Assembly: GCA_035324355.1 (NCBI GenBank)
Contig: DAOLBU010000001.1
Coordinates: forward strand, 18,124-63,884
Reading direction: 5' to 3'
Origin: Minisyncoccota bacterium
Lineage (GTDB): Bacteria > Patescibacteriota > Minisyncoccia > Phycocordibacterales > UBA918
DNA length: 45,761 nucleotides
Below are positions 1 through 45,761 of the stretch, piece by piece (within the stretch, counting starts at the first letter, position 1; the number at the start of each line of letters is the position of its first letter). The notes beneath the pieces are model-generated. The model was given only the letters and a program-made list of their open reading frames with translations, was not told the DNA's origin and ran no database searches. The translations under genes were made by a program, and so were the position numbers.

Positions 1-148
1 CCTTATTAAGGAGGGTACGTAACGAAGACAAAACAATATATGCGCCCATAGCTCACCTCGGTACGCGTAGAAAAGCATCCCATGCTATTCTACCCTTATT
101 AAGGAGGGTACGTAACGAAGACAAAACAATATATGCGCCCATAGCTCA
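1..148. repeat. Exact 55-bp direct repeat (1-55 = 94-148). It covers 41 bp of upstream flank plus the first 14 nt of tRNA-Lys. Copy 1 is a truncated tRNA 5' fragment followed by a hairpin at 68-92.
   Basis: Base-by-base comparison. Identity ends after ...gcgcccatagctca, with loose similarity continuing through the D-loop (ccggta). Copy 1 has no matching 3' acceptor strand. The window edge truncates the view upstream. Confidence 0.85.
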
Positions 149-207
149 GCCGGTAGAGCAGCTCCCTTTTAAGGAGAAGGTCCTAGGTTCGATCCCTAGT
201 GGGCGCA
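135..207 (+). tRNA. tRNA-Lys (anticodon UUU)
   Basis: Cloverleaf folded by hand. Acceptor is gcgccca/tgggcgc (7 bp), D-stem gctc/gagc, T-arm ctagg-ttcgatc-cctag. The anticodon loop is cTTTTaa, with ttt at 168-170. There is one G-A mismatch at the top of the anticodon stem. CCA is not encoded. Confidence 0.9.
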
Positions 208-216
208 CACAAGCAG

Positions 217-252
217 AAAAAACACTAGTCTTTTAAAAGACTAGTGTTTTTT
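217..252 (+). terminator. Perfect 36-nt palindrome, a likely bidirectional rho-independent terminator after tRNA-Lys
   Basis: aaaaaacactagtctttt/aaaagactagtgtttttt forms an 18-bp stem including A/T runs on both sides. Confidence 0.7.
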
Positions 253-536
253 CTAGCACGCAACTAATGTTGCGTGCGGCTTGTGTGCGAACCGCAGCGA
301 TGTTTTCTTTTTTGAAAAAAGAAAACCGCGAGGTGGGGCCGAGAACACTTAGTAGATTTGAAGTCGAAGACGAACCAATATACTTAGTGATTCGTGGCCA
401 CAAACTGCTCTGCAGCAGAAGCGGCTCTAGTGCGAGGCGCAGACATATTTCGTCTACCCCACCCGAAACCAAGTGTCTACATATCATACATGATATGTAG
501 ACTTATCTAGTTGAATAATAAAGACAATACTCCTCC

Positions 537-731
537 TCAATTACTCTTATCTTTAAAAAAAATACGCTTTAACTTTCTCGCTAAATTCAGAAAATAATTT
601 TCTATTCTCATTCTCGTCAGAATCCACCAACACCAAATAAATGTAGAAAGGACCAAAAAGAAAACAGGCACCAGAGTGATGGACTGAATTGTATTGACAT
701 GAGTTGAAGGTAAACCGCAAACGACGCACAT
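537..731 (-). CDS. Possible small membrane protein (64 aa); weak call
   Basis: The ORF track shows one hydrophobic stretch (SITLVPVFFLVLSTFIWCWWILT). There is no recognisable family and no obvious ribosome-binding site. Confidence 0.2.
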   Translation of the reverse strand: MCVVCGLPSTHVNTIQSITLVPVFFLVLSTFIWCWWILTRMRIENYFLNLARKLKRIFFKDKSN

Positions 732-801
732 ATTATTTATTATTAGAGAAACTTAAATATTTTTAGCTTAGACTTTTTAGTATACATACATTATAACGTA
801 T

Positions 802-840
802 AAAAAATGGACCGACATCGCTAAGTGCGACATCGGTCCA
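802..840 (-). terminator. Rho-independent terminator downstream of the CysK-rhodanese gene
   Basis: The hairpin is ggaccga-ca-tcgc / gcga-ca-tcggtcc (7+4 bp). On the minus strand it is followed by a T-run (plus-strand aaaaaa at 802-807). Confidence 0.65.
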
Positions 841-847
841 GTTACAT

Positions 848-2314
848 CTAAGAAGAACAATGGATTCCTTTCATGCGTGGAAATCCAAGACGACTCCACT
901 CAAGTGTGCCTCCCAAAAGACTTAGGGCCTCCACCCCCAACTGTCGTGCCTGGAGCGCCAGCGCTGTACTCTTACCGCCGTACGAGCAAACGAAGACAGG
1001 CTTCAGACCACTCCGTTTAAAGGCAGGAACGAACACAGACTCAAGACCTTGGACCAGCATGCCATAATCCACCCGGTCAGAACCAGGAAGATGATGATCA
1101 TCGAACTCGTGTGGACTACGCACATCAATAATTATCACTGGAAACAGGACTTTGGTCTCTTTTTGCTCCAGACATGCCCTGCCCAATTCCTCAATCGGCA
1201 TCTGGTATGCCAACTTAAGACATTCAGCTGAGCCAATTCCAACATCGTACATTTCAAGTTTAATAGTCTCCTTTGGCTTAATTGGCTCGCGAAGCAGCTC
1301 CTCGTTCTCGATTTTTGGAAAGGCCTCCTCGCCGAGGTAACGAAAGTACTCATCGATGTACGGCAGTGGACTGTCTGGTGAAATTACCACTGCGAGCACC
1401 TCACCATCTTCGTTACGAAACTGATCAAGATCAGTTGCGTCCTGATGTGACAGATCCTGAAGTAATCCCGCTAGAGCAAAGCCTCCAGAGGGACCAACAA
1501 GCAACCCGACGCGACATAGATCTAGACTTGTCTGATAAGCTTCACGTGTACCGACAGGCACCAGATTGTCTGCTACATTTGGCCAGTCGAAACCTATCTC
1601 GTTAAGTAGCGTTTTGGTACGGACGCCCGGTACAGGATTATTAGGTTCACGGATTACTCCGACAGTGCGAACTTTCGGATTCTGCGCTTTAAGGTACGTT
1701 CCCGTACCGACAAGCGTTCCCGTAGTTCCAAGTCCCGAGGCGAGTACAGTAATCTTCCCGTTGGTCTGCGACCAGATTTGCGGACCCGTCCAACGCTGGT
1801 GCGCCTCAGGATTCGCAAGATTATGATACTGTCCTGCATTAAGCCAGCCCTCTTCTTCTCCTATCCGTTTAGCTTGATTTACTCCACTAACAGGATTGTT
1901 GGGATCAGGACAGATGTCCTCCTCCACAATCCTAATGTCGGTTCCGAGGAGCCTAAGCAACTGAAGCTTGCCGCGCTCAACTTGATTTGATGCCAAAGCG
2001 AGCGTTTTTTTAATACCAAATGCCCGAGCGAGAACAGTTAGTGATAGGACCGTGTTGCCAGACGAACTTTCGACAAGCGAATGCACGTTTGTTAAAGATC
2101 CGTCCCGCCTTGCTTCGTCAAGCATATTGAATGCTGGAAGTGACTTTACGTTTGCGAGCGGTAAGAAGTGCATGAGCTTGAGGAAAATACGAACCCCTCT
2201 AGCTTTATATGGGTTGAGGTCTGGTGGAAGCTCCACTAAAGGGAGGAGCGGATGATTGTCGGGATTGAGGTATGCTTGCACAGCGTCCTCACCCAGAAAT
2301 ACGTTCTGAGTCAT
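848..2314 (-). CDS. Fold-type II PLP enzyme (CysK/CysM/CBS-like) fused to a C-terminal rhodanese domain
   Basis: 488 aa. The N-terminal part has ESSSGNT, a candidate PLP-lysine region (LANVKSLPAFNML) and a Gly-rich loop (SGLGTTGTLVGTG). The C-terminal ~110 aa is rhodanese-like (IIDVRSPHEFDDHHLPGS, active-site loop CSYGGKS). Confidence 0.7.
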   Translation of the reverse strand: MTQNVFLGEDAVQAYLNPDNHPLLPLVELPPDLNPYKARGVRIFLKLMHFLPLANVKSLPAFNMLDEARRDGSLTNVHSLVESSSGNTVLSLTVLARAFGIKKTLALASNQVERGKLQLLRLLGTDIRIVEEDICPDPNNPVSGVNQAKRIGEEEGWLNAGQYHNLANPEAHQRWTGPQIWSQTNGKITVLASGLGTTGTLVGTGTYLKAQNPKVRTVGVIREPNNPVPGVRTKTLLNEIGFDWPNVADNLVPVGTREAYQTSLDLCRVGLLVGPSGGFALAGLLQDLSHQDATDLDQFRNEDGEVLAVVISPDSPLPYIDEYFRYLGEEAFPKIENEELLREPIKPKETIKLEMYDVGIGSAECLKLAYQMPIEELGRACLEQKETKVLFPVIIIDVRSPHEFDDHHLPGSDRVDYGMLVQGLESVFVPAFKRSGLKPVFVCSYGGKSTALALQARQLGVEALSLLGGTLEWSRLGFPRMKGIHCSS

Positions 2315-2354
2315 TGACCACTCCTTGTTTGATTTAGTTGGAAAGAACTATTCG

Positions 2355-3389
2355 TCAAGTCTCTACTTGACGGTATGAAAAGAGAGGATCAATTTGTATT
2401 GTAAGGTCCCCAAAGCGCTCAGTAATAAAAGGTTGCGAAACATATTTTTTATGAAGTTCCCATAATTTATGGAGCCGACTATCTCGAGCGTCAGGAAATG
2501 AGTCGAGTTTAATTGCAATTTTCTCCAGCAATGCCTGGTTATGATTGTTCAATTTTTTAATGAGAAGGGCTTCGCCTGTTTGATCAATCTGTCGAAGATA
2601 TTCATCATCAACAAAGTAGCCGAGAATTTTTTCTGATTCAATGTGTGTGTTAATAAAATCTTTGTCTGCATTTGATCTTACCTTGTTGGCAATAACCATG
2701 AGTCCATCAAGGACACCGGCCTCCATTGCTAAGATTTTGTATTTCTCATAGACTTCTATACTCCGCTTCGTTGGCTCTACTATGAGACATGTCAGATCGA
2801 ACTGTGCATGGAGCGTCCCGGCAAACGAATCGACTCCCGCCACCATGTCGGCAACAAGGTAGGCATTAAGATCATCAGTGTGATTCAAAATACTTTCAAA
2901 TACAGCCAGATTATTATGATAGCAACTAGCGCCAATATCATTTTCTTGATAAGTACCGACTACAAACACAGAAAGATTATCTCGATGCATGCCGAAATCA
3001 GCTAGCGGTGTCTTCTTTAGTTTCTCAAGCAGGAGAAGGTTCGAATTTCGAGTCGGAGGAGTGGTCTTTCTGAACGCCCCTAGTTTTGTAATTTCATTGT
3101 CACCTATGAGCCACTTTTGAATTGTTTTAGTTGTCTCAGGATGCGAAAGATGTTTTTCAAACGGAATGGCTGTAAATCCCAGTAATTCGGGAGTATGGAT
3201 ATTTAGATCAGCATCAAAGACAACCACAGGTTTATCTGTATTAGTTCTGAGATATGAAGCAAATGAGGTAGTTAACGTACTCTTACCAGACCCACCTTTT
3301 CCAACAAAGGCAATTCTCATATATTTACTATTCACCAAATGGGTCATTAGGGGTTCTCCACCCAACCACGCCAAGTATCCATTCGTCAT
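2355..3389 (-). CDS. P-loop ATPase of the MinD/ParA/CooC class (deviant Walker A) with a ~100-aa C-terminal extension
   Basis: The motif RIAFVGKGGSGKSTL is followed by VFDADLN. The true start may be an internal Met (MRIAF, about 3320). Confidence 0.65.
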   Translation of the reverse strand: MTNGYLAWLGGEPLMTHLVNSKYMRIAFVGKGGSGKSTLTTSFASYLRTNTDKPVVVFDADLNIHTPELLGFTAIPFEKHLSHPETTKTIQKWLIGDNEITKLGAFRKTTPPTRNSNLLLLEKLKKTPLADFGMHRDNLSVFVVGTYQENDIGASCYHNNLAVFESILNHTDDLNAYLVADMVAGVDSFAGTLHAQFDLTCLIVEPTKRSIEVYEKYKILAMEAGVLDGLMVIANKVRSNADKDFINTHIESEKILGYFVDDEYLRQIDQTGEALLIKKLNNHNQALLEKIAIKLDSFPDARDSRLHKLWELHKKYVSQPFITERFGDLTIQIDPLFSYRQVET

Positions 3390-3438
3390 CTGTCGACAAA
3401 CACGCGTCTAGACTTTTTGTAATAGCTTCTTTATCCAT

Positions 3439-3463
3439 ATTAATGCAAATGAGTTGCATTAAT
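3439..3463. promoter_or_regulatory. 10-bp perfect inverted repeat, a candidate operator upstream of the CooC-like/CysK-rhodanese operon
   Basis: attaatgcaa-atgag-ttgcattaat lies 50-75 nt upstream of the 3389 start. It shares the tgcaa/ttgca core with the adjacent terminator hairpin. Confidence 0.35.
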
Positions 3464-3475
3464 ATAGCAGACTTC

Positions 3476-3507
3476 AAAAACACATGCAAATGTTTTGCAT
3501 GTGTTTT
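3476..3507 (-). terminator. Rho-independent terminator after holA
   Basis: 14-bp perfect stem aaaacacatgcaaa / tttgcatgtgtttt with a 3-nt loop. A T-run follows on the minus strand. Confidence 0.7.
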
Positions 3508-3521
3508 CTGTCCTTATTTTA

Positions 3522-4238
3522 TTAAACCTTTAACACCCACTCCTCTAAAGCTAGCTCCAGGTCACTCTCCCCGCGGTGACCTTCATGATATAGCGTCAGT
3601 AATTTTCGCGCCTTGGCTTCAATTTCTCCTGGTTTAAAGTCCCGTAACGCTCTTTTAGCTTTTTGATAAGGAAAATCTTTTAGTCCGGCTTCGGCGGCAT
3701 TCTTTGTCACTTCTGCTAGTCTAAGTGCTTTAAGCTGCCACCAGAGAGTGCCAATGATTTCTTCGGAAGATAAGTTATTTCTCTTTGCTTCCTCTAGCAA
3801 AAGCCAAAGTGAACGCTTGTCTTTTCTAGCAAAAGCGTCCGCCAACCCAAAGGCATTAAAACGCGCGGTCGGATCTTTTTTATATTCTTCGAGAACTGAG
3901 GCATGTTTAGTGAGTGGTTTTTTGTCGGCCGCTAACAACATCCCGGCCACACAAATAAATAAATTTTGTGACTCCGCCAAAGCTTCACATTCACTAATAA
4001 ATTCTTGAAAAATTTCAGTACTATTATCCCCGACATCGACTAAATAAACTGAGTCTCCACCAAAAAGGGAGTAGGAGCTGGATAAACCAAGTAAAGTACC
4101 CGGCAAATAATTCTCCGCTTCAAGGGAAATAATTTCTTGGTCTGGTCCTAGCTTAGTAGTGGCTGCTAGGTAAGCTTTTTGTTTCGCCTTAAGAGCGTCA
4201 GTACCGAAGTAAACTTGAAGCATATTATTTTTGATCAA
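3522..4238 (-). CDS. holA: DNA polymerase III delta subunit-like (HolA), compact 238-aa form
   Basis: The pattern matches HolA. N-terminal LQVYFG...LFGGDSVYLV; C-terminal FGLADAFARKDKRSLWLLLEEAKRNNLSSEEIIGTLWWQLKALRL and a YQKAKRALRDF region. It lies directly downstream of polA and overlaps it (an alternative start at 4223 removes the overlap). Confidence 0.55.
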   Translation of the reverse strand: MIKNNMLQVYFGTDALKAKQKAYLAATTKLGPDQEIISLEAENYLPGTLLGLSSSYSLFGGDSVYLVDVGDNSTEIFQEFISECEALAESQNLFICVAGMLLAADKKPLTKHASVLEEYKKDPTARFNAFGLADAFARKDKRSLWLLLEEAKRNNLSSEEIIGTLWWQLKALRLAEVTKNAAEAGLKDFPYQKAKRALRDFKPGEIEAKARKLLTLYHEGHRGESDLELALEEWVLKV

Positions 4239-6615
4239 CTAAGTCAGCCCAGTTAGGTCCAGTGGCTACATCTACCTTAACCGGCACCCCGTAGGTTTCA
4301 TAACCCTCAAGCACACTCTCCATTAAATCCACTAACTTAGGCACTTCTGTTTCCACCATTTCATTTTTAATTTCAAATACTAATTCGTCATGTACTTGGA
4401 GTAATATCCGAACGTCAGTCAACTTCCCCTCCTTGGCTAAATATTCATAAACTTTATTCATGGCGACGCGCATGATATCAGCGGCAGTTCCTTGAATCGG
4501 AGCATTAATGGCCATGCGTTCAGCTTGCGCCCGAATAAAAGGAGCGTTCGAGCGAATGCCGGGAAAATGTCGCTGTCGACCAAAGAGAGTTTTAGTATAA
4601 CCGTAATCACGGGCATATTGTTTGGTCTCTTCAAGATATTCGGCCAAACGAGTGAAGGTATTGAAATAGGCATTTAAAAATTCTTGGGCTTCTTCCCTGG
4701 GGGTCTCATCCCCTAAATTTGCCCGAAGTGCATTAACTCCCATCCCATAAAGAATACCGAAGTTAATTACTTTGGCTTTGCGCCGCATTTCACTTGTCAC
4801 TGCACCAGGCTGGACTCCAAAAACTCTAATCGCTACCCCAGTATGAACATCTTCTCCAGCGCTAAAGATATCAATCAATTTTTGATCCTGCGCTAAAATC
4901 GCCGCTATCCGTAATTCAATCTGAGAGTAATCAATCCCGACCATAGTAAAGCCCTTCTCTGCGACAAAGCCACGACGTATCGCCCGACTCTCTTCGGTTC
5001 TTACCGGGATATTTTGCAGGTTAGGATCTTTTGAGCCCATACGTCCGGTGGTGGTGCCTGTCTGGAGGAAAGTCGTTCGTATCCGTCCATCATCACTGAC
5101 TTGTGTTGGTAAAGTATCAGCGTAAGTAGACACCAATTTTTGTAACTCCCGATACCGTAGCAAGTCATTAATAATTGGGTGTTCGTCTTTTAACTTTTCG
5201 AGTTCAGACTCTTTTGTCGATCGTTGTCCTCCAGCTGTTTTTTTCTGATGTTTAGGTTTTAAACCAAGAGCGTCAAATAAAACCTCTCCCAATTGTTTAG
5301 GTGAATTAATGTTAAATTCAGTGCCAGCATGCTGATAGATACTCTGCCGCAGAGTTTCTAATTCTTTATGCATCTGTGTAGCCAACTGCTTCAAATACTC
5401 AACATCCAACTTAATACCATTACTATTAATATGCTGCACCACCGCCTGGAGTGGTTGTTCGATTTTTTCATACACGGCTTTTAGACCTGAATCACTATTT
5501 ACTTTTTCTAGGAGAATTTTAGAAATTTCTTTAAAGTCACTGGTATTTAAATAAGCCTGACCGTAATCAATAATATCTTCAAGACTCGGATTAGTTCGTT
5601 CGCTCTCAAGTAGCCACAACAGAATCCCTGCCTGACTAACTGCCTCTTTAGAAAAATTGCCCACCGATACGCCCACAGAAACATCCTCGGCGATACCAAG
5701 AGCCGTCTTAACTCGATTACCTAAAGTACGAAAACCGAGCTCAGTAAACAAAGTACTAATCTTTTCAATATCAGCCTCAGCCTGCCAATTTTTTTCCGTT
5801 AAGTTAAACACCACCGGCACGTCCACGCGAATAGTGGCCAGCATCTTTGAAAAACGCGCTTCCTCTTCTCCTTCTTTTAGTAAATTGACGATTCGGGGCT
5901 TGATTCCAACCTTCAGAAAAGCCGCTTCATCCTTTTTTAATTTTTTGTAGATAGCATCCAAATCACCAAAGTTGGTAATCAGTTCTGTCGCGGTCTTTTC
6001 ACCAATACCCACAATTCCAGGTATATTGTCTGAAGTATCTCCCCGTAGTCCCTTATAGTCGGGAACAAGTTTAGGTCCAAAACCAAAGCGTTCTTTAACC
6101 GCTTTTTCATCATAAATAATTGTGTCTTTAATTCCCTTTTTCAAAGTATAGACGCGCACTCTAGTGCCATCAATACACTGCAGTGTATCCATATCACCAG
6201 AAGCAATAATCACTTCAAGTTCTTTATTGCTTTTGGTTTGGTGCGCAATCGTTCCTAAAAGATCGTCAGCTTCAAAGCCCGCCTGCTCATAAATCGGAAT
6301 ACCAAAAGCAGCAAAAATATCTCGAGAACGAATAATTTGTGACACGAGTGTATCGTCCGTTTTTTCACGCTTTGCTTTGTAGCCTTCAAAAGCATCGTGG
6401 CGATAAGTTGCTTCCGGCAAATCAAAACAAGCGACAATATAATCTGGCTTAAAGTCTTCGATGATTTTAAGAATCATACTGACGACACCATACAAAGCCC
6501 CTGTCGGTGATCCATCTGGAGCAGTAAAATCAGGCAAAGCGTGGTAAGCCCGATGCAAAATGGCATGTGCATCGAGCAAAATCAAACGTTGCTTTGTAGG
6601 CTTTTTAGTAGTCAC
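4225..6615 (-). CDS. polA: DNA polymerase I (5'-3' exonuclease plus family A polymerase domains)
   Basis: 796 aa. The N-terminal FEN-like region has LILLDAHAILHRAYHALP. Polymerase motifs are RRKAKVINFGILYGM (motif B) and QVHDELVFE (motif C). The central region is shortened relative to E. coli Pol I. Confidence 0.95.
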   Translation of the reverse strand: MTTKKPTKQRLILLDAHAILHRAYHALPDFTAPDGSPTGALYGVVSMILKIIEDFKPDYIVACFDLPEATYRHDAFEGYKAKREKTDDTLVSQIIRSRDIFAAFGIPIYEQAGFEADDLLGTIAHQTKSNKELEVIIASGDMDTLQCIDGTRVRVYTLKKGIKDTIIYDEKAVKERFGFGPKLVPDYKGLRGDTSDNIPGIVGIGEKTATELITNFGDLDAIYKKLKKDEAAFLKVGIKPRIVNLLKEGEEEARFSKMLATIRVDVPVVFNLTEKNWQAEADIEKISTLFTELGFRTLGNRVKTALGIAEDVSVGVSVGNFSKEAVSQAGILLWLLESERTNPSLEDIIDYGQAYLNTSDFKEISKILLEKVNSDSGLKAVYEKIEQPLQAVVQHINSNGIKLDVEYLKQLATQMHKELETLRQSIYQHAGTEFNINSPKQLGEVLFDALGLKPKHQKKTAGGQRSTKESELEKLKDEHPIINDLLRYRELQKLVSTYADTLPTQVSDDGRIRTTFLQTGTTTGRMGSKDPNLQNIPVRTEESRAIRRGFVAEKGFTMVGIDYSQIELRIAAILAQDQKLIDIFSAGEDVHTGVAIRVFGVQPGAVTSEMRRKAKVINFGILYGMGVNALRANLGDETPREEAQEFLNAYFNTFTRLAEYLEETKQYARDYGYTKTLFGRQRHFPGIRSNAPFIRAQAERMAINAPIQGTAADIMRVAMNKVYEYLAKEGKLTDVRILLQVHDELVFEIKNEMVETEVPKLVDLMESVLEGYETYGVPVKVDVATGPNWADLVDQK

Positions 6616-6646
6616 AAGCTTAGTATACCTTTTTTTAGCAAACTGA

Positions 6647-7105
6647 CTAAACTACCGGTTCCAAACTAAAAACAATCTCTCTAGTATCAACATCAATGGT
6701 ATTTAAAGTGAGATAAATAGTGTCGCCTGGTAAGACAGCAGCAATTCGCTCAGCCCACTCAATACAAAACAAGTTTGCTGGCTCCTTGAGCATAGACTTG
6801 AGTCCAAGCGGTCGAAGTTCATCAAGCGAATCAATCCGGTAGGCGTCCATATGAATCAATTTTTGAAACAACTCCGGCTCTGCTACTTCATAACTTTTCA
6901 TAATGGTAAAAGTGGGACTAGTGACTGTCTCTTTTATACCCAACTCTAAAGCTAGTTGCTGTACTAAAGTAGTTTTACCAGCGCCTAAGTTGCCCGACAA
7001 GGCAATCACTGTCGGTGATTTTTTATTTTCAGATAAATAGCGCAATAAATTTGCGGCGAATGTCCTTAATTCAGCTAAACCTTTAATTTCAGTTCTTGGT
7101 GGCAT
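6647..7105 (-). CDS. tsaE: tRNA t6A biosynthesis ATPase TsaE
   Basis: 152 aa with SGNLGAGKTTLV, SPTFTIMKSY and HMDAYRI signature segments. Confidence 0.9.
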   Translation of the reverse strand: MPPRTEIKGLAELRTFAANLLRYLSENKKSPTVIALSGNLGAGKTTLVQQLALELGIKETVTSPTFTIMKSYEVAEPELFQKLIHMDAYRIDSLDELRPLGLKSMLKEPANLFCIEWAERIAAVLPGDTIYLTLNTIDVDTREIVFSLEPVV

Positions 7106-7181
7106 ATTAGTTTATTGTACTAATTTATCACAATTAAGCTATCATCAACCGCCACCGCCTGCGTGTTATAATTTTCTTAGC

Positions 7182-8918
7182 ATGCTTAATTTTAATGACA
7201 AATTTGCCAACAACCAACTTGGCGAGTTAAGGCGAAGTGAGGAAGAAAAATTAGTCCAAGCTTTAGCTCCACAGTATGGTTTTGAATACATCAACTTAAA
7301 TGGTTACACCATTAACCCAGAAGCAATTAGTCTGTATCCCGAAAAAAAGGCCCGCGCAGCAAAATTGGTAATCTTTGATGTTAAACACGACCTCCTCTCG
7401 GTTGCTACCCAAACACCCAACAATCCCGTCACTCTCCAAGCCCTGCAAGAGCTACAAAACAATCGGCAAAACATCCAAATTTTTATGTGTTCGCAGGCCA
7501 GTTTAGAGCATGCCTGGAAACGTTATGTTGATATTGTAAAATCCACTGGCGAGAAAAACGGAGTTTTTGATATCAGTGAAAATGAAATTTTAAACTTTAC
7601 CAAATCAATTAAAGAGCCTGGTGATGTGTCTAAACTTTTTAGTAAAATCAACACCCTCAACAACTCTAAGCGAGTCACTGAAAGTTTGGAATTAATTTTA
7701 GCTGGCGCCCTTGGTTTAAAAGCTTCCGATATCCATATTGAGCCAGAAAAGACAGTGGTGCGCTTGCGCTATCGTCTCGATGGTGTGTTGCAAGATATTT
7801 TTGATATAGATCGCTATATTTATGATCGCTTAATCTCTCGCTTAAAACTCATTTCCGGAATGACTCTCAATCAAAAGAAAGAATCTCAAGACGGCCGGTT
7901 TACTTTTACCTTAGGCGAACAAGAAATTGACGTGCGTTCATCTATTATTCCCGGCGCATCCGGAGAATCTATGGTAATGCGTCTTTTGGATTCTGGAGTA
8001 GCCAGTTACACTCTAGATAAAATCGAAATGAACCAGAGACTACGTACCACAATGGAAAAGGAACTGAAGAAACCTAACGGATTGATTTTAACTACAGGTC
8101 CAACTGGTTCAGGTAAAACTACCGTGCTATATGCTTTTCTGCGGGCGGCTCACAAAGAAGGAGTAAAAATTATTACCATCGAAAACCCGGTGGAATATAA
8201 AATTGAAGGCATTGTCCAAACGCAAGTCAGCGATAATTATACCTTCGCTTCCGGTCTGCGAGCCATCCTCCGCCAAGACCCGGATATCATTCTTATTGGT
8301 GAAATTCGTGATCAAGAAGTGGCCGAAACCGCCCTTCATGCAGCCCAGACTGGACACTTAGTGTTTTCGACCCTGCACGCCAATAATGCGGCGGCGGCTT
8401 TTTCACGTCTAATTGATCTTGGGGTAGATTCTCGCGTCTTGGGTACTTCAGTAAATGCCGTCCTCGGTCAAAGATTGGTACGTCGACTTTGTGAAAAATG
8501 TAAGGTGGCTTACACCGCTTCAAGTGAAGAGTTGGCTTTAGTTAAAGAAGTACTAAAAAGCCACCCTGATGCGGTGACAGTTAATGAGCCCCTGACTTTA
8601 TATAAAGGAGTTGGCTGTAGTTATTGTGGTGATACCGGCTATAAAGGTCGTGTTGGAATTTTTGAAGCTATTTTGATGGACGAAACAGTGGAAGAAACTG
8701 TCATTAACGATCCGCGTGAACATGTTTTATTTGCTGCCGCTAAAGCTCAAGGAATTCCAACCATGCTCGAAGATGGAATGGAAAAAGTGGCTAGTGGCGT
8801 TACTTCTATTGTCGAGCTTGAACGCATGATTGAAATCCCTCGACTCAAACCAAAAGTACCAGATGAACCAAACGATACTGATGATACTGACGCCTTCCTT
8901 TCACATATAGTTTCTTAA
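7182..8918 (+). CDS. pilB: GspE/PilB-family secretion ATPase (type IV pilus assembly ATPase-like)
   Basis: 578 aa. It has an N-terminal GspE-N-like domain, Walker A TTGPTGSGKTT, an Asp box/Walker B region (ILIGEIRD) and a tetracysteine motif (CEKC...CSYC). Confidence 0.9.
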   Translation: MLNFNDKFANNQLGELRRSEEEKLVQALAPQYGFEYINLNGYTINPEAISLYPEKKARAAKLVIFDVKHDLLSVATQTPNNPVTLQALQELQNNRQNIQIFMCSQASLEHAWKRYVDIVKSTGEKNGVFDISENEILNFTKSIKEPGDVSKLFSKINTLNNSKRVTESLELILAGALGLKASDIHIEPEKTVVRLRYRLDGVLQDIFDIDRYIYDRLISRLKLISGMTLNQKKESQDGRFTFTLGEQEIDVRSSIIPGASGESMVMRLLDSGVASYTLDKIEMNQRLRTTMEKELKKPNGLILTTGPTGSGKTTVLYAFLRAAHKEGVKIITIENPVEYKIEGIVQTQVSDNYTFASGLRAILRQDPDIILIGEIRDQEVAETALHAAQTGHLVFSTLHANNAAAAFSRLIDLGVDSRVLGTSVNAVLGQRLVRRLCEKCKVAYTASSEELALVKEVLKSHPDAVTVNEPLTLYKGVGCSYCGDTGYKGRVGIFEAILMDETVEETVINDPREHVLFAAAKAQGIPTMLEDGMEKVASGVTSIVELERMIEIPRLKPKVPDEPNDTDDTDAFLSHIVS

Positions 8919-9013
8919 GTTTTTCTGAGATATAAAAAAACAGCTCGGTCAAGCTTGTTTTTGTTTTTTGTATGCTATAGTCGATTTATCTAACGTTCTT
9001 TGACCTTTTTGTT

Positions 9014-9152
9014 CCAGAGTATAACTCTCTAAGCAAGCTTCCGCATTGAAAGTGAACACCGCGCTAAGAAAGTTTGTCGCACTCTCACTCTAGGGTGAAC
9101 GCCACAAAACCCCTCGCAACGTGCTCAAGTTGCTTAGAGAGTTATCGTCTGG
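9014..9152. repeat. 139-nt element closed by a 21-bp interrupted inverted repeat (16 bp perfect + 5 bp). It is either a structured ncRNA or a MITE-like element.
   Basis: ccaga-gt-ataactctctaagcaa (9014-9036) pairs with ttgcttagagagttat-cg-tctgg (9130-9152). The interior contains gtgaacaccgcg and gtgaacgccaca, and a tandem cactct-cactct. Confidence 0.6.
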
Positions 9153-9247
9153 AAATTTAAAAGGTAGTGCCACAGCGACACCTGAGAACTCGATACTTTT
9201 TTATATTAGCACACATATATTTTTTTGTCAACCCAGGTGTCTTAGAT

Positions 9248-9445
9248 TCAGTTAAAGTTGATTTTGACTTGCTTGAAAATGGCCAGTAAAGTTCCGACTG
9301 GTAATTCACGATTATGTAACGGCATGGTCGTTCTGCGACCGTCCGCATGTTTAAACAAAGCATGGCTACCCCGCTGTCTGATTAGAATAAAACCATTTTC
9401 TTCTAAGATTTTAACCAGTGCCTTAGGTTTTAGAGGCTTTGGCAT
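9248..9445 (-). CDS. hicA: HicA-family toxin (mRNA interferase)
   Basis: 65 aa. KALVKILEENGFILIRQRGSHALFKH...TTMPLHNRELPVGTLLAIFKQ matches the HicA pattern. Confidence 0.85.
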   Translation of the reverse strand: MPKPLKPKALVKILEENGFILIRQRGSHALFKHADGRRTTMPLHNRELPVGTLLAIFKQVKINFN

Positions 9446-9456
9446 AAGTGCAAAAT

Positions 9457-9696
9457 CTAAGCAGTTACACTGATAGAACTAATAATAGTTTGCTGATTTG
9501 AGCTAAAAGCCATCATTTCCCCCGAAGCTCGGCGTTCTGCAACACAAAGCTGTAACGCTTCCTGTACGTTCTTAGAAGCTTCTTCAAAAGTGGCTCCGTA
9601 GGTAATACATTCCGGTAAAGTAGGGACAGTCACAGTATAACCGCCTTCTGGTTCTGACGTATAAATAACCTGAAAAGTATAAGGATTATTACTCAT
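9457..9696 (-). CDS. hicB: HicB-family antitoxin (UPF0150-like N-terminal domain)
   Basis: 79 aa. YTFQVIYTSEPEGGYTVTVPTLPECITYGATFEEASKNVQEALQL is typical of HicB. It lies immediately upstream of hicA. Confidence 0.8.
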   Translation of the reverse strand: MSNNPYTFQVIYTSEPEGGYTVTVPTLPECITYGATFEEASKNVQEALQLCVAERRASGEMMAFSSNQQTIISSISVTA

Positions 9697-9836
9697 ATTT
9701 TTTAATTATAACACGATTATAAAAATTGTTTAAAAGGTTTTTATTTTACTGAAGTTAATGTTTGGAACAGATACTCTCTACTAAACCAGTAGAGCTATTT
9801 AGAGAAAAAACCTTTCAAATTTGCTAGAATGGCTTA

Positions 9837-10850
9837 ATGGAAAAAAAGCCAAATAATAAACTAATTGCCAAGGATGAGAATGGTAACTTAGACCATACTC
9901 TCCGCCCGCAAACCTGGGAGGACTACATCGGTCAAACCAAAACCAAAGAAAATTTACGTATCTTACTCACCGCTGCTAGACAGCGCGGGCATGCAGCAGA
10001 GCATATTTTACTTTACGGACCACCTGGTCTTGGTAAGACCACCTTAGCTCATTTGATAGCTAAAACTCTGGGCACCAACATGCGCACCACCTCGGGTCCT
10101 GCGATTGAAAAAATTGGGGACTTAGCAGCAATCCTTACCAATCTGTCACCTGGAGATGTTCTTTTTATAGATGAAATCCACCGTCTCTCTAAGACGATTG
10201 AAGAGGTCCTTTATCCGGCAATGGAATCTGGTGTTTTAGATATAATTATTGGTAAAGGTCCTTCAGCTCGAACTGTTCAACTAGACCTACCGCCGTTTAC
10301 TCTAGTCGCCGCTACGACCCGCATCTCGATGTTATCGGCTCCCCTACGCTCTCGTTTTTCGGGTGGAACTTTTCGGTTAGAATTTTATAGTGATGAAGAA
10401 ATTGCGGAAATTCTTTCTCATTCTGCCAAAATATTAGAGGTAGACAGTAGCTCTGAGCTGATGTTGTCCGTTGCTAAACGCTGCAGAGCTACGCCCCGCA
10501 CGGCCAACTATTTACTTAAGCGTTGTCGTGATATGGCACAGCTGCAAACTGGAGTCTTGTCGAAGGAGATTATTAGCCAGACATTCGCCTTACTGGAAAT
10601 TGACACACTTGGCCTTGGACGACCTGATCGAGCAGTCTTGGAAGCAATTATTTATAAGTTCGGTGGTGGTCCCGTCGGACTCAATACTATAGCGGCTGCC
10701 ACCGGAGAGGAGCAGTCCACTATTGAAGACGTTGTTGAACCTTACCTCATTCGTCTCGGGCTTTTAGAGCGAACACCACGCGGCCGGATTTCCACCAATG
10801 AGGCTTCGGTCCACTTAGAAAAGTATGCAATGGAGGTAAATTCTAATTAA
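9837..10850 (+). CDS. ruvB: Holliday junction branch migration helicase RuvB
   Basis: 337 aa with [12 protein letters not shown], Walker [12 protein letters not shown] and Walker [10 protein letters not shown]. An extended -10-like tgctagaat lies just upstream. Confidence 0.95.
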
Positions 10851-10852
10851 TT

Positions 10853-11398
10853 ATGTCCGGTCATAATAAGTGGTCAAAAATCAAACATAAAAAAGCAGCA
10901 ACTGACTCACAAAAAAGCCGAATTTTTTCTCGGTACTCTCGGTTAATTACTCTAGAAGCCAAAAAAGCCAATGGGGATATTTTATCACCAGCACTAGCAG
11001 CAATTATTGACCGCGCTAAAAAAGATTCAATGCCTAAGGAGAACATCGAACGCGCTGTAGCCAAAGGCACTAGCAGCGAAAGTGCTAACTTGGAAGAATT
11101 ATTATATGAAACTTATGGTCCTGGTGGAGTAGCTATTTTAATTGTAGTTATAACTGACAATAATAACCGCACCGCACCCGAAATAAAAAATCTTCTAGTA
11201 AAAGCAGGCTACCAAATTGCAACACCCGGTTCCGCCAGCTGGGCTTTTAATAAACACGACGACTCTTATTATCCAACTTCACCCCTAGCACTTGGTGAGG
11301 ACGATGGTGAAAAACTAACTACATTAGTCGATCTAATTGAAAACCATCCAGATGTCCAAGCGGTTTATACCAGTGCTGACTCTCCCTCTAATCCGTAG
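10853..11398 (+). CDS. yebC: YebC/PmpR-family protein, short 181-aa form
   Basis: The N-terminus MSGHNKWSKIKHKKAATDSQKSRIFSR is the family hallmark. It is roughly 60 aa shorter than typical members. Confidence 0.8.
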   Translation: MSGHNKWSKIKHKKAATDSQKSRIFSRYSRLITLEAKKANGDILSPALAAIIDRAKKDSMPKENIERAVAKGTSSESANLEELLYETYGPGGVAILIVVITDNNNRTAPEIKNLLVKAGYQIATPGSASWAFNKHDDSYYPTSPLALGEDDGEKLTTLVDLIENHPDVQAVYTSADSPSNP

Positions 11399-11400
11399 TC

Positions 11401-11904
11401 ATGAAAGTATTAGCCATTGATCCCGGTTATGACCGGCTCGGAATAGCGGTCGTCGAAAACTCTCCTCAGTGTGAAGTGGTGCATTTTTCTACTTGTTTAA
11501 CAACCGACAAAAATTTAAGTTTAGCGCAGCGTATTTTAATAATTGGTGATGAGATTGAGAAGCTGATTTTGTCTTACGCTCCAGACAGCGTAGCTATCGA
11601 AACACTTTTCTTTAATAAAAACGTCAAGACCGCTATTGGAGTGGCTCAGGCGCGGGGAGTAATTCTTTATCTCGCCCAAAAGCATAATTGTGAAATTTAT
11701 GAACTAGGACCCCAACAAATTAAAGTGGCGATTACTGGGTATGGTAAAAGTGACAAAAGTGCTGTCAACGTCATGTTGCAAAAATTATGCCGTAATATTC
11801 CCCCGAAAGCTCTAGATGATGAATACGACGCTATTGCCGTGGGGGTTACCTGCTTAGCTTATTATGGTAAAAAAAGTCAAAGTCCCCATATTCGGGGTAA
11901 GTGA
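11401..11904 (+). CDS. ruvC: Holliday junction resolvase RuvC
   Basis: 167 aa with MKVLAIDPGYDRLGIAVVE and a C-terminal DDEYDAIAVGV acidic catalytic region. It ends at TGA. Confidence 0.9.
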   Translation: MKVLAIDPGYDRLGIAVVENSPQCEVVHFSTCLTTDKNLSLAQRILIIGDEIEKLILSYAPDSVAIETLFFNKNVKTAIGVAQARGVILYLAQKHNCEIYELGPQQIKVAITGYGKSDKSAVNVMLQKLCRNIPPKALDDEYDAIAVGVTCLAYYGKKSQSPHIRGK

Positions 11905-11954
11905 TTTGAATTTTTTCGCTATCTTTGGTACAACTGAGCGTAACAAAAAAATGT

Positions 11955-12206
11955 ATGATATTTTTAAATCGAGATGAAGAGGAAGAAAATCCGGATGACG
12001 AAGAGGCTACTTTAGCTGAAGATTTACTTGATGAAGTAGGAGAAGAGGCGGTAGCTGATGATGAGCTTGAAGGCTTTGGTCTGATTACCCCAGAGTTAGA
12101 AAAGGAAGAGGAGGAGGAGGAAAAAATTGATGAAGATGAAGCTATTTTAGATGAAGACGCTGAAGATGTTGATTTTGATACTTTTGACGATGTTGATGAG
12201 CTATAA
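11955..12206 (+). CDS. Hyper-acidic small protein (about 83 aa from the ATG; the track ORF starts at TTG 11925)
   Basis: D/E dominate the sequence (DEEEENPDDEE..., EKEEEEEEKIDEDE...). A strong terminator follows. There is no recognisable family. Confidence 0.45.
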   Translation: MIFLNRDEEEENPDDEEATLAEDLLDEVGEEAVADDELEGFGLITPELEKEEEEEEKIDEDEAILDEDAEDVDFDTFDDVDEL

Positions 12207-12210
12207 GAAT

Positions 12211-12245
12211 AAAAAAGCGACCCTTCTACAGAGAGTCGCTTTTTT
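12211..12245. terminator. Bidirectional terminator between the convergent acidic ORF and tyrS
   Basis: aaaaaagcgac ... gtcgctttttt forms the stem, with A and T runs on either side. Confidence 0.65.
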
Positions 12246-12254
12246 ATATTTTGT

Positions 12255-13496
12255 TTATTTAATTAAAAATAACGCAACATTTTTTTTGCCCCGCCTGACC
12301 AATAAAATAGTCTCTGTTTCATAGTCCAAAGAATAATCAACATTAAGAATTTTAGTTCCATTGATGGTTACTGCCCCTTCACTAACAAAGGTTTTAGCCT
12401 CCCGCTTGCTGCTAGCTAGACTCGCGGTCACCAAAGCCTCTATTAGTTCCGTTCCTGGTGCAAAGTTTTGTTTTGGTGCATTCACTAATAGAAACTGGCG
12501 CTCGGCTTCAGACAAAGACGTCAGTGGTTCTGTACCAAATAATATCTCGGTTACTTTTTGGACTTTAGTTACAGTGTCTTCACCATGCACCAGCTTGGTC
12601 ACCTCAGCGGCTAAGGCTTTTTGGGCTTCACGCTCTTGTGGTTTTTCTACTACTGCTTTTGCTAAACGTTCAATTTCTTCTAGGGATAGTAGGGTAAATA
12701 ACTTCAAAAACTCCACCACACTATCATCAGGGGTATTTAACCAAAACTGATAAAAAGCGTAGGGTGGGGTTTTGGTCCCATCAAGCCAGACAGCATTGCC
12801 TTCACTTTTGCCAAATTTCTTTCCGGTAGCTTTATCAATAATCAAAGGTACAGTCAGCCCGTGTACTGTTGCTTGAGTAATACGTCGCACTAAATCAACG
12901 CCAGCAACCACGTTTCCCCATTGATCTGACCCGCCCACTTGAAGAGTTACATTTCTCTTTTGATGCAGCTCTAGGTAGTCGTAGGCTTGGAGTAGTGGGT
13001 ATGCAAACTCAGTATAAGATAAACCCACTTCGCTTTGTAAACGTCTGGCTATTGCATCTTTTTTTAAAAGTTCGCTAATAGTAAAATGTTTTCCAACATC
13101 CCGCAAGAAAGTGATTAAACTCAAGCCACCTAGCCAATCATGATTATCAACAAAAGTAACCTTTGTCTGTCCAAAAAAATTAATTGCTTGGTTTTTAATT
13201 TTTTCCACTCGACCAGCAATTTCCTCACGAGAGGCGAGCACTCTTTCAGCATCAGGTTTAGGGTCCCCAATCATCCCAGTGCCACCACCAACCAAAAAAA
13301 CTAGTTGGTGTCCTTGATCAACCAAATGTTTAAGTAACATCCAAATAACAAAGTTTCCGGCGTGCGCTGAATCAGCTGAAGGATCGATGCCGTGGTAGAT
13401 AACTCTTTTATCCTGATCAAAGATTTCGGATAAATTATCGCTAGTACATTGAGCAATGAAGCCTCTGGTTTGTAATTCTTCTGACAATTTCATCAA
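12255..13496 (-). CDS. tyrS: Tyrosyl-tRNA synthetase with C-terminal S4-like domain
   Basis: 413 aa with a HIGH-region variant (DPSADSAHAGN), KMSKS as KFGKSEG, and a C-terminal S4-like tail. Confidence 0.9.
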   Translation of the reverse strand: MMKLSEELQTRGFIAQCTSDNLSEIFDQDKRVIYHGIDPSADSAHAGNFVIWMLLKHLVDQGHQLVFLVGGGTGMIGDPKPDAERVLASREEIAGRVEKIKNQAINFFGQTKVTFVDNHDWLGGLSLITFLRDVGKHFTISELLKKDAIARRLQSEVGLSYTEFAYPLLQAYDYLELHQKRNVTLQVGGSDQWGNVVAGVDLVRRITQATVHGLTVPLIIDKATGKKFGKSEGNAVWLDGTKTPPYAFYQFWLNTPDDSVVEFLKLFTLLSLEEIERLAKAVVEKPQEREAQKALAAEVTKLVHGEDTVTKVQKVTEILFGTEPLTSLSEAERQFLLVNAPKQNFAPGTELIEALVTASLASSKREAKTFVSEGAVTINGTKILNVDYSLDYETETILLVRRGKKNVALFLIK

Positions 13497-13523
13497 ATAA
13501 CTCTACCACACATTTCTTCTAAA

Positions 13524-15797
13524 TTGACTAGACAAGTCATGGTACTATTGGCTATATATAACTATAATATGTTTAAGAAACTCTTTAAAAAATCTTGGTG
13601 GAAACGTAATTCTAAAGAAGTGGCCATTGATGTTTTTATTGTCATCTTTGCTTTAGGCACAGTCTCAGTGGCGGTGGCTCTATTATGGGTCTCTACTTTA
13701 GAAATTCCGGATTTATCAACCTTTGATGAACGACGAATTCTCCAATCTACTAAAATTTATGACCGCACTGGGGAAATTTTACTCTACGACCTTCATCAGG
13801 ATGTTCGGCGTACCATTGTTCCTTTTGAAAACATTTCTCATCATATTAAAAACGCTACAATCGCTATTGAAGATGACCAATTTTACAATCATTTTGGTAT
13901 CGAGCCCCTAGCTATCATGCGTGCAGTTATTGCCAACTTTCAACAGGGTGATTTACTGGGCGGACAAGGGGGATCGACGATTACCCAACAGGTAATTAAA
14001 AATTCTATTCTCCAACGAGAAAAGACTTTGACTCGTAAAGTAAAGGAGTGGATTTTATCCATTAAAATTGAGCGTATCCTGACCAAGGATGAAATTTTGG
14101 GTATCTATTTAAATGAATCACCTTATGGTGGAACTATTTACGGCGTGGAAGAAGCATCACAATCTTTTTTTGGTAAAAGCGCTAGTGATATCACCTTGGC
14201 TGAAGCCGCTTACTTAGCAGCTTTGCCACAGTTACCAACTTATTATTCACCCTACGGAAACAATCGTGAAGCTTTAAATAAACGGCAACAGTTAGTATTG
14301 GAACGAATGTTCGTTAAAGATTTTATTACCGAGGAAGAATACAGTGCCGCTAAAGCCGTTGAAGTTGAATTTCAGCCCCAAGCAGTAACTGGCATTCGCG
14401 CTCCTCATTTTGTGATGTTTATAAGGGAATATCTCGCAAAAAAATACGGCGAAGAAGCTTTAATGGATCGAGGATTGCGGGTAATCACCACTTTAGACTG
14501 GGACCTGCAAAAAGAAGCTGAGCGAATAGTTTATGAAAAAGCGGAAATCAACCAGGAGCGTTTCAAAGCTGACAATGCTGGACTGGTCGCCACTGATCCA
14601 AAAACTGGAGACCTGTTAGTAATGGTTGGCTCCCGGGATTATTTTAGTGAAACTATGGATGGTAACTTTAATATTACCTTAGCCGAGAGACAGCCAGGCT
14701 CTTCCATTAAGCCTTTTGTTTATGCTGCCGCATTTAGTAAAGGTTACTTACCCGACACAGTAGTCTTTGACGTCAGAACCCAATTTTCTCCAGCCTGTCC
14801 GGCGAGCAGTCTAGATTCAGCCTCACCTTGTTACTCACCGAGTAATTACAATAATAAATTTATTGGTCCAGTAAACCTGAGAAACGCCTTGGCTCAATCA
14901 CTAAATATTCCGGCCGTAAAAGTACTTTATTTAGCCGGCATGCGTGACTCTTTAAAGCTCGCCGCGGATATGGGCCTCACCACACTTAACGACCCCACCC
15001 GTTACGGACTCACTTTAGTACTAGGAGGTGGTGAAGTGAAACTCCTCGATATGACCTATGCATACGCTGTTTTTGCTAACGAAGGACTTAAAGCGGAACC
15101 TCGGAGCATTCTCCGCATAGAAGATAGTCGCGGTAATTTAATTGAAGAAAATCAAGTAGTTACTAAACAAGTACTCGATAAAAATGTGGCTTTAATGATC
15201 AGTGATGTTCTATCAGATAATGTAGCCCGCACCCCACTTTGGGGAGCCAACTCAGCAGTAAACTTCCCGGGTAAATCAGTTGCTTCAAAAACTGGTAGTA
15301 CCAACAACATGCGTGATGCCTGGCTAATGGGCTACTCCCCTACAGTTAGTGTCGGTACCTGGGTTGGCAACAACAACAACGATCCAATGGGCGCTGGTTT
15401 ATCAGGTCTTATTGTGACACCGATGTGGCGAGCATTTATGGACATTGCTTTAGCTAAATACCCCGAAGAAAACTTTAACCAACCCTTAATAAACCGAGTA
15501 GGTGTCAAACCAATTTTACGCGGTGAATATGTAGACACTAGTGCTCTTATGAACCAACTACAGGACGGGGGGCAAGTAAATCTAGCTGGCCTATACCAAA
15601 ATACTCACAATATTCTGCATTATGTAGATGTTAGAAACCCTCTTGGTCCAGAACCGACCAACCCAAGTAGTGAGCCACAATACGATAACTGGGAATATGG
15701 AGTTCGAGCTTGGATAAATGCTACTTATGGAGCCTACGTACCACCAGCCCCAATGTCAGAGGAGGAGGAAAATGATGAGGATGACGAACAAAACTAA
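13524..15797 (+). CDS. Class A penicillin-binding protein (glycosyltransferase GT51 + transpeptidase)
   Basis: GT motifs are EDDQFYNHFGI, GGSTITQQ and RKVKE. TP motifs are SSIKPF (SxxK), SLN (SxN) and KTGST (KTG). The start is uncertain: 13524 is TTG, and ATG 13569 (MFKKLFKK, just before the TM helix) is plausible. Confidence 0.92.
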   Translation: MTRQVMVLLAIYNYNMFKKLFKKSWWKRNSKEVAIDVFIVIFALGTVSVAVALLWVSTLEIPDLSTFDERRILQSTKIYDRTGEILLYDLHQDVRRTIVPFENISHHIKNATIAIEDDQFYNHFGIEPLAIMRAVIANFQQGDLLGGQGGSTITQQVIKNSILQREKTLTRKVKEWILSIKIERILTKDEILGIYLNESPYGGTIYGVEEASQSFFGKSASDITLAEAAYLAALPQLPTYYSPYGNNREALNKRQQLVLERMFVKDFITEEEYSAAKAVEVEFQPQAVTGIRAPHFVMFIREYLAKKYGEEALMDRGLRVITTLDWDLQKEAERIVYEKAEINQERFKADNAGLVATDPKTGDLLVMVGSRDYFSETMDGNFNITLAERQPGSSIKPFVYAAAFSKGYLPDTVVFDVRTQFSPACPASSLDSASPCYSPSNYNNKFIGPVNLRNALAQSLNIPAVKVLYLAGMRDSLKLAADMGLTTLNDPTRYGLTLVLGGGEVKLLDMTYAYAVFANEGLKAEPRSILRIEDSRGNLIEENQVVTKQVLDKNVALMISDVLSDNVARTPLWGANSAVNFPGKSVASKTGSTNNMRDAWLMGYSPTVSVGTWVGNNNNDPMGAGLSGLIVTPMWRAFMDIALAKYPEENFNQPLINRVGVKPILRGEYVDTSALMNQLQDGGQVNLAGLYQNTHNILHYVDVRNPLGPEPTNPSSEPQYDNWEYGVRAWINATYGAYVPPAPMSEEEENDEDDEQN

Positions 15798-16084
15798 AGA
15801 ATAGTTTTTGGAGAACTTTTGGTACCTAAGGCTTGTTTGAGGTTTTTAATTATTTCTTGCTCTTTAATTTTTATCTCCTGTTTAAACATTCCTGAGGCTT
15901 TAATATGTAAAGTTTGTGAGCTGACCGTATAAGCCACCTGATCTTCCCCAAGTCTGATCCCCAACACCTCACCAATGGCTTTAATTGCCTCTACCTCGAC
16001 ACTTTTTTGAGGCGCCTGTAGGGTCTGTCGATATTTTACAAATAAGTCCTTAACCGCCACAATTTCGCCTCTACTTTTTCGCAT
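15794..16084 (-). CDS. Small DUF721/DciA-like protein downstream of dnaN
   Basis: 96 aa. The call rests on position after dnaN and the pattern ...TLHIKASGMFKQEIKIKEQEIIKNLKQALG, which resembles DUF721. Its stop overlaps the convergent PBP stop by 4 nt. Confidence 0.4.
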   Translation of the reverse strand: MRKSRGEIVAVKDLFVKYRQTLQAPQKSVEVEAIKAIGEVLGIRLGEDQVAYTVSSQTLHIKASGMFKQEIKIKEQEIIKNLKQALGTKSSPKTIL

Positions 16085-16085
16085 A

Positions 16086-17180
16086 TTATCGATTCATCGG
16101 CATCACTAAGTAACGCAGTGATTTATCATTAGCACCCGTAATCACGAGTGGTCGACCAATTCCAGCAAAATTTAAAATAATACTATCGTCAGTGATGTGA
16201 GAAAGTGGTTCAATAACGTAATTTTGGTTAAAGTTTAAAGACAACTCTTCACCACTAACCACCGCGTTCATCGTATCGGTAATATGCCCAACATCATTGT
16301 TTTGTGAAGAAACAGTTAACGCCTTATTGGTTAAGGTTAACGAAACTTGAAGAAACTTATTAAGAAAAACTGAAGTTTTCTTAAAAGCATTTTGAAGATC
16401 GTTTTTAAGTAAAGTGGCGTGACTAACGTATTCCTTAGGAATAATTTGTTCGTAGTCAGGAAATGAGCCAGAAACTAATCTAGAAGTTAAATAGACACCT
16501 TCTTGACCAAAATCTAAAGCACACTGGTTTTCTGTAACTACCAAAGTAGGGTCATTTTGGAGTAAATCACAAATTCGCGCTAACTCAATTGCGTTTTTTT
16601 GTGGTACTAAAAATGAATGCTTTAAAACAACTGATTTTTGCGCCACTGTCTTTTCCATTAAACGGAAGGAGTCAGTTGAGACAAAAGTTAGAGAATGTTC
16701 TTTCTTTTGTTGTATATAAACACTCCCCAACTCTGGCTTTATAGAAGATTGTGAAGCAGCAAAAGCGGTGGTTTTTATCCCTAAAGCAAATAAAGCTCTA
16801 TTCAATACAACCCCCTCTCCTTCCAAATGATGGATATTAGGAAACTCATCAGCATTAATTGCTTTAATGGAGGTGTTGGTTTGACTAGTTTCAATTAATA
16901 AAACATTTTCTTCCACTCTTAAAACCACATCGGTTTGATTTATATGTTGCACACTCTGAAGTAGAGTAATGGCAGGAACAGCAATTACTCCTTCTTCTTT
17001 AATCACTCCCTTTAAAACCACTTCAATACTTAGTTCAAGGTTAGTGGCTTTAAAAGTAATTTTGTCAGTCACTGTAATTAACACACATTGAAGAACCGGA
17101 AGGGTCACATGCTTGGTGCTTATTTTTGTAACCAACTCAAGTGCTTTAACAAGCTGTGTATAGGGGATTATTATTTCCAT
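16086..17180 (-). CDS. dnaN: DNA polymerase III beta sliding clamp
   Basis: 364 aa. Length, three-domain repeat character and position directly downstream of dnaA support the call. The C-terminal end is RYLVMPMN. Confidence 0.9.
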   Translation of the reverse strand: MEIIIPYTQLVKALELVTKISTKHVTLPVLQCVLITVTDKITFKATNLELSIEVVLKGVIKEEGVIAVPAITLLQSVQHINQTDVVLRVEENVLLIETSQTNTSIKAINADEFPNIHHLEGEGVVLNRALFALGIKTTAFAASQSSIKPELGSVYIQQKKEHSLTFVSTDSFRLMEKTVAQKSVVLKHSFLVPQKNAIELARICDLLQNDPTLVVTENQCALDFGQEGVYLTSRLVSGSFPDYEQIIPKEYVSHATLLKNDLQNAFKKTSVFLNKFLQVSLTLTNKALTVSSQNNDVGHITDTMNAVVSGEELSLNFNQNYVIEPLSHITDDSIILNFAGIGRPLVITGANDKSLRYLVMPMNR

Positions 17181-17471
17181 ATTTAAACTATTTTACTCCC
17201 TACTATTAGGGTTGTGGAAGTGTGCATATCTAAAATATATGTTGTATTTAATAGGTGACTCAGGTTTGTAAAAAATGATAAGTTGATCATGAGTTGTTGA
17301 TAAGACTTTATAAGTTGGGGAAAGTGATTTATTTTTTGATCAGTTGCTGATGGGCAGTTTTTTTATTTGGATAAACTCAGTCATTTTCCGAAGGTAAACT
17401 TATCTTTTACACAACTTATTCACGGTTATTCTGGGGCTTTATCTAGTTTATCCTATTAACTTAGTAATAAC
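17181..17471. promoter_or_regulatory. AT-rich dnaA-dnaN intergenic region with degenerate DnaA boxes; candidate oriC module and dnaN promoter
   Basis: ttttacaca (17405-17413) fits TTWTNCACA. One-mismatch reverse boxes are tttggataa (~17366) and tgttgataa (~17294). ttattcacg is at 17417. The whole 291-bp spacer is AT-rich. Confidence 0.45.
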
Positions 17472-17501
17472 AAAAGAACACCCGCAGTAGGGTGTTCTTT
17501 T
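17472..17501 (-). terminator. Rho-independent terminator immediately after dnaA
   Basis: aaaagaacaccc-gcagta-gggtgttctttt forms a 12-bp stem and starts 2 nt after the dnaA stop. Confidence 0.7.
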
Positions 17502-17502
17502 G

Positions 17503-18888
17503 TTATTTTAGGAGCATCCGTATTTGCGTAATCTCCTCTTCTAGCTCGGTGCTGGACTTCAGTTCGGTTTTTATCTTTTCACAAGAGTGGATCACAGTGG
17601 TGTGGTCTCTTCCCCCTAACTTCTTACCGATTGATGGATAAGAAACTTGGAAATCTTCACGCAAGATATACATGATAATTTGCCGGGGACGCACAATCTC
17701 TTTGCGTCTAGTTTTTTCATAGATACTGGCTTGATCAATATCAAAATAACGCGCTACTTTATCAACTACATCAGAAACTGCCAAAGTTTTTCTAGGACGA
17801 GAACTGTTTTTGATAATAGCCTTCACTTCCTCTAGAGTTAGCGTGCGACCAAGAAGTTGAGATTGGCACATGATAGTGTTTAGAGCCCCCTCTAGTTCCC
17901 GGATATTCCCTTCGATAGTTTGAGCTAAGTGCTCTACTACATCCTCAGCTAAGTTAATGCTATTTTGAGCCGCCTTAGCCTTTAAAATAGCCGCTCTAGA
18001 CTCAAGGTCGGGCGCAGGAATATCGACAATCATTCCTTGAGCGAATCGAGACTGTAGACGTTCTTCGAGTCCCGCTAGAAGAGCCGGATGAGTATCACTA
18101 GAAAATACAATTTGTTTGTTAGTGTCATGCAGGGCGTTAAAAAGGTGGAAGAGTTCTTCTTGAGTTTTTTCTTTAGTCGCTAAGAACTGAACGTCATCCA
18201 TGATCAAAACATCATATTGGCGGTAGCGATCTTTAAAGCTGTTAGCGCTACCACTCTGTAGGGCATTAAAGTAGTCAACGGCAAAACGTTCACTGGTAAC
18301 ATAAAAAACTTTTTTCCCTGACTTTTTTATTTGATTACCTACTGCTTGAATTAAGTGAGTTTTACCGTGTCCAGTTTTTCCATAAATAAAGAGCGGATTA
18401 TAAGCAATGCCCGGCTTCTCGCTTACTGTTCGAGCCGCTGCATGGGCTAGTGCGTTATATGGTCCAATGACGAAGTTTTCAAAAGAATATTTAGGGTTTA
18501 GATTATCATTCTTGTTGATGTAATATTCCTCAAGCGGTAAAGCAGCATTGATAGTTTGGGTTTTACTACTTTCGCTACGCCGATCACTTCGTTGTACTAC
18601 CTCATATTCCACGCTACGGACATAAGGAGTGACGTCTCGAAGAGTCTTTAAGATCATCGATTGGAATTTGTCTTGTAACCAATCGCGCACAAAAACACTC
18701 GGCACTGCCAAAGTAGCTGTGCCGTCTTCGAGAGTTAAGATGTAAGTGTCGCGGAACCAAGTTTTAAAGTTGGCCGGGGTGATAGAGAGCTCAATTTTAA
18801 CCAGGGCATCGTCCCATAATTTTTTAACATCAATATGTTCAGTGCGAACGATGCTGTTGGTGGAAGAAGGGTGTGATATTGGATTCAT
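17503..18888 (-). CDS. dnaA: Chromosomal replication initiator DnaA
   Basis: 461 aa with Walker A GKTGHGKTHL, Walker B LIMDDVQFL and a C-terminal DNA-binding domain (GGRDHTTVIHSCEKI). Confidence 0.97.
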   Translation of the reverse strand: MNPISHPSSTNSIVRTEHIDVKKLWDDALVKIELSITPANFKTWFRDTYILTLEDGTATLAVPSVFVRDWLQDKFQSMILKTLRDVTPYVRSVEYEVVQRSDRRSESSKTQTINAALPLEEYYINKNDNLNPKYSFENFVIGPYNALAHAAARTVSEKPGIAYNPLFIYGKTGHGKTHLIQAVGNQIKKSGKKVFYVTSERFAVDYFNALQSGSANSFKDRYRQYDVLIMDDVQFLATKEKTQEELFHLFNALHDTNKQIVFSSDTHPALLAGLEERLQSRFAQGMIVDIPAPDLESRAAILKAKAAQNSINLAEDVVEHLAQTIEGNIRELEGALNTIMCQSQLLGRTLTLEEVKAIIKNSSRPRKTLAVSDVVDKVARYFDIDQASIYEKTRRKEIVRPRQIIMYILREDFQVSYPSIGKKLGGRDHTTVIHSCEKIKTELKSSTELEEEITQIRMLLK

Positions 18889-19001
18889 AACGATACAAAC
18901 AATCTAGGTGTAACTAGCATTATACTCGCATCGGAGAGACTGTAAAATATTTTACGTAAACGATACTATTACTACCCTCTTTCTAGCTCAGAAAATGCAA
19001 C

Positions 19002-19021
19002 TGTGTATAAGCTGTGAATAA
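19002..19021. promoter_or_regulatory. Two tandem consensus DnaA boxes (reverse orientation) between dnaA and rpmH
   Basis: tgtgtataa (19002-19010) is the reverse complement of TTATACACA. tgtgaataa (19013-19021) is the reverse complement of TTATTCACA. Both fit TTWTNCACA exactly. Confidence 0.6.
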
Positions 19022-19024
19022 GAA

Positions 19025-19112
19025 GTTTACCCCGTTAGAAACACAGTTATATTTTCCGTAATGGTACTTTTAACTAGTGTAAGATTATTTTCTGGTTTCT
19101 AACGGGGTGAAC
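19025..19112. repeat. 18-bp inverted repeat (one T-G position) enclosing a 52-nt AT-rich loop, next to the DnaA boxes and upstream of rpmH
   Basis: gtttaccccgttagaaac (19025-19042) versus gtttctaacggggtgaac (19095-19112). The 14-bp core is perfect. Confidence 0.7.
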
Positions 19113-19149
19113 TTGAATATTTAATATAATCCTGTATAGTGGTGGCCAT

Positions 19150-19299
19150 ATGAGTAAAAGAACCTATCAACCAAGTAAGCAAAAGCGGGCAACCACCCAC
19201 GGTTTTTTGGTGCGAAGCGCCACAACCGCAGGAAGTAAGGTTCTGCAAGCCAGACGACGAAAAGGTCGCGCCCAGCTAACAGTTAAAAAAGCTCGATAA
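19150..19299 (+). CDS. rpmH: 50S ribosomal protein L34
   Basis: Translated by hand; it is below the ORF-track length cutoff. The product is [49 protein letters not shown] (49 aa). A hairpin follows the stop. Confidence 0.93.
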
Positions 19300-19360
19300 G
19301 AGCTTTTTTGCTTTTTGAACTCCTAATTTTAACGCCCGTTTTGGTTAGACTATAGTATTA

Positions 19361-19696
19361 TTGTTTAATATGCTTAAAAAAAGTGAACGTTTAGATCGTG
19401 CTAGTTTCACTAACTACTTCAAAAAAGGAAAAAAAATAAACGGTGCTTACACTACTATTGTGTTCCATCCTAATCCTGTCTTTCTGGCGTCTGTGGTTGT
19501 AGGTAAAAAAGTGTCTAAAAAAGCGGTGACTCGCAACTCTATTAGGCGGCGACTTTACGGCATTATAGAGTCAGAGAGGCAAGATAAAAAAGTGACCGGG
19601 GCTTATATCATTATTGCCAAACCCGAGATTTCAAAACTAACTAAAAAAGCTTTTAACACTACCCTACTTGCAGAAGTTGGACGTGTGCTGAAATAA
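19361..19696 (+). CDS. rnpA: Ribonuclease P protein component
   Basis: It has the basic RNR motif region (KKAVTRNSIRRRLYG) and follows rpmH. The likely start is ATG 19370 (MLKKSERL). Confidence 0.85.
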   Translation: MFNMLKKSERLDRASFTNYFKKGKKINGAYTTIVFHPNPVFLASVVVGKKVSKKAVTRNSIRRRLYGIIESERQDKKVTGAYIIIAKPEISKLTKKAFNTTLLAEVGRVLK

Positions 19697-19711
19697 AGGT
19701 AAAATAGCTCC

Positions 19712-20440
19712 ATGTTTAATTATATTTGGCACACATTTTTCTTTGACCCAGTTTATAACGGACTGGTGTTTTTTATTGACGTCATTCCTGGGGGCGATGT
19801 TGGGCTAGCAATTATCGCGATCGTGATAGTAGTTAAGACTATCCTTTTACCTTTATCGATAAAGGCGGCTAAGACCCAGCGGGTGATGCGCGAAATTGAG
19901 CCGCAACTTAAAGAAATTAAAGAGACCTTAAAAGATAAAAGAGAAGAGCAGGCGCAAGCGATGTTAAAGATTTATCGTGAGGCAGGTATTAATCCCTTTG
20001 CGAGTATCTTTTTAATTTTCCTCCAAATCCCGATTCTTATCGCCCTCTATTTCTCAGTTTATTCAGGTGGCGGTATCGCACTACCAGCTATTAATGTTGA
20101 TATTTTATATAACTTCATTGCTGCCCCTACCTTTGTTAATATGAATTTCATTGGCCTTATCGACATTACTGGCCGTAATCTAATCTTGGCCCTACTTGCG
20201 TGTGTGACACAGTACTATCAAATTAAATTAGCGATGCCTGACTTAGCGCCCCGTGACCCCAATGCCCCGCCAGACTTCAAGGCTGACTTTGGTCGCAATA
20301 TGCAATTCCAGATGCGTTACGTCATGCCAGTTATTATTTTCTTTGTCGCCTATTTAATCTCAGCCGCTATCGCCCTCTACTTTGTTGTGAGTAACTTAGT
20401 TGCTATTATCCAAGAGATTTATATCAAGAAGCATCGGTAA
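19712..20440 (+). CDS. yidC: Membrane protein insertase YidC (short, Gram-positive-like form)
   Basis: 242 aa in the rpmH-rnpA-yidC order. It has a TM1-amphipathic hairpin (LLPLSIKAAKTQRVMREIEPQLKEIKE) and multiple TM helices. Confidence 0.9.
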   Translation: MFNYIWHTFFFDPVYNGLVFFIDVIPGGDVGLAIIAIVIVVKTILLPLSIKAAKTQRVMREIEPQLKEIKETLKDKREEQAQAMLKIYREAGINPFASIFLIFLQIPILIALYFSVYSGGGIALPAINVDILYNFIAAPTFVNMNFIGLIDITGRNLILALLACVTQYYQIKLAMPDLAPRDPNAPPDFKADFGRNMQFQMRYVMPVIIFFVAYLISAAIALYFVVSNLVAIIQEIYIKKHR

Positions 20441-20471
20441 GGTAATCTGAGCGAGATTAAATTTTAATTAA

Positions 20472-20521
20472 GTTACAAAATAAACGTGGATGGCCTTGGC
20501 CATCCACGTTTATTTTGTAAC
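20472..20521. terminator. 50-nt near-perfect palindrome; bidirectional terminator between convergent yidC and the T4SS-like locus
   Basis: gttacaaaataaacgtggatggcc-tt-ggccatccacgtttattttgtaac has 24-nt arms. Confidence 0.75.
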
Positions 20522-20547
20522 ACCGTTAGGAATACACGGACAAATTT

Positions 20548-21753
20548 TTATTGACAAGAGGTTCCGTTCCAAGTTGAGTTACCAGCACATGTGACTTGGA
20601 TGGTTACATAAGAGAGTAAGGCGCCAGTCAAACTGTCATTATTACGTAGGTTAAATCGATTTCTTGCAGGATTAATTCCGCTTGCTTGTATTGAACCACT
20701 AGCACCCGGTCCTGAAACCCTAAAGCCATTATGTTCAACTAAAGGTGAAGTAGCGTCAGTAGTGTCCCAGGTAATGGTGATGTTGGAAGGACATTCGTTA
20801 CCACCTACAGGGATAGTACAAGAATTGCTACTAGCTACCATAGTGCCAGAGGCACCACCGTCGCCAATCTCCGCAACACAGGTATTAGTATCACGTTTCC
20901 AACTAGACCCATCTGCACAGGAAATATTAGCTGGAGTAGAGGCGACTTCAGTATCGCCGTCATGAACTGAAAGACGAACAGTGGAACGACTTCCTGTAAG
21001 TCTGAGCTTATGATTGGTGCCGGCAGCAGCTGTCGAAAACTCAATATTGTCGTATCTGATACTTGGTGCAGTATTATTTTGAGTGCTCCAAGTGACTGAA
21101 ACATCGCAACCCCCTTCACCGACCGGGATTTCACAACCAGTGGCTGTGATTGATCTGGGTGTTTGGACCCCAGCTCCACTTTCAAGAGCTAAATTAATGT
21201 TTGTGAGATTCGGGTTTATTAGAGTTAAGATTACTACTGCCGAAATAACTATCAGTAAACCAGTCAAGGCTCCCTGAATATCTTTTTTTGCCTCTTCTTT
21301 GCCAGTTACGATGTCAGTCATCATCCACTTTACACCAGCGACAATAATTTTAATGACAGCAAGTAGGGCCGCTAGACTTATGGAAAGTATATAAAGAGCG
21401 TTAATATATGTACCTAAATCTGAGTCATCTTCAACACCTGGGATACCTACTAGTGGGACAAATGGTCCCGCGGGGGTTGGGGGAGATGTTGGTGGTGAAG
21501 GGGGCTCAGCACGACAGTCGATACTCGTAATGTTACCGACCGCATCCCTTATCGGCACCGGAAATCTATCTTCACGCTCACAACTTTCCATTATTAAACT
21601 ACAATAAGTTGGATGATAATCAGGCACCTGACATTCACCTGAAGAGGGGTATTGTGCTAGCGAAATTGTAGGACTTAGGACTAAAAAAAGCACCACTAAG
21701 AATAAAGAAAATGAATGCCTGACGGCGTATAATTTTTTAATAATTATTTTCAT
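20548..21753 (-). CDS. T4SS pilin (VirB2/TrbC-type core) fused to an N-terminal Cys-rich/Pro-rich region and two C-terminal Cys-rich repeat domains
   Basis: Signal peptide MKIIIKKLYAVRHSFSLFLVVLFLVLSPTISLAQ, with start taken at 21753 (the track ORF extends to 21810). The pilin core is YINALYILSISLAALLAVIKIIVAGVKWMMTDIVTGKEEAKKDIQGALTGLLIVISAVVILTLINPNL: two hydrophobic helices with a charged loop. The C-terminal repeats are C-x-IPVG-x3-C...TW...C-x10/11-C. Confidence 0.65.
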   Translation of the reverse strand: MKIIIKKLYAVRHSFSLFLVVLFLVLSPTISLAQYPSSGECQVPDYHPTYCSLIMESCEREDRFPVPIRDAVGNITSIDCRAEPPSPPTSPPTPAGPFVPLVGIPGVEDDSDLGTYINALYILSISLAALLAVIKIIVAGVKWMMTDIVTGKEEAKKDIQGALTGLLIVISAVVILTLINPNLTNINLALESGAGVQTPRSITATGCEIPVGEGGCDVSVTWSTQNNTAPSIRYDNIEFSTAAAGTNHKLRLTGSRSTVRLSVHDGDTEVASTPANISCADGSSWKRDTNTCVAEIGDGGASGTMVASSNSCTIPVGGNECPSNITITWDTTDATSPLVEHNGFRVSGPGASGSIQASGINPARNRFNLRNNDSLTGALLSYVTIQVTCAGNSTWNGTSCQ

Positions 21754-22912
21754 ACATCCAAAGAGAGTTATCATTTTTGTTGGTAAAAAAGAATGCTTTA
21801 AAATTAGCATCGTAACTTAATCTCATCACATCAATTTCGCGTCCACTAGCTGACAAGATATCAACAAAAATATTACTTGTGCCGGTAACTAAATCTATTA
21901 AAAGTAGTCGGTCAGCAAAACTTAATTTACCTTGATACCAAATGTCAGGCATTTGGTATGGAAGGGTAATATTTGGATCGTAGGGACACATGATATTGAG
22001 GGCGTTTTCTATCAGCAGACATTTTTCAGGGAGGTAAGTTTGATTGAGAGCTTTTATCTCATTAGTTTTTTGATTGTAAAAATAACTCATTGGGGCTTGA
22101 TCAGTAAGTTTGGTAAAGAGGATAGTTTCCTCTTCGACTAAAGCAGAAAAGCCAAAACCTTCTAGAGGAAGTCTTGTCAGCTTACTTCCTTCAATTTTGT
22201 AAAGAAAACCCTCAAGTGCATAGCTGGCTTTAGGATAAGCATAGTGTGGACCAGCAATACTCTCGCCCCATTGTATTCTGGCCTCACTAAAAGGTAGCGT
22301 AAAAACTGTCTTTTTATTTAAGGTATCTAACTCATAGGCATAAGCTACTAGGTTACCCCCTTCCATCGAGGTAAAGAATAAGTAGTTATTTTTAAGATAA
22401 AAATCTAGAACTGTATCAGTAATTACTTCAATCAAGGTAGAATTTTCTCGGTCTAAACGAAGGAGGGATAAGTTTTTAATTTTAGTATTATTATAATTAA
22501 CAATGGCTACAGTATTACCGTCATCGGATATATAGGCCTCACGAGCTTGGATAATGGTAGTGCCTGAGAGTCGTCTCTCCTCCCCACTATTGCTATTAAT
22601 ACTATAAAGATGCCCGGTGCCCATTTCCACAAAGTAAATTTCAAGATTGCCGTTATCATCAATCACCTCATTAAAACCAGCTACCGGTCTAGTAGTTAGT
22701 TGTCTAAGGGGTGGCCGCTCCAGGTTGACTGGAAAGTCCTCTTCATTTGGGAGGTTTAGTAGCGGAGCGTTATCTACTGCTCCTCCATTAACTAAATTAT
22801 TAAACATATCAACGTTATCTTCCGCCTTCGCAAAGAACAGCAGATAACCCCACACTACTGCCAAGATAACAATGATGATAATGCCAAAAATAATGAGGAG
22901 AGGTTTTTTCAT
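21737..22912 (-). CDS. N-terminally membrane-anchored protein, possibly beta-propeller-like; T4SS-locus component of unknown family
   Basis: 391 aa with a TM helix LLIIFGIIIIVILAVVWGYLLFF. The rest is beta-rich with repeated hydrophobic/polar blade-like segments. It overlaps the pilin gene start. Confidence 0.5.
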   Translation of the reverse strand: MKKPLLIIFGIIIIVILAVVWGYLLFFAKAEDNVDMFNNLVNGGAVDNAPLLNLPNEEDFPVNLERPPLRQLTTRPVAGFNEVIDDNGNLEIYFVEMGTGHLYSINSNSGEERRLSGTTIIQAREAYISDDGNTVAIVNYNNTKIKNLSLLRLDRENSTLIEVITDTVLDFYLKNNYLFFTSMEGGNLVAYAYELDTLNKKTVFTLPFSEARIQWGESIAGPHYAYPKASYALEGFLYKIEGSKLTRLPLEGFGFSALVEEETILFTKLTDQAPMSYFYNQKTNEIKALNQTYLPEKCLLIENALNIMCPYDPNITLPYQMPDIWYQGKLSFADRLLLIDLVTGTSNIFVDILSASGREIDVMRLSYDANFKAFFFTNKNDNSLWMYENNY

Positions 22913-22915
22913 AAT

Positions 22916-23884
22916 TTAAAAATTTACTTGTACTTGACGCTGAGCTCCCTGGAGGAGTTGCTTTAAATTTCGAATATGAAAATTAATTTGGGAAGTACCT
23001 CTTCCTTCTCTATCTGGTCTAGCAAGAGTAATTTCGTAAGGATTATTTATTGGTACAGGACTTTTTTTATTATCAACGGTCCATTCTAGTAGCGGGGGTT
23101 GGTTGTAGGTTTCTAGAGCCAAGTAATAAGGTTCGGCCGTTAAGGTAGCGCTATTACCAGTTAAATACAATGAATCAAGAGCTTTTGGATTAAGACCATA
23201 AAGGGCGGTTTTTTCATAAAAATAGACCTCAGGCTCTACTGAAGGCAGGCGTAAAGTTTTTTTAATTAATTCTTCGCCGTTTAATTTGGTAACCCGCAAA
23301 GATACAATGAACGAATTTCCTCGCGGCACAGTAATAGTGACATTACTGCGGCCACGCAGGGGGCCGCCACCAATCACTTGGCCGTTAACTTGCCAAGTAT
23401 AAATTAAGTCATTACTAGAGATAGAAGTACCACTTATTATAGCTTTGAGATTAACCTGACTTTCAATACTAGGTAATCCTCGTCCAAGATAAAATGCTGG
23501 GGTTCTAGTTTGAGGCTCTACGACTATATCAAGATAAGTGGGTGTGACAGTTTTCCTTAAAACGATACTTTGGTTTCCATTTAGTCCGATATTGGCTTCG
23601 ATGGTAATTGTCTTGCCCACTTCACCACTTTGAAGATTAATTGTTCGAAGATTATTATTGTCAGCAACAGTTAAACCATTGATCTTCCAAGAAATAGAAG
23701 TGGTTTGACCAGATAAGGAATAATCATCTAAGCTGGCACTAAAAGTGCTGTGGGGAGCAGGATAGGTTGGCTCAATTACAATTGCAGCGGTTTGACTAAA
23801 CCCGCTCTCACTTATTTGAGCTTGAACGAAAAGTGGGCCTGCAAAGAGAAAGCAAAAAGCTAATACGATATATTTGGCCATCAT
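22916..23884 (-). CDS. Secreted protein with Ig/PKD-like repeats; T4SS-locus component of unknown family
   Basis: 322 aa. The signal peptide is AKYIVLAFCFLFAGPLFVQAQ. Repeated SWKINGLTV... and YTWQVNGQVI... modules are present. Confidence 0.5.
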   Translation of the reverse strand: MMAKYIVLAFCFLFAGPLFVQAQISESGFSQTAAIVIEPTYPAPHSTFSASLDDYSLSGQTTSISWKINGLTVADNNNLRTINLQSGEVGKTITIEANIGLNGNQSIVLRKTVTPTYLDIVVEPQTRTPAFYLGRGLPSIESQVNLKAIISGTSISSNDLIYTWQVNGQVIGGGPLRGRSNVTITVPRGNSFIVSLRVTKLNGEELIKKTLRLPSVEPEVYFYEKTALYGLNPKALDSLYLTGNSATLTAEPYYLALETYNQPPLLEWTVDNKKSPVPINNPYEITLARPDREGRGTSQINFHIRNLKQLLQGAQRQVQVNF

Positions 23885-23928
23885 TAGTATAATAACAAAT
23901 TATCAAAGCCTATTTTTCGATGAGTACT

Positions 23929-24768
23929 TTATTCTGGGTACAGCCAAACCACCAACATCACTAACAATATCCAAGGAACAAGACTTAGTATTGGTGTGCT
24001 GTAGCCTAACAAAGCTATACCAAAAGCAGCATATTTAAGTATTTCCTTGCTGCCAGATAATGGTTTTAGGTTAGCAGAGCGGTAGGCGAGGTAAATCATC
24101 AGCAGCATGAATAATCCTAATACATGCATCATTGTTCCGGTAATAGCAAATAGCGGGTAAATAACATCTTTAACGTTGTACCACCAAGCAGCGACGCTGC
24201 CTGTGACACCCACCCCACTAACTAGTAGAGCATAAATACCCGCACTCACTAAAAAGATGATTGCTAGTGGTAACTGAACAAAATTCCCAAAGATACCTCC
24301 AACAAGAGTAATAGTACTATTTATCGCTGTAACCCTCGCCCTAGCTAAACTTTTTTTTGCTATAGAAGCTGTGGTGGTACTTTGGAGTCTTTGTGGTGCT
24401 AGGCGGTTATTTAGAACACTTCGCCTACGTCTATTTCTGAAACGGCCAGGTGATTCGGCTATCTTTGAGTTTATACGAGAAAAGCGCGACCGACCTTCCC
24501 GTACAGTAGAAGTTGGTTCGATCTCTGGATTATTGGCAGCAGTAGGTTCATTTAAATTTTGTGGTTGTAAGCCTTGGTTTTGATATGAGGCACTAAAAAT
24601 TTGGTCGGTAGGGGCATTTATCGGTAGTTGTTGTTTTTGTAGGTAGCTCCAATCTTGATTGGTGCGTTGATTTCGAGTGACTCTGACGTTACCTACTCTC
24701 TGGCGTTGCCGAGATGAGTTTTGTCGAAGATTTCCCTCTTGATTTAACTGAGTTTGACTAAGAGCCAT
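23929..24768 (-). CDS. Membrane protein with a Q/N/R-rich disordered N-terminal half and a ~4-TM C-terminal half; T4SS-locus component
   Basis: 279 aa. The first ~150 aa are low-complexity and basic, followed by hydrophobic helices (LPLAIIFLVSAGIYALLV, MHVLGLFMLLMIYLAY, SLVPWILLVMLVVWLY). Confidence 0.5.
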   Translation of the reverse strand: MALSQTQLNQEGNLRQNSSRQRQRVGNVRVTRNQRTNQDWSYLQKQQLPINAPTDQIFSASYQNQGLQPQNLNEPTAANNPEIEPTSTVREGRSRFSRINSKIAESPGRFRNRRRRSVLNNRLAPQRLQSTTTASIAKKSLARARVTAINSTITLVGGIFGNFVQLPLAIIFLVSAGIYALLVSGVGVTGSVAAWWYNVKDVIYPLFAITGTMMHVLGLFMLLMIYLAYRSANLKPLSGSKEILKYAAFGIALLGYSTPILSLVPWILLVMLVVWLYPE

Positions 24769-24783
24769 AACCTACTCAGTATA

Positions 24784-26583
24784 CTATACCCTTGATGCTT
24801 GGAGTTCGGCCCGAGCTTTTTTGATTTGAAGTAATTGTGATGGGTCAGAAGTAATGATTTGATCTTCGGTATAAGACGCAATTACTTTTACGGCCACATG
24901 TTTTAAGCCAGCAAAAAAGATTCCCTCCCCTACTCCTGACTCTAGCAGAAGGAATTTTTCTTCATCGGTTAAGTTGAAGGTCCGTTGAATGTTATCTATT
25001 GCTGTTGGGGATTGTTTCATCAAAAACTGCAATGAAGAGTTGGTGATCATCGGGACTCCATAAGGGGAGCGCAAAAAGTCGTCCACATCTTGAGTAATGG
25101 TGGCAATCCCTAAGTAATATTTTCTCCCCCTTTTAGCCAGACTAAACAAAAATGAAGCGGTATCCTCTGACTTCATCATCCACCAAGCTTCGTCTATCAC
25201 TAATAAACGCTTTACAATCCGACGTCTTATCGAGCCCCAGATAAAGTTGGTAATGATATACATAGCGATAGTCTTTAGCTCTTCTTCCATATCTCGCATC
25301 GAGAAAACTACAAATTTCTGGTTGATGTCGACGTTTGTTGGTCGATTCATAAAACCTGACCAGGTACCGGAAGTGTATTTTTGTAGACGGGAAATAAGAG
25401 ATGAACTGCCATCCATCCCTGCCAAGACCATCTCGAAGTCGGATAGTAGTGGCGGTTCTTGATTACTAAAGTCCGAATCCCCAGTGATATCTTTTAAGGC
25501 ATAAGTTTCCTGAATAGCTAAGTCCAAAACTGTCTCCTCTTCAGGGGAAAGGCCGCCGAGCATAAGTCTAAATAGGCCAATGAGCTCAATGATGTGGGTG
25601 CGCAAAATATCTCGCGGGCTCTCATCAGCTTGTGGTGCTGGTAGGTCAAACGGATTGATATGATGATCTGATGAAAGAGAGATGTTAAAAAATCTTCCAC
25701 CAGTGGCTTCGGCTAAGTATTCATATTCCCGCTCTGGGTCAAGGACAATCACTTCAGTCCCAAACATTAGTGAGCGCAGAATTTCGAGCTTAAGGGCATA
25801 AGACTTACCGGCGCCAGAGGTAGCGAAAGTAACCGAGTTATAGTTGGTCAAAGAAAAACGATCAAGTAAAACCAAGGAAGAATTGTGTCGATTGATACCA
25901 TAGAGAATTCCATTGTCAGAAGTTAGGTCAAAAGAGGTGAAAGGAAAGAAACTCGACAGCGGAGAAGAATTAAACTTATTGTGGACCATAAGTTGGTCGG
26001 TAGCCAGTGGTAGGACACTTTGAATCCCCTGCTCTTGTTGGAAGAGAGCAGGTTTAAGATAAACTAATCTAGAATCTAAAATTCCTTTTATCTCAGATTC
26101 GGCTTTGTTTAAAACCGCTTCGGTTTCACCATAAATAGTGAGATAGAGTCCAACATCAAATAACTTCTCGGTCGATTGTTGAAGTTTGTCACGTAAGTCT
26201 TCGAGGTTATTAAAGGCCGCTTCTAGTTGCGGGTCTCGTACTTCACCTTTCTCGGCTTTGAGATTAATTTGACTCTGTACCTCGGCCACTTTCTTCTGGA
26301 ATTTTTTTAAAGTTAGTGCTGTATCTATTGGGTGTATTACTATCGAAATATCCAGTTCTTTTTCAAGATTAAGAATTGGTTCTAGCCACCCGTCGTTTAA
26401 AATCCGGGGGAAAGCCACAGCGTAAAGTACTCTGGCGTTCATGCCGCTAACGTTAATACTACGTGGACTAATACTAATAGCCGAAGGCGCAATCACATCG
26501 GTCATGGTTAGTAAGTGATCGGTAATGGATTCTTGTCCATTCTGGTCATTTACCTTAGGTTGTAGAAAATCAAAAAGTCCCAT
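24784..26583 (-). CDS. virB4: VirB4/TrbE/CagE-family type IV secretion ATPase
   Basis: 599 aa with Walker A TSGAGKSYALK, Walker B LLVIDEAWWMM, and TQDVDDFL plus downstream family motifs. Confidence 0.9.
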   Translation of the reverse strand: MGLFDFLQPKVNDQNGQESITDHLLTMTDVIAPSAISISPRSINVSGMNARVLYAVAFPRILNDGWLEPILNLEKELDISIVIHPIDTALTLKKFQKKVAEVQSQINLKAEKGEVRDPQLEAAFNNLEDLRDKLQQSTEKLFDVGLYLTIYGETEAVLNKAESEIKGILDSRLVYLKPALFQQEQGIQSVLPLATDQLMVHNKFNSSPLSSFFPFTSFDLTSDNGILYGINRHNSSLVLLDRFSLTNYNSVTFATSGAGKSYALKLEILRSLMFGTEVIVLDPEREYEYLAEATGGRFFNISLSSDHHINPFDLPAPQADESPRDILRTHIIELIGLFRLMLGGLSPEEETVLDLAIQETYALKDITGDSDFSNQEPPLLSDFEMVLAGMDGSSSLISRLQKYTSGTWSGFMNRPTNVDINQKFVVFSMRDMEEELKTIAMYIITNFIWGSIRRRIVKRLLVIDEAWWMMKSEDTASFLFSLAKRGRKYYLGIATITQDVDDFLRSPYGVPMITNSSLQFLMKQSPTAIDNIQRTFNLTDEEKFLLLESGVGEGIFFAGLKHVAVKVIASYTEDQIITSDPSQLLQIKKARAELQASRV

Positions 26584-26592
26584 AATTAATTA

Positions 26593-27225
26593 TTAGTTAT
26601 TCCCCACGGGCGCAGAACCGGTTGGATCGGTAGGATTATAAATATGGTAATACAGCTCCACTAAATCTTCATTGTTAAGCATAATTGTTCGTACCCCTAG
26701 TCGCGACAAACCTTGTTCAACAACTGACACTCTTTGTTCGAGTTGGATCTTATATTCATCAAACATTAATTCTTCCGGAGTGGATTTTTGCCCTGGGGTA
26801 AAAAATGAAGTCAGGCCTTTTGTAAAATTAATCGGTGCGGGTGTATAAGGGATAATGACAAAGAAACTCTTACTCATCACATCTACTTCAGTAGTAAAGG
26901 TTCGAATAAACTCAATATATTCCCGAAGTTGGATTCGCATCAAGTCATTGTCCTGGGAGTCTTTTCTGGTAGCCAGTAGCGCTAAGTATGGCTCGATGTT
27001 AAGTCGGCGTGATTGAACATAAATCTGAAGCGAAAAATCCAGAGTATTAAGAAAAGATTGAAAGTTATGGAGAATTGCTTGTTGTTCATCCAGTGATTTA
27101 AGGGCAAAGTTAATTGATGAAGCCAGTAGTACTGAACACATTTGTCCATTTTTCAGTAAAACCACACTATCTCTAATGTCTTTAATGGCAACAAAGTCTT
27201 GGGTAGCTGATGAGGTTCTAGGCAT
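26593..27225 (-). CDS. Hypothetical protein resembling the N-terminal domain of Gram-positive VirB4 homologues; T4SS-locus component
   Basis: 210 aa. TQDFVAIKDIRDSVVLLKNGQMCSVLLASSINFALKSLDEQQAILHNFQSFLNTLDFSLQIYVQS matches the pattern I associate with N-termini of PrgJ/TcpF-type ATPases. There are no NTPase motifs. A double stop (TAA TAA) precedes virB4. Confidence 0.4.
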   Translation of the reverse strand: MPRTSSATQDFVAIKDIRDSVVLLKNGQMCSVLLASSINFALKSLDEQQAILHNFQSFLNTLDFSLQIYVQSRRLNIEPYLALLATRKDSQDNDLMRIQLREYIEFIRTFTTEVDVMSKSFFVIIPYTPAPINFTKGLTSFFTPGQKSTPEELMFDEYKIQLEQRVSVVEQGLSRLGVRTIMLNNEDLVELYYHIYNPTDPTGSAPVGNN

Positions 27226-27234
27226 AGTGATATT

Positions 27235-27672
27235 TTAGAGATCTTTTTTTTGCAGAGCGGCTAATTCTAAGCGACGGGCGAGCGATGTGATGTTTTTGGA
27301 GTTGGGCGCTGCATGGGCTAATGGAGTGGATGTTTGTGGCAGCTGACTCGGCGTGAAATTGTACTTATGGACAGTCGGTGTCTTCTTTTTCCAGAGATAA
27401 AGTTTTTGTCGGCGAAAATAGCCAATAATTGCCTCAAGAAAAAATGAGAAAGGGCGGTTGTTCACTGGATAAAAAGATAAGGCACCAGCTAATACTCCAA
27501 GTGGCAAACCAATAAGCAGGAAGAGCCAAAATGGGGCAGTGAAAAAAAGAACCACTCCCATCCCCACTCCTCCGCCAAGGTAAAGAAACTGGCGCCAGGT
27601 AAAAGGACCAAAAATTTTATCTTCAATTTCTATAAATTGTGGTACCTCAAATTGCATACTTACATTATACAC
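27235..27672 (-). CDS. PrgI-family (VirB3-like) small membrane protein
   Basis: 145 aa. FEVPQFIEIEDKIFGPFTWRQFLYL is followed by two TM helices, the hallmark of the PrgI family found upstream of VirB4 in monoderm T4SS. Confidence 0.65.
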   Translation of the reverse strand: MYNVSMQFEVPQFIEIEDKIFGPFTWRQFLYLGGGVGMGVVLFFTAPFWLFLLIGLPLGVLAGALSFYPVNNRPFSFFLEAIIGYFRRQKLYLWKKKTPTVHKYNFTPSQLPQTSTPLAHAAPNSKNITSLARRLELAALQKKDL

Positions 27673-27707
27673 GGCCAGCAGTCATGAATTCGTTTTTCTA
27701 GTGGACT

Positions 27708-27746
27708 AAAAATCACCCTGAAGCCCATGGCTTCAGGGTGATTTTT
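27708..27746 (-). terminator. Strong internal rho-independent terminator splitting the T4SS-like locus into two units
   Basis: 18-bp perfect stem aaaaatcaccctgaagcc / ggcttcagggtgattttt with a 3-nt loop. It lies 6 nt downstream of the 27752 ORF end on the minus strand, and T residues follow. Confidence 0.75.
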
Positions 27747-27751
27747 AATTT

Positions 27752-28225
27752 TTAATTCTCCGTGCCCCAGCGAGGTGGTTTTGCCGGCGGCACAGCATTC
27801 TTATTGGTCAGAATATCTGCTTGTAGGCTTGGGTAAGTGCTGTCATTTTGAGGTGTGTTTGATTGTTGGTCACTTGCCATGGTACGGATATTTTCTAATG
27901 ATTCAAGAGATTTTTCGGTATCTTCAAATTCGGTTGCAATATTATTTTCGTCTTCCATTAAATTTTTTTTAACTTCCTGTAAGAAGTTATATTGGTCGGT
28001 TATTCCTAGGTTTGTAAATTCCTGCAATACTTCCTCCAAGGTAATTAAGCTTAGTAAATAATAACCTAAAGGTAAAAGAGTATCCGTAGGGTTGATTTTT
28101 AACTGCTTATTATCAAGCACTGCTTTTACAGTATTAAATATTTTATCAGAGCCCATCAGTTCTTTTAGGTAAGGTGTGGCTTTTGCTAACGCATCAGTAA
28201 ATTCTTTTGCAGTGATGTTTTTCAT
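27752..28225 (-). CDS. Hypothetical soluble acidic protein; T4SS-locus component
   Basis: 157 aa with no TM helix and no recognisable motif. It is tightly spaced after the preceding ORF. Confidence 0.45.
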   Translation of the reverse strand: MKNITAKEFTDALAKATPYLKELMGSDKIFNTVKAVLDNKQLKINPTDTLLPLGYYLLSLITLEEVLQEFTNLGITDQYNFLQEVKKNLMEDENNIATEFEDTEKSLESLENIRTMASDQQSNTPQNDSTYPSLQADILTNKNAVPPAKPPRWGTEN

Positions 28226-28235
28226 AGTTTAGGAT

Positions 28236-29366
28236 TTAAGAATGTAGTCCAAATCTTCTACCTTGAACAGTGGTGTTACTCCATATTGTCCAAGATTGTG
28301 TCATATTGTCAGTAATGCTCGGATCAGTAATGTACTCCATTACATTTTGACGTACCCTCTCGATGTCGGGCTGACTTGGATTATTATTGAGGAACTCAGT
28401 AATAATTTGTGGTGTTAAATAAGGGCGGGCAGCTTCATCTGCCAGAGCGTCGACAGGGAGTCGTCCGGCGTCTTGCGCGTTTCTAAATAAACGTCTTCTT
28501 TGCCGATCATTAAAGGTATCGCGTTCAGCTGTGGTAAGTGATGTTGAGCTTGCTAAAGAACCATTATGGACTATTCGAGTTAAACCAGCATTTCTCGCAT
28601 TTCTGATCTCCTGAATTTGTGCTGGGGTGCGGGTGCCAGATTGTTGTAAGGTTGTTAATTGAGCATCACTTAATTGTGAAGCTATGTTTGGATTTATAAG
28701 TTGACTCTGATTCATCTCTGTTAAACGCTCATTAGACATTGTTGACATGGTTCGATTGAGTTCTTCCATAGTGGCTGTTAGGTTTTCTTGTGAAGCCTCA
28801 GTTGATCCCAGAGTGGCTTCAATATCGGCAAAAGCTCCTGTATTTCTTTGGGTGTTTAGGTTGATATTTTCATCCGTACTTAAGATACCTGAATTTTCTA
28901 TAGCTGTAACCTGGGCGTCTGAAAGCAGCGAAGCAAATTCAGGGGTAAGTAACATTGCTTTATTTGTTCTGGCTAAGTTAAGTACCTCCTCATTACTCAT
29001 GTGACCTACTTGTGCCCGCTGTACTCGTCGTGCCTCTTGCCGAGCGGCTATTTGATCAGCGTTTGAAGCAGGTGTGAGCGGCGGTACATTACGAGCATCA
29101 AGCTCCTCTCTTCTTCTGACGCTTTCTTCGGTTCGATTACGCATTTGTCGATCGGCTTCCACTGTCCTGGTATTTCCAAACTTGGCATTTTGCATTGTGT
29201 TCACAGCTGTGCCAACTGTATCTTGAGCAAAATTAGTACGAGCTGCCCATCTCACGACTGCTCCTCCTCTTCCCTGATATTGTTTAGCATTATCAAAAGC
29301 TCTTCCAACTCGATTTCCAACAAAGTTTGATGCGTTTTTAGCTCCCCATCCCACGCCGCCTTTCAC
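28236..29366 (-). CDS. Hydrophilic G/N/Q/R-rich protein with an internal ~36-aa repeat. It is in frame with the upstream VirB6-like ORF across a single TAG.
   Basis: 376 aa. The track start is GTG, and there is no ATG for the first 57 codons. The repeats are MSNEEVLNL...LLSDAQVTAIENSG and MSNERLTEM...QLSDAQLTTLQQSG. Confidence 0.5.
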   Translation of the reverse strand: MKGGVGWGAKNASNFVGNRVGRAFDNAKQYQGRGGAVVRWAARTNFAQDTVGTAVNTMQNAKFGNTRTVEADRQMRNRTEESVRRREELDARNVPPLTPASNADQIAARQEARRVQRAQVGHMSNEEVLNLARTNKAMLLTPEFASLLSDAQVTAIENSGILSTDENINLNTQRNTGAFADIEATLGSTEASQENLTATMEELNRTMSTMSNERLTEMNQSQLINPNIASQLSDAQLTTLQQSGTRTPAQIQEIRNARNAGLTRIVHNGSLASSTSLTTAERDTFNDRQRRRLFRNAQDAGRLPVDALADEAARPYLTPQIITEFLNNNPSQPDIERVRQNVMEYITDPSITDNMTQSWTIWSNTTVQGRRFGLHS

Positions 29367-29381
29367 AATATTGCCATTTCC

Positions 29382-30476
29382 CTAAAGGGGTTTAGTGCCG
29401 GCTCTTTGAGTATAATTTCCCCCCTTGCCCGCCGCTTTTTGCCCCAAAGAGACCGCCTTGTCAGCACCGACTGCCCCTATTTTTTTTGCGACTATGAGAG
29501 AGGCGATCAAAAAACCACAAGCGACAATAAAAAACATTAAAGGTCCTTCAAAACCTCTAAAGGCTGCTGCAGAATTTGCGCCACTCACTGAGTTTGCTAA
29601 TGAACTGACGTCTTTCATTCCTGCACCTATCGCCTTCATGATTTCCATAGAAAAATAGATCATCAGGAAATAAGCTGGTGCAAAAAAAGCTTGACCGAGA
29701 AATCCGGTCATATATTGTTTTGAGATGCCGCTAAATCCCGGGAAGACCAAGCCAATGAACATTGCTGGCGACAACAGCATATATATATTAAGAGCAATAA
29801 ATCGTATTATCAGCAAAATAGCACCAGCTGCAAAAACAAAAGCAGCAACCAAGAATAGATACATAGTTCCAAAAATGTACCCCAAACTTAATGTATGGGC
29901 CGGTATACCTTCTGTATTAATAACTGACGTTATACCAAGACTTGTCATTACTTTTTGACTAATAACATATTTATTTAAATCTGTTTGGTCCTTATAATCT
30001 TGCACAAATTGTTTAGCTGCAATATTAGAAAAATCTATGACTGTCTTGGTGAAAAAAAGACTAAAGTTTACCAACAGCGCCGCCAAAATAAGCATACCCA
30101 AAGCTTTTTTGGCGTTATTATCAGAACTATTTAATATCATTTTAAACCCAATGTAAACCAAACCGAAAATAAAGGTGAGATTAAATATGTCTCTCATCTT
30201 AGTCCACAGTAGATCAATCGCGGCTCCAAGCCCACTTGTGGTGTAATACCCACCAAAACCCACCACAAAGTGTGTAAGTGTATAGTCCAGCGCCCAACCA
30301 CCTAACATCAATAGGCTTCCAAAGATGGCAACGACAAAGCTGTAAAGATATCCTAATAGCTTCGTGTCCCAAGTGGAGGCGAAAGTAACTTGCGGAATAA
30401 ACAGTATTAGAACCAAACCAAACACAGTAAAAAGCGTCGGTATCAGATGCTTTTTATTTGTGAAGAGCTTTTTCAT
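29382..30476 (-). CDS. Polytopic membrane protein, VirB6/TrbL-like by topology and context
   Basis: About 364 aa from ATG 30476 (MKKLFTNKK). It has a signal/TM1 plus roughly 7 further hydrophobic helices. It ends in a Gly-rich tail (GKGGNYTQRAGTKPL) and TAG. Confidence 0.5.
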   Translation of the reverse strand: MKKLFTNKKHLIPTLFTVFGLVLILFIPQVTFASTWDTKLLGYLYSFVVAIFGSLLMLGGWALDYTLTHFVVGFGGYYTTSGLGAAIDLLWTKMRDIFNLTFIFGLVYIGFKMILNSSDNNAKKALGMLILAALLVNFSLFFTKTVIDFSNIAAKQFVQDYKDQTDLNKYVISQKVMTSLGITSVINTEGIPAHTLSLGYIFGTMYLFLVAAFVFAAGAILLIIRFIALNIYMLLSPAMFIGLVFPGFSGISKQYMTGFLGQAFFAPAYFLMIYFSMEIMKAIGAGMKDVSSLANSVSGANSAAAFRGFEGPLMFFIVACGFLIASLIVAKKIGAVGADKAVSLGQKAAGKGGNYTQRAGTKPL

Positions 30477-30485
30477 AGTCACATT

Positions 30486-31847
30486 TTATCCACTTGGGTT
30501 TATCATGCCGCGCCATTGTAGGATAGAGGCATCAACTTGGCTGGTAGAAGGTAGTCTGGATCGTAAGGTTGAATATCTTTCTGTTAATGTCCTTATAAAG
30601 TTAGTATCAGGACTACTCGGAGCACTCTCAATACTACTCAGCAAGGCTGTTAGTTCTGTAATAACTCTATCAAGTGCTGGTATTAGATTTTGGACAATAT
30701 CTTGTGACTCTCTTAAGGCCTGACTGCGACGGGTCGGGTCGTTGGTAGTGGTCGATGCAAATTCCGCTAACAGCCCACTATAAAGTAAGGCCTCACTGCG
30801 ATAACGTTGTGCTATGGCTAGACTGTCACTGACAGAATTACGCAAACTATCTAAGTTGAAACCTTCACCCGCGAGATCTCCGAGGAATGTTCCAGTACCA
30901 CCACTGCCACTACCCTCAGCGCTGACACCAAGTAGGCCCCCTGCCCCAGTAATAACAGTTTGAGCTAGTTGACCAAGAAGGGCGCCGATGATTTCATTGA
31001 TTTCGTCAGCTTCAATTAAGCTCCGAGTACCAGCAGTCAGGTGAAAGTTGAGGCTTTGAGCAATGGTGTCCCCTGGTGTAACTACTTGGCAGAAAGGAGG
31101 ACCTAAAGAGGGGTCAGAGCACTCTTTTTTTGACATAAAACCCTTGCCCCAATTTAGTTGCGTGGACTCTCTTTCTAGAGCTTTATCTACGCGTAGCCTT
31201 CCTTGAATCTCAGCTGTTAGAAAGCTCCCGTAAGGGGTGTAGATTTCTGGTTGATTCACGATTTGGAACCAAGCATCCCATCCACCAGCTTCAAAGTCTC
31301 CAGAAATAAAATTTTCGATGTTGGCCAGCGCTCCTGTTAGGGTACAGGTCCCAGCTCGCGGCTCACCATTTTGTCGTCTGTCAAAGGCAACTGTAATACC
31401 AATAAGAACATCAAGCTTAAAAGGGCTACAAATGAACGAGAGTGGCCCGCCGAGCTCTTCTAAATAGTAACCAAATTCCTGATCAGCTGCATCCAGCAAT
31501 GCTGTTTTCAAATCTTGTATATAAACCGGACTACCACTGAAACCCGAATTTATCCAACTCACAATACTGGCGGTAATCTGCGACACAATTGCTTTGGCTA
31601 AGGCAAACATAATACCGTCCAAGATTATCTCCTTTTCTACCAAAAGATTCTGCAGGGCATTAGAAGCAGCGCTGTATAGATTGCCAATTCCCTGAAGTAA
31701 GCCTACAAGAAAATCTGCCACCGCCCACTGAGCCTCGGCGGTCTCCACCTTATTAAGTGGTTGTGGCACATAAACACTGACAAAAACAAACCCAAAAACA
31801 AAAACCGAGACTAAAATATTTTGAATAAATGTAATGGATTTAATCAT
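30486..31847 (-). CDS. N-terminally anchored secreted protein of unknown family; T4SS-locus component
   Basis: The likely start is MIKSITFIQNILVSVFVFGFVFVSVYV at 31847 (the track ORF runs to 31910). It has a conserved-looking SWINSGFSGSPVYIQD segment, several Cys and a Gly/Ser linker. Confidence 0.5.
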   Translation of the reverse strand: MIKSITFIQNILVSVFVFGFVFVSVYVPQPLNKVETAEAQWAVADFLVGLLQGIGNLYSAASNALQNLLVEKEIILDGIMFALAKAIVSQITASIVSWINSGFSGSPVYIQDLKTALLDAADQEFGYYLEELGGPLSFICSPFKLDVLIGITVAFDRRQNGEPRAGTCTLTGALANIENFISGDFEAGGWDAWFQIVNQPEIYTPYGSFLTAEIQGRLRVDKALERESTQLNWGKGFMSKKECSDPSLGPPFCQVVTPGDTIAQSLNFHLTAGTRSLIEADEINEIIGALLGQLAQTVITGAGGLLGVSAEGSGSGGTGTFLGDLAGEGFNLDSLRNSVSDSLAIAQRYRSEALLYSGLLAEFASTTTNDPTRRSQALRESQDIVQNLIPALDRVITELTALLSSIESAPSSPDTNFIRTLTERYSTLRSRLPSTSQVDASILQWRGMINPSG

Positions 31848-31854
31848 ATTATTA

Positions 31855-32742
31855 TCAACGCAAATCCGGATTAAAAGCAGTAAATAATAAAGCTTTGTCA
31901 TCTTTACCAAAATCGTTAGTGTAAGGTTTTAGTGCCAAGAACAAGTTTTGAAGCGACAATTTTAGGGCAGCGACATCCTCTTGATAACGCTTCATGCGGA
32001 CGAAGGTAAGCATTGGGTCGGAAACCACCTTAGTCATAGCGGTTATGTCGTTATAAAGCGCACTGTAGACGTTGATTAAATCCAAATGTTCTTTAGCGAG
32101 AATGTTGGGCACGGAAATAAGTAGTACCTGGTCACGCGTATTTAAATAAACTTTACTGATTAACTCTAATTCTTGTAGTCCAGGTTCGGTTTTTCCGTTT
32201 AGAACTTCACGGATGACATCTAGTTCATTGCGCAGGCCAGGAATACCATTATTAATAATGGCTTCTGCGTGAGCATTGGCGTAAGCCTTAATTGCTGCTG
32301 CAGAAGTATCTGATTTTAGGTTTAGGTCATTCACTGTAAAAACCTTATCGGTAGCGTGGGTACTGATTTTGGTAATAGTATCTTCGATTATTTGCTCTCG
32401 AGAGCGACCGATGCCTTTATAAGCTTCAGCACTCAAAACTTGTTCAAAAAAGCTTACACCGATTGACCCAGTGAGGGTATCTGGCGCCAGATAGTCAGTG
32501 GTACTAGAGTTGGTAAAAGGAGAATCTGAGATAAAAACTTCTTGCCAATCTTCAATACCGTCATTATTTGAGTCTTGAACAGCAATTGGCACTCGAAGTG
32601 GCGACTCCACAGTAGTAACTGACAATGAGGCTGGATTAGTTCCTGTAGGCGGTTTGAGATTTGCAGCAAGATAAGAGCCCCCCACTAGGATTGCCCCCAC
32701 TACAAAAGCGCCTAGAACCTTTGAATTAGAATGGTTCACCAT
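31855..32742 (-). CDS. N-terminally membrane-anchored protein of unknown family; first gene of the T4SS-like locus
   Basis: 295 aa with a TM helix VLGAFVVGAILVGGSYLAANL and then a soluble domain. I see no recognisable motif. Confidence 0.5.
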   Translation of the reverse strand: MVNHSNSKVLGAFVVGAILVGGSYLAANLKPPTGTNPASLSVTTVESPLRVPIAVQDSNNDGIEDWQEVFISDSPFTNSSTTDYLAPDTLTGSIGVSFFEQVLSAEAYKGIGRSREQIIEDTITKISTHATDKVFTVNDLNLKSDTSAAAIKAYANAHAEAIINNGIPGLRNELDVIREVLNGKTEPGLQELELISKVYLNTRDQVLLISVPNILAKEHLDLINVYSALYNDITAMTKVVSDPMLTFVRMKRYQEDVAALKLSLQNLFLALKPYTNDFGKDDKALLFTAFNPDLR

Positions 32743-32858
32743 ATCCTCTTATTATAACAGTAAAAGAAGGTTCAGATTCCAAGCGGTGTATATATCTTTT
32801 GTACTTTTTAGGACTTCTCTAAATTTAAGAACCGTATAGCTTTGATTAGCTAATAAAG

Positions 32859-33686
32859 CTAAGACGGCATTTTATTTTGAAGTGAAAGATTTAATTCTAA
32901 CCATTTTTCCAGGGGTACATCTTCCCCGCGTACTGTCAGAGAGATTTTTAATTCCTCAAATACAGACTCCAAGTCCTGTCGATTATAAAGTTTACTTAAA
33001 TTACTAAGTAATTGCTTACGTTTATTCCCTAGTCCAAGGTGTAGTAGGTTGAAAAAATGTTCTGTAGTGACGTTTTTAAAGTGATTTTGGTTAATATCAC
33101 TGATTAATAATATGGCGGAGTCTACCTTAGGTGGTGGTTGAAAATGTCCCCGACTTACCGTCTTTACATATTTTGGTTGACCAAAAGCCTTAACTGACAG
33201 TGAAAGTAAAGATTCTTTTTTAGAACGAGCGATTCTTTCGGCTAACTCTTTTTGAATTAAAAAGACTAAAGTTTTTGGTTGAATGGCATTTTCAAGAAGA
33301 GTACGCAGCAGAAAACCGGATAAATAATAGGGTATATTGGCGATTACTTTAAATTGCCGATCTTTTAATCCTAGAACTTTTGGGGTTAATTCCCTAGCGT
33401 CTCCATGATGTAGAGTTAGTCGTCCTGGCTTTATTTCAGCCGCAAAATCACGCTCTAACTCAATAAGTGCCCGCTTATCTGCCTCAACAGCAATGACTTT
33501 TGCTCCGGTTTTGAGTAAGGCTTTAGTCAACATGCCGGTGCCTGGGCCGATTTCCAGCACTGTATCAGAAGACCCGACCTCTCCAGCAGCTACCATCCAA
33601 CCAGGCACCACATCACTCGTCAAAAAATTTTGTCCGAGGGAACGTTTGTGAATAAATTTTGTTTTTGCTGGAGAATTTTCTTCCAT
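32859..33686 (-). CDS. rsmA: 16S rRNA (adenine1518/1519-N6)-dimethyltransferase RsmA/KsgA
   Basis: 275 aa with LGQNFL, a SAM motif VLEIGPGTGMLT, and NIPYY. Confidence 0.93.
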   Translation of the reverse strand: MEENSPAKTKFIHKRSLGQNFLTSDVVPGWMVAAGEVGSSDTVLEIGPGTGMLTKALLKTGAKVIAVEADKRALIELERDFAAEIKPGRLTLHHGDARELTPKVLGLKDRQFKVIANIPYYLSGFLLRTLLENAIQPKTLVFLIQKELAERIARSKKESLLSLSVKAFGQPKYVKTVSRGHFQPPPKVDSAILLISDINQNHFKNVTTEHFFNLLHLGLGNKRKQLLSNLSKLYNRQDLESVFEELKISLTVRGEDVPLEKWLELNLSLQNKMPS

Positions 33687-33692
33687 ACTTAC

Positions 33693-33953
33693 TTAGTCTT
33701 TGTATATCTCATGTCCGCCAATTGCTAATAAAGCTACTTCAGAACTAGAAAGATAACAGTAGATAATACGTATCTGATAATTTACAGAAAAACTATATCT
33801 ATCCTTGAGCCGACCTTTCAGCTTATGGGCGCGAAGCTGATCTTGCTTTGGATTGAGTTTAAAATGTTCAATTTTTTCTAACGTTTCCCGCTTTAAGTCA
33901 GGTTCAAGTTTTTTGAACATGCGCTTAAATTGCGGTGTGATAGCAACATCCAT
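33693..33953 (-). CDS. RelE/ParE-superfamily type II toxin
   Basis: 86 aa. FKRMFKKL...LRAHKLKGRLKDRYSFSVNYQIRIIYCY...ALLAIGGHEIY is a typical RelE/StbE-like pattern. It lies 3 nt downstream of the antitoxin. Confidence 0.75.
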   Translation of the reverse strand: MDVAITPQFKRMFKKLEPDLKRETLEKIEHFKLNPKQDQLRAHKLKGRLKDRYSFSVNYQIRIIYCYLSSSEVALLAIGGHEIYKD

Positions 33954-33956
33954 AAA

Positions 33957-34181
33957 TTATTTACTGCCGTCAGTCATTAAGATAGAAGCTAAATCGCCAC
34001 GAAGAATTTTTCCTTCGGCGACTTCTTGTTCGGCACGTAAGACAGCATTGACTGCCTCTTCTTCGCGATAAAGCTCTATGGCTTTGCGAATTACTGCCAC
34101 TCGGTTGGCACCAGTAATTTCCACTAACTCATTTAGTTCTTGTTCAGCCTTCGGATTAAGCGGTACAGATATAGTAGACAT
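33957..34181 (-). CDS. Ribbon-helix-helix-type antitoxin
   Basis: 74 aa. The N-terminal beta-strand plus helices (STISVPLNPKAEQELNELVEITGANRVAVIRKAIELY) fit an RHH/CopG-like fold. It is paired with the RelE-like gene. Confidence 0.65.
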   Translation of the reverse strand: MSTISVPLNPKAEQELNELVEITGANRVAVIRKAIELYREEEAVNAVLRAEQEVAEGKILRGDLASILMTDGSK

Positions 34182-34200
34182 ATATAATAAGGTTTAATTT

Positions 34201-34226
34201 AATGTATTAATATATAGTAATACATT
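34201..34226. promoter_or_regulatory. 9-bp inverted repeat, a candidate antitoxin operator overlapping the TA promoter
   Basis: aatgtatta-atatatag-taatacatt lies 20-45 nt upstream of the antitoxin start in an AT-rich spacer. Confidence 0.45.
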
Positions 34227-34272
34227 TTAATACTTAGAGCAATTCACCTTAGAACAAGCTGTTTTTAAAGGA

Positions 34273-34310
34273 TTAACCTAACCTTTCGGTTAACCGAAAG
34301 GTTAGGTTAA
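34273..34310. repeat. Perfect 38-nt palindrome overlapping the pcrA stop codon
   Basis: ttaacctaacctttcggtt/aaccgaaaggttaggttaa. No clean T-run follows it on the minus strand, so assignment as the pcrA terminator is tentative. Confidence 0.7.
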
Positions 34311-36280
34311 TCAAAAAAGATAGTGGTTTCGTAACCGGACGTATGACCCGAGTCGGGATTCCCCATCTCAATATGTTCACTACTAATATCATCTAAAAAT
34401 GAAGAGGGTAGATTTACCCTTTGGCTTCCGTAAATAGTGCGGATATGGGCGTAAGAGAGAAAGATTTTTTTAGCGGCTCTGGTTAAGGCTACGTAAAAAA
34501 GTCGCCTCTCCTCTTCATGGTCAATACCGGTATCGTCTAGTCTTTCGTGGGGAAACAGACCTTCTTCTAAGCCACAGATAAAGACATAAGGGAATTCTAG
34601 ACCTTTGGCAGCATGGACAGTCATGAGGCGTACCGCATCATGTTCAGTTTTATCTTTTAATTCGTCTTGGTCACTTTGGAGCGCGGCAGTTTCAATTAAA
34701 GTTTCAACGGCAGTCTCCGGAGTCAGTTCGTCATAGCGTTTACCCAATGTCACTAATTCTTGAAGATTCTCTAAGCGAGAAAGATCTTCCTCAGTACCAC
34801 TTTTTTTTAACTCCGTTTCAATCCCAGTCCGCTTGATAATAAATTTTAAAGTCTCTGACAGTGGTTTGGTACGAGCTTCGTCAGCAATATCACTCATAAT
34901 TTGGTCAAAACGAGCTACTTTTTCTAAGATGGCGCCCTTAAGTTCACTCCTCTGACCAGTCATTACTTTAAGCATTGTCACTTTCCCTATTCCTCGTGCT
35001 GGCTCATTGATTACTCGAGCTAAGTCAGCGTTACTTCCAGGGTTTAAAGCTAGGCGTAGATAAGAAAGTACGTCTTTGATTTCTTTACGTTCGTAAAACT
35101 TGGTACCGAGTAGCTGATAGGATACCTGGTAATTGAGGAAGGCTTCTTCCAATACCCGCGATTGGAAGTTAGTTCTATATAAAACAGCAATATCATTCGG
35201 GGCGTTTCCGGCTTCGATTAATTCTTTAGCTTTAAGAGCAATATATTCCGCTTCGTCTTGGCCAGTCATGGCTGTATAAAGGGTTATCTTTTCGCCTTGT
35301 TGATTTTCGGTAAAAACCTCTTTAGGAATCCGGTTTTTATTTTTTTCAATAACGGAGTTTGAGGCAGCAATTATCGTTTTGGTTGAACGGTAGTTTTCCT
35401 CAAGGAGAATAGTCTTAGCTCCCGGAAATTCTCTTTCAAATTGGAGAACATTTTTGATATCAGCCCCGCGCCATGAGTAGATATTTTGGTCGATGTCCCC
35501 CACTACACAGATATTTTGTGTCGGTAGCGCTAAAATTTTTGCCAGAGAAAATTGTACGGCATTGGTATCTTGATATTCATCAACGTGGATATATTGATAA
35601 CGTTTTTGGAGAATGTAGCTGACCTCAGGATGGTTTTTTAGTAGTTGAAGAGTACGAATCAACAAGTCATCAAAATCAAGAGCGTTCTCCGCTTTAAGAA
35701 TAGACTCATAGTGTTCCCAGACAGTTGCTGCTACTTGGTCAGGAAAAGATGAGGCGGTGAGCTTGTACTCACTGGCGGTAATAGCATCGCCCTTAGCGCG
35801 GGAAATTTTACCTAGGATTTTTTTTGGTTCAAATTCCTTAGGATTATAGCCCCCTTTCTCGACCGCAGCCTTAACCGCCCGAACACTGTCAGCTCGATCA
35901 TAGATAGTAAAGTGGCGCGGTAAGCCTAGGTAGGTATGAAATTCTCGAAGCAGTCTCACACCCAAAGCATGAAAAGTAGTAACGACCGGCAAAGAATCGA
36001 CCATCGCCCTTTCGCTCGGGGGATATTTTTTTATTAAAAGTTCGACTCGTTCACGCATTTCTTTAGCTGCTTTATTGGTGAAAGTGACCGCTAAAATGTT
36101 AGAGGGAGCAGTGCCTTGGTGGATAATATGGACAATCCGATGAGTAATGACACGGGTTTTTCCAGATCCCGCTCCGGCCAAAACCAATACTGGCCCATTT
36201 GTATGTAGCACCGCTTCTTGTTGTTTGGTGTTTAAGCCTTCAAGATAAGGATAACTGAGCATGAGATAAAGTTGAGACAA
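34307..36280 (-). CDS. pcrA: UvrD/PcrA-family ATP-dependent DNA helicase
   Basis: 657 aa with Walker A AGAGSGKTRV, a DEYQDT motif, and VHAAKGLEF plus further SF1 motifs. The probable start is ATG 36262 (the track start is TTG). Confidence 0.92.
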   Translation of the reverse strand: MSQLYLMLSYPYLEGLNTKQQEAVLHTNGPVLVLAGAGSGKTRVITHRIVHIIHQGTAPSNILAVTFTNKAAKEMRERVELLIKKYPPSERAMVDSLPVVTTFHALGVRLLREFHTYLGLPRHFTIYDRADSVRAVKAAVEKGGYNPKEFEPKKILGKISRAKGDAITASEYKLTASSFPDQVAATVWEHYESILKAENALDFDDLLIRTLQLLKNHPEVSYILQKRYQYIHVDEYQDTNAVQFSLAKILALPTQNICVVGDIDQNIYSWRGADIKNVLQFEREFPGAKTILLEENYRSTKTIIAASNSVIEKNKNRIPKEVFTENQQGEKITLYTAMTGQDEAEYIALKAKELIEAGNAPNDIAVLYRTNFQSRVLEEAFLNYQVSYQLLGTKFYERKEIKDVLSYLRLALNPGSNADLARVINEPARGIGKVTMLKVMTGQRSELKGAILEKVARFDQIMSDIADEARTKPLSETLKFIIKRTGIETELKKSGTEEDLSRLENLQELVTLGKRYDELTPETAVETLIETAALQSDQDELKDKTEHDAVRLMTVHAAKGLEFPYVFICGLEEGLFPHERLDDTGIDHEEERRLFYVALTRAAKKIFLSYAHIRTIYGSQRVNLPSSFLDDISSEHIEMGNPDSGHTSGYETTIFFD

Positions 36281-36888
36281 CTATAACACGAAGTGCTACG
36301 ACGTCAGACTTTAGCCACAGACAAGTCGGGCTGGAAGTAGTGACAAAATATGAAAGATTATCAAGGCTATGTCAATAGAGTGTTTCCTGGCTTTAAATAT
36401 AGTCGATTTTAGAAAAAAAATATTATTACAATAAATGTGCATTCGTCAATTGCGCTCATTTCTCTGTCTAGTAGAATTAACGCCGTAGCAGAAAAGTCCG
36501 TGTGTTAAAGAGGTCTACATGATCTCTTTTTCATTCAGACTTCATCCAGAATTTTTCCGTAGCGGTTGTTTGGCGGTGAGTCCGTAATAAATTTAATATA
36601 AAACCCACAGACCACGATTCTGATTTAATAAGTGACCTAACGCAGACTAATCAGAGGACAGATAACAATTCCCTAGTTTCTCAGAAACGATGGTTATTTG
36701 AAGCGGCCCTCGTTCTCTTCGTTGTTATTGTTCCACTTTCGGTACAAGCTGTTTTTTGGAATAAAGAAAGTTTAGTTATCCCTGAAGAGTCTGCCTACTG
36801 GTCAGCTATAAGTGCTTCGCCACTGGATATTAATATTTTATCAGCTGAGCAAAACCCTAATCCTCAAGGAGCGAGAGGCGGGGCTGAG

Positions 36889-37686
36889 GTGATGGTAGAA
36901 GATGGCGCTTTGGTTTCTGTCGGCCCGGTTGGAGCTAATGTGATTGCTTCCGCTAAAGGTTCTACTGGTGAAATCCGCGTTTATACTGTCCGTGCTGGCG
37001 ACACTCTTTCACATATTGCTGAAATGTACGATGTCACCGCTAATACTATATTATGGGCTAATGACTTGCCGCGCGCTACTAGTATTAAAGAAGGGCAAAC
37101 TTTAATCATCTTACCGATTGCTGGCGTACGACACGTTGTCAAAAAAGGCGATACTGTAAAGGCTATCGCTAAAACTTATGATGGCGATGTTGACGAAATC
37201 CTCAGTTACAACCAATTAGCTGATAGTGATGCTCTGGTAGTAGGTTCTACGGTGGTAATTCCAGGCGGAGCGATTCATACTGCCCCGGTTACTAAACCAG
37301 GAGCTTCTCCAACTAAAGCTTCAGGCTCAAAAATTTCAGGTGCTGGTTGGTTATCTCACCCTGCTCCGGGCAACATCAAGACTCAAGGTCTTCATGGATA
37401 TAATGCCGTGGACTTTGCTGGCTCTATTGGAACGCCAGTTCGGGCAGCTGCTAGTGGAGAGGTTATTGTCTCTAAGAGTTCAGGTTGGAATGGTGGTTAT
37501 GGTCAATATATTGTAATTAAGCACAGTAACGGGGCTCAAACTCTTTACTCCCACTTAATTCGTAACGATGTCGGAGTTGGAGCCTATGTAAGTCAAGGAG
37601 AGGTAATTGGCGGAATCGGTAATACCGGTCGTTCAACCGGACCTCACCTACACTTTGAAGTACGTGGAGCCAGTAACCCATTCTAA
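36889..37686 (+). CDS. LysM-LysM-M23 peptidoglycan endopeptidase. The annotated start is probably not the true N-terminus.
   Basis: Two LysM modules are present (YTVRAGDTLSHIAEMY..., HVVKKGDTVKAIAKTY...). M23 motifs are HGYNAVDF and GNTGRSTGPHLHFEV. The same frame is open from 36580 and encodes a TM anchor, but without ATG, GTG or TTG. Confidence 0.85.
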   Translation: MMVEDGALVSVGPVGANVIASAKGSTGEIRVYTVRAGDTLSHIAEMYDVTANTILWANDLPRATSIKEGQTLIILPIAGVRHVVKKGDTVKAIAKTYDGDVDEILSYNQLADSDALVVGSTVVIPGGAIHTAPVTKPGASPTKASGSKISGAGWLSHPAPGNIKTQGLHGYNAVDFAGSIGTPVRAAASGEVIVSKSSGWNGGYGQYIVIKHSNGAQTLYSHLIRNDVGVGAYVSQGEVIGGIGNTGRSTGPHLHFEVRGASNPF

Positions 37687-37697
37687 TGAAAACAATA

Positions 37698-37723
37698 AAA
37701 GCCTCAGAGTAACTGGGGCTTTT
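37698..37723 (+). terminator. Probable terminator after the M23 peptidase gene
   Basis: aaagcctcag-agtaa-ctggggcttt (10-bp stem with one G-U), followed by tttattat. Confidence 0.5.
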
Positions 37724-37780
37724 ATTATAATCGCTGTCTGTCTGGGACGAAGTTGGAACTATTATTGCTGAAACCGTTCT

Positions 37781-38170
37781 TCAAACTGAACAATCCCCCC
37801 CAGTGATATCATGCCAGGGCGCTTTGTCTTTAACAAAAGTGTGTCGTCCGGCTTTCTTGTCCATAAATGTATCTAAGCTCCCAAGTCTTATACGTACAAG
37901 ACCAGGGGTTTGTTCGATCTGAGAAAATAGTGGTGAACCGCAATTTGAACAAAAGAAACGATGAGTTCCTGGAGAGGAGACATATTCTTTTATATATTGA
38001 TTTGGATCTTCTGTTTTGAAGGTAGTGTTGTCAATACTTACATTTGCTGAGTGAGCAGACCCACTCGCTTTCCGACACATTCTACAGTGACAGTATCCAT
38101 AATCATTAATTTCTGCAGTGAAAGAATATGTAACAGAACCACACAAACAACTACCCTTATAAGTATTCAT
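37781..38170 (-). CDS. GFA (glutathione-dependent formaldehyde-activating)/CENP-V family zinc protein
   Basis: 129 aa. The cysteine pattern is CLCGSV...CHCRMCRKASGS...FCSNCGSPLF. Confidence 0.8.
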   Translation of the reverse strand: MNTYKGSCLCGSVTYSFTAEINDYGYCHCRMCRKASGSAHSANVSIDNTTFKTEDPNQYIKEYVSSPGTHRFFCSNCGSPLFSQIEQTPGLVRIRLGSLDTFMDKKAGRHTFVKDKAPWHDITGGDCSV

Positions 38171-38225
38171 ATCGAAATTATACCATTACTCGGTACTTAG
38201 ACGATTATAAGTTGCTAAATATAGC

Positions 38226-40709
38226 CTAGCTGTTGCTAACCGTTTGGGACGATGGTGAAACTTTACAATGACTATAAGTAGCTAGTTCATCCTCTGAAAA
38301 GTCTGAGTGTGAAAGCGAAATAGTGCTTCCTTTTTCTGCTTCGCCGCTAATTATTTTTTTAGCAATTTTTTCTTCAATAATATCTTGAATCACGCGCTGC
38401 ATTGGTCTGGCACCAAATTCAGGACTGTAACCTTTTTGCACTAAAATATCGATTAAGTCATGGGTGAGGGAAATCTCGTATCCTTGTTCTCTGACCCGAT
38501 CGTAAAGCCCTTTGAGCATCAAACTGGCAATTTGTCCTTGTTCCTCAAGCGTCAATGGTTCAAAAATAATTTTGCTATCAAAGCGATTTAATAATTCCGG
38601 TCTAAAAATTCCTTCTCTGACAATGTGATTTATTATTTCTTGATTAAGAGTACTGAGGTCCTGTCTCTGGTTAATAGTTTTAAGAATTAATTGACTACCG
38701 GCATTTGAGGTAGCAATTATGATGGTGTTACGAGCATTTACTTTATTGCCACTGCCATCTTTAAAGATTCCCTCATCAAGAATTTGCAGGAAAATATCAT
38801 GAACCGATTGAGCGCCTTTTTCAAATTCATCTAATAGCAAAACCGAGTAAGGATGTTCGCGCAGCATGTCTGATAAAATTCCTGATTCTACCCCATTGCC
38901 AATAAGCCGGGCTAAGGAATTTCCGTCACCAAATTCTGACATGTCGATGCGGTGCATTTTCTTTTCATCGCCAAAAAATACCTGAGCTAGAGCTTTGGCG
39001 GTTTCAGTTTTTCCAACGCCAGTGGGACCAAGAAATAGAAATGAACCAATTGGTTTATCAGACGACTGAATCCCTGCCCTGGCCCGACGCATGGTTCTGG
39101 CAATCGCTTCAAGCGCCGGTCTTTGTCCCACCACTCTCTCATGTAATCTTTCTTCGAGGTTAAGGAGCAGGTCGCGTTCCCCTTCGCCAATAGGTCCAAC
39201 TGGGATACCGGTCTTTTCGCTCACCACCCCATAAACATAGTCAGCGGTGATGACTGACTGCCCACTTTGCTCAGCTCTGGTGGCTACGTCAATTAAAAGT
39301 TCAATGGCTTTGTCCGGCATCACTCCTTCGACCAGGTAGCGGTCGGCAGCAGTGGCGATGGCCGAAAGTGAGCCGTAAGTAAAAAGCACTCGATATTTAT
39401 TTTCGTTGTTTAGGGCGATGTCTTGCAAAAGACGAATTGAATTACTTTGGTCAGTAGTTTCCAGAAGCACTTCAGCAAAACGTCTCGTAAAGCCGCCGAG
39501 AGGTTCTAGATTAGTATGATAAGCACCAGGAGTATCGGTAGCGATGACGTGTAGAGCAGGAGTGGCTAAGAAAGGATCAAGTAACTCAGGGATAAAAATT
39601 CCCATAGCGTTAGCCTCATTGATAAAGGTGCTAAGATTTTCGATGACGATGATGACATTACCCGCCTTAGTAGCCTCACTAAAAATATTAAGAATAGTCC
39701 GCTCTAGTTCCATCTTATTGTTATGAGTAGCAAACAAGCGGTTGGTATCTAGTAGTACTAGATGTTGTCCAACAATGGCGTTAATTGATTTGCCAGTATG
39801 CATTCGGCGATTGATCTCAAGCAGTAAATCAATTTTACCTACTCCCGCTTCCCCGATAATGAGGACATTAGAAGCTTTAGCTCGCGCTAATGCAATTTCT
39901 ACTTCAGCAATTTTTTCTTCGCTGAAGGTAGTATTGCCGGTGGTTAAGTTATAAAAAATTGCGCCAGTACGGAGACTTCTAGAATATTTTTCTAAGATAT
40001 AAGCAGTACCGTAGGACCATTCTCGTCCAATTCCCTCTGTTTTGGAAAGGTTATCTTTTCCCCACCAACGCTCCTGCTTTTTTTCAGTATGATGTGCCAC
40101 CACTACCCAGCGCAGCGCGCCCAGGAAACTTTCTTCAGTAATACCTTGTTCTTTGATGAAAGTTTTAAATGAACTGTCTTGTTGCAGAAGATATTGGCAA
40201 AGAGAAATCAGTGAAAATATCTCCCCTTGTGGTAGCGGTATCATCTGGGTAGTTATTTTAATCCGGGTAGTATGTAAGTAAGTATCGACGGCATTAAGGT
40301 TAATTCCCGATCGAAGTAAGATAACAGTTCCTAGTCTAGATAGGCAAAAGGCTTTAGTAACATCTAGCTCATCTGCTAACAGTGCTTCTGCTACTTCATA
40401 GGTGACGCCGGATTTTTTTTCTTTATCTAGGCCTAAGATTGAGTTTAGGCCATAAAAATAGTAACTATTATGATAACTATAAATAAGCACTTGCTCAATC
40501 CAAAAGGCGGTAAAAATCAACCCCATTCCAAGCAAGAGTGGTGCTTGTGTCTGTGCGATTAGAGTAGACATCAATAGGCCCGCTAATGTACAAAGAACAG
40601 CCGCCGCAAAAAATAAATGGCGTAATCGACTTAAAGTTTTTCTACTTAAAATCTTTACTAATAAAAGCGTTGGTTTGTAACGGGAAATGTCGTCGGCAAT
40701 AGTATACAT
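38226..40709 (-). CDS. Membrane-anchored Clp/Hsp100-family double-AAA+ ATPase with degenerate NBD1
   Basis: 827 aa with two N-terminal TM helices instead of a Clp_N domain. NBD1 has GEAGVGKI (canonical GEPGVGKT) and VIENLS (canonical FIDELH). NBD2 is intact (GPTGVGKTETAKALA, LLLDEFEKG). I see no long coiled-coil M-domain and no IGF/L-type ClpP loop. Confidence 0.75.
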   Translation of the reverse strand: MYTIADDISRYKPTLLLVKILSRKTLSRLRHLFFAAAVLCTLAGLLMSTLIAQTQAPLLLGMGLIFTAFWIEQVLIYSYHNSYYFYGLNSILGLDKEKKSGVTYEVAEALLADELDVTKAFCLSRLGTVILLRSGINLNAVDTYLHTTRIKITTQMIPLPQGEIFSLISLCQYLLQQDSSFKTFIKEQGITEESFLGALRWVVVAHHTEKKQERWWGKDNLSKTEGIGREWSYGTAYILEKYSRSLRTGAIFYNLTTGNTTFSEEKIAEVEIALARAKASNVLIIGEAGVGKIDLLLEINRRMHTGKSINAIVGQHLVLLDTNRLFATHNNKMELERTILNIFSEATKAGNVIIVIENLSTFINEANAMGIFIPELLDPFLATPALHVIATDTPGAYHTNLEPLGGFTRRFAEVLLETTDQSNSIRLLQDIALNNENKYRVLFTYGSLSAIATAADRYLVEGVMPDKAIELLIDVATRAEQSGQSVITADYVYGVVSEKTGIPVGPIGEGERDLLLNLEERLHERVVGQRPALEAIARTMRRARAGIQSSDKPIGSFLFLGPTGVGKTETAKALAQVFFGDEKKMHRIDMSEFGDGNSLARLIGNGVESGILSDMLREHPYSVLLLDEFEKGAQSVHDIFLQILDEGIFKDGSGNKVNARNTIIIATSNAGSQLILKTINQRQDLSTLNQEIINHIVREGIFRPELLNRFDSKIIFEPLTLEEQGQIASLMLKGLYDRVREQGYEISLTHDLIDILVQKGYSPEFGARPMQRVIQDIIEEKIAKKIISGEAEKGSTISLSHSDFSEDELATYSHCKVSPSSQTVSNS

Positions 40710-40724
40710 ATATATGTATGAAAG

Positions 40725-41114
40725 TTATGAAAAAATCAGTACTAGACCGTAGTACATACTGAGCACCAATAGGGCTGGTGCTAATAACCAAAAAATATAA
40801 GTCATTACTATACCAACCGCTAATAATATTAGCGCTAAGCAGCCCGTGATTATTATGCTGGTGCGAATAATCATCCCTAAAATCCTGGAAATCAGGTTGA
40901 TGAGGACAAAACTAGCTAAGTCCTCAAAATTAAATGTCCTTCCTCTTCCCTCTGTCATCCTTTTCCAGGGTGAAAAAAATGAACGGAGTAATTGAGATAA
41001 TGAAAAAAAATGAAAAGTAAACCAAAAGAGGTTTTTCCAAACATGAAGAATTTCACCAAAAGCATTAGTGTAGTGCCACAAAAGGTAGTGATGCAAAATC
41101 GAAACGAAGAGCAT
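40725..41114 (-). CDS. Small polytopic membrane protein, 15 nt upstream of the Clp-like ATPase
   Basis: 129 aa with an aromatic-rich N-terminal half and two or three TM helices in the C-terminal half. No family recognised. Confidence 0.5.
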   Translation of the reverse strand: MLFVSILHHYLLWHYTNAFGEILHVWKNLFWFTFHFFSLSQLLRSFFSPWKRMTEGRGRTFNFEDLASFVLINLISRILGMIIRTSIIITGCLALILLAVGIVMTYIFWLLAPALLVLSMYYGLVLIFS

Positions 41115-41199
41115 ATCACTACAGTATACCTTGACCTATCTAACAATTAGCTAAAAATAATAAACAAGCTCTTAAAATTAATATTCTACAATAAACAAT

Positions 41200-42714
41200 T
41201 TAAAGCGGAATGCGGTATTGCAATGCTTCAAGTAAATGGCTTTTGCTAATTTCTTCCTCCCCCGACAAATCAGCGATGGTGCGGGCAACTTTAATCAAAC
41301 GGTGATAACTTCGAGGTGAGAGGTTAAGCTTGGCGGCTGAAAGTTTTAATAATGAATTTACTTCGTCACTGAGTGTAATACAAAAATCGATGTCACGACT
41401 AGTCATCGAGGCGTTGGTGGTGATGCCTCGGTTTTTGAGCCTTTGACTTTGTCTCGCGCGAGCTTGTTTAATTTGGTTACGAGCTGCTTCTGTTTCTCCC
41501 TCAGGACGGCTGAGGTTGCTTAAAGTATCGTAATTGACGTGTGGCACTTCAATCCAAAGGTCAATTCGATCAAGTATCGGTCCGGAGATTTTTTCTTTGT
41601 AGGTTTCGCGCATAGCTCTGGCTAGGTTGTCGGTACCATCTTCGCGTCCGCGGTAAGGATTTAGGGCGGCGATTAAAATAAAGTCGGCTGGGAAAAGAGC
41701 CGTGCCGGAGACGCGAGAAATACTCACTACCCGATCTTCAAGTGGCTGTCGTAAAGCATCTAGACTACGACGGTCAAATTCGGGAAACTCATCCATAAAT
41801 AACACCCCTTTGTGGGCCAAGGTGACTTCACCGGGTTTTGGATTAGTACCTCCGCCCACGAGAGCAGTATGCGATGCTGTATGGTGCGGCGAGCGAAAGG
41901 GTGGTCTACTATCGATAGCGATATCCGGTTTAGCAAGTGAATGAATAGCCGTCACGGCTAAAACTTCTTCCCGGGTAAGTGGTGGTAATATTTCGGCAAA
42001 AGCTCTGGCTAACATTGTCTTCCCTGTTCCTGGTGGGCCAACTAAAATGACATTATGTCTCCCGGCGGCCGCAATTATCAGAGCGCGCTTTGCACTTTCT
42101 TGTCCTTTGATATCTTCCAGAGAAATTAAATTATCTGAAGTTATTTTTTCGGGGACTTCGGTCAGTGGCTGTACTTTGAGGGCTTGGTGTTCAGGATGTT
42201 TGGTTTCCAAATGTCGAATAACTTCTGTCAGAGTCCGTGCAGGAAAGATTTGAATTTGATCAATCAAGGCCGCTTCAGCCGCATTGGCAAAAGGGACAAT
42301 AATTTTCGTGTAGCCATTGGCTTTGGCAGCCATGACGATGTTTAGGACGCCGCGGATACCCCGAAGGCTACCGTCGAGACCTAGCTCACCAACATAAATA
42401 GTGTCAGTGGGAGGATTGATTTCTCCGGACGCACATAAATAAGCTAAGGCAATAGGTAGATCAAACAAAGGCCCGTCCTTTTTGAGATCAGCCGGTGAGA
42501 GTGAGATAGTAATTTTTTGATTTTTACTTTTTGGTGATTCAAAACCGGAGTATTTTATAGCTGCACCCACTCGATCTTTAGCCTCTTCGATAGCCTTTCC
42601 CGCCAGACCGACGATTGAGAAGGAGTGAAGGCCTCGAGAAATATCTGCTTCAATTCTAACTACCGTTCCCGACATTACTTGTGGCTGAACGGTGTAGACT
42701 AAAGCGAGAGACAT
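41200..42714 (-). CDS. comM: YifB/ComM-family Mg-chelatase-like AAA+ protein
   Basis: 504 aa with an N-terminal Lon-protease-like domain, Walker A VGPPGTGKTMLA, Walker B LFMDEFPEF and a C-terminal Mg-chelatase-like domain. Confidence 0.9.
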   Translation of the reverse strand: MSLALVYTVQPQVMSGTVVRIEADISRGLHSFSIVGLAGKAIEEAKDRVGAAIKYSGFESPKSKNQKITISLSPADLKKDGPLFDLPIALAYLCASGEINPPTDTIYVGELGLDGSLRGIRGVLNIVMAAKANGYTKIIVPFANAAEAALIDQIQIFPARTLTEVIRHLETKHPEHQALKVQPLTEVPEKITSDNLISLEDIKGQESAKRALIIAAAGRHNVILVGPPGTGKTMLARAFAEILPPLTREEVLAVTAIHSLAKPDIAIDSRPPFRSPHHTASHTALVGGGTNPKPGEVTLAHKGVLFMDEFPEFDRRSLDALRQPLEDRVVSISRVSGTALFPADFILIAALNPYRGREDGTDNLARAMRETYKEKISGPILDRIDLWIEVPHVNYDTLSNLSRPEGETEAARNQIKQARARQSQRLKNRGITTNASMTSRDIDFCITLSDEVNSLLKLSAAKLNLSPRSYHRLIKVARTIADLSGEEEISKSHLLEALQYRIPL

Positions 42715-42718
42715 GATT

Positions 42719-43096
42719 TTATATAGACAATTGACCTTCCTCTTCCATGTGGGCCATGCAGGTTCTGGCTTCTGGTATAAACTGCAGTCGTTTTTCTTCT
42801 ATTGCTTCACCCGAAATCTCACATACCCCATAGTTACCAGTATCAATTTTAGCTAGAGCTCTTTTAATATTCCGATAATCTTTTTCTAAATCTTGGAGAG
42901 TAGCTCGTCTTTCATTCCATTCTTCTACTATGTCTGCATTGGTGTTTAAGTCAGCATCTGTTTGATTTTCTACTTGCTCTGGAATCGCTTCCCAGTTGTC
43001 GGTTTGAGCATCATAAATTCCAATGGTTTCAAGCTCAGCCACTATGGTTTTTAAATTTGTTTCTAACTTCTGGCGGTAAAAATTTAAATCCAACAT
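42719..43096 (-). CDS. DksA/TraR-family protein with only two of the four zinc-finger cysteines
   Basis: 125 aa with a coiled-coil N-terminal part. The C-terminal GNYGVCEISGEAIEEKRLQFIPEARTC aligns with the CxxC...CxxC region. Confidence 0.55.
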   Translation of the reverse strand: MLDLNFYRQKLETNLKTIVAELETIGIYDAQTDNWEAIPEQVENQTDADLNTNADIVEEWNERRATLQDLEKDYRNIKRALAKIDTGNYGVCEISGEAIEEKRLQFIPEARTCMAHMEEEGQLSI

Positions 43097-43098
43097 AA

Positions 43099-44823
43099 TT
43101 ATTTAATTAAGATTGATAACTCTCGGTAGCTGCTACTAGTAGTGGTAATAATAACAGTGTTGTTGATTATGCCGTAGATTAAAAGTTCAGACCCAGAAGG
43201 TTGTTTGATTAAGCGAACATCCCTTCCGGCAAAAGTGGAATCTGAGAAATTAAGATTACTACTTTGAGGAATGGGGTCAAGGGTAAAGAGTCTGGCAAAG
43301 TCCGGATATAGATTTTCTTCCCATAAGAACAACCCGCCCTGGGCGACAATGATGCTTGGTACTTTCATTAAGATAAAAGGCTGTTGTTCAGAAGTGAAGC
43401 CGAAACGTAGTTCGGTAATTGATTGGGCTAGATTTTTTTCCACATCTAAATTCAACAGATTTAGAACTGACACTGGTCGCATGGGGTAATTTTCAGGAAA
43501 CGCTTCCATGAAAACCGCCTGAATGATTTCTCGTCTAGTAGGTTTAAGAGCATTTAAATTTGCGACCAAAGTAGATGCACTGTCATTGGAATTTACAATC
43601 AAATTTATATTAGTGTTGAGGAGAAGGCTTTCGGGGGTGGAGACTTCTTTTGTAGGAGTGACCCTTTCTTGATTTAAAGAAAGCTGGATTAACACGATAC
43701 CAACAACCACAATCAAAACAAAAGCAGAAATTAGCAGCGCCAAGGTATTGGTATTTAAGTGATGTAATTGACTCCAAAAAGATTGGTTGATAAAACGGCT
43801 CGGTTTTCTTTTGGGAGGAATCAATTGTGTCGCCGGCCCTGCTTCGGCAATGACTGAAGATTCTTGAGCAATTGCAACAGGTGGTGTTGAAATCACCTGA
43901 GTGGTAGTCTCTAAATCTTGAGCTGGCAGCGATACTTCTTTTACTTCAGGCATTACCCATTCTGACTGTGGAGCTTCAACCACAATTTCCTCTATCGGCT
44001 TAATATCAACTGCCTCCCACCTGGAGACAGACTCGACAGTTTGCGGAGTTTCTGGCTCGACCGGAGGAGATTCCTCTTCGGCTTCGTTTTCCCAAGTAGA
44101 AAAAGCTTCGTCGGTTTCTAGATCATCAGCCTCATCTTCATCCTCATCCTCAAGCGGCACTTCGTTGTAGTAACTTTTTCTTGGTTCAATTATTACATTA
44201 GTGACGGGTGAAGAGTTGGTTTCTTCGAGTAACAAAAATCCCGGTTCTGTATCAGGAGTCCAAATGGTATGACCGACAACTTCGGCTTCTTCCACCTCAT
44301 CGGTTCGCTGTTTAATTCTTTCTTGTAAATTACTAAAATCAGCCGTAGCGATTGTGCCTGTATGGGAAGTCGCTTTTTGAATAAGACCTTTACGCCGAGT
44401 TGTCTCCGGAATCGTATATTTCGGAACTGCTTTACGACTATGTGATTTTTTTTGATCGGAAAACCAATTGTTAAGGGAATTGAGTATGGCCGGAAACAGC
44501 TTAAAACGATCGCGCTTGGTGTCCGTAATAACGGTGGCTGAAGCAGCATCTTCGTTATCAATAATTATTTTAGTCCCAATATCATTAAGTTCCTTAGTAA
44601 CATCAATTAAAGCGTTTTCTCTTTTTGGAGTAATATTAGTCGGCGTAATTTTTTTAGGAGCCGTAGGTGCCACTTTATGAACCGAAACTTTAGGGGTAGC
44701 GGCGGGTTCATCAATAGCCACCACCTTAGGGGAAAGGTTTTTGGCATGACGAGTATCCTCAAGATCTTGTGCGTAAGTCCGCAGGGCTGGAATTTTACCA
44801 GGTACCTGATTCTGGTTAGCCAT
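43099..44823 (-). CDS. Large orphan bitopic membrane protein with an acidic tract
   Basis: 574 aa with a single central TM (LALLISAFVLIVVVGIVLIQL). The acidic run is LEDEDEDEADDLETDE. No recognisable domain. Confidence 0.5.
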   Translation of the reverse strand: MANQNQVPGKIPALRTYAQDLEDTRHAKNLSPKVVAIDEPAATPKVSVHKVAPTAPKKITPTNITPKRENALIDVTKELNDIGTKIIIDNEDAASATVITDTKRDRFKLFPAILNSLNNWFSDQKKSHSRKAVPKYTIPETTRRKGLIQKATSHTGTIATADFSNLQERIKQRTDEVEEAEVVGHTIWTPDTEPGFLLLEETNSSPVTNVIIEPRKSYYNEVPLEDEDEDEADDLETDEAFSTWENEAEEESPPVEPETPQTVESVSRWEAVDIKPIEEIVVEAPQSEWVMPEVKEVSLPAQDLETTTQVISTPPVAIAQESSVIAEAGPATQLIPPKRKPSRFINQSFWSQLHHLNTNTLALLISAFVLIVVVGIVLIQLSLNQERVTPTKEVSTPESLLLNTNINLIVNSNDSASTLVANLNALKPTRREIIQAVFMEAFPENYPMRPVSVLNLLNLDVEKNLAQSITELRFGFTSEQQPFILMKVPSIIVAQGGLFLWEENLYPDFARLFTLDPIPQSSNLNFSDSTFAGRDVRLIKQPSGSELLIYGIINNTVIITTTSSSYRELSILIK

Positions 44824-44876
44824 TACAAATAGTATCTCATGAATCAGGCTATTTGTGCGCTTTTGTCTGTGGCTTC

Positions 44877-45761
44877 TTAACTGGCTCTAAGTTGGCGCTT
44901 AGTGGCAAAGTCTGGATCAGCTTGTTTAATTGAGAGACCTATTTTACCTTCTTCAAGCTTACTAACAATTACCGGAACAGTTTCCCCGATTTTCAAAACT
45001 CCATCTAGGCTGTCCAAGCGGAATGGCGCAATCTCAGAAATATGAATTAAGCCTTCGTTATAGTTATCAATTTTGGCAAAAGCACCAAATGTAGCAATTT
45101 TGGTGATAGTAGCTTCAACTCGATCTCCGATACTGTAGCGCTTAGTTAAGTCCCGAATCCGTTTCGCTGCTATTTCAGCAGTTCCGTTTTTCCCAGTAAT
45201 ATAGACACTACCATCATCTTCAATACTGATTTCTTCTACTCCTGATTCGTCTTTAATACTTTTAATCGTCTTTCCCCCACCGCCAATCACTAAACCAATT
45301 TGTTCTGGCAAGATACTCAAGGTCACTATTTCTGGGGCACGTGGCGAAATCGTCTCCCGGGGTTTTAGAATTTCCTGATTCATTACTGCTAATATTTGCA
45401 GACGAGCCACTTTGGCTTTTTCTAATGCAGCCGACAAGACTTCGAGACTAATACCACTTACCTTGACGTCCATTTGTATAGCGGTAACCCCTACTTCGGT
45501 ACCAGCTACTTTGAAGTCCATATCGCCAAACTCATCTTCTGGTCCTTGAATGTCCGTGAGGAGAGTGTACTCATCGCCCATGATCATGACACCAGAGGCA
45601 ATTCCGGCGACTGCTCTTTTGATGGGTACTCCTCCATCCATTAAAGCTAATGATGAAGCACAAACTGAGCCCATTGAACTTGAACCGTTACTCGACATAG
45701 TTTCAGAAACCAAACGGATGGTGTAAGGGAATTCGCTATTCTCGGGAATCACAGGCAGGAG
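44877..45761 (-). CDS. pnp: Polynucleotide phosphorylase, C-terminal part (second RNase PH domain, KH, S1); 5' end lies outside the window
   Basis: Contains SNGSSSMGSVCASSLALMDGGVPIK, a KH motif (IGLVIGGGGKTIKSI) and an S1 domain (GDRVEATITKIATFGAFAKI). The frame is open to the window edge. Confidence 0.93.
   Translation of the reverse strand, partial: LLPVIPENSEFPYTIRLVSETMSSNGSSSMGSVCASSLALMDGGVPIKRAVAGIASGVMIMGDEYTLLTDIQGPEDEFGDMDFKVAGTEVGVTAIQMDVKVSGISLEVLSAALEKAKVARLQILAVMNQEILKPRETISPRAPEIVTLSILPEQIGLVIGGGGKTIKSIKDESGVEEISIEDDGSVYITGKNGTAEIAAKRIRDLTKRYSIGDRVEATITKIATFGAFAKIDNYNEGLIHISEIAPFRLDSLDGVLKIGETVPVIVSKLEEGKIGLSIKQADPDFATKRQLRAS

Follow-up and report, generated by a model that had tools for sequence, protein, structure and literature searches.

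The window analyzed here, a stretch of 45,761 nucleotides (45.8 kb) from an ultra-small Minisyncoccota bacterium (contig DAOLBU010000001.1), carries a chromosomal, oriC-proximal type IV secretion system (T4SS) operon of the known Patescibacteria type, whose last gene encodes a pilin-like protein (Table 1). The genes follow the order VirB6-like, PrgI, TrsD-like, VirB4, three envelope proteins and pilin, beside yidC-rnpA-dnaA, an order which is identical in five other loci and has already been published for Patescibacteria T4SSs (PMC12102498). The pilin is encoded together with VirB4, VirB3 and VirB6 homologues, as T4SS pilins are, and all relatives examined show translational coupling of its gene to the operon. 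Neither a relaxase or coupling protein nor a TraF-like maturation protease could be recognised in the operon, and promoter and terminator scans around the pilin gene gave nothing exceeding the shuffled expectation. Among the neighbours, the VirB4-like ATPase is 92-97% identical in close relatives, and PF26593 (TraC-like) is found in the orthologues of the TrsD/TraC-like protein. The 391-aa gene immediately upstream of the pilin keeps its position in the loci L001, L002, L004 and L005 (64-73% identity in close relatives), and the 322-aa secreted protein gave only insignificant Cadherin-like and PKD matches. The VirB6/TrbL-like gene is split by an in-frame TAG, and its orthologues are single ORFs of 748-834 aa with PF19590 (TrbL_3); the N-terminal half is 60-74% identical to relatives, and the C-terminal half is unalignable. 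Stop-codon reassignment was considered for this TAG and rejected, since TAG terminates eight other ORFs of the window and the in-frame stop of locus L001 is a TAA.

Table 1. Features of the pilin gene and of the T4SS operon, in window coordinates; amino acids are those of the 401-aa pilin.
Feature	Position	Strand	Description
Stop codon of the pilin gene	20548-20550	(-)	
Ig-like 4-Cys domain 2	20551..20847	(-)	aa 303-401; Cys 312, 321, 389, 400; profile match 111 bits
Ig-like 4-Cys domain 1	20875..21153	(-)	aa 201-293; Cys 207, 216, 279, 292; profile match 117 bits
VirB2-like core	21211..21468	(-)	aa 96-181; PLVGIPG, helix 1 (113-148), charged loop KWMMTDIVTGKEEAKKDIQ, helix 2 (152-179)
Pro/Ser/Thr-rich linker	21469..21504	(-)	aa 84-95; PPSPPTSPPTPA; read from sequence
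Small 4-Cys module	21505..21654	(-)	aa 34-83; Cys 41, 51, 58, 80
Signal peptide (predicted)	21655..21753	(-)	aa 1-33; MKIIIKKLYAVRH, hydrophobic stretch, SLA before Q
Upstream gene, 391 aa	21737..22912	(-)	N-terminal TM segment and beta-propeller-like ectodomain; weak DUF5050 and TolB-propeller matches
Secreted protein, 322 aa	22916..23884	(-)	N-terminal signal-like sequence; syntenic in relatives
VirB4-like T4SS ATPase	24784..26583	(-)	PF19044 P-loop_TraG, E=7e-25; AAA_10
TrsD/TraC-like protein	26593..27225	(-)	Resembles VirB4 N-terminal domain; NF041427 TrsD, E=2e-6; NF045975, E=3.5e-10
PrgI/VirB3-like protein	27235..27672	(-)	PF12666 PrgI, E=9e-11
VirB6/TrbL-like polytopic protein	28236..30482	(-)	Split by in-frame TAG (29382-29384) into 366 + 376 aa

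The full reading frame of the pilin gene covers 20548..21810(-) and 420 aa. The start used by gene callers and homologues is nt 21753 (M20 of this frame, MKIIIKK...), which gives the 401-aa protein P0001, located on a contig of 117 kb; the homologues P0004 and P0005 begin in the same way, and here as in relatives the start codon overlaps the upstream gene by 17 nt. Amino acid numbers below refer to the 401-aa protein unless the 420-aa ORF is named. The layout runs from a signal peptide through a 4-Cys module and a Pro-rich linker to an 86-aa two-helix core without any Cys, followed by two Ig-like 4-Cys domains. The original prediction of a tripartite pilin is thereby borne out, with the core lying between the N-terminal 4-Cys module and the two C-terminal domains. 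The predicted mature protein would have about 368 aa and three extra folded modules, well beyond the small size (about 70-130 aa) expected of a T4SS pilin, as happens with nearly the whole Paceibacteria subfamily, and its ectodomain of about 280 residues stands to the core in a ratio of about 3:1.

With regard to topology, the n-region of the signal peptide holds four K/R residues, P28 and A33 are nearly invariant among 120 homologues, and the -3/-1 rule, used here in place of a dedicated predictor, suggests cleavage between SLA and Q. Three hydrophobic spans were detected (aa 7-36, 113-149 and 157-186), and the loop between the two helices contains four K+R residues versus 0 and 1 in the outer flanks. 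Cysteines are absent from all 119 family cores analyzed, and their number in the C-terminal extensions is even in 112 of 115 homologues and in 56 of 56 proteins of the species-representative set. Hydropathy, the cleavable signal peptide, the K/R distribution and the even numbers of Cys all assign the two additions to the cell exterior, in agreement with the outward orientation first proposed for them, and their cysteines would probably form disulfides, the pairs expected in the Ig-like domains being 207-216, 279-292, 312-321 and 389-400.

The HMM search proposed for the core returned a T4SS pilin model. With the whole protein, PF18895 (T4SS_pilin) matched aa 132-198 of the 420-aa ORF with E=1e-4 and 22.7 bits, under its gathering score of 26.6, and with the core alone the match rose to 27.6 bits (E=3e-6, profile positions 4-71 of 71), above the gathering score; all 30 family cores tested matched the same model. 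PF04956 (TrbC/VirB2) produced sub-threshold matches in 10 of these 30 cores (best E=6e-4) and none in the query protein, which does not reach the TrbC/VirB2 threshold, and NF045849 (pilin-like conjugal transfer protein) matched weakly, with 19.3 bits against a cut-off of 40, aligning aa 113-179 to profile positions 9-76 of 80. The AF2 model of the core is a helical hairpin with the helix limits of Table 1, and the combination of signal peptide, two hydrophobic helices and short charged loop is that of a T4SS pilin. Core identity across the family is 65-83%, the loop and the PLVGIPG motif are nearly invariant, and an island of DNA identity at 21495-21200 covers the core region. In the comparison with a Kaiserbacteria genome, identity amounts to 73% for the core, 82% for VirB4, 69% for YidC and 63% for PrgI. 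The core is thus conserved to a degree comparable to VirB4 and above YidC and PrgI, as would be expected of a component of the machine more than of a simple anchor. On the other hand, no pilin was found among PDB chains searched with the whole protein and with a 30-sequence core profile, and a tblastn search of 72,556 plasmids with the core gave nothing; the PDB matches obtained, to a designed protein and to the transmembrane helices of AcrB/MexB, were discarded as chance. The window contains a single ORF with the pilin core, and no second copy of either the core or the Ig-like domain that could act as a silent donor cassette.

The N-terminal 4-Cys module is modelled by AF2 as a helix (48-60) and a beta-hairpin (64-69/75-81) with a pLDDT of about 85. 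Its Cys spacing appears again in the N-terminal extensions of P0003 and P0005-8, and a profile built from those modules matches eight C-terminal extensions of other family members. The linker that follows (PPSPPTSPPTP at aa 84-94) falls below a pLDDT of 50 at aa 89-95, and in P0005 similar Pro-rich linkers flank the core on both sides.

The two C-terminal domains are 26% identical to each other (E=6e-8) and share a tandem repeat signature of about 93 aa (C-x-I-x-x-G-x3-C ... W ... C-x10-12-C). Across 39 tandem pairs taken from other proteins, each domain keeps its four Cys and one Trp with few or no exceptions, so that the pattern is not due to chance. The 4-Cys motif first described for them is indeed common to both domains, last Cys pair included, although two of its spacings have to be corrected: 3 and 5 residues, instead of 4, precede (V/I)TW, and 12 and 10, instead of 10/11, separate the last two cysteines. 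No Pfam family matches this domain. The full-length AF2 model was weak (pLDDT 66) and had no significant Foldseek match; useful matches came only once the C-terminal half had been modelled anew from a deep alignment of the tandem repeats. The resulting two-domain model consists of beta-sandwiches (mean pLDDT 92) and retrieved tandem Ig-like structures with probabilities of 0.96-0.99 and E-values of only about 1e-3, among them CEACAM5, Dscam, GhpA and the EA1 S-layer protein, most of the matches being cell-adhesion or receptor modules. The structural analysis proposed for these repeats thus predicts a tandem Ig-like fold, a generic fold class that implies no specific family or ligand. An exhaustive profile search (E<=1e-3) found the domain in 960 representative protein clusters, with up to 11-12 copies per protein, including giant repeat proteins, presumably of the surface, and other decorated pilins; this spread is visible only by such a search, and a word-indexed search for homologues of the C-terminal 200 aa recovered P0002 only. 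Recent exchange with the giant repeat proteins is not supported, as the identity to their repeats is only 20-34%.

The initial contrast with pilins that are normally small proved misleading in this family. Cys-rich extensions are present in all 119 complete close homologues and in 55 of the 56 pilins of species-representative genomes, which makes them the rule in this Paceibacteria family, and what is unusual in this pilin is only the N-terminal insertion together with the Ig-like module: the tripartite layout is rare (about 2-5%), and so is the Ig-like module (four proteins). Loci that share 96-98% identity in DnaA and 92-97% in VirB4 keep the core, while their decorations are unalignable or of other domain content. 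These comprise, at different loci, two small N-terminal modules and no C-terminal extension, four N-terminal modules and a different C-terminal module, or up to six Ig-like repeats and no N-terminal extension. No description of these decorations was found in the literature on T4SS pilins.

We regard it as about an even chance that this protein is a VirB2-like T4SS subunit of a Paceibacteria-class Patescibacterium, which would form a tube or pilus and display variable contact domains. The most plausible pathway would start with Sec export and cleavage of the signal peptide, leaving the two-helix hairpin in the membrane with its short Lys-rich loop in the cytoplasm and both termini outside. The 4-Cys module, on its Pro-rich spacer, and the two Ig-like domains would then fold and form disulfides outside the cell. 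The T4SS (VirB4 ATPase, VirB3-like and VirB6-like proteins) would pull out the hairpin and stack it into a tube or short pilus, as with VirB2-type pilins. The conserved loop would face the lumen and the termini would point outward, so that each subunit would project its variable domains from the filament surface and these could contact the surface of the host or target cell. Being exposed, the variable domains would be swapped as cassettes between close strains while the core stays fixed. This pathway presumes that the subunits polymerize, that the mature protein keeps its domains and that these act in adhesion. Since the decorations are wholly different between near-identical strains, contact with the host cell is probably made through them.

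To our knowledge, no VirB2-type pilus bears folded domains. As a more far-reaching and only tentative proposal, the operon-terminal pilin could be a host-specificity determinant of Paceibacteria, in which a fixed VirB2-type core offers N- and C-terminal cassette sites where disulfide-rich modules, among them an Ig-like domain also present in giant surface proteins, are exchanged between near-identical strains, and the filament could be the first conjugative-type pilus with folded binding domains on each subunit. The T4SS and its pilins are essential for the epibiotic growth of a cultured Saccharibacterium (PMC10633639), and a pilus from a monoderm or Patescibacteria T4SS, which has not been observed, is considered a possibility in the literature (PMC12857230). 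In any case, some 280 ectodomain residues per core would weigh heavily on a helical polymer. The genome may also encode undecorated pilins outside this window, and the decorated protein would then be a minor subunit.

A different explanation, rather doubtful in our opinion, is that of a surface protein that does not polymerize, with the hairpin as a membrane anchor or VirB6 docking element and the ectodomains as a T4SS-associated adhesin or receptor without a filament. Monoderm conjugative T4SSs generally lack pili and use surface adhesins (PMC12102498; PMC10633639), which together with ectodomains that far outweigh the core, Pro-rich spacers that would suit a reach through the cell wall from the membrane, and an Ig-like domain common in giant repeat proteins would agree with such a role. 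However, the hairpin is conserved far beyond the needs of an anchor, the core matches pilin models over its full length, and the coupling of the gene to the T4SS operon also speaks against this explanation.

On the other hand, classical TrbC/VirB2 pilins (RP4 TrbC, Agrobacterium VirB2) are processed at both ends and cyclised, and C-terminal trimming is known for RP4 TrbC. By analogy, one or both extensions could be cleaved pro-domains, or chaperone domains for export or assembly, and the mature pilin a small naked hairpin; the PLVGIPG motif, which comes immediately after the signal peptide in most members of the family and after the linker here, could then mark a common mature N-terminus. This seems unlikely, since neither folded tandem Ig-like domains predicted to be disulfide-bonded nor a rapid cassette-like diversification would be expected of a discarded pro-peptide, and the operon offers no recognisable TraF-like protease for the maturation.

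Pilus-specific phages are well known for conjugative pili, and the turnover of decorations is complete between strains with 96-97% identical DnaA. The variable domains might therefore be driven mainly by the avoidance of phages or host defences, for which exposed pilus surfaces are receptors or targets, acting as a replaceable shield rather than in adhesion, in line with the pilin paralogue variation of other T4SSs, which has been read as antigenic variation (PMC12102498). Such a predominance of evasion is improbable, because nothing found in the window points to phages or defence, and the matching tandem Ig-like folds are mostly adhesion or receptor modules. This explanation bears on the selective pressure and does not conflict with the mechanism of a decorated pilin.

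Finally, in the survey of relatives for fused versus split genes, 55 of the 56 species-representative pilins proved to be single ORFs, extensions included, and the fusion is real: a single ORF, P0003, has the same three parts (56% identity), the C-terminal domains and the core-to-Ig junction are shared by P0002 and P0004, and the identical 401-aa protein is recorded on three contigs. An assembly or frameshift artefact joining separate genes, which the in-frame stops of metagenomic relatives and of this window (a TAA within the pilin of L001 and the TAG of the VirB6-like gene) could have suggested, is thus hardly credible, the frameshift being excluded by intact relatives that carry the same fusion.

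A large part of bacterial diversity belongs to the Patescibacteria, whose members live attached to other microbes. A decorated pilin would identify an exposed, fast-changing part of the T4SS machine in Paceibacteria, with small, recombinantly expressible Ig-like and 4-Cys modules as candidate determinants of host recognition, and the decoration type could serve as a marker to be correlated with host identity in metagenomes. The Saccharibacterium with essential T4SS and pilins is the one genetically tractable species (PMC10633639). The concept of the VirB2-type pilin would also be widened to termini that tolerate hundreds of residues of folded domain, a tolerance relevant to models of pilus assembly and to engineered display on conjugative pili. 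Moreover, PF18895 proteins of freshwater metagenomes fall into many structural clusters (bioRxiv 10.1101/2025.04.23.650224), a splitting for which the decorations may account.

Among the known systems, the VirB2-like pilins of Patescibacteria (PF18895; Wang et al. 2023 PMC10633639; Quinonero-Coronel et al. 2025 PMC12102498) belong to the same core family, and the published T4SS is of the same chromosomal monoderm (MPF-FATA-like) type, beside dnaA, dnaN, rnpA and ksgA. Published accounts describe those pilins as small, and frequently as encoded by arrays of 2-11 divergent paralogues (PMC12102498), whereas here a single operon-terminal gene adds a folded, presumably disulfide-rich ectodomain around the core and variation takes the form of swapped domains. 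The classical conjugative pilins TrbC (RP4), VirB2 (Agrobacterium) and TraA (F), of the PF04956 type, share with this protein the signal peptide, the two hydrophobic helices and the short charged loop, and are likewise encoded with VirB3, VirB4 and VirB6 homologues, but no direct sequence match to solved pilins of the PDB or to plasmid pilins was obtained. Mature classical pilins are about 70-80 residues long, and head-to-tail cyclisation, known for some of them, would be precluded here by the large terminal domains unless these are removed. The Mbov_0395 family of the Mycoplasma ICE (NF045849) is likewise a small hairpin of a monoderm T4SS and its match spans the whole core; however, the score lies far under the cut-off for membership, and the Mycoplasma protein has no ectodomains. 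Closer in their decoration, P0158, P0142 and P0211 combine PF18895 cores with this Ig-like 4-Cys domain and with further Cys-rich modules, but their ectodomains are all N-terminal and precede two tandem pilin cores; they adjoin small naked pilins (P0158 closes an array of four pilin genes), and may therefore be minor subunits.

Two further likenesses are analogies without homology. PrgB, an adhesin of Gram-positive T4SSs, also has Ig-like adhesin domains, and these mediate mating contact. Flagellin likewise combines a conserved core for polymerization and machine function with hypervariable exposed domains; its variable domains form an internal insertion, whereas those of the present protein are found at the termini, the sole positions of a VirB2-type hairpin that point outward.

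The most informative result concerns a core, an 86-aa two-helix VirB2-like segment, that stays fixed while its decorations, the Cys-rich extensions on either side of it, are swapped. Four related T4SS loci whose DnaA, VirB4 and YidC are 96-98%, 92-97% and 88-91% identical to those of the window all retain the signal peptide and the core, the latter lying in an island of DNA identity, and differ in what surrounds it. Locus L004 has about four small Cys modules at the N-terminal side and an unrelated 6-Cys module at the C-terminal side, L005 has two small modules and a 15-aa tail, and L006 combines a larger N-terminal extension with the same two C-terminal Ig-like domains as the window pilin (see the table). 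L001, the locus of the homologue P0004, lacks any N-terminal extension and carries six in-frame Ig-like repeats, the fourth interrupted by a TAA. This stop (L001 10001-12250, locus nt 11474) stands where the other repeats have a Glu codon, and the frame continues to complete the six repeats (about 745 aa); a nonsense mutation, a sequencing error or a truncated variant may account for it.

In a Kaiserbacteria genome at greater distance (DnaA 86%), identity is 73% for the core and 82%, 69%, 66% and 63% for VirB4, YidC, the TrsD-like protein and PrgI, so that core conservation is comparable to that of VirB4 and above that of the other three. The inter-helix loop is nearly invariant in the family, and a constrained hairpin with replaceable termini is what would be predicted of a polymerising or machine-embedded VirB2-type subunit. 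In known conjugative pili (F, T and related structures) the loop points toward the lumen and the termini outward; bulky domains would be tolerable at the termini only.

Features of the pilin, its operon and the surrounding genes (nt positions are those of the window; aa positions are those of the 401-aa pilin)
Feature	Position	Strand	Details
Pilin ORF	20548..21810	minus	420 aa
Pilin start (M20)	nt 21753	minus	401 aa; backed by homologues and the database entry P0001
Signal peptide	aa 1-33		four K/R, hydrophobic stretch, putative cleavage between SLA and Q
N-terminal small module	aa 34-83		Cys 41, 51, 58, 80
Linker PPSPPTSPPTPA	aa 84-95		between N-terminal 4-Cys module and core
Conserved core	aa 96-181
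C-terminal domain 1	aa 201-293		four Cys
C-terminal domain 2	aa 303-401		four Cys
DNA identity island (core)	21495-21200
Operon, 1st-2nd		minus	two membrane-anchored proteins, 295 and 474 aa
Operon, 3rd	28236-30482	minus	polytopic VirB6/TrbL-like protein
In-frame TAG in 3rd gene	29382-29384	minus
Operon, 4th		minus	157-aa protein
Operon, 5th		minus	PrgI/VirB3, E=9e-11
Operon, 6th		minus	TrsD/TraC-like protein
Operon, 7th		minus	VirB4-like ATPase, PF19044, E=7e-25
Operon, 8th		minus	279-aa polytopic protein
Operon, 9th		minus	322-aa secreted protein
Operon, 10th		minus	391-aa propeller-like protein, just before pilin
Envelope genes, virB4 to pilin (8th-10th)	21737-24768	minus	279, 322 and 391 aa
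74-aa gene and ParE/RelE-like toxin	33693-34181	minus	toxin 86 aa, PF15781, E=9e-7
PilB/GspE-type ATPase	7182-8918	plus	PF00437, E=9e-110, with MshEN domain
LysM x2 + Peptidase_M23 protein	36889-37686	plus

The coordinates and motifs of the original prediction were correct overall, apart from small spacing details. The pilin gene shares its first 17 nt with the end of the gene upstream, as in related loci, and P28 and A33 of the signal peptide are nearly invariant across the family. Against Pfam PF18895 (T4SS_pilin) the whole protein scores 22.7 bits, under the gathering score of 26.6, and the core alone 27.6 bits (E=3e-6, profile positions 4-71 of 71), which upholds its identification as a pilin core. 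PF18895 is matched by 30/30 non-redundant family cores, and PF04956 TrbC/VirB2 also, weakly, by 10/30; NCBIfam gives a weak full-length match to a Mycoplasma ICE 'pilin-like conjugal transfer protein', and the AF2 core model is a helical hairpin (113-148/152-179). Sequence searches detected no solved pilin and no plasmid pilin, so the assignment rests on HMMs, architecture and gene context. Most family members (the 120 homologues and the species-representative loci L007-L060) carry the motif (F/Y)-x-P-L-V-G-I-P-G right after the signal peptide, and those with an N-terminal insertion keep it after the linker; a subunit contact, a lipid contact or a processing site are conceivable roles.

Topology was read from hydrophobic spans, K+R counts and Cys distribution. 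The protein has three hydrophobic spans, with four K+R in the inter-helix loop, none before helix 1 and one after helix 2, and cleavage of the signal peptide at its putative site would leave an N-out, loop-in, C-out arrangement, which is the VirB2 topology. The Cys distribution supports this topology independently: the core is Cys-free in 119/119 homologues, and the number of Cys in the C-terminal extension is even in 112/115 homologues and 56/56 species-representative pilins, as expected of disulfide-bonded extracytoplasmic domains. These readings agree with the earlier proposal that both appended regions face outward.

The pilin is less unusual than first thought, and unusual in another way. 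It had been contrasted with normally small pilins, a contrast that fails among its relatives: of the 120 best homologues, 119 are complete, all of 220-491 aa, and every one joins the core (65-83% identical) to a Cys-rich extension, usually C-terminal, of 117-368 aa. GTDB species representatives, all of them Patescibacteria, supplied 56 complete pilin ORFs with a median length of 266 aa; 48 have C-terminal extensions of >=100 aa and a single one is bare. These sets are biased to this core family through the search design, and the taxa assigned to metagenomic bins cannot be relied on. What is rare is an insertion between signal peptide and core (11/119 homologues, 1/56 species-representative pilins), Cys-bearing domains on both sides (about 6/119 and 1/56) and the Ig-like module, restricted in these sets to P0001-P0004 and found in 0/56 species-representative pilins. 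Three species-representative loci (L038, L046, L057) have two tandem paralogous decorated pilin genes (358+361, 263+281 and 237+268 aa).

The two C-terminal domains align to one another (26% identity, E=6e-8), and a single profile matches both. When the C-terminal 201 aa were re-predicted with AF2 from an alignment of 39 tandem repeat pairs, the model showed two beta-sandwiches (mean pLDDT 92). Among PDB structures, Foldseek matched tandem Ig-like modules (CEACAM5, Dscam1, CD22, Fc receptors, titin, the GhpA grappling-hook protein and the EA1 S-layer protein) at probabilities of 0.96-0.99 with E only about 1e-3, so that this check of the tandem domains indicates a fold class rather than a function. 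By exhaustive profile search the domain, for which there is no Pfam model, occurs in 960 representative clusters, 301 of them at E<=1e-10, and 5-12 copies in tandem are common, in proteins as long as 3,566 aa. Three other decorated pilins (P0158, P0142, P0211), whose C-terminal ends are two tandem PF18895 cores, also carry it, so there are at least two architectures in which the domain is fused to a T4SS pilin. In a four-gene PF18895 pilin array (L061 107-3808; 135, 112, 208 and 723 aa), P0158 is the 723-aa product of the last gene; it combines a signal peptide with many Cys-rich modules, Ig-like 4-Cys domains and the two cores, P0142 and P0211 being alike. The N-terminal module of the window pilin is modelled by AF2 as a helix plus beta-hairpin (pLDDT about 85); its spacing, C-x(5-11)-C-x(5-6)-C-x(about 20)-C, is shared with other N-terminal extensions, and a profile from N-terminal modules alone matches eight C-terminal extensions, which suggests, with moderate support, that the N- and C-terminal sides of the core draw on one module type.

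The only pilin-core ORF in the window closes its operon, followed by yidC, rnpA, dnaA and dnaN, with ksgA at the opposite end; gene order is identical in five related loci, the pilin always last, and the operon has no recognisable relaxase or coupling protein. A single in-frame TAG divides the VirB6/TrbL_3-like gene into 366 + 376 aa, and relatives have one ORF of 748-834 aa; eight other ORFs of the window end in TAG as their normal stop. The C-terminal half of the VirB6-like protein has no detectable similarity to orthologues in strains with DnaA 96-97% identical, and is therefore also hypervariable. The three envelope genes have no family assignment and evolve much faster than VirB4 (44-76% against 92-97% identity in close relatives); the 391-aa product resembles a membrane-anchored beta-propeller. 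Between ksgA and a UvrD-like helicase lies the toxin gene, directly downstream of the 74-aa gene, a likely antitoxin without family match. Close to the T4SS are also the PilB/GspE-type ATPase, motor of a type IV pilus or T2SS and a second surface-filament system, and the LysM/Peptidase_M23 protein, whose type was counted for Paceibacteria among the VirB4-associated, VirB1-like cell-wall hydrolases (PMC12102498). The operon is the origin-proximal MPF-FATA-like T4SS already described in Patescibacteria in association with dnaA, dnaN, rnpA and ksgA (PMC12102498).

The proposed pathway would start with Sec export and signal-peptide cleavage, after which the hairpin would insert into the membrane and the ectodomains would fold oxidatively. 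The T4SS would then extract and stack the hairpin into a tube or short pilus, covered with variable modules contacting the host or target envelope. The F pilus is about 87 A in diameter, with five subunits per 12 A rise, which by rough estimate leaves each subunit about 26 x 26 A of surface; this approximates the cross-section of a radially projecting Ig-like domain, and the load would be tight, not impossible. A non-polymerising surface adhesin docked at the T4SS is a tentative alternative, somewhat unlikely. There is little reason to favour extensions that are pro-domains to be removed, and equally slight is the chance that selection acts mainly through escape from phage or host defences and not through adhesion, a reading compatible with the proposed pathway. 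A fusion or assembly artefact is rejected as highly improbable, since P0003, 56% identical, has this layout within a single ORF and three contigs carry P0001, and the fused gene proposed at the outset is real.

The T4SS of Patescibacteria, its location and its VirB2-like pilins were already published (including PMC12102498), and a literature search turned up no account of pilins decorated with Cys-rich or Ig-like domains, nor of turnover in cassette fashion. Variable decorations would explain why PF18895 dominates freshwater-specific structure clusters, as reported in one preprint that leaves the cause unexplained (bioRxiv 10.1101/2025.04.23.650224). The decorated pilin points to testable candidate host-contact determinants, and it differs from published accounts of the Patescibacteria T4SS, in which pilins are small and variation arises via paralogue arrays.
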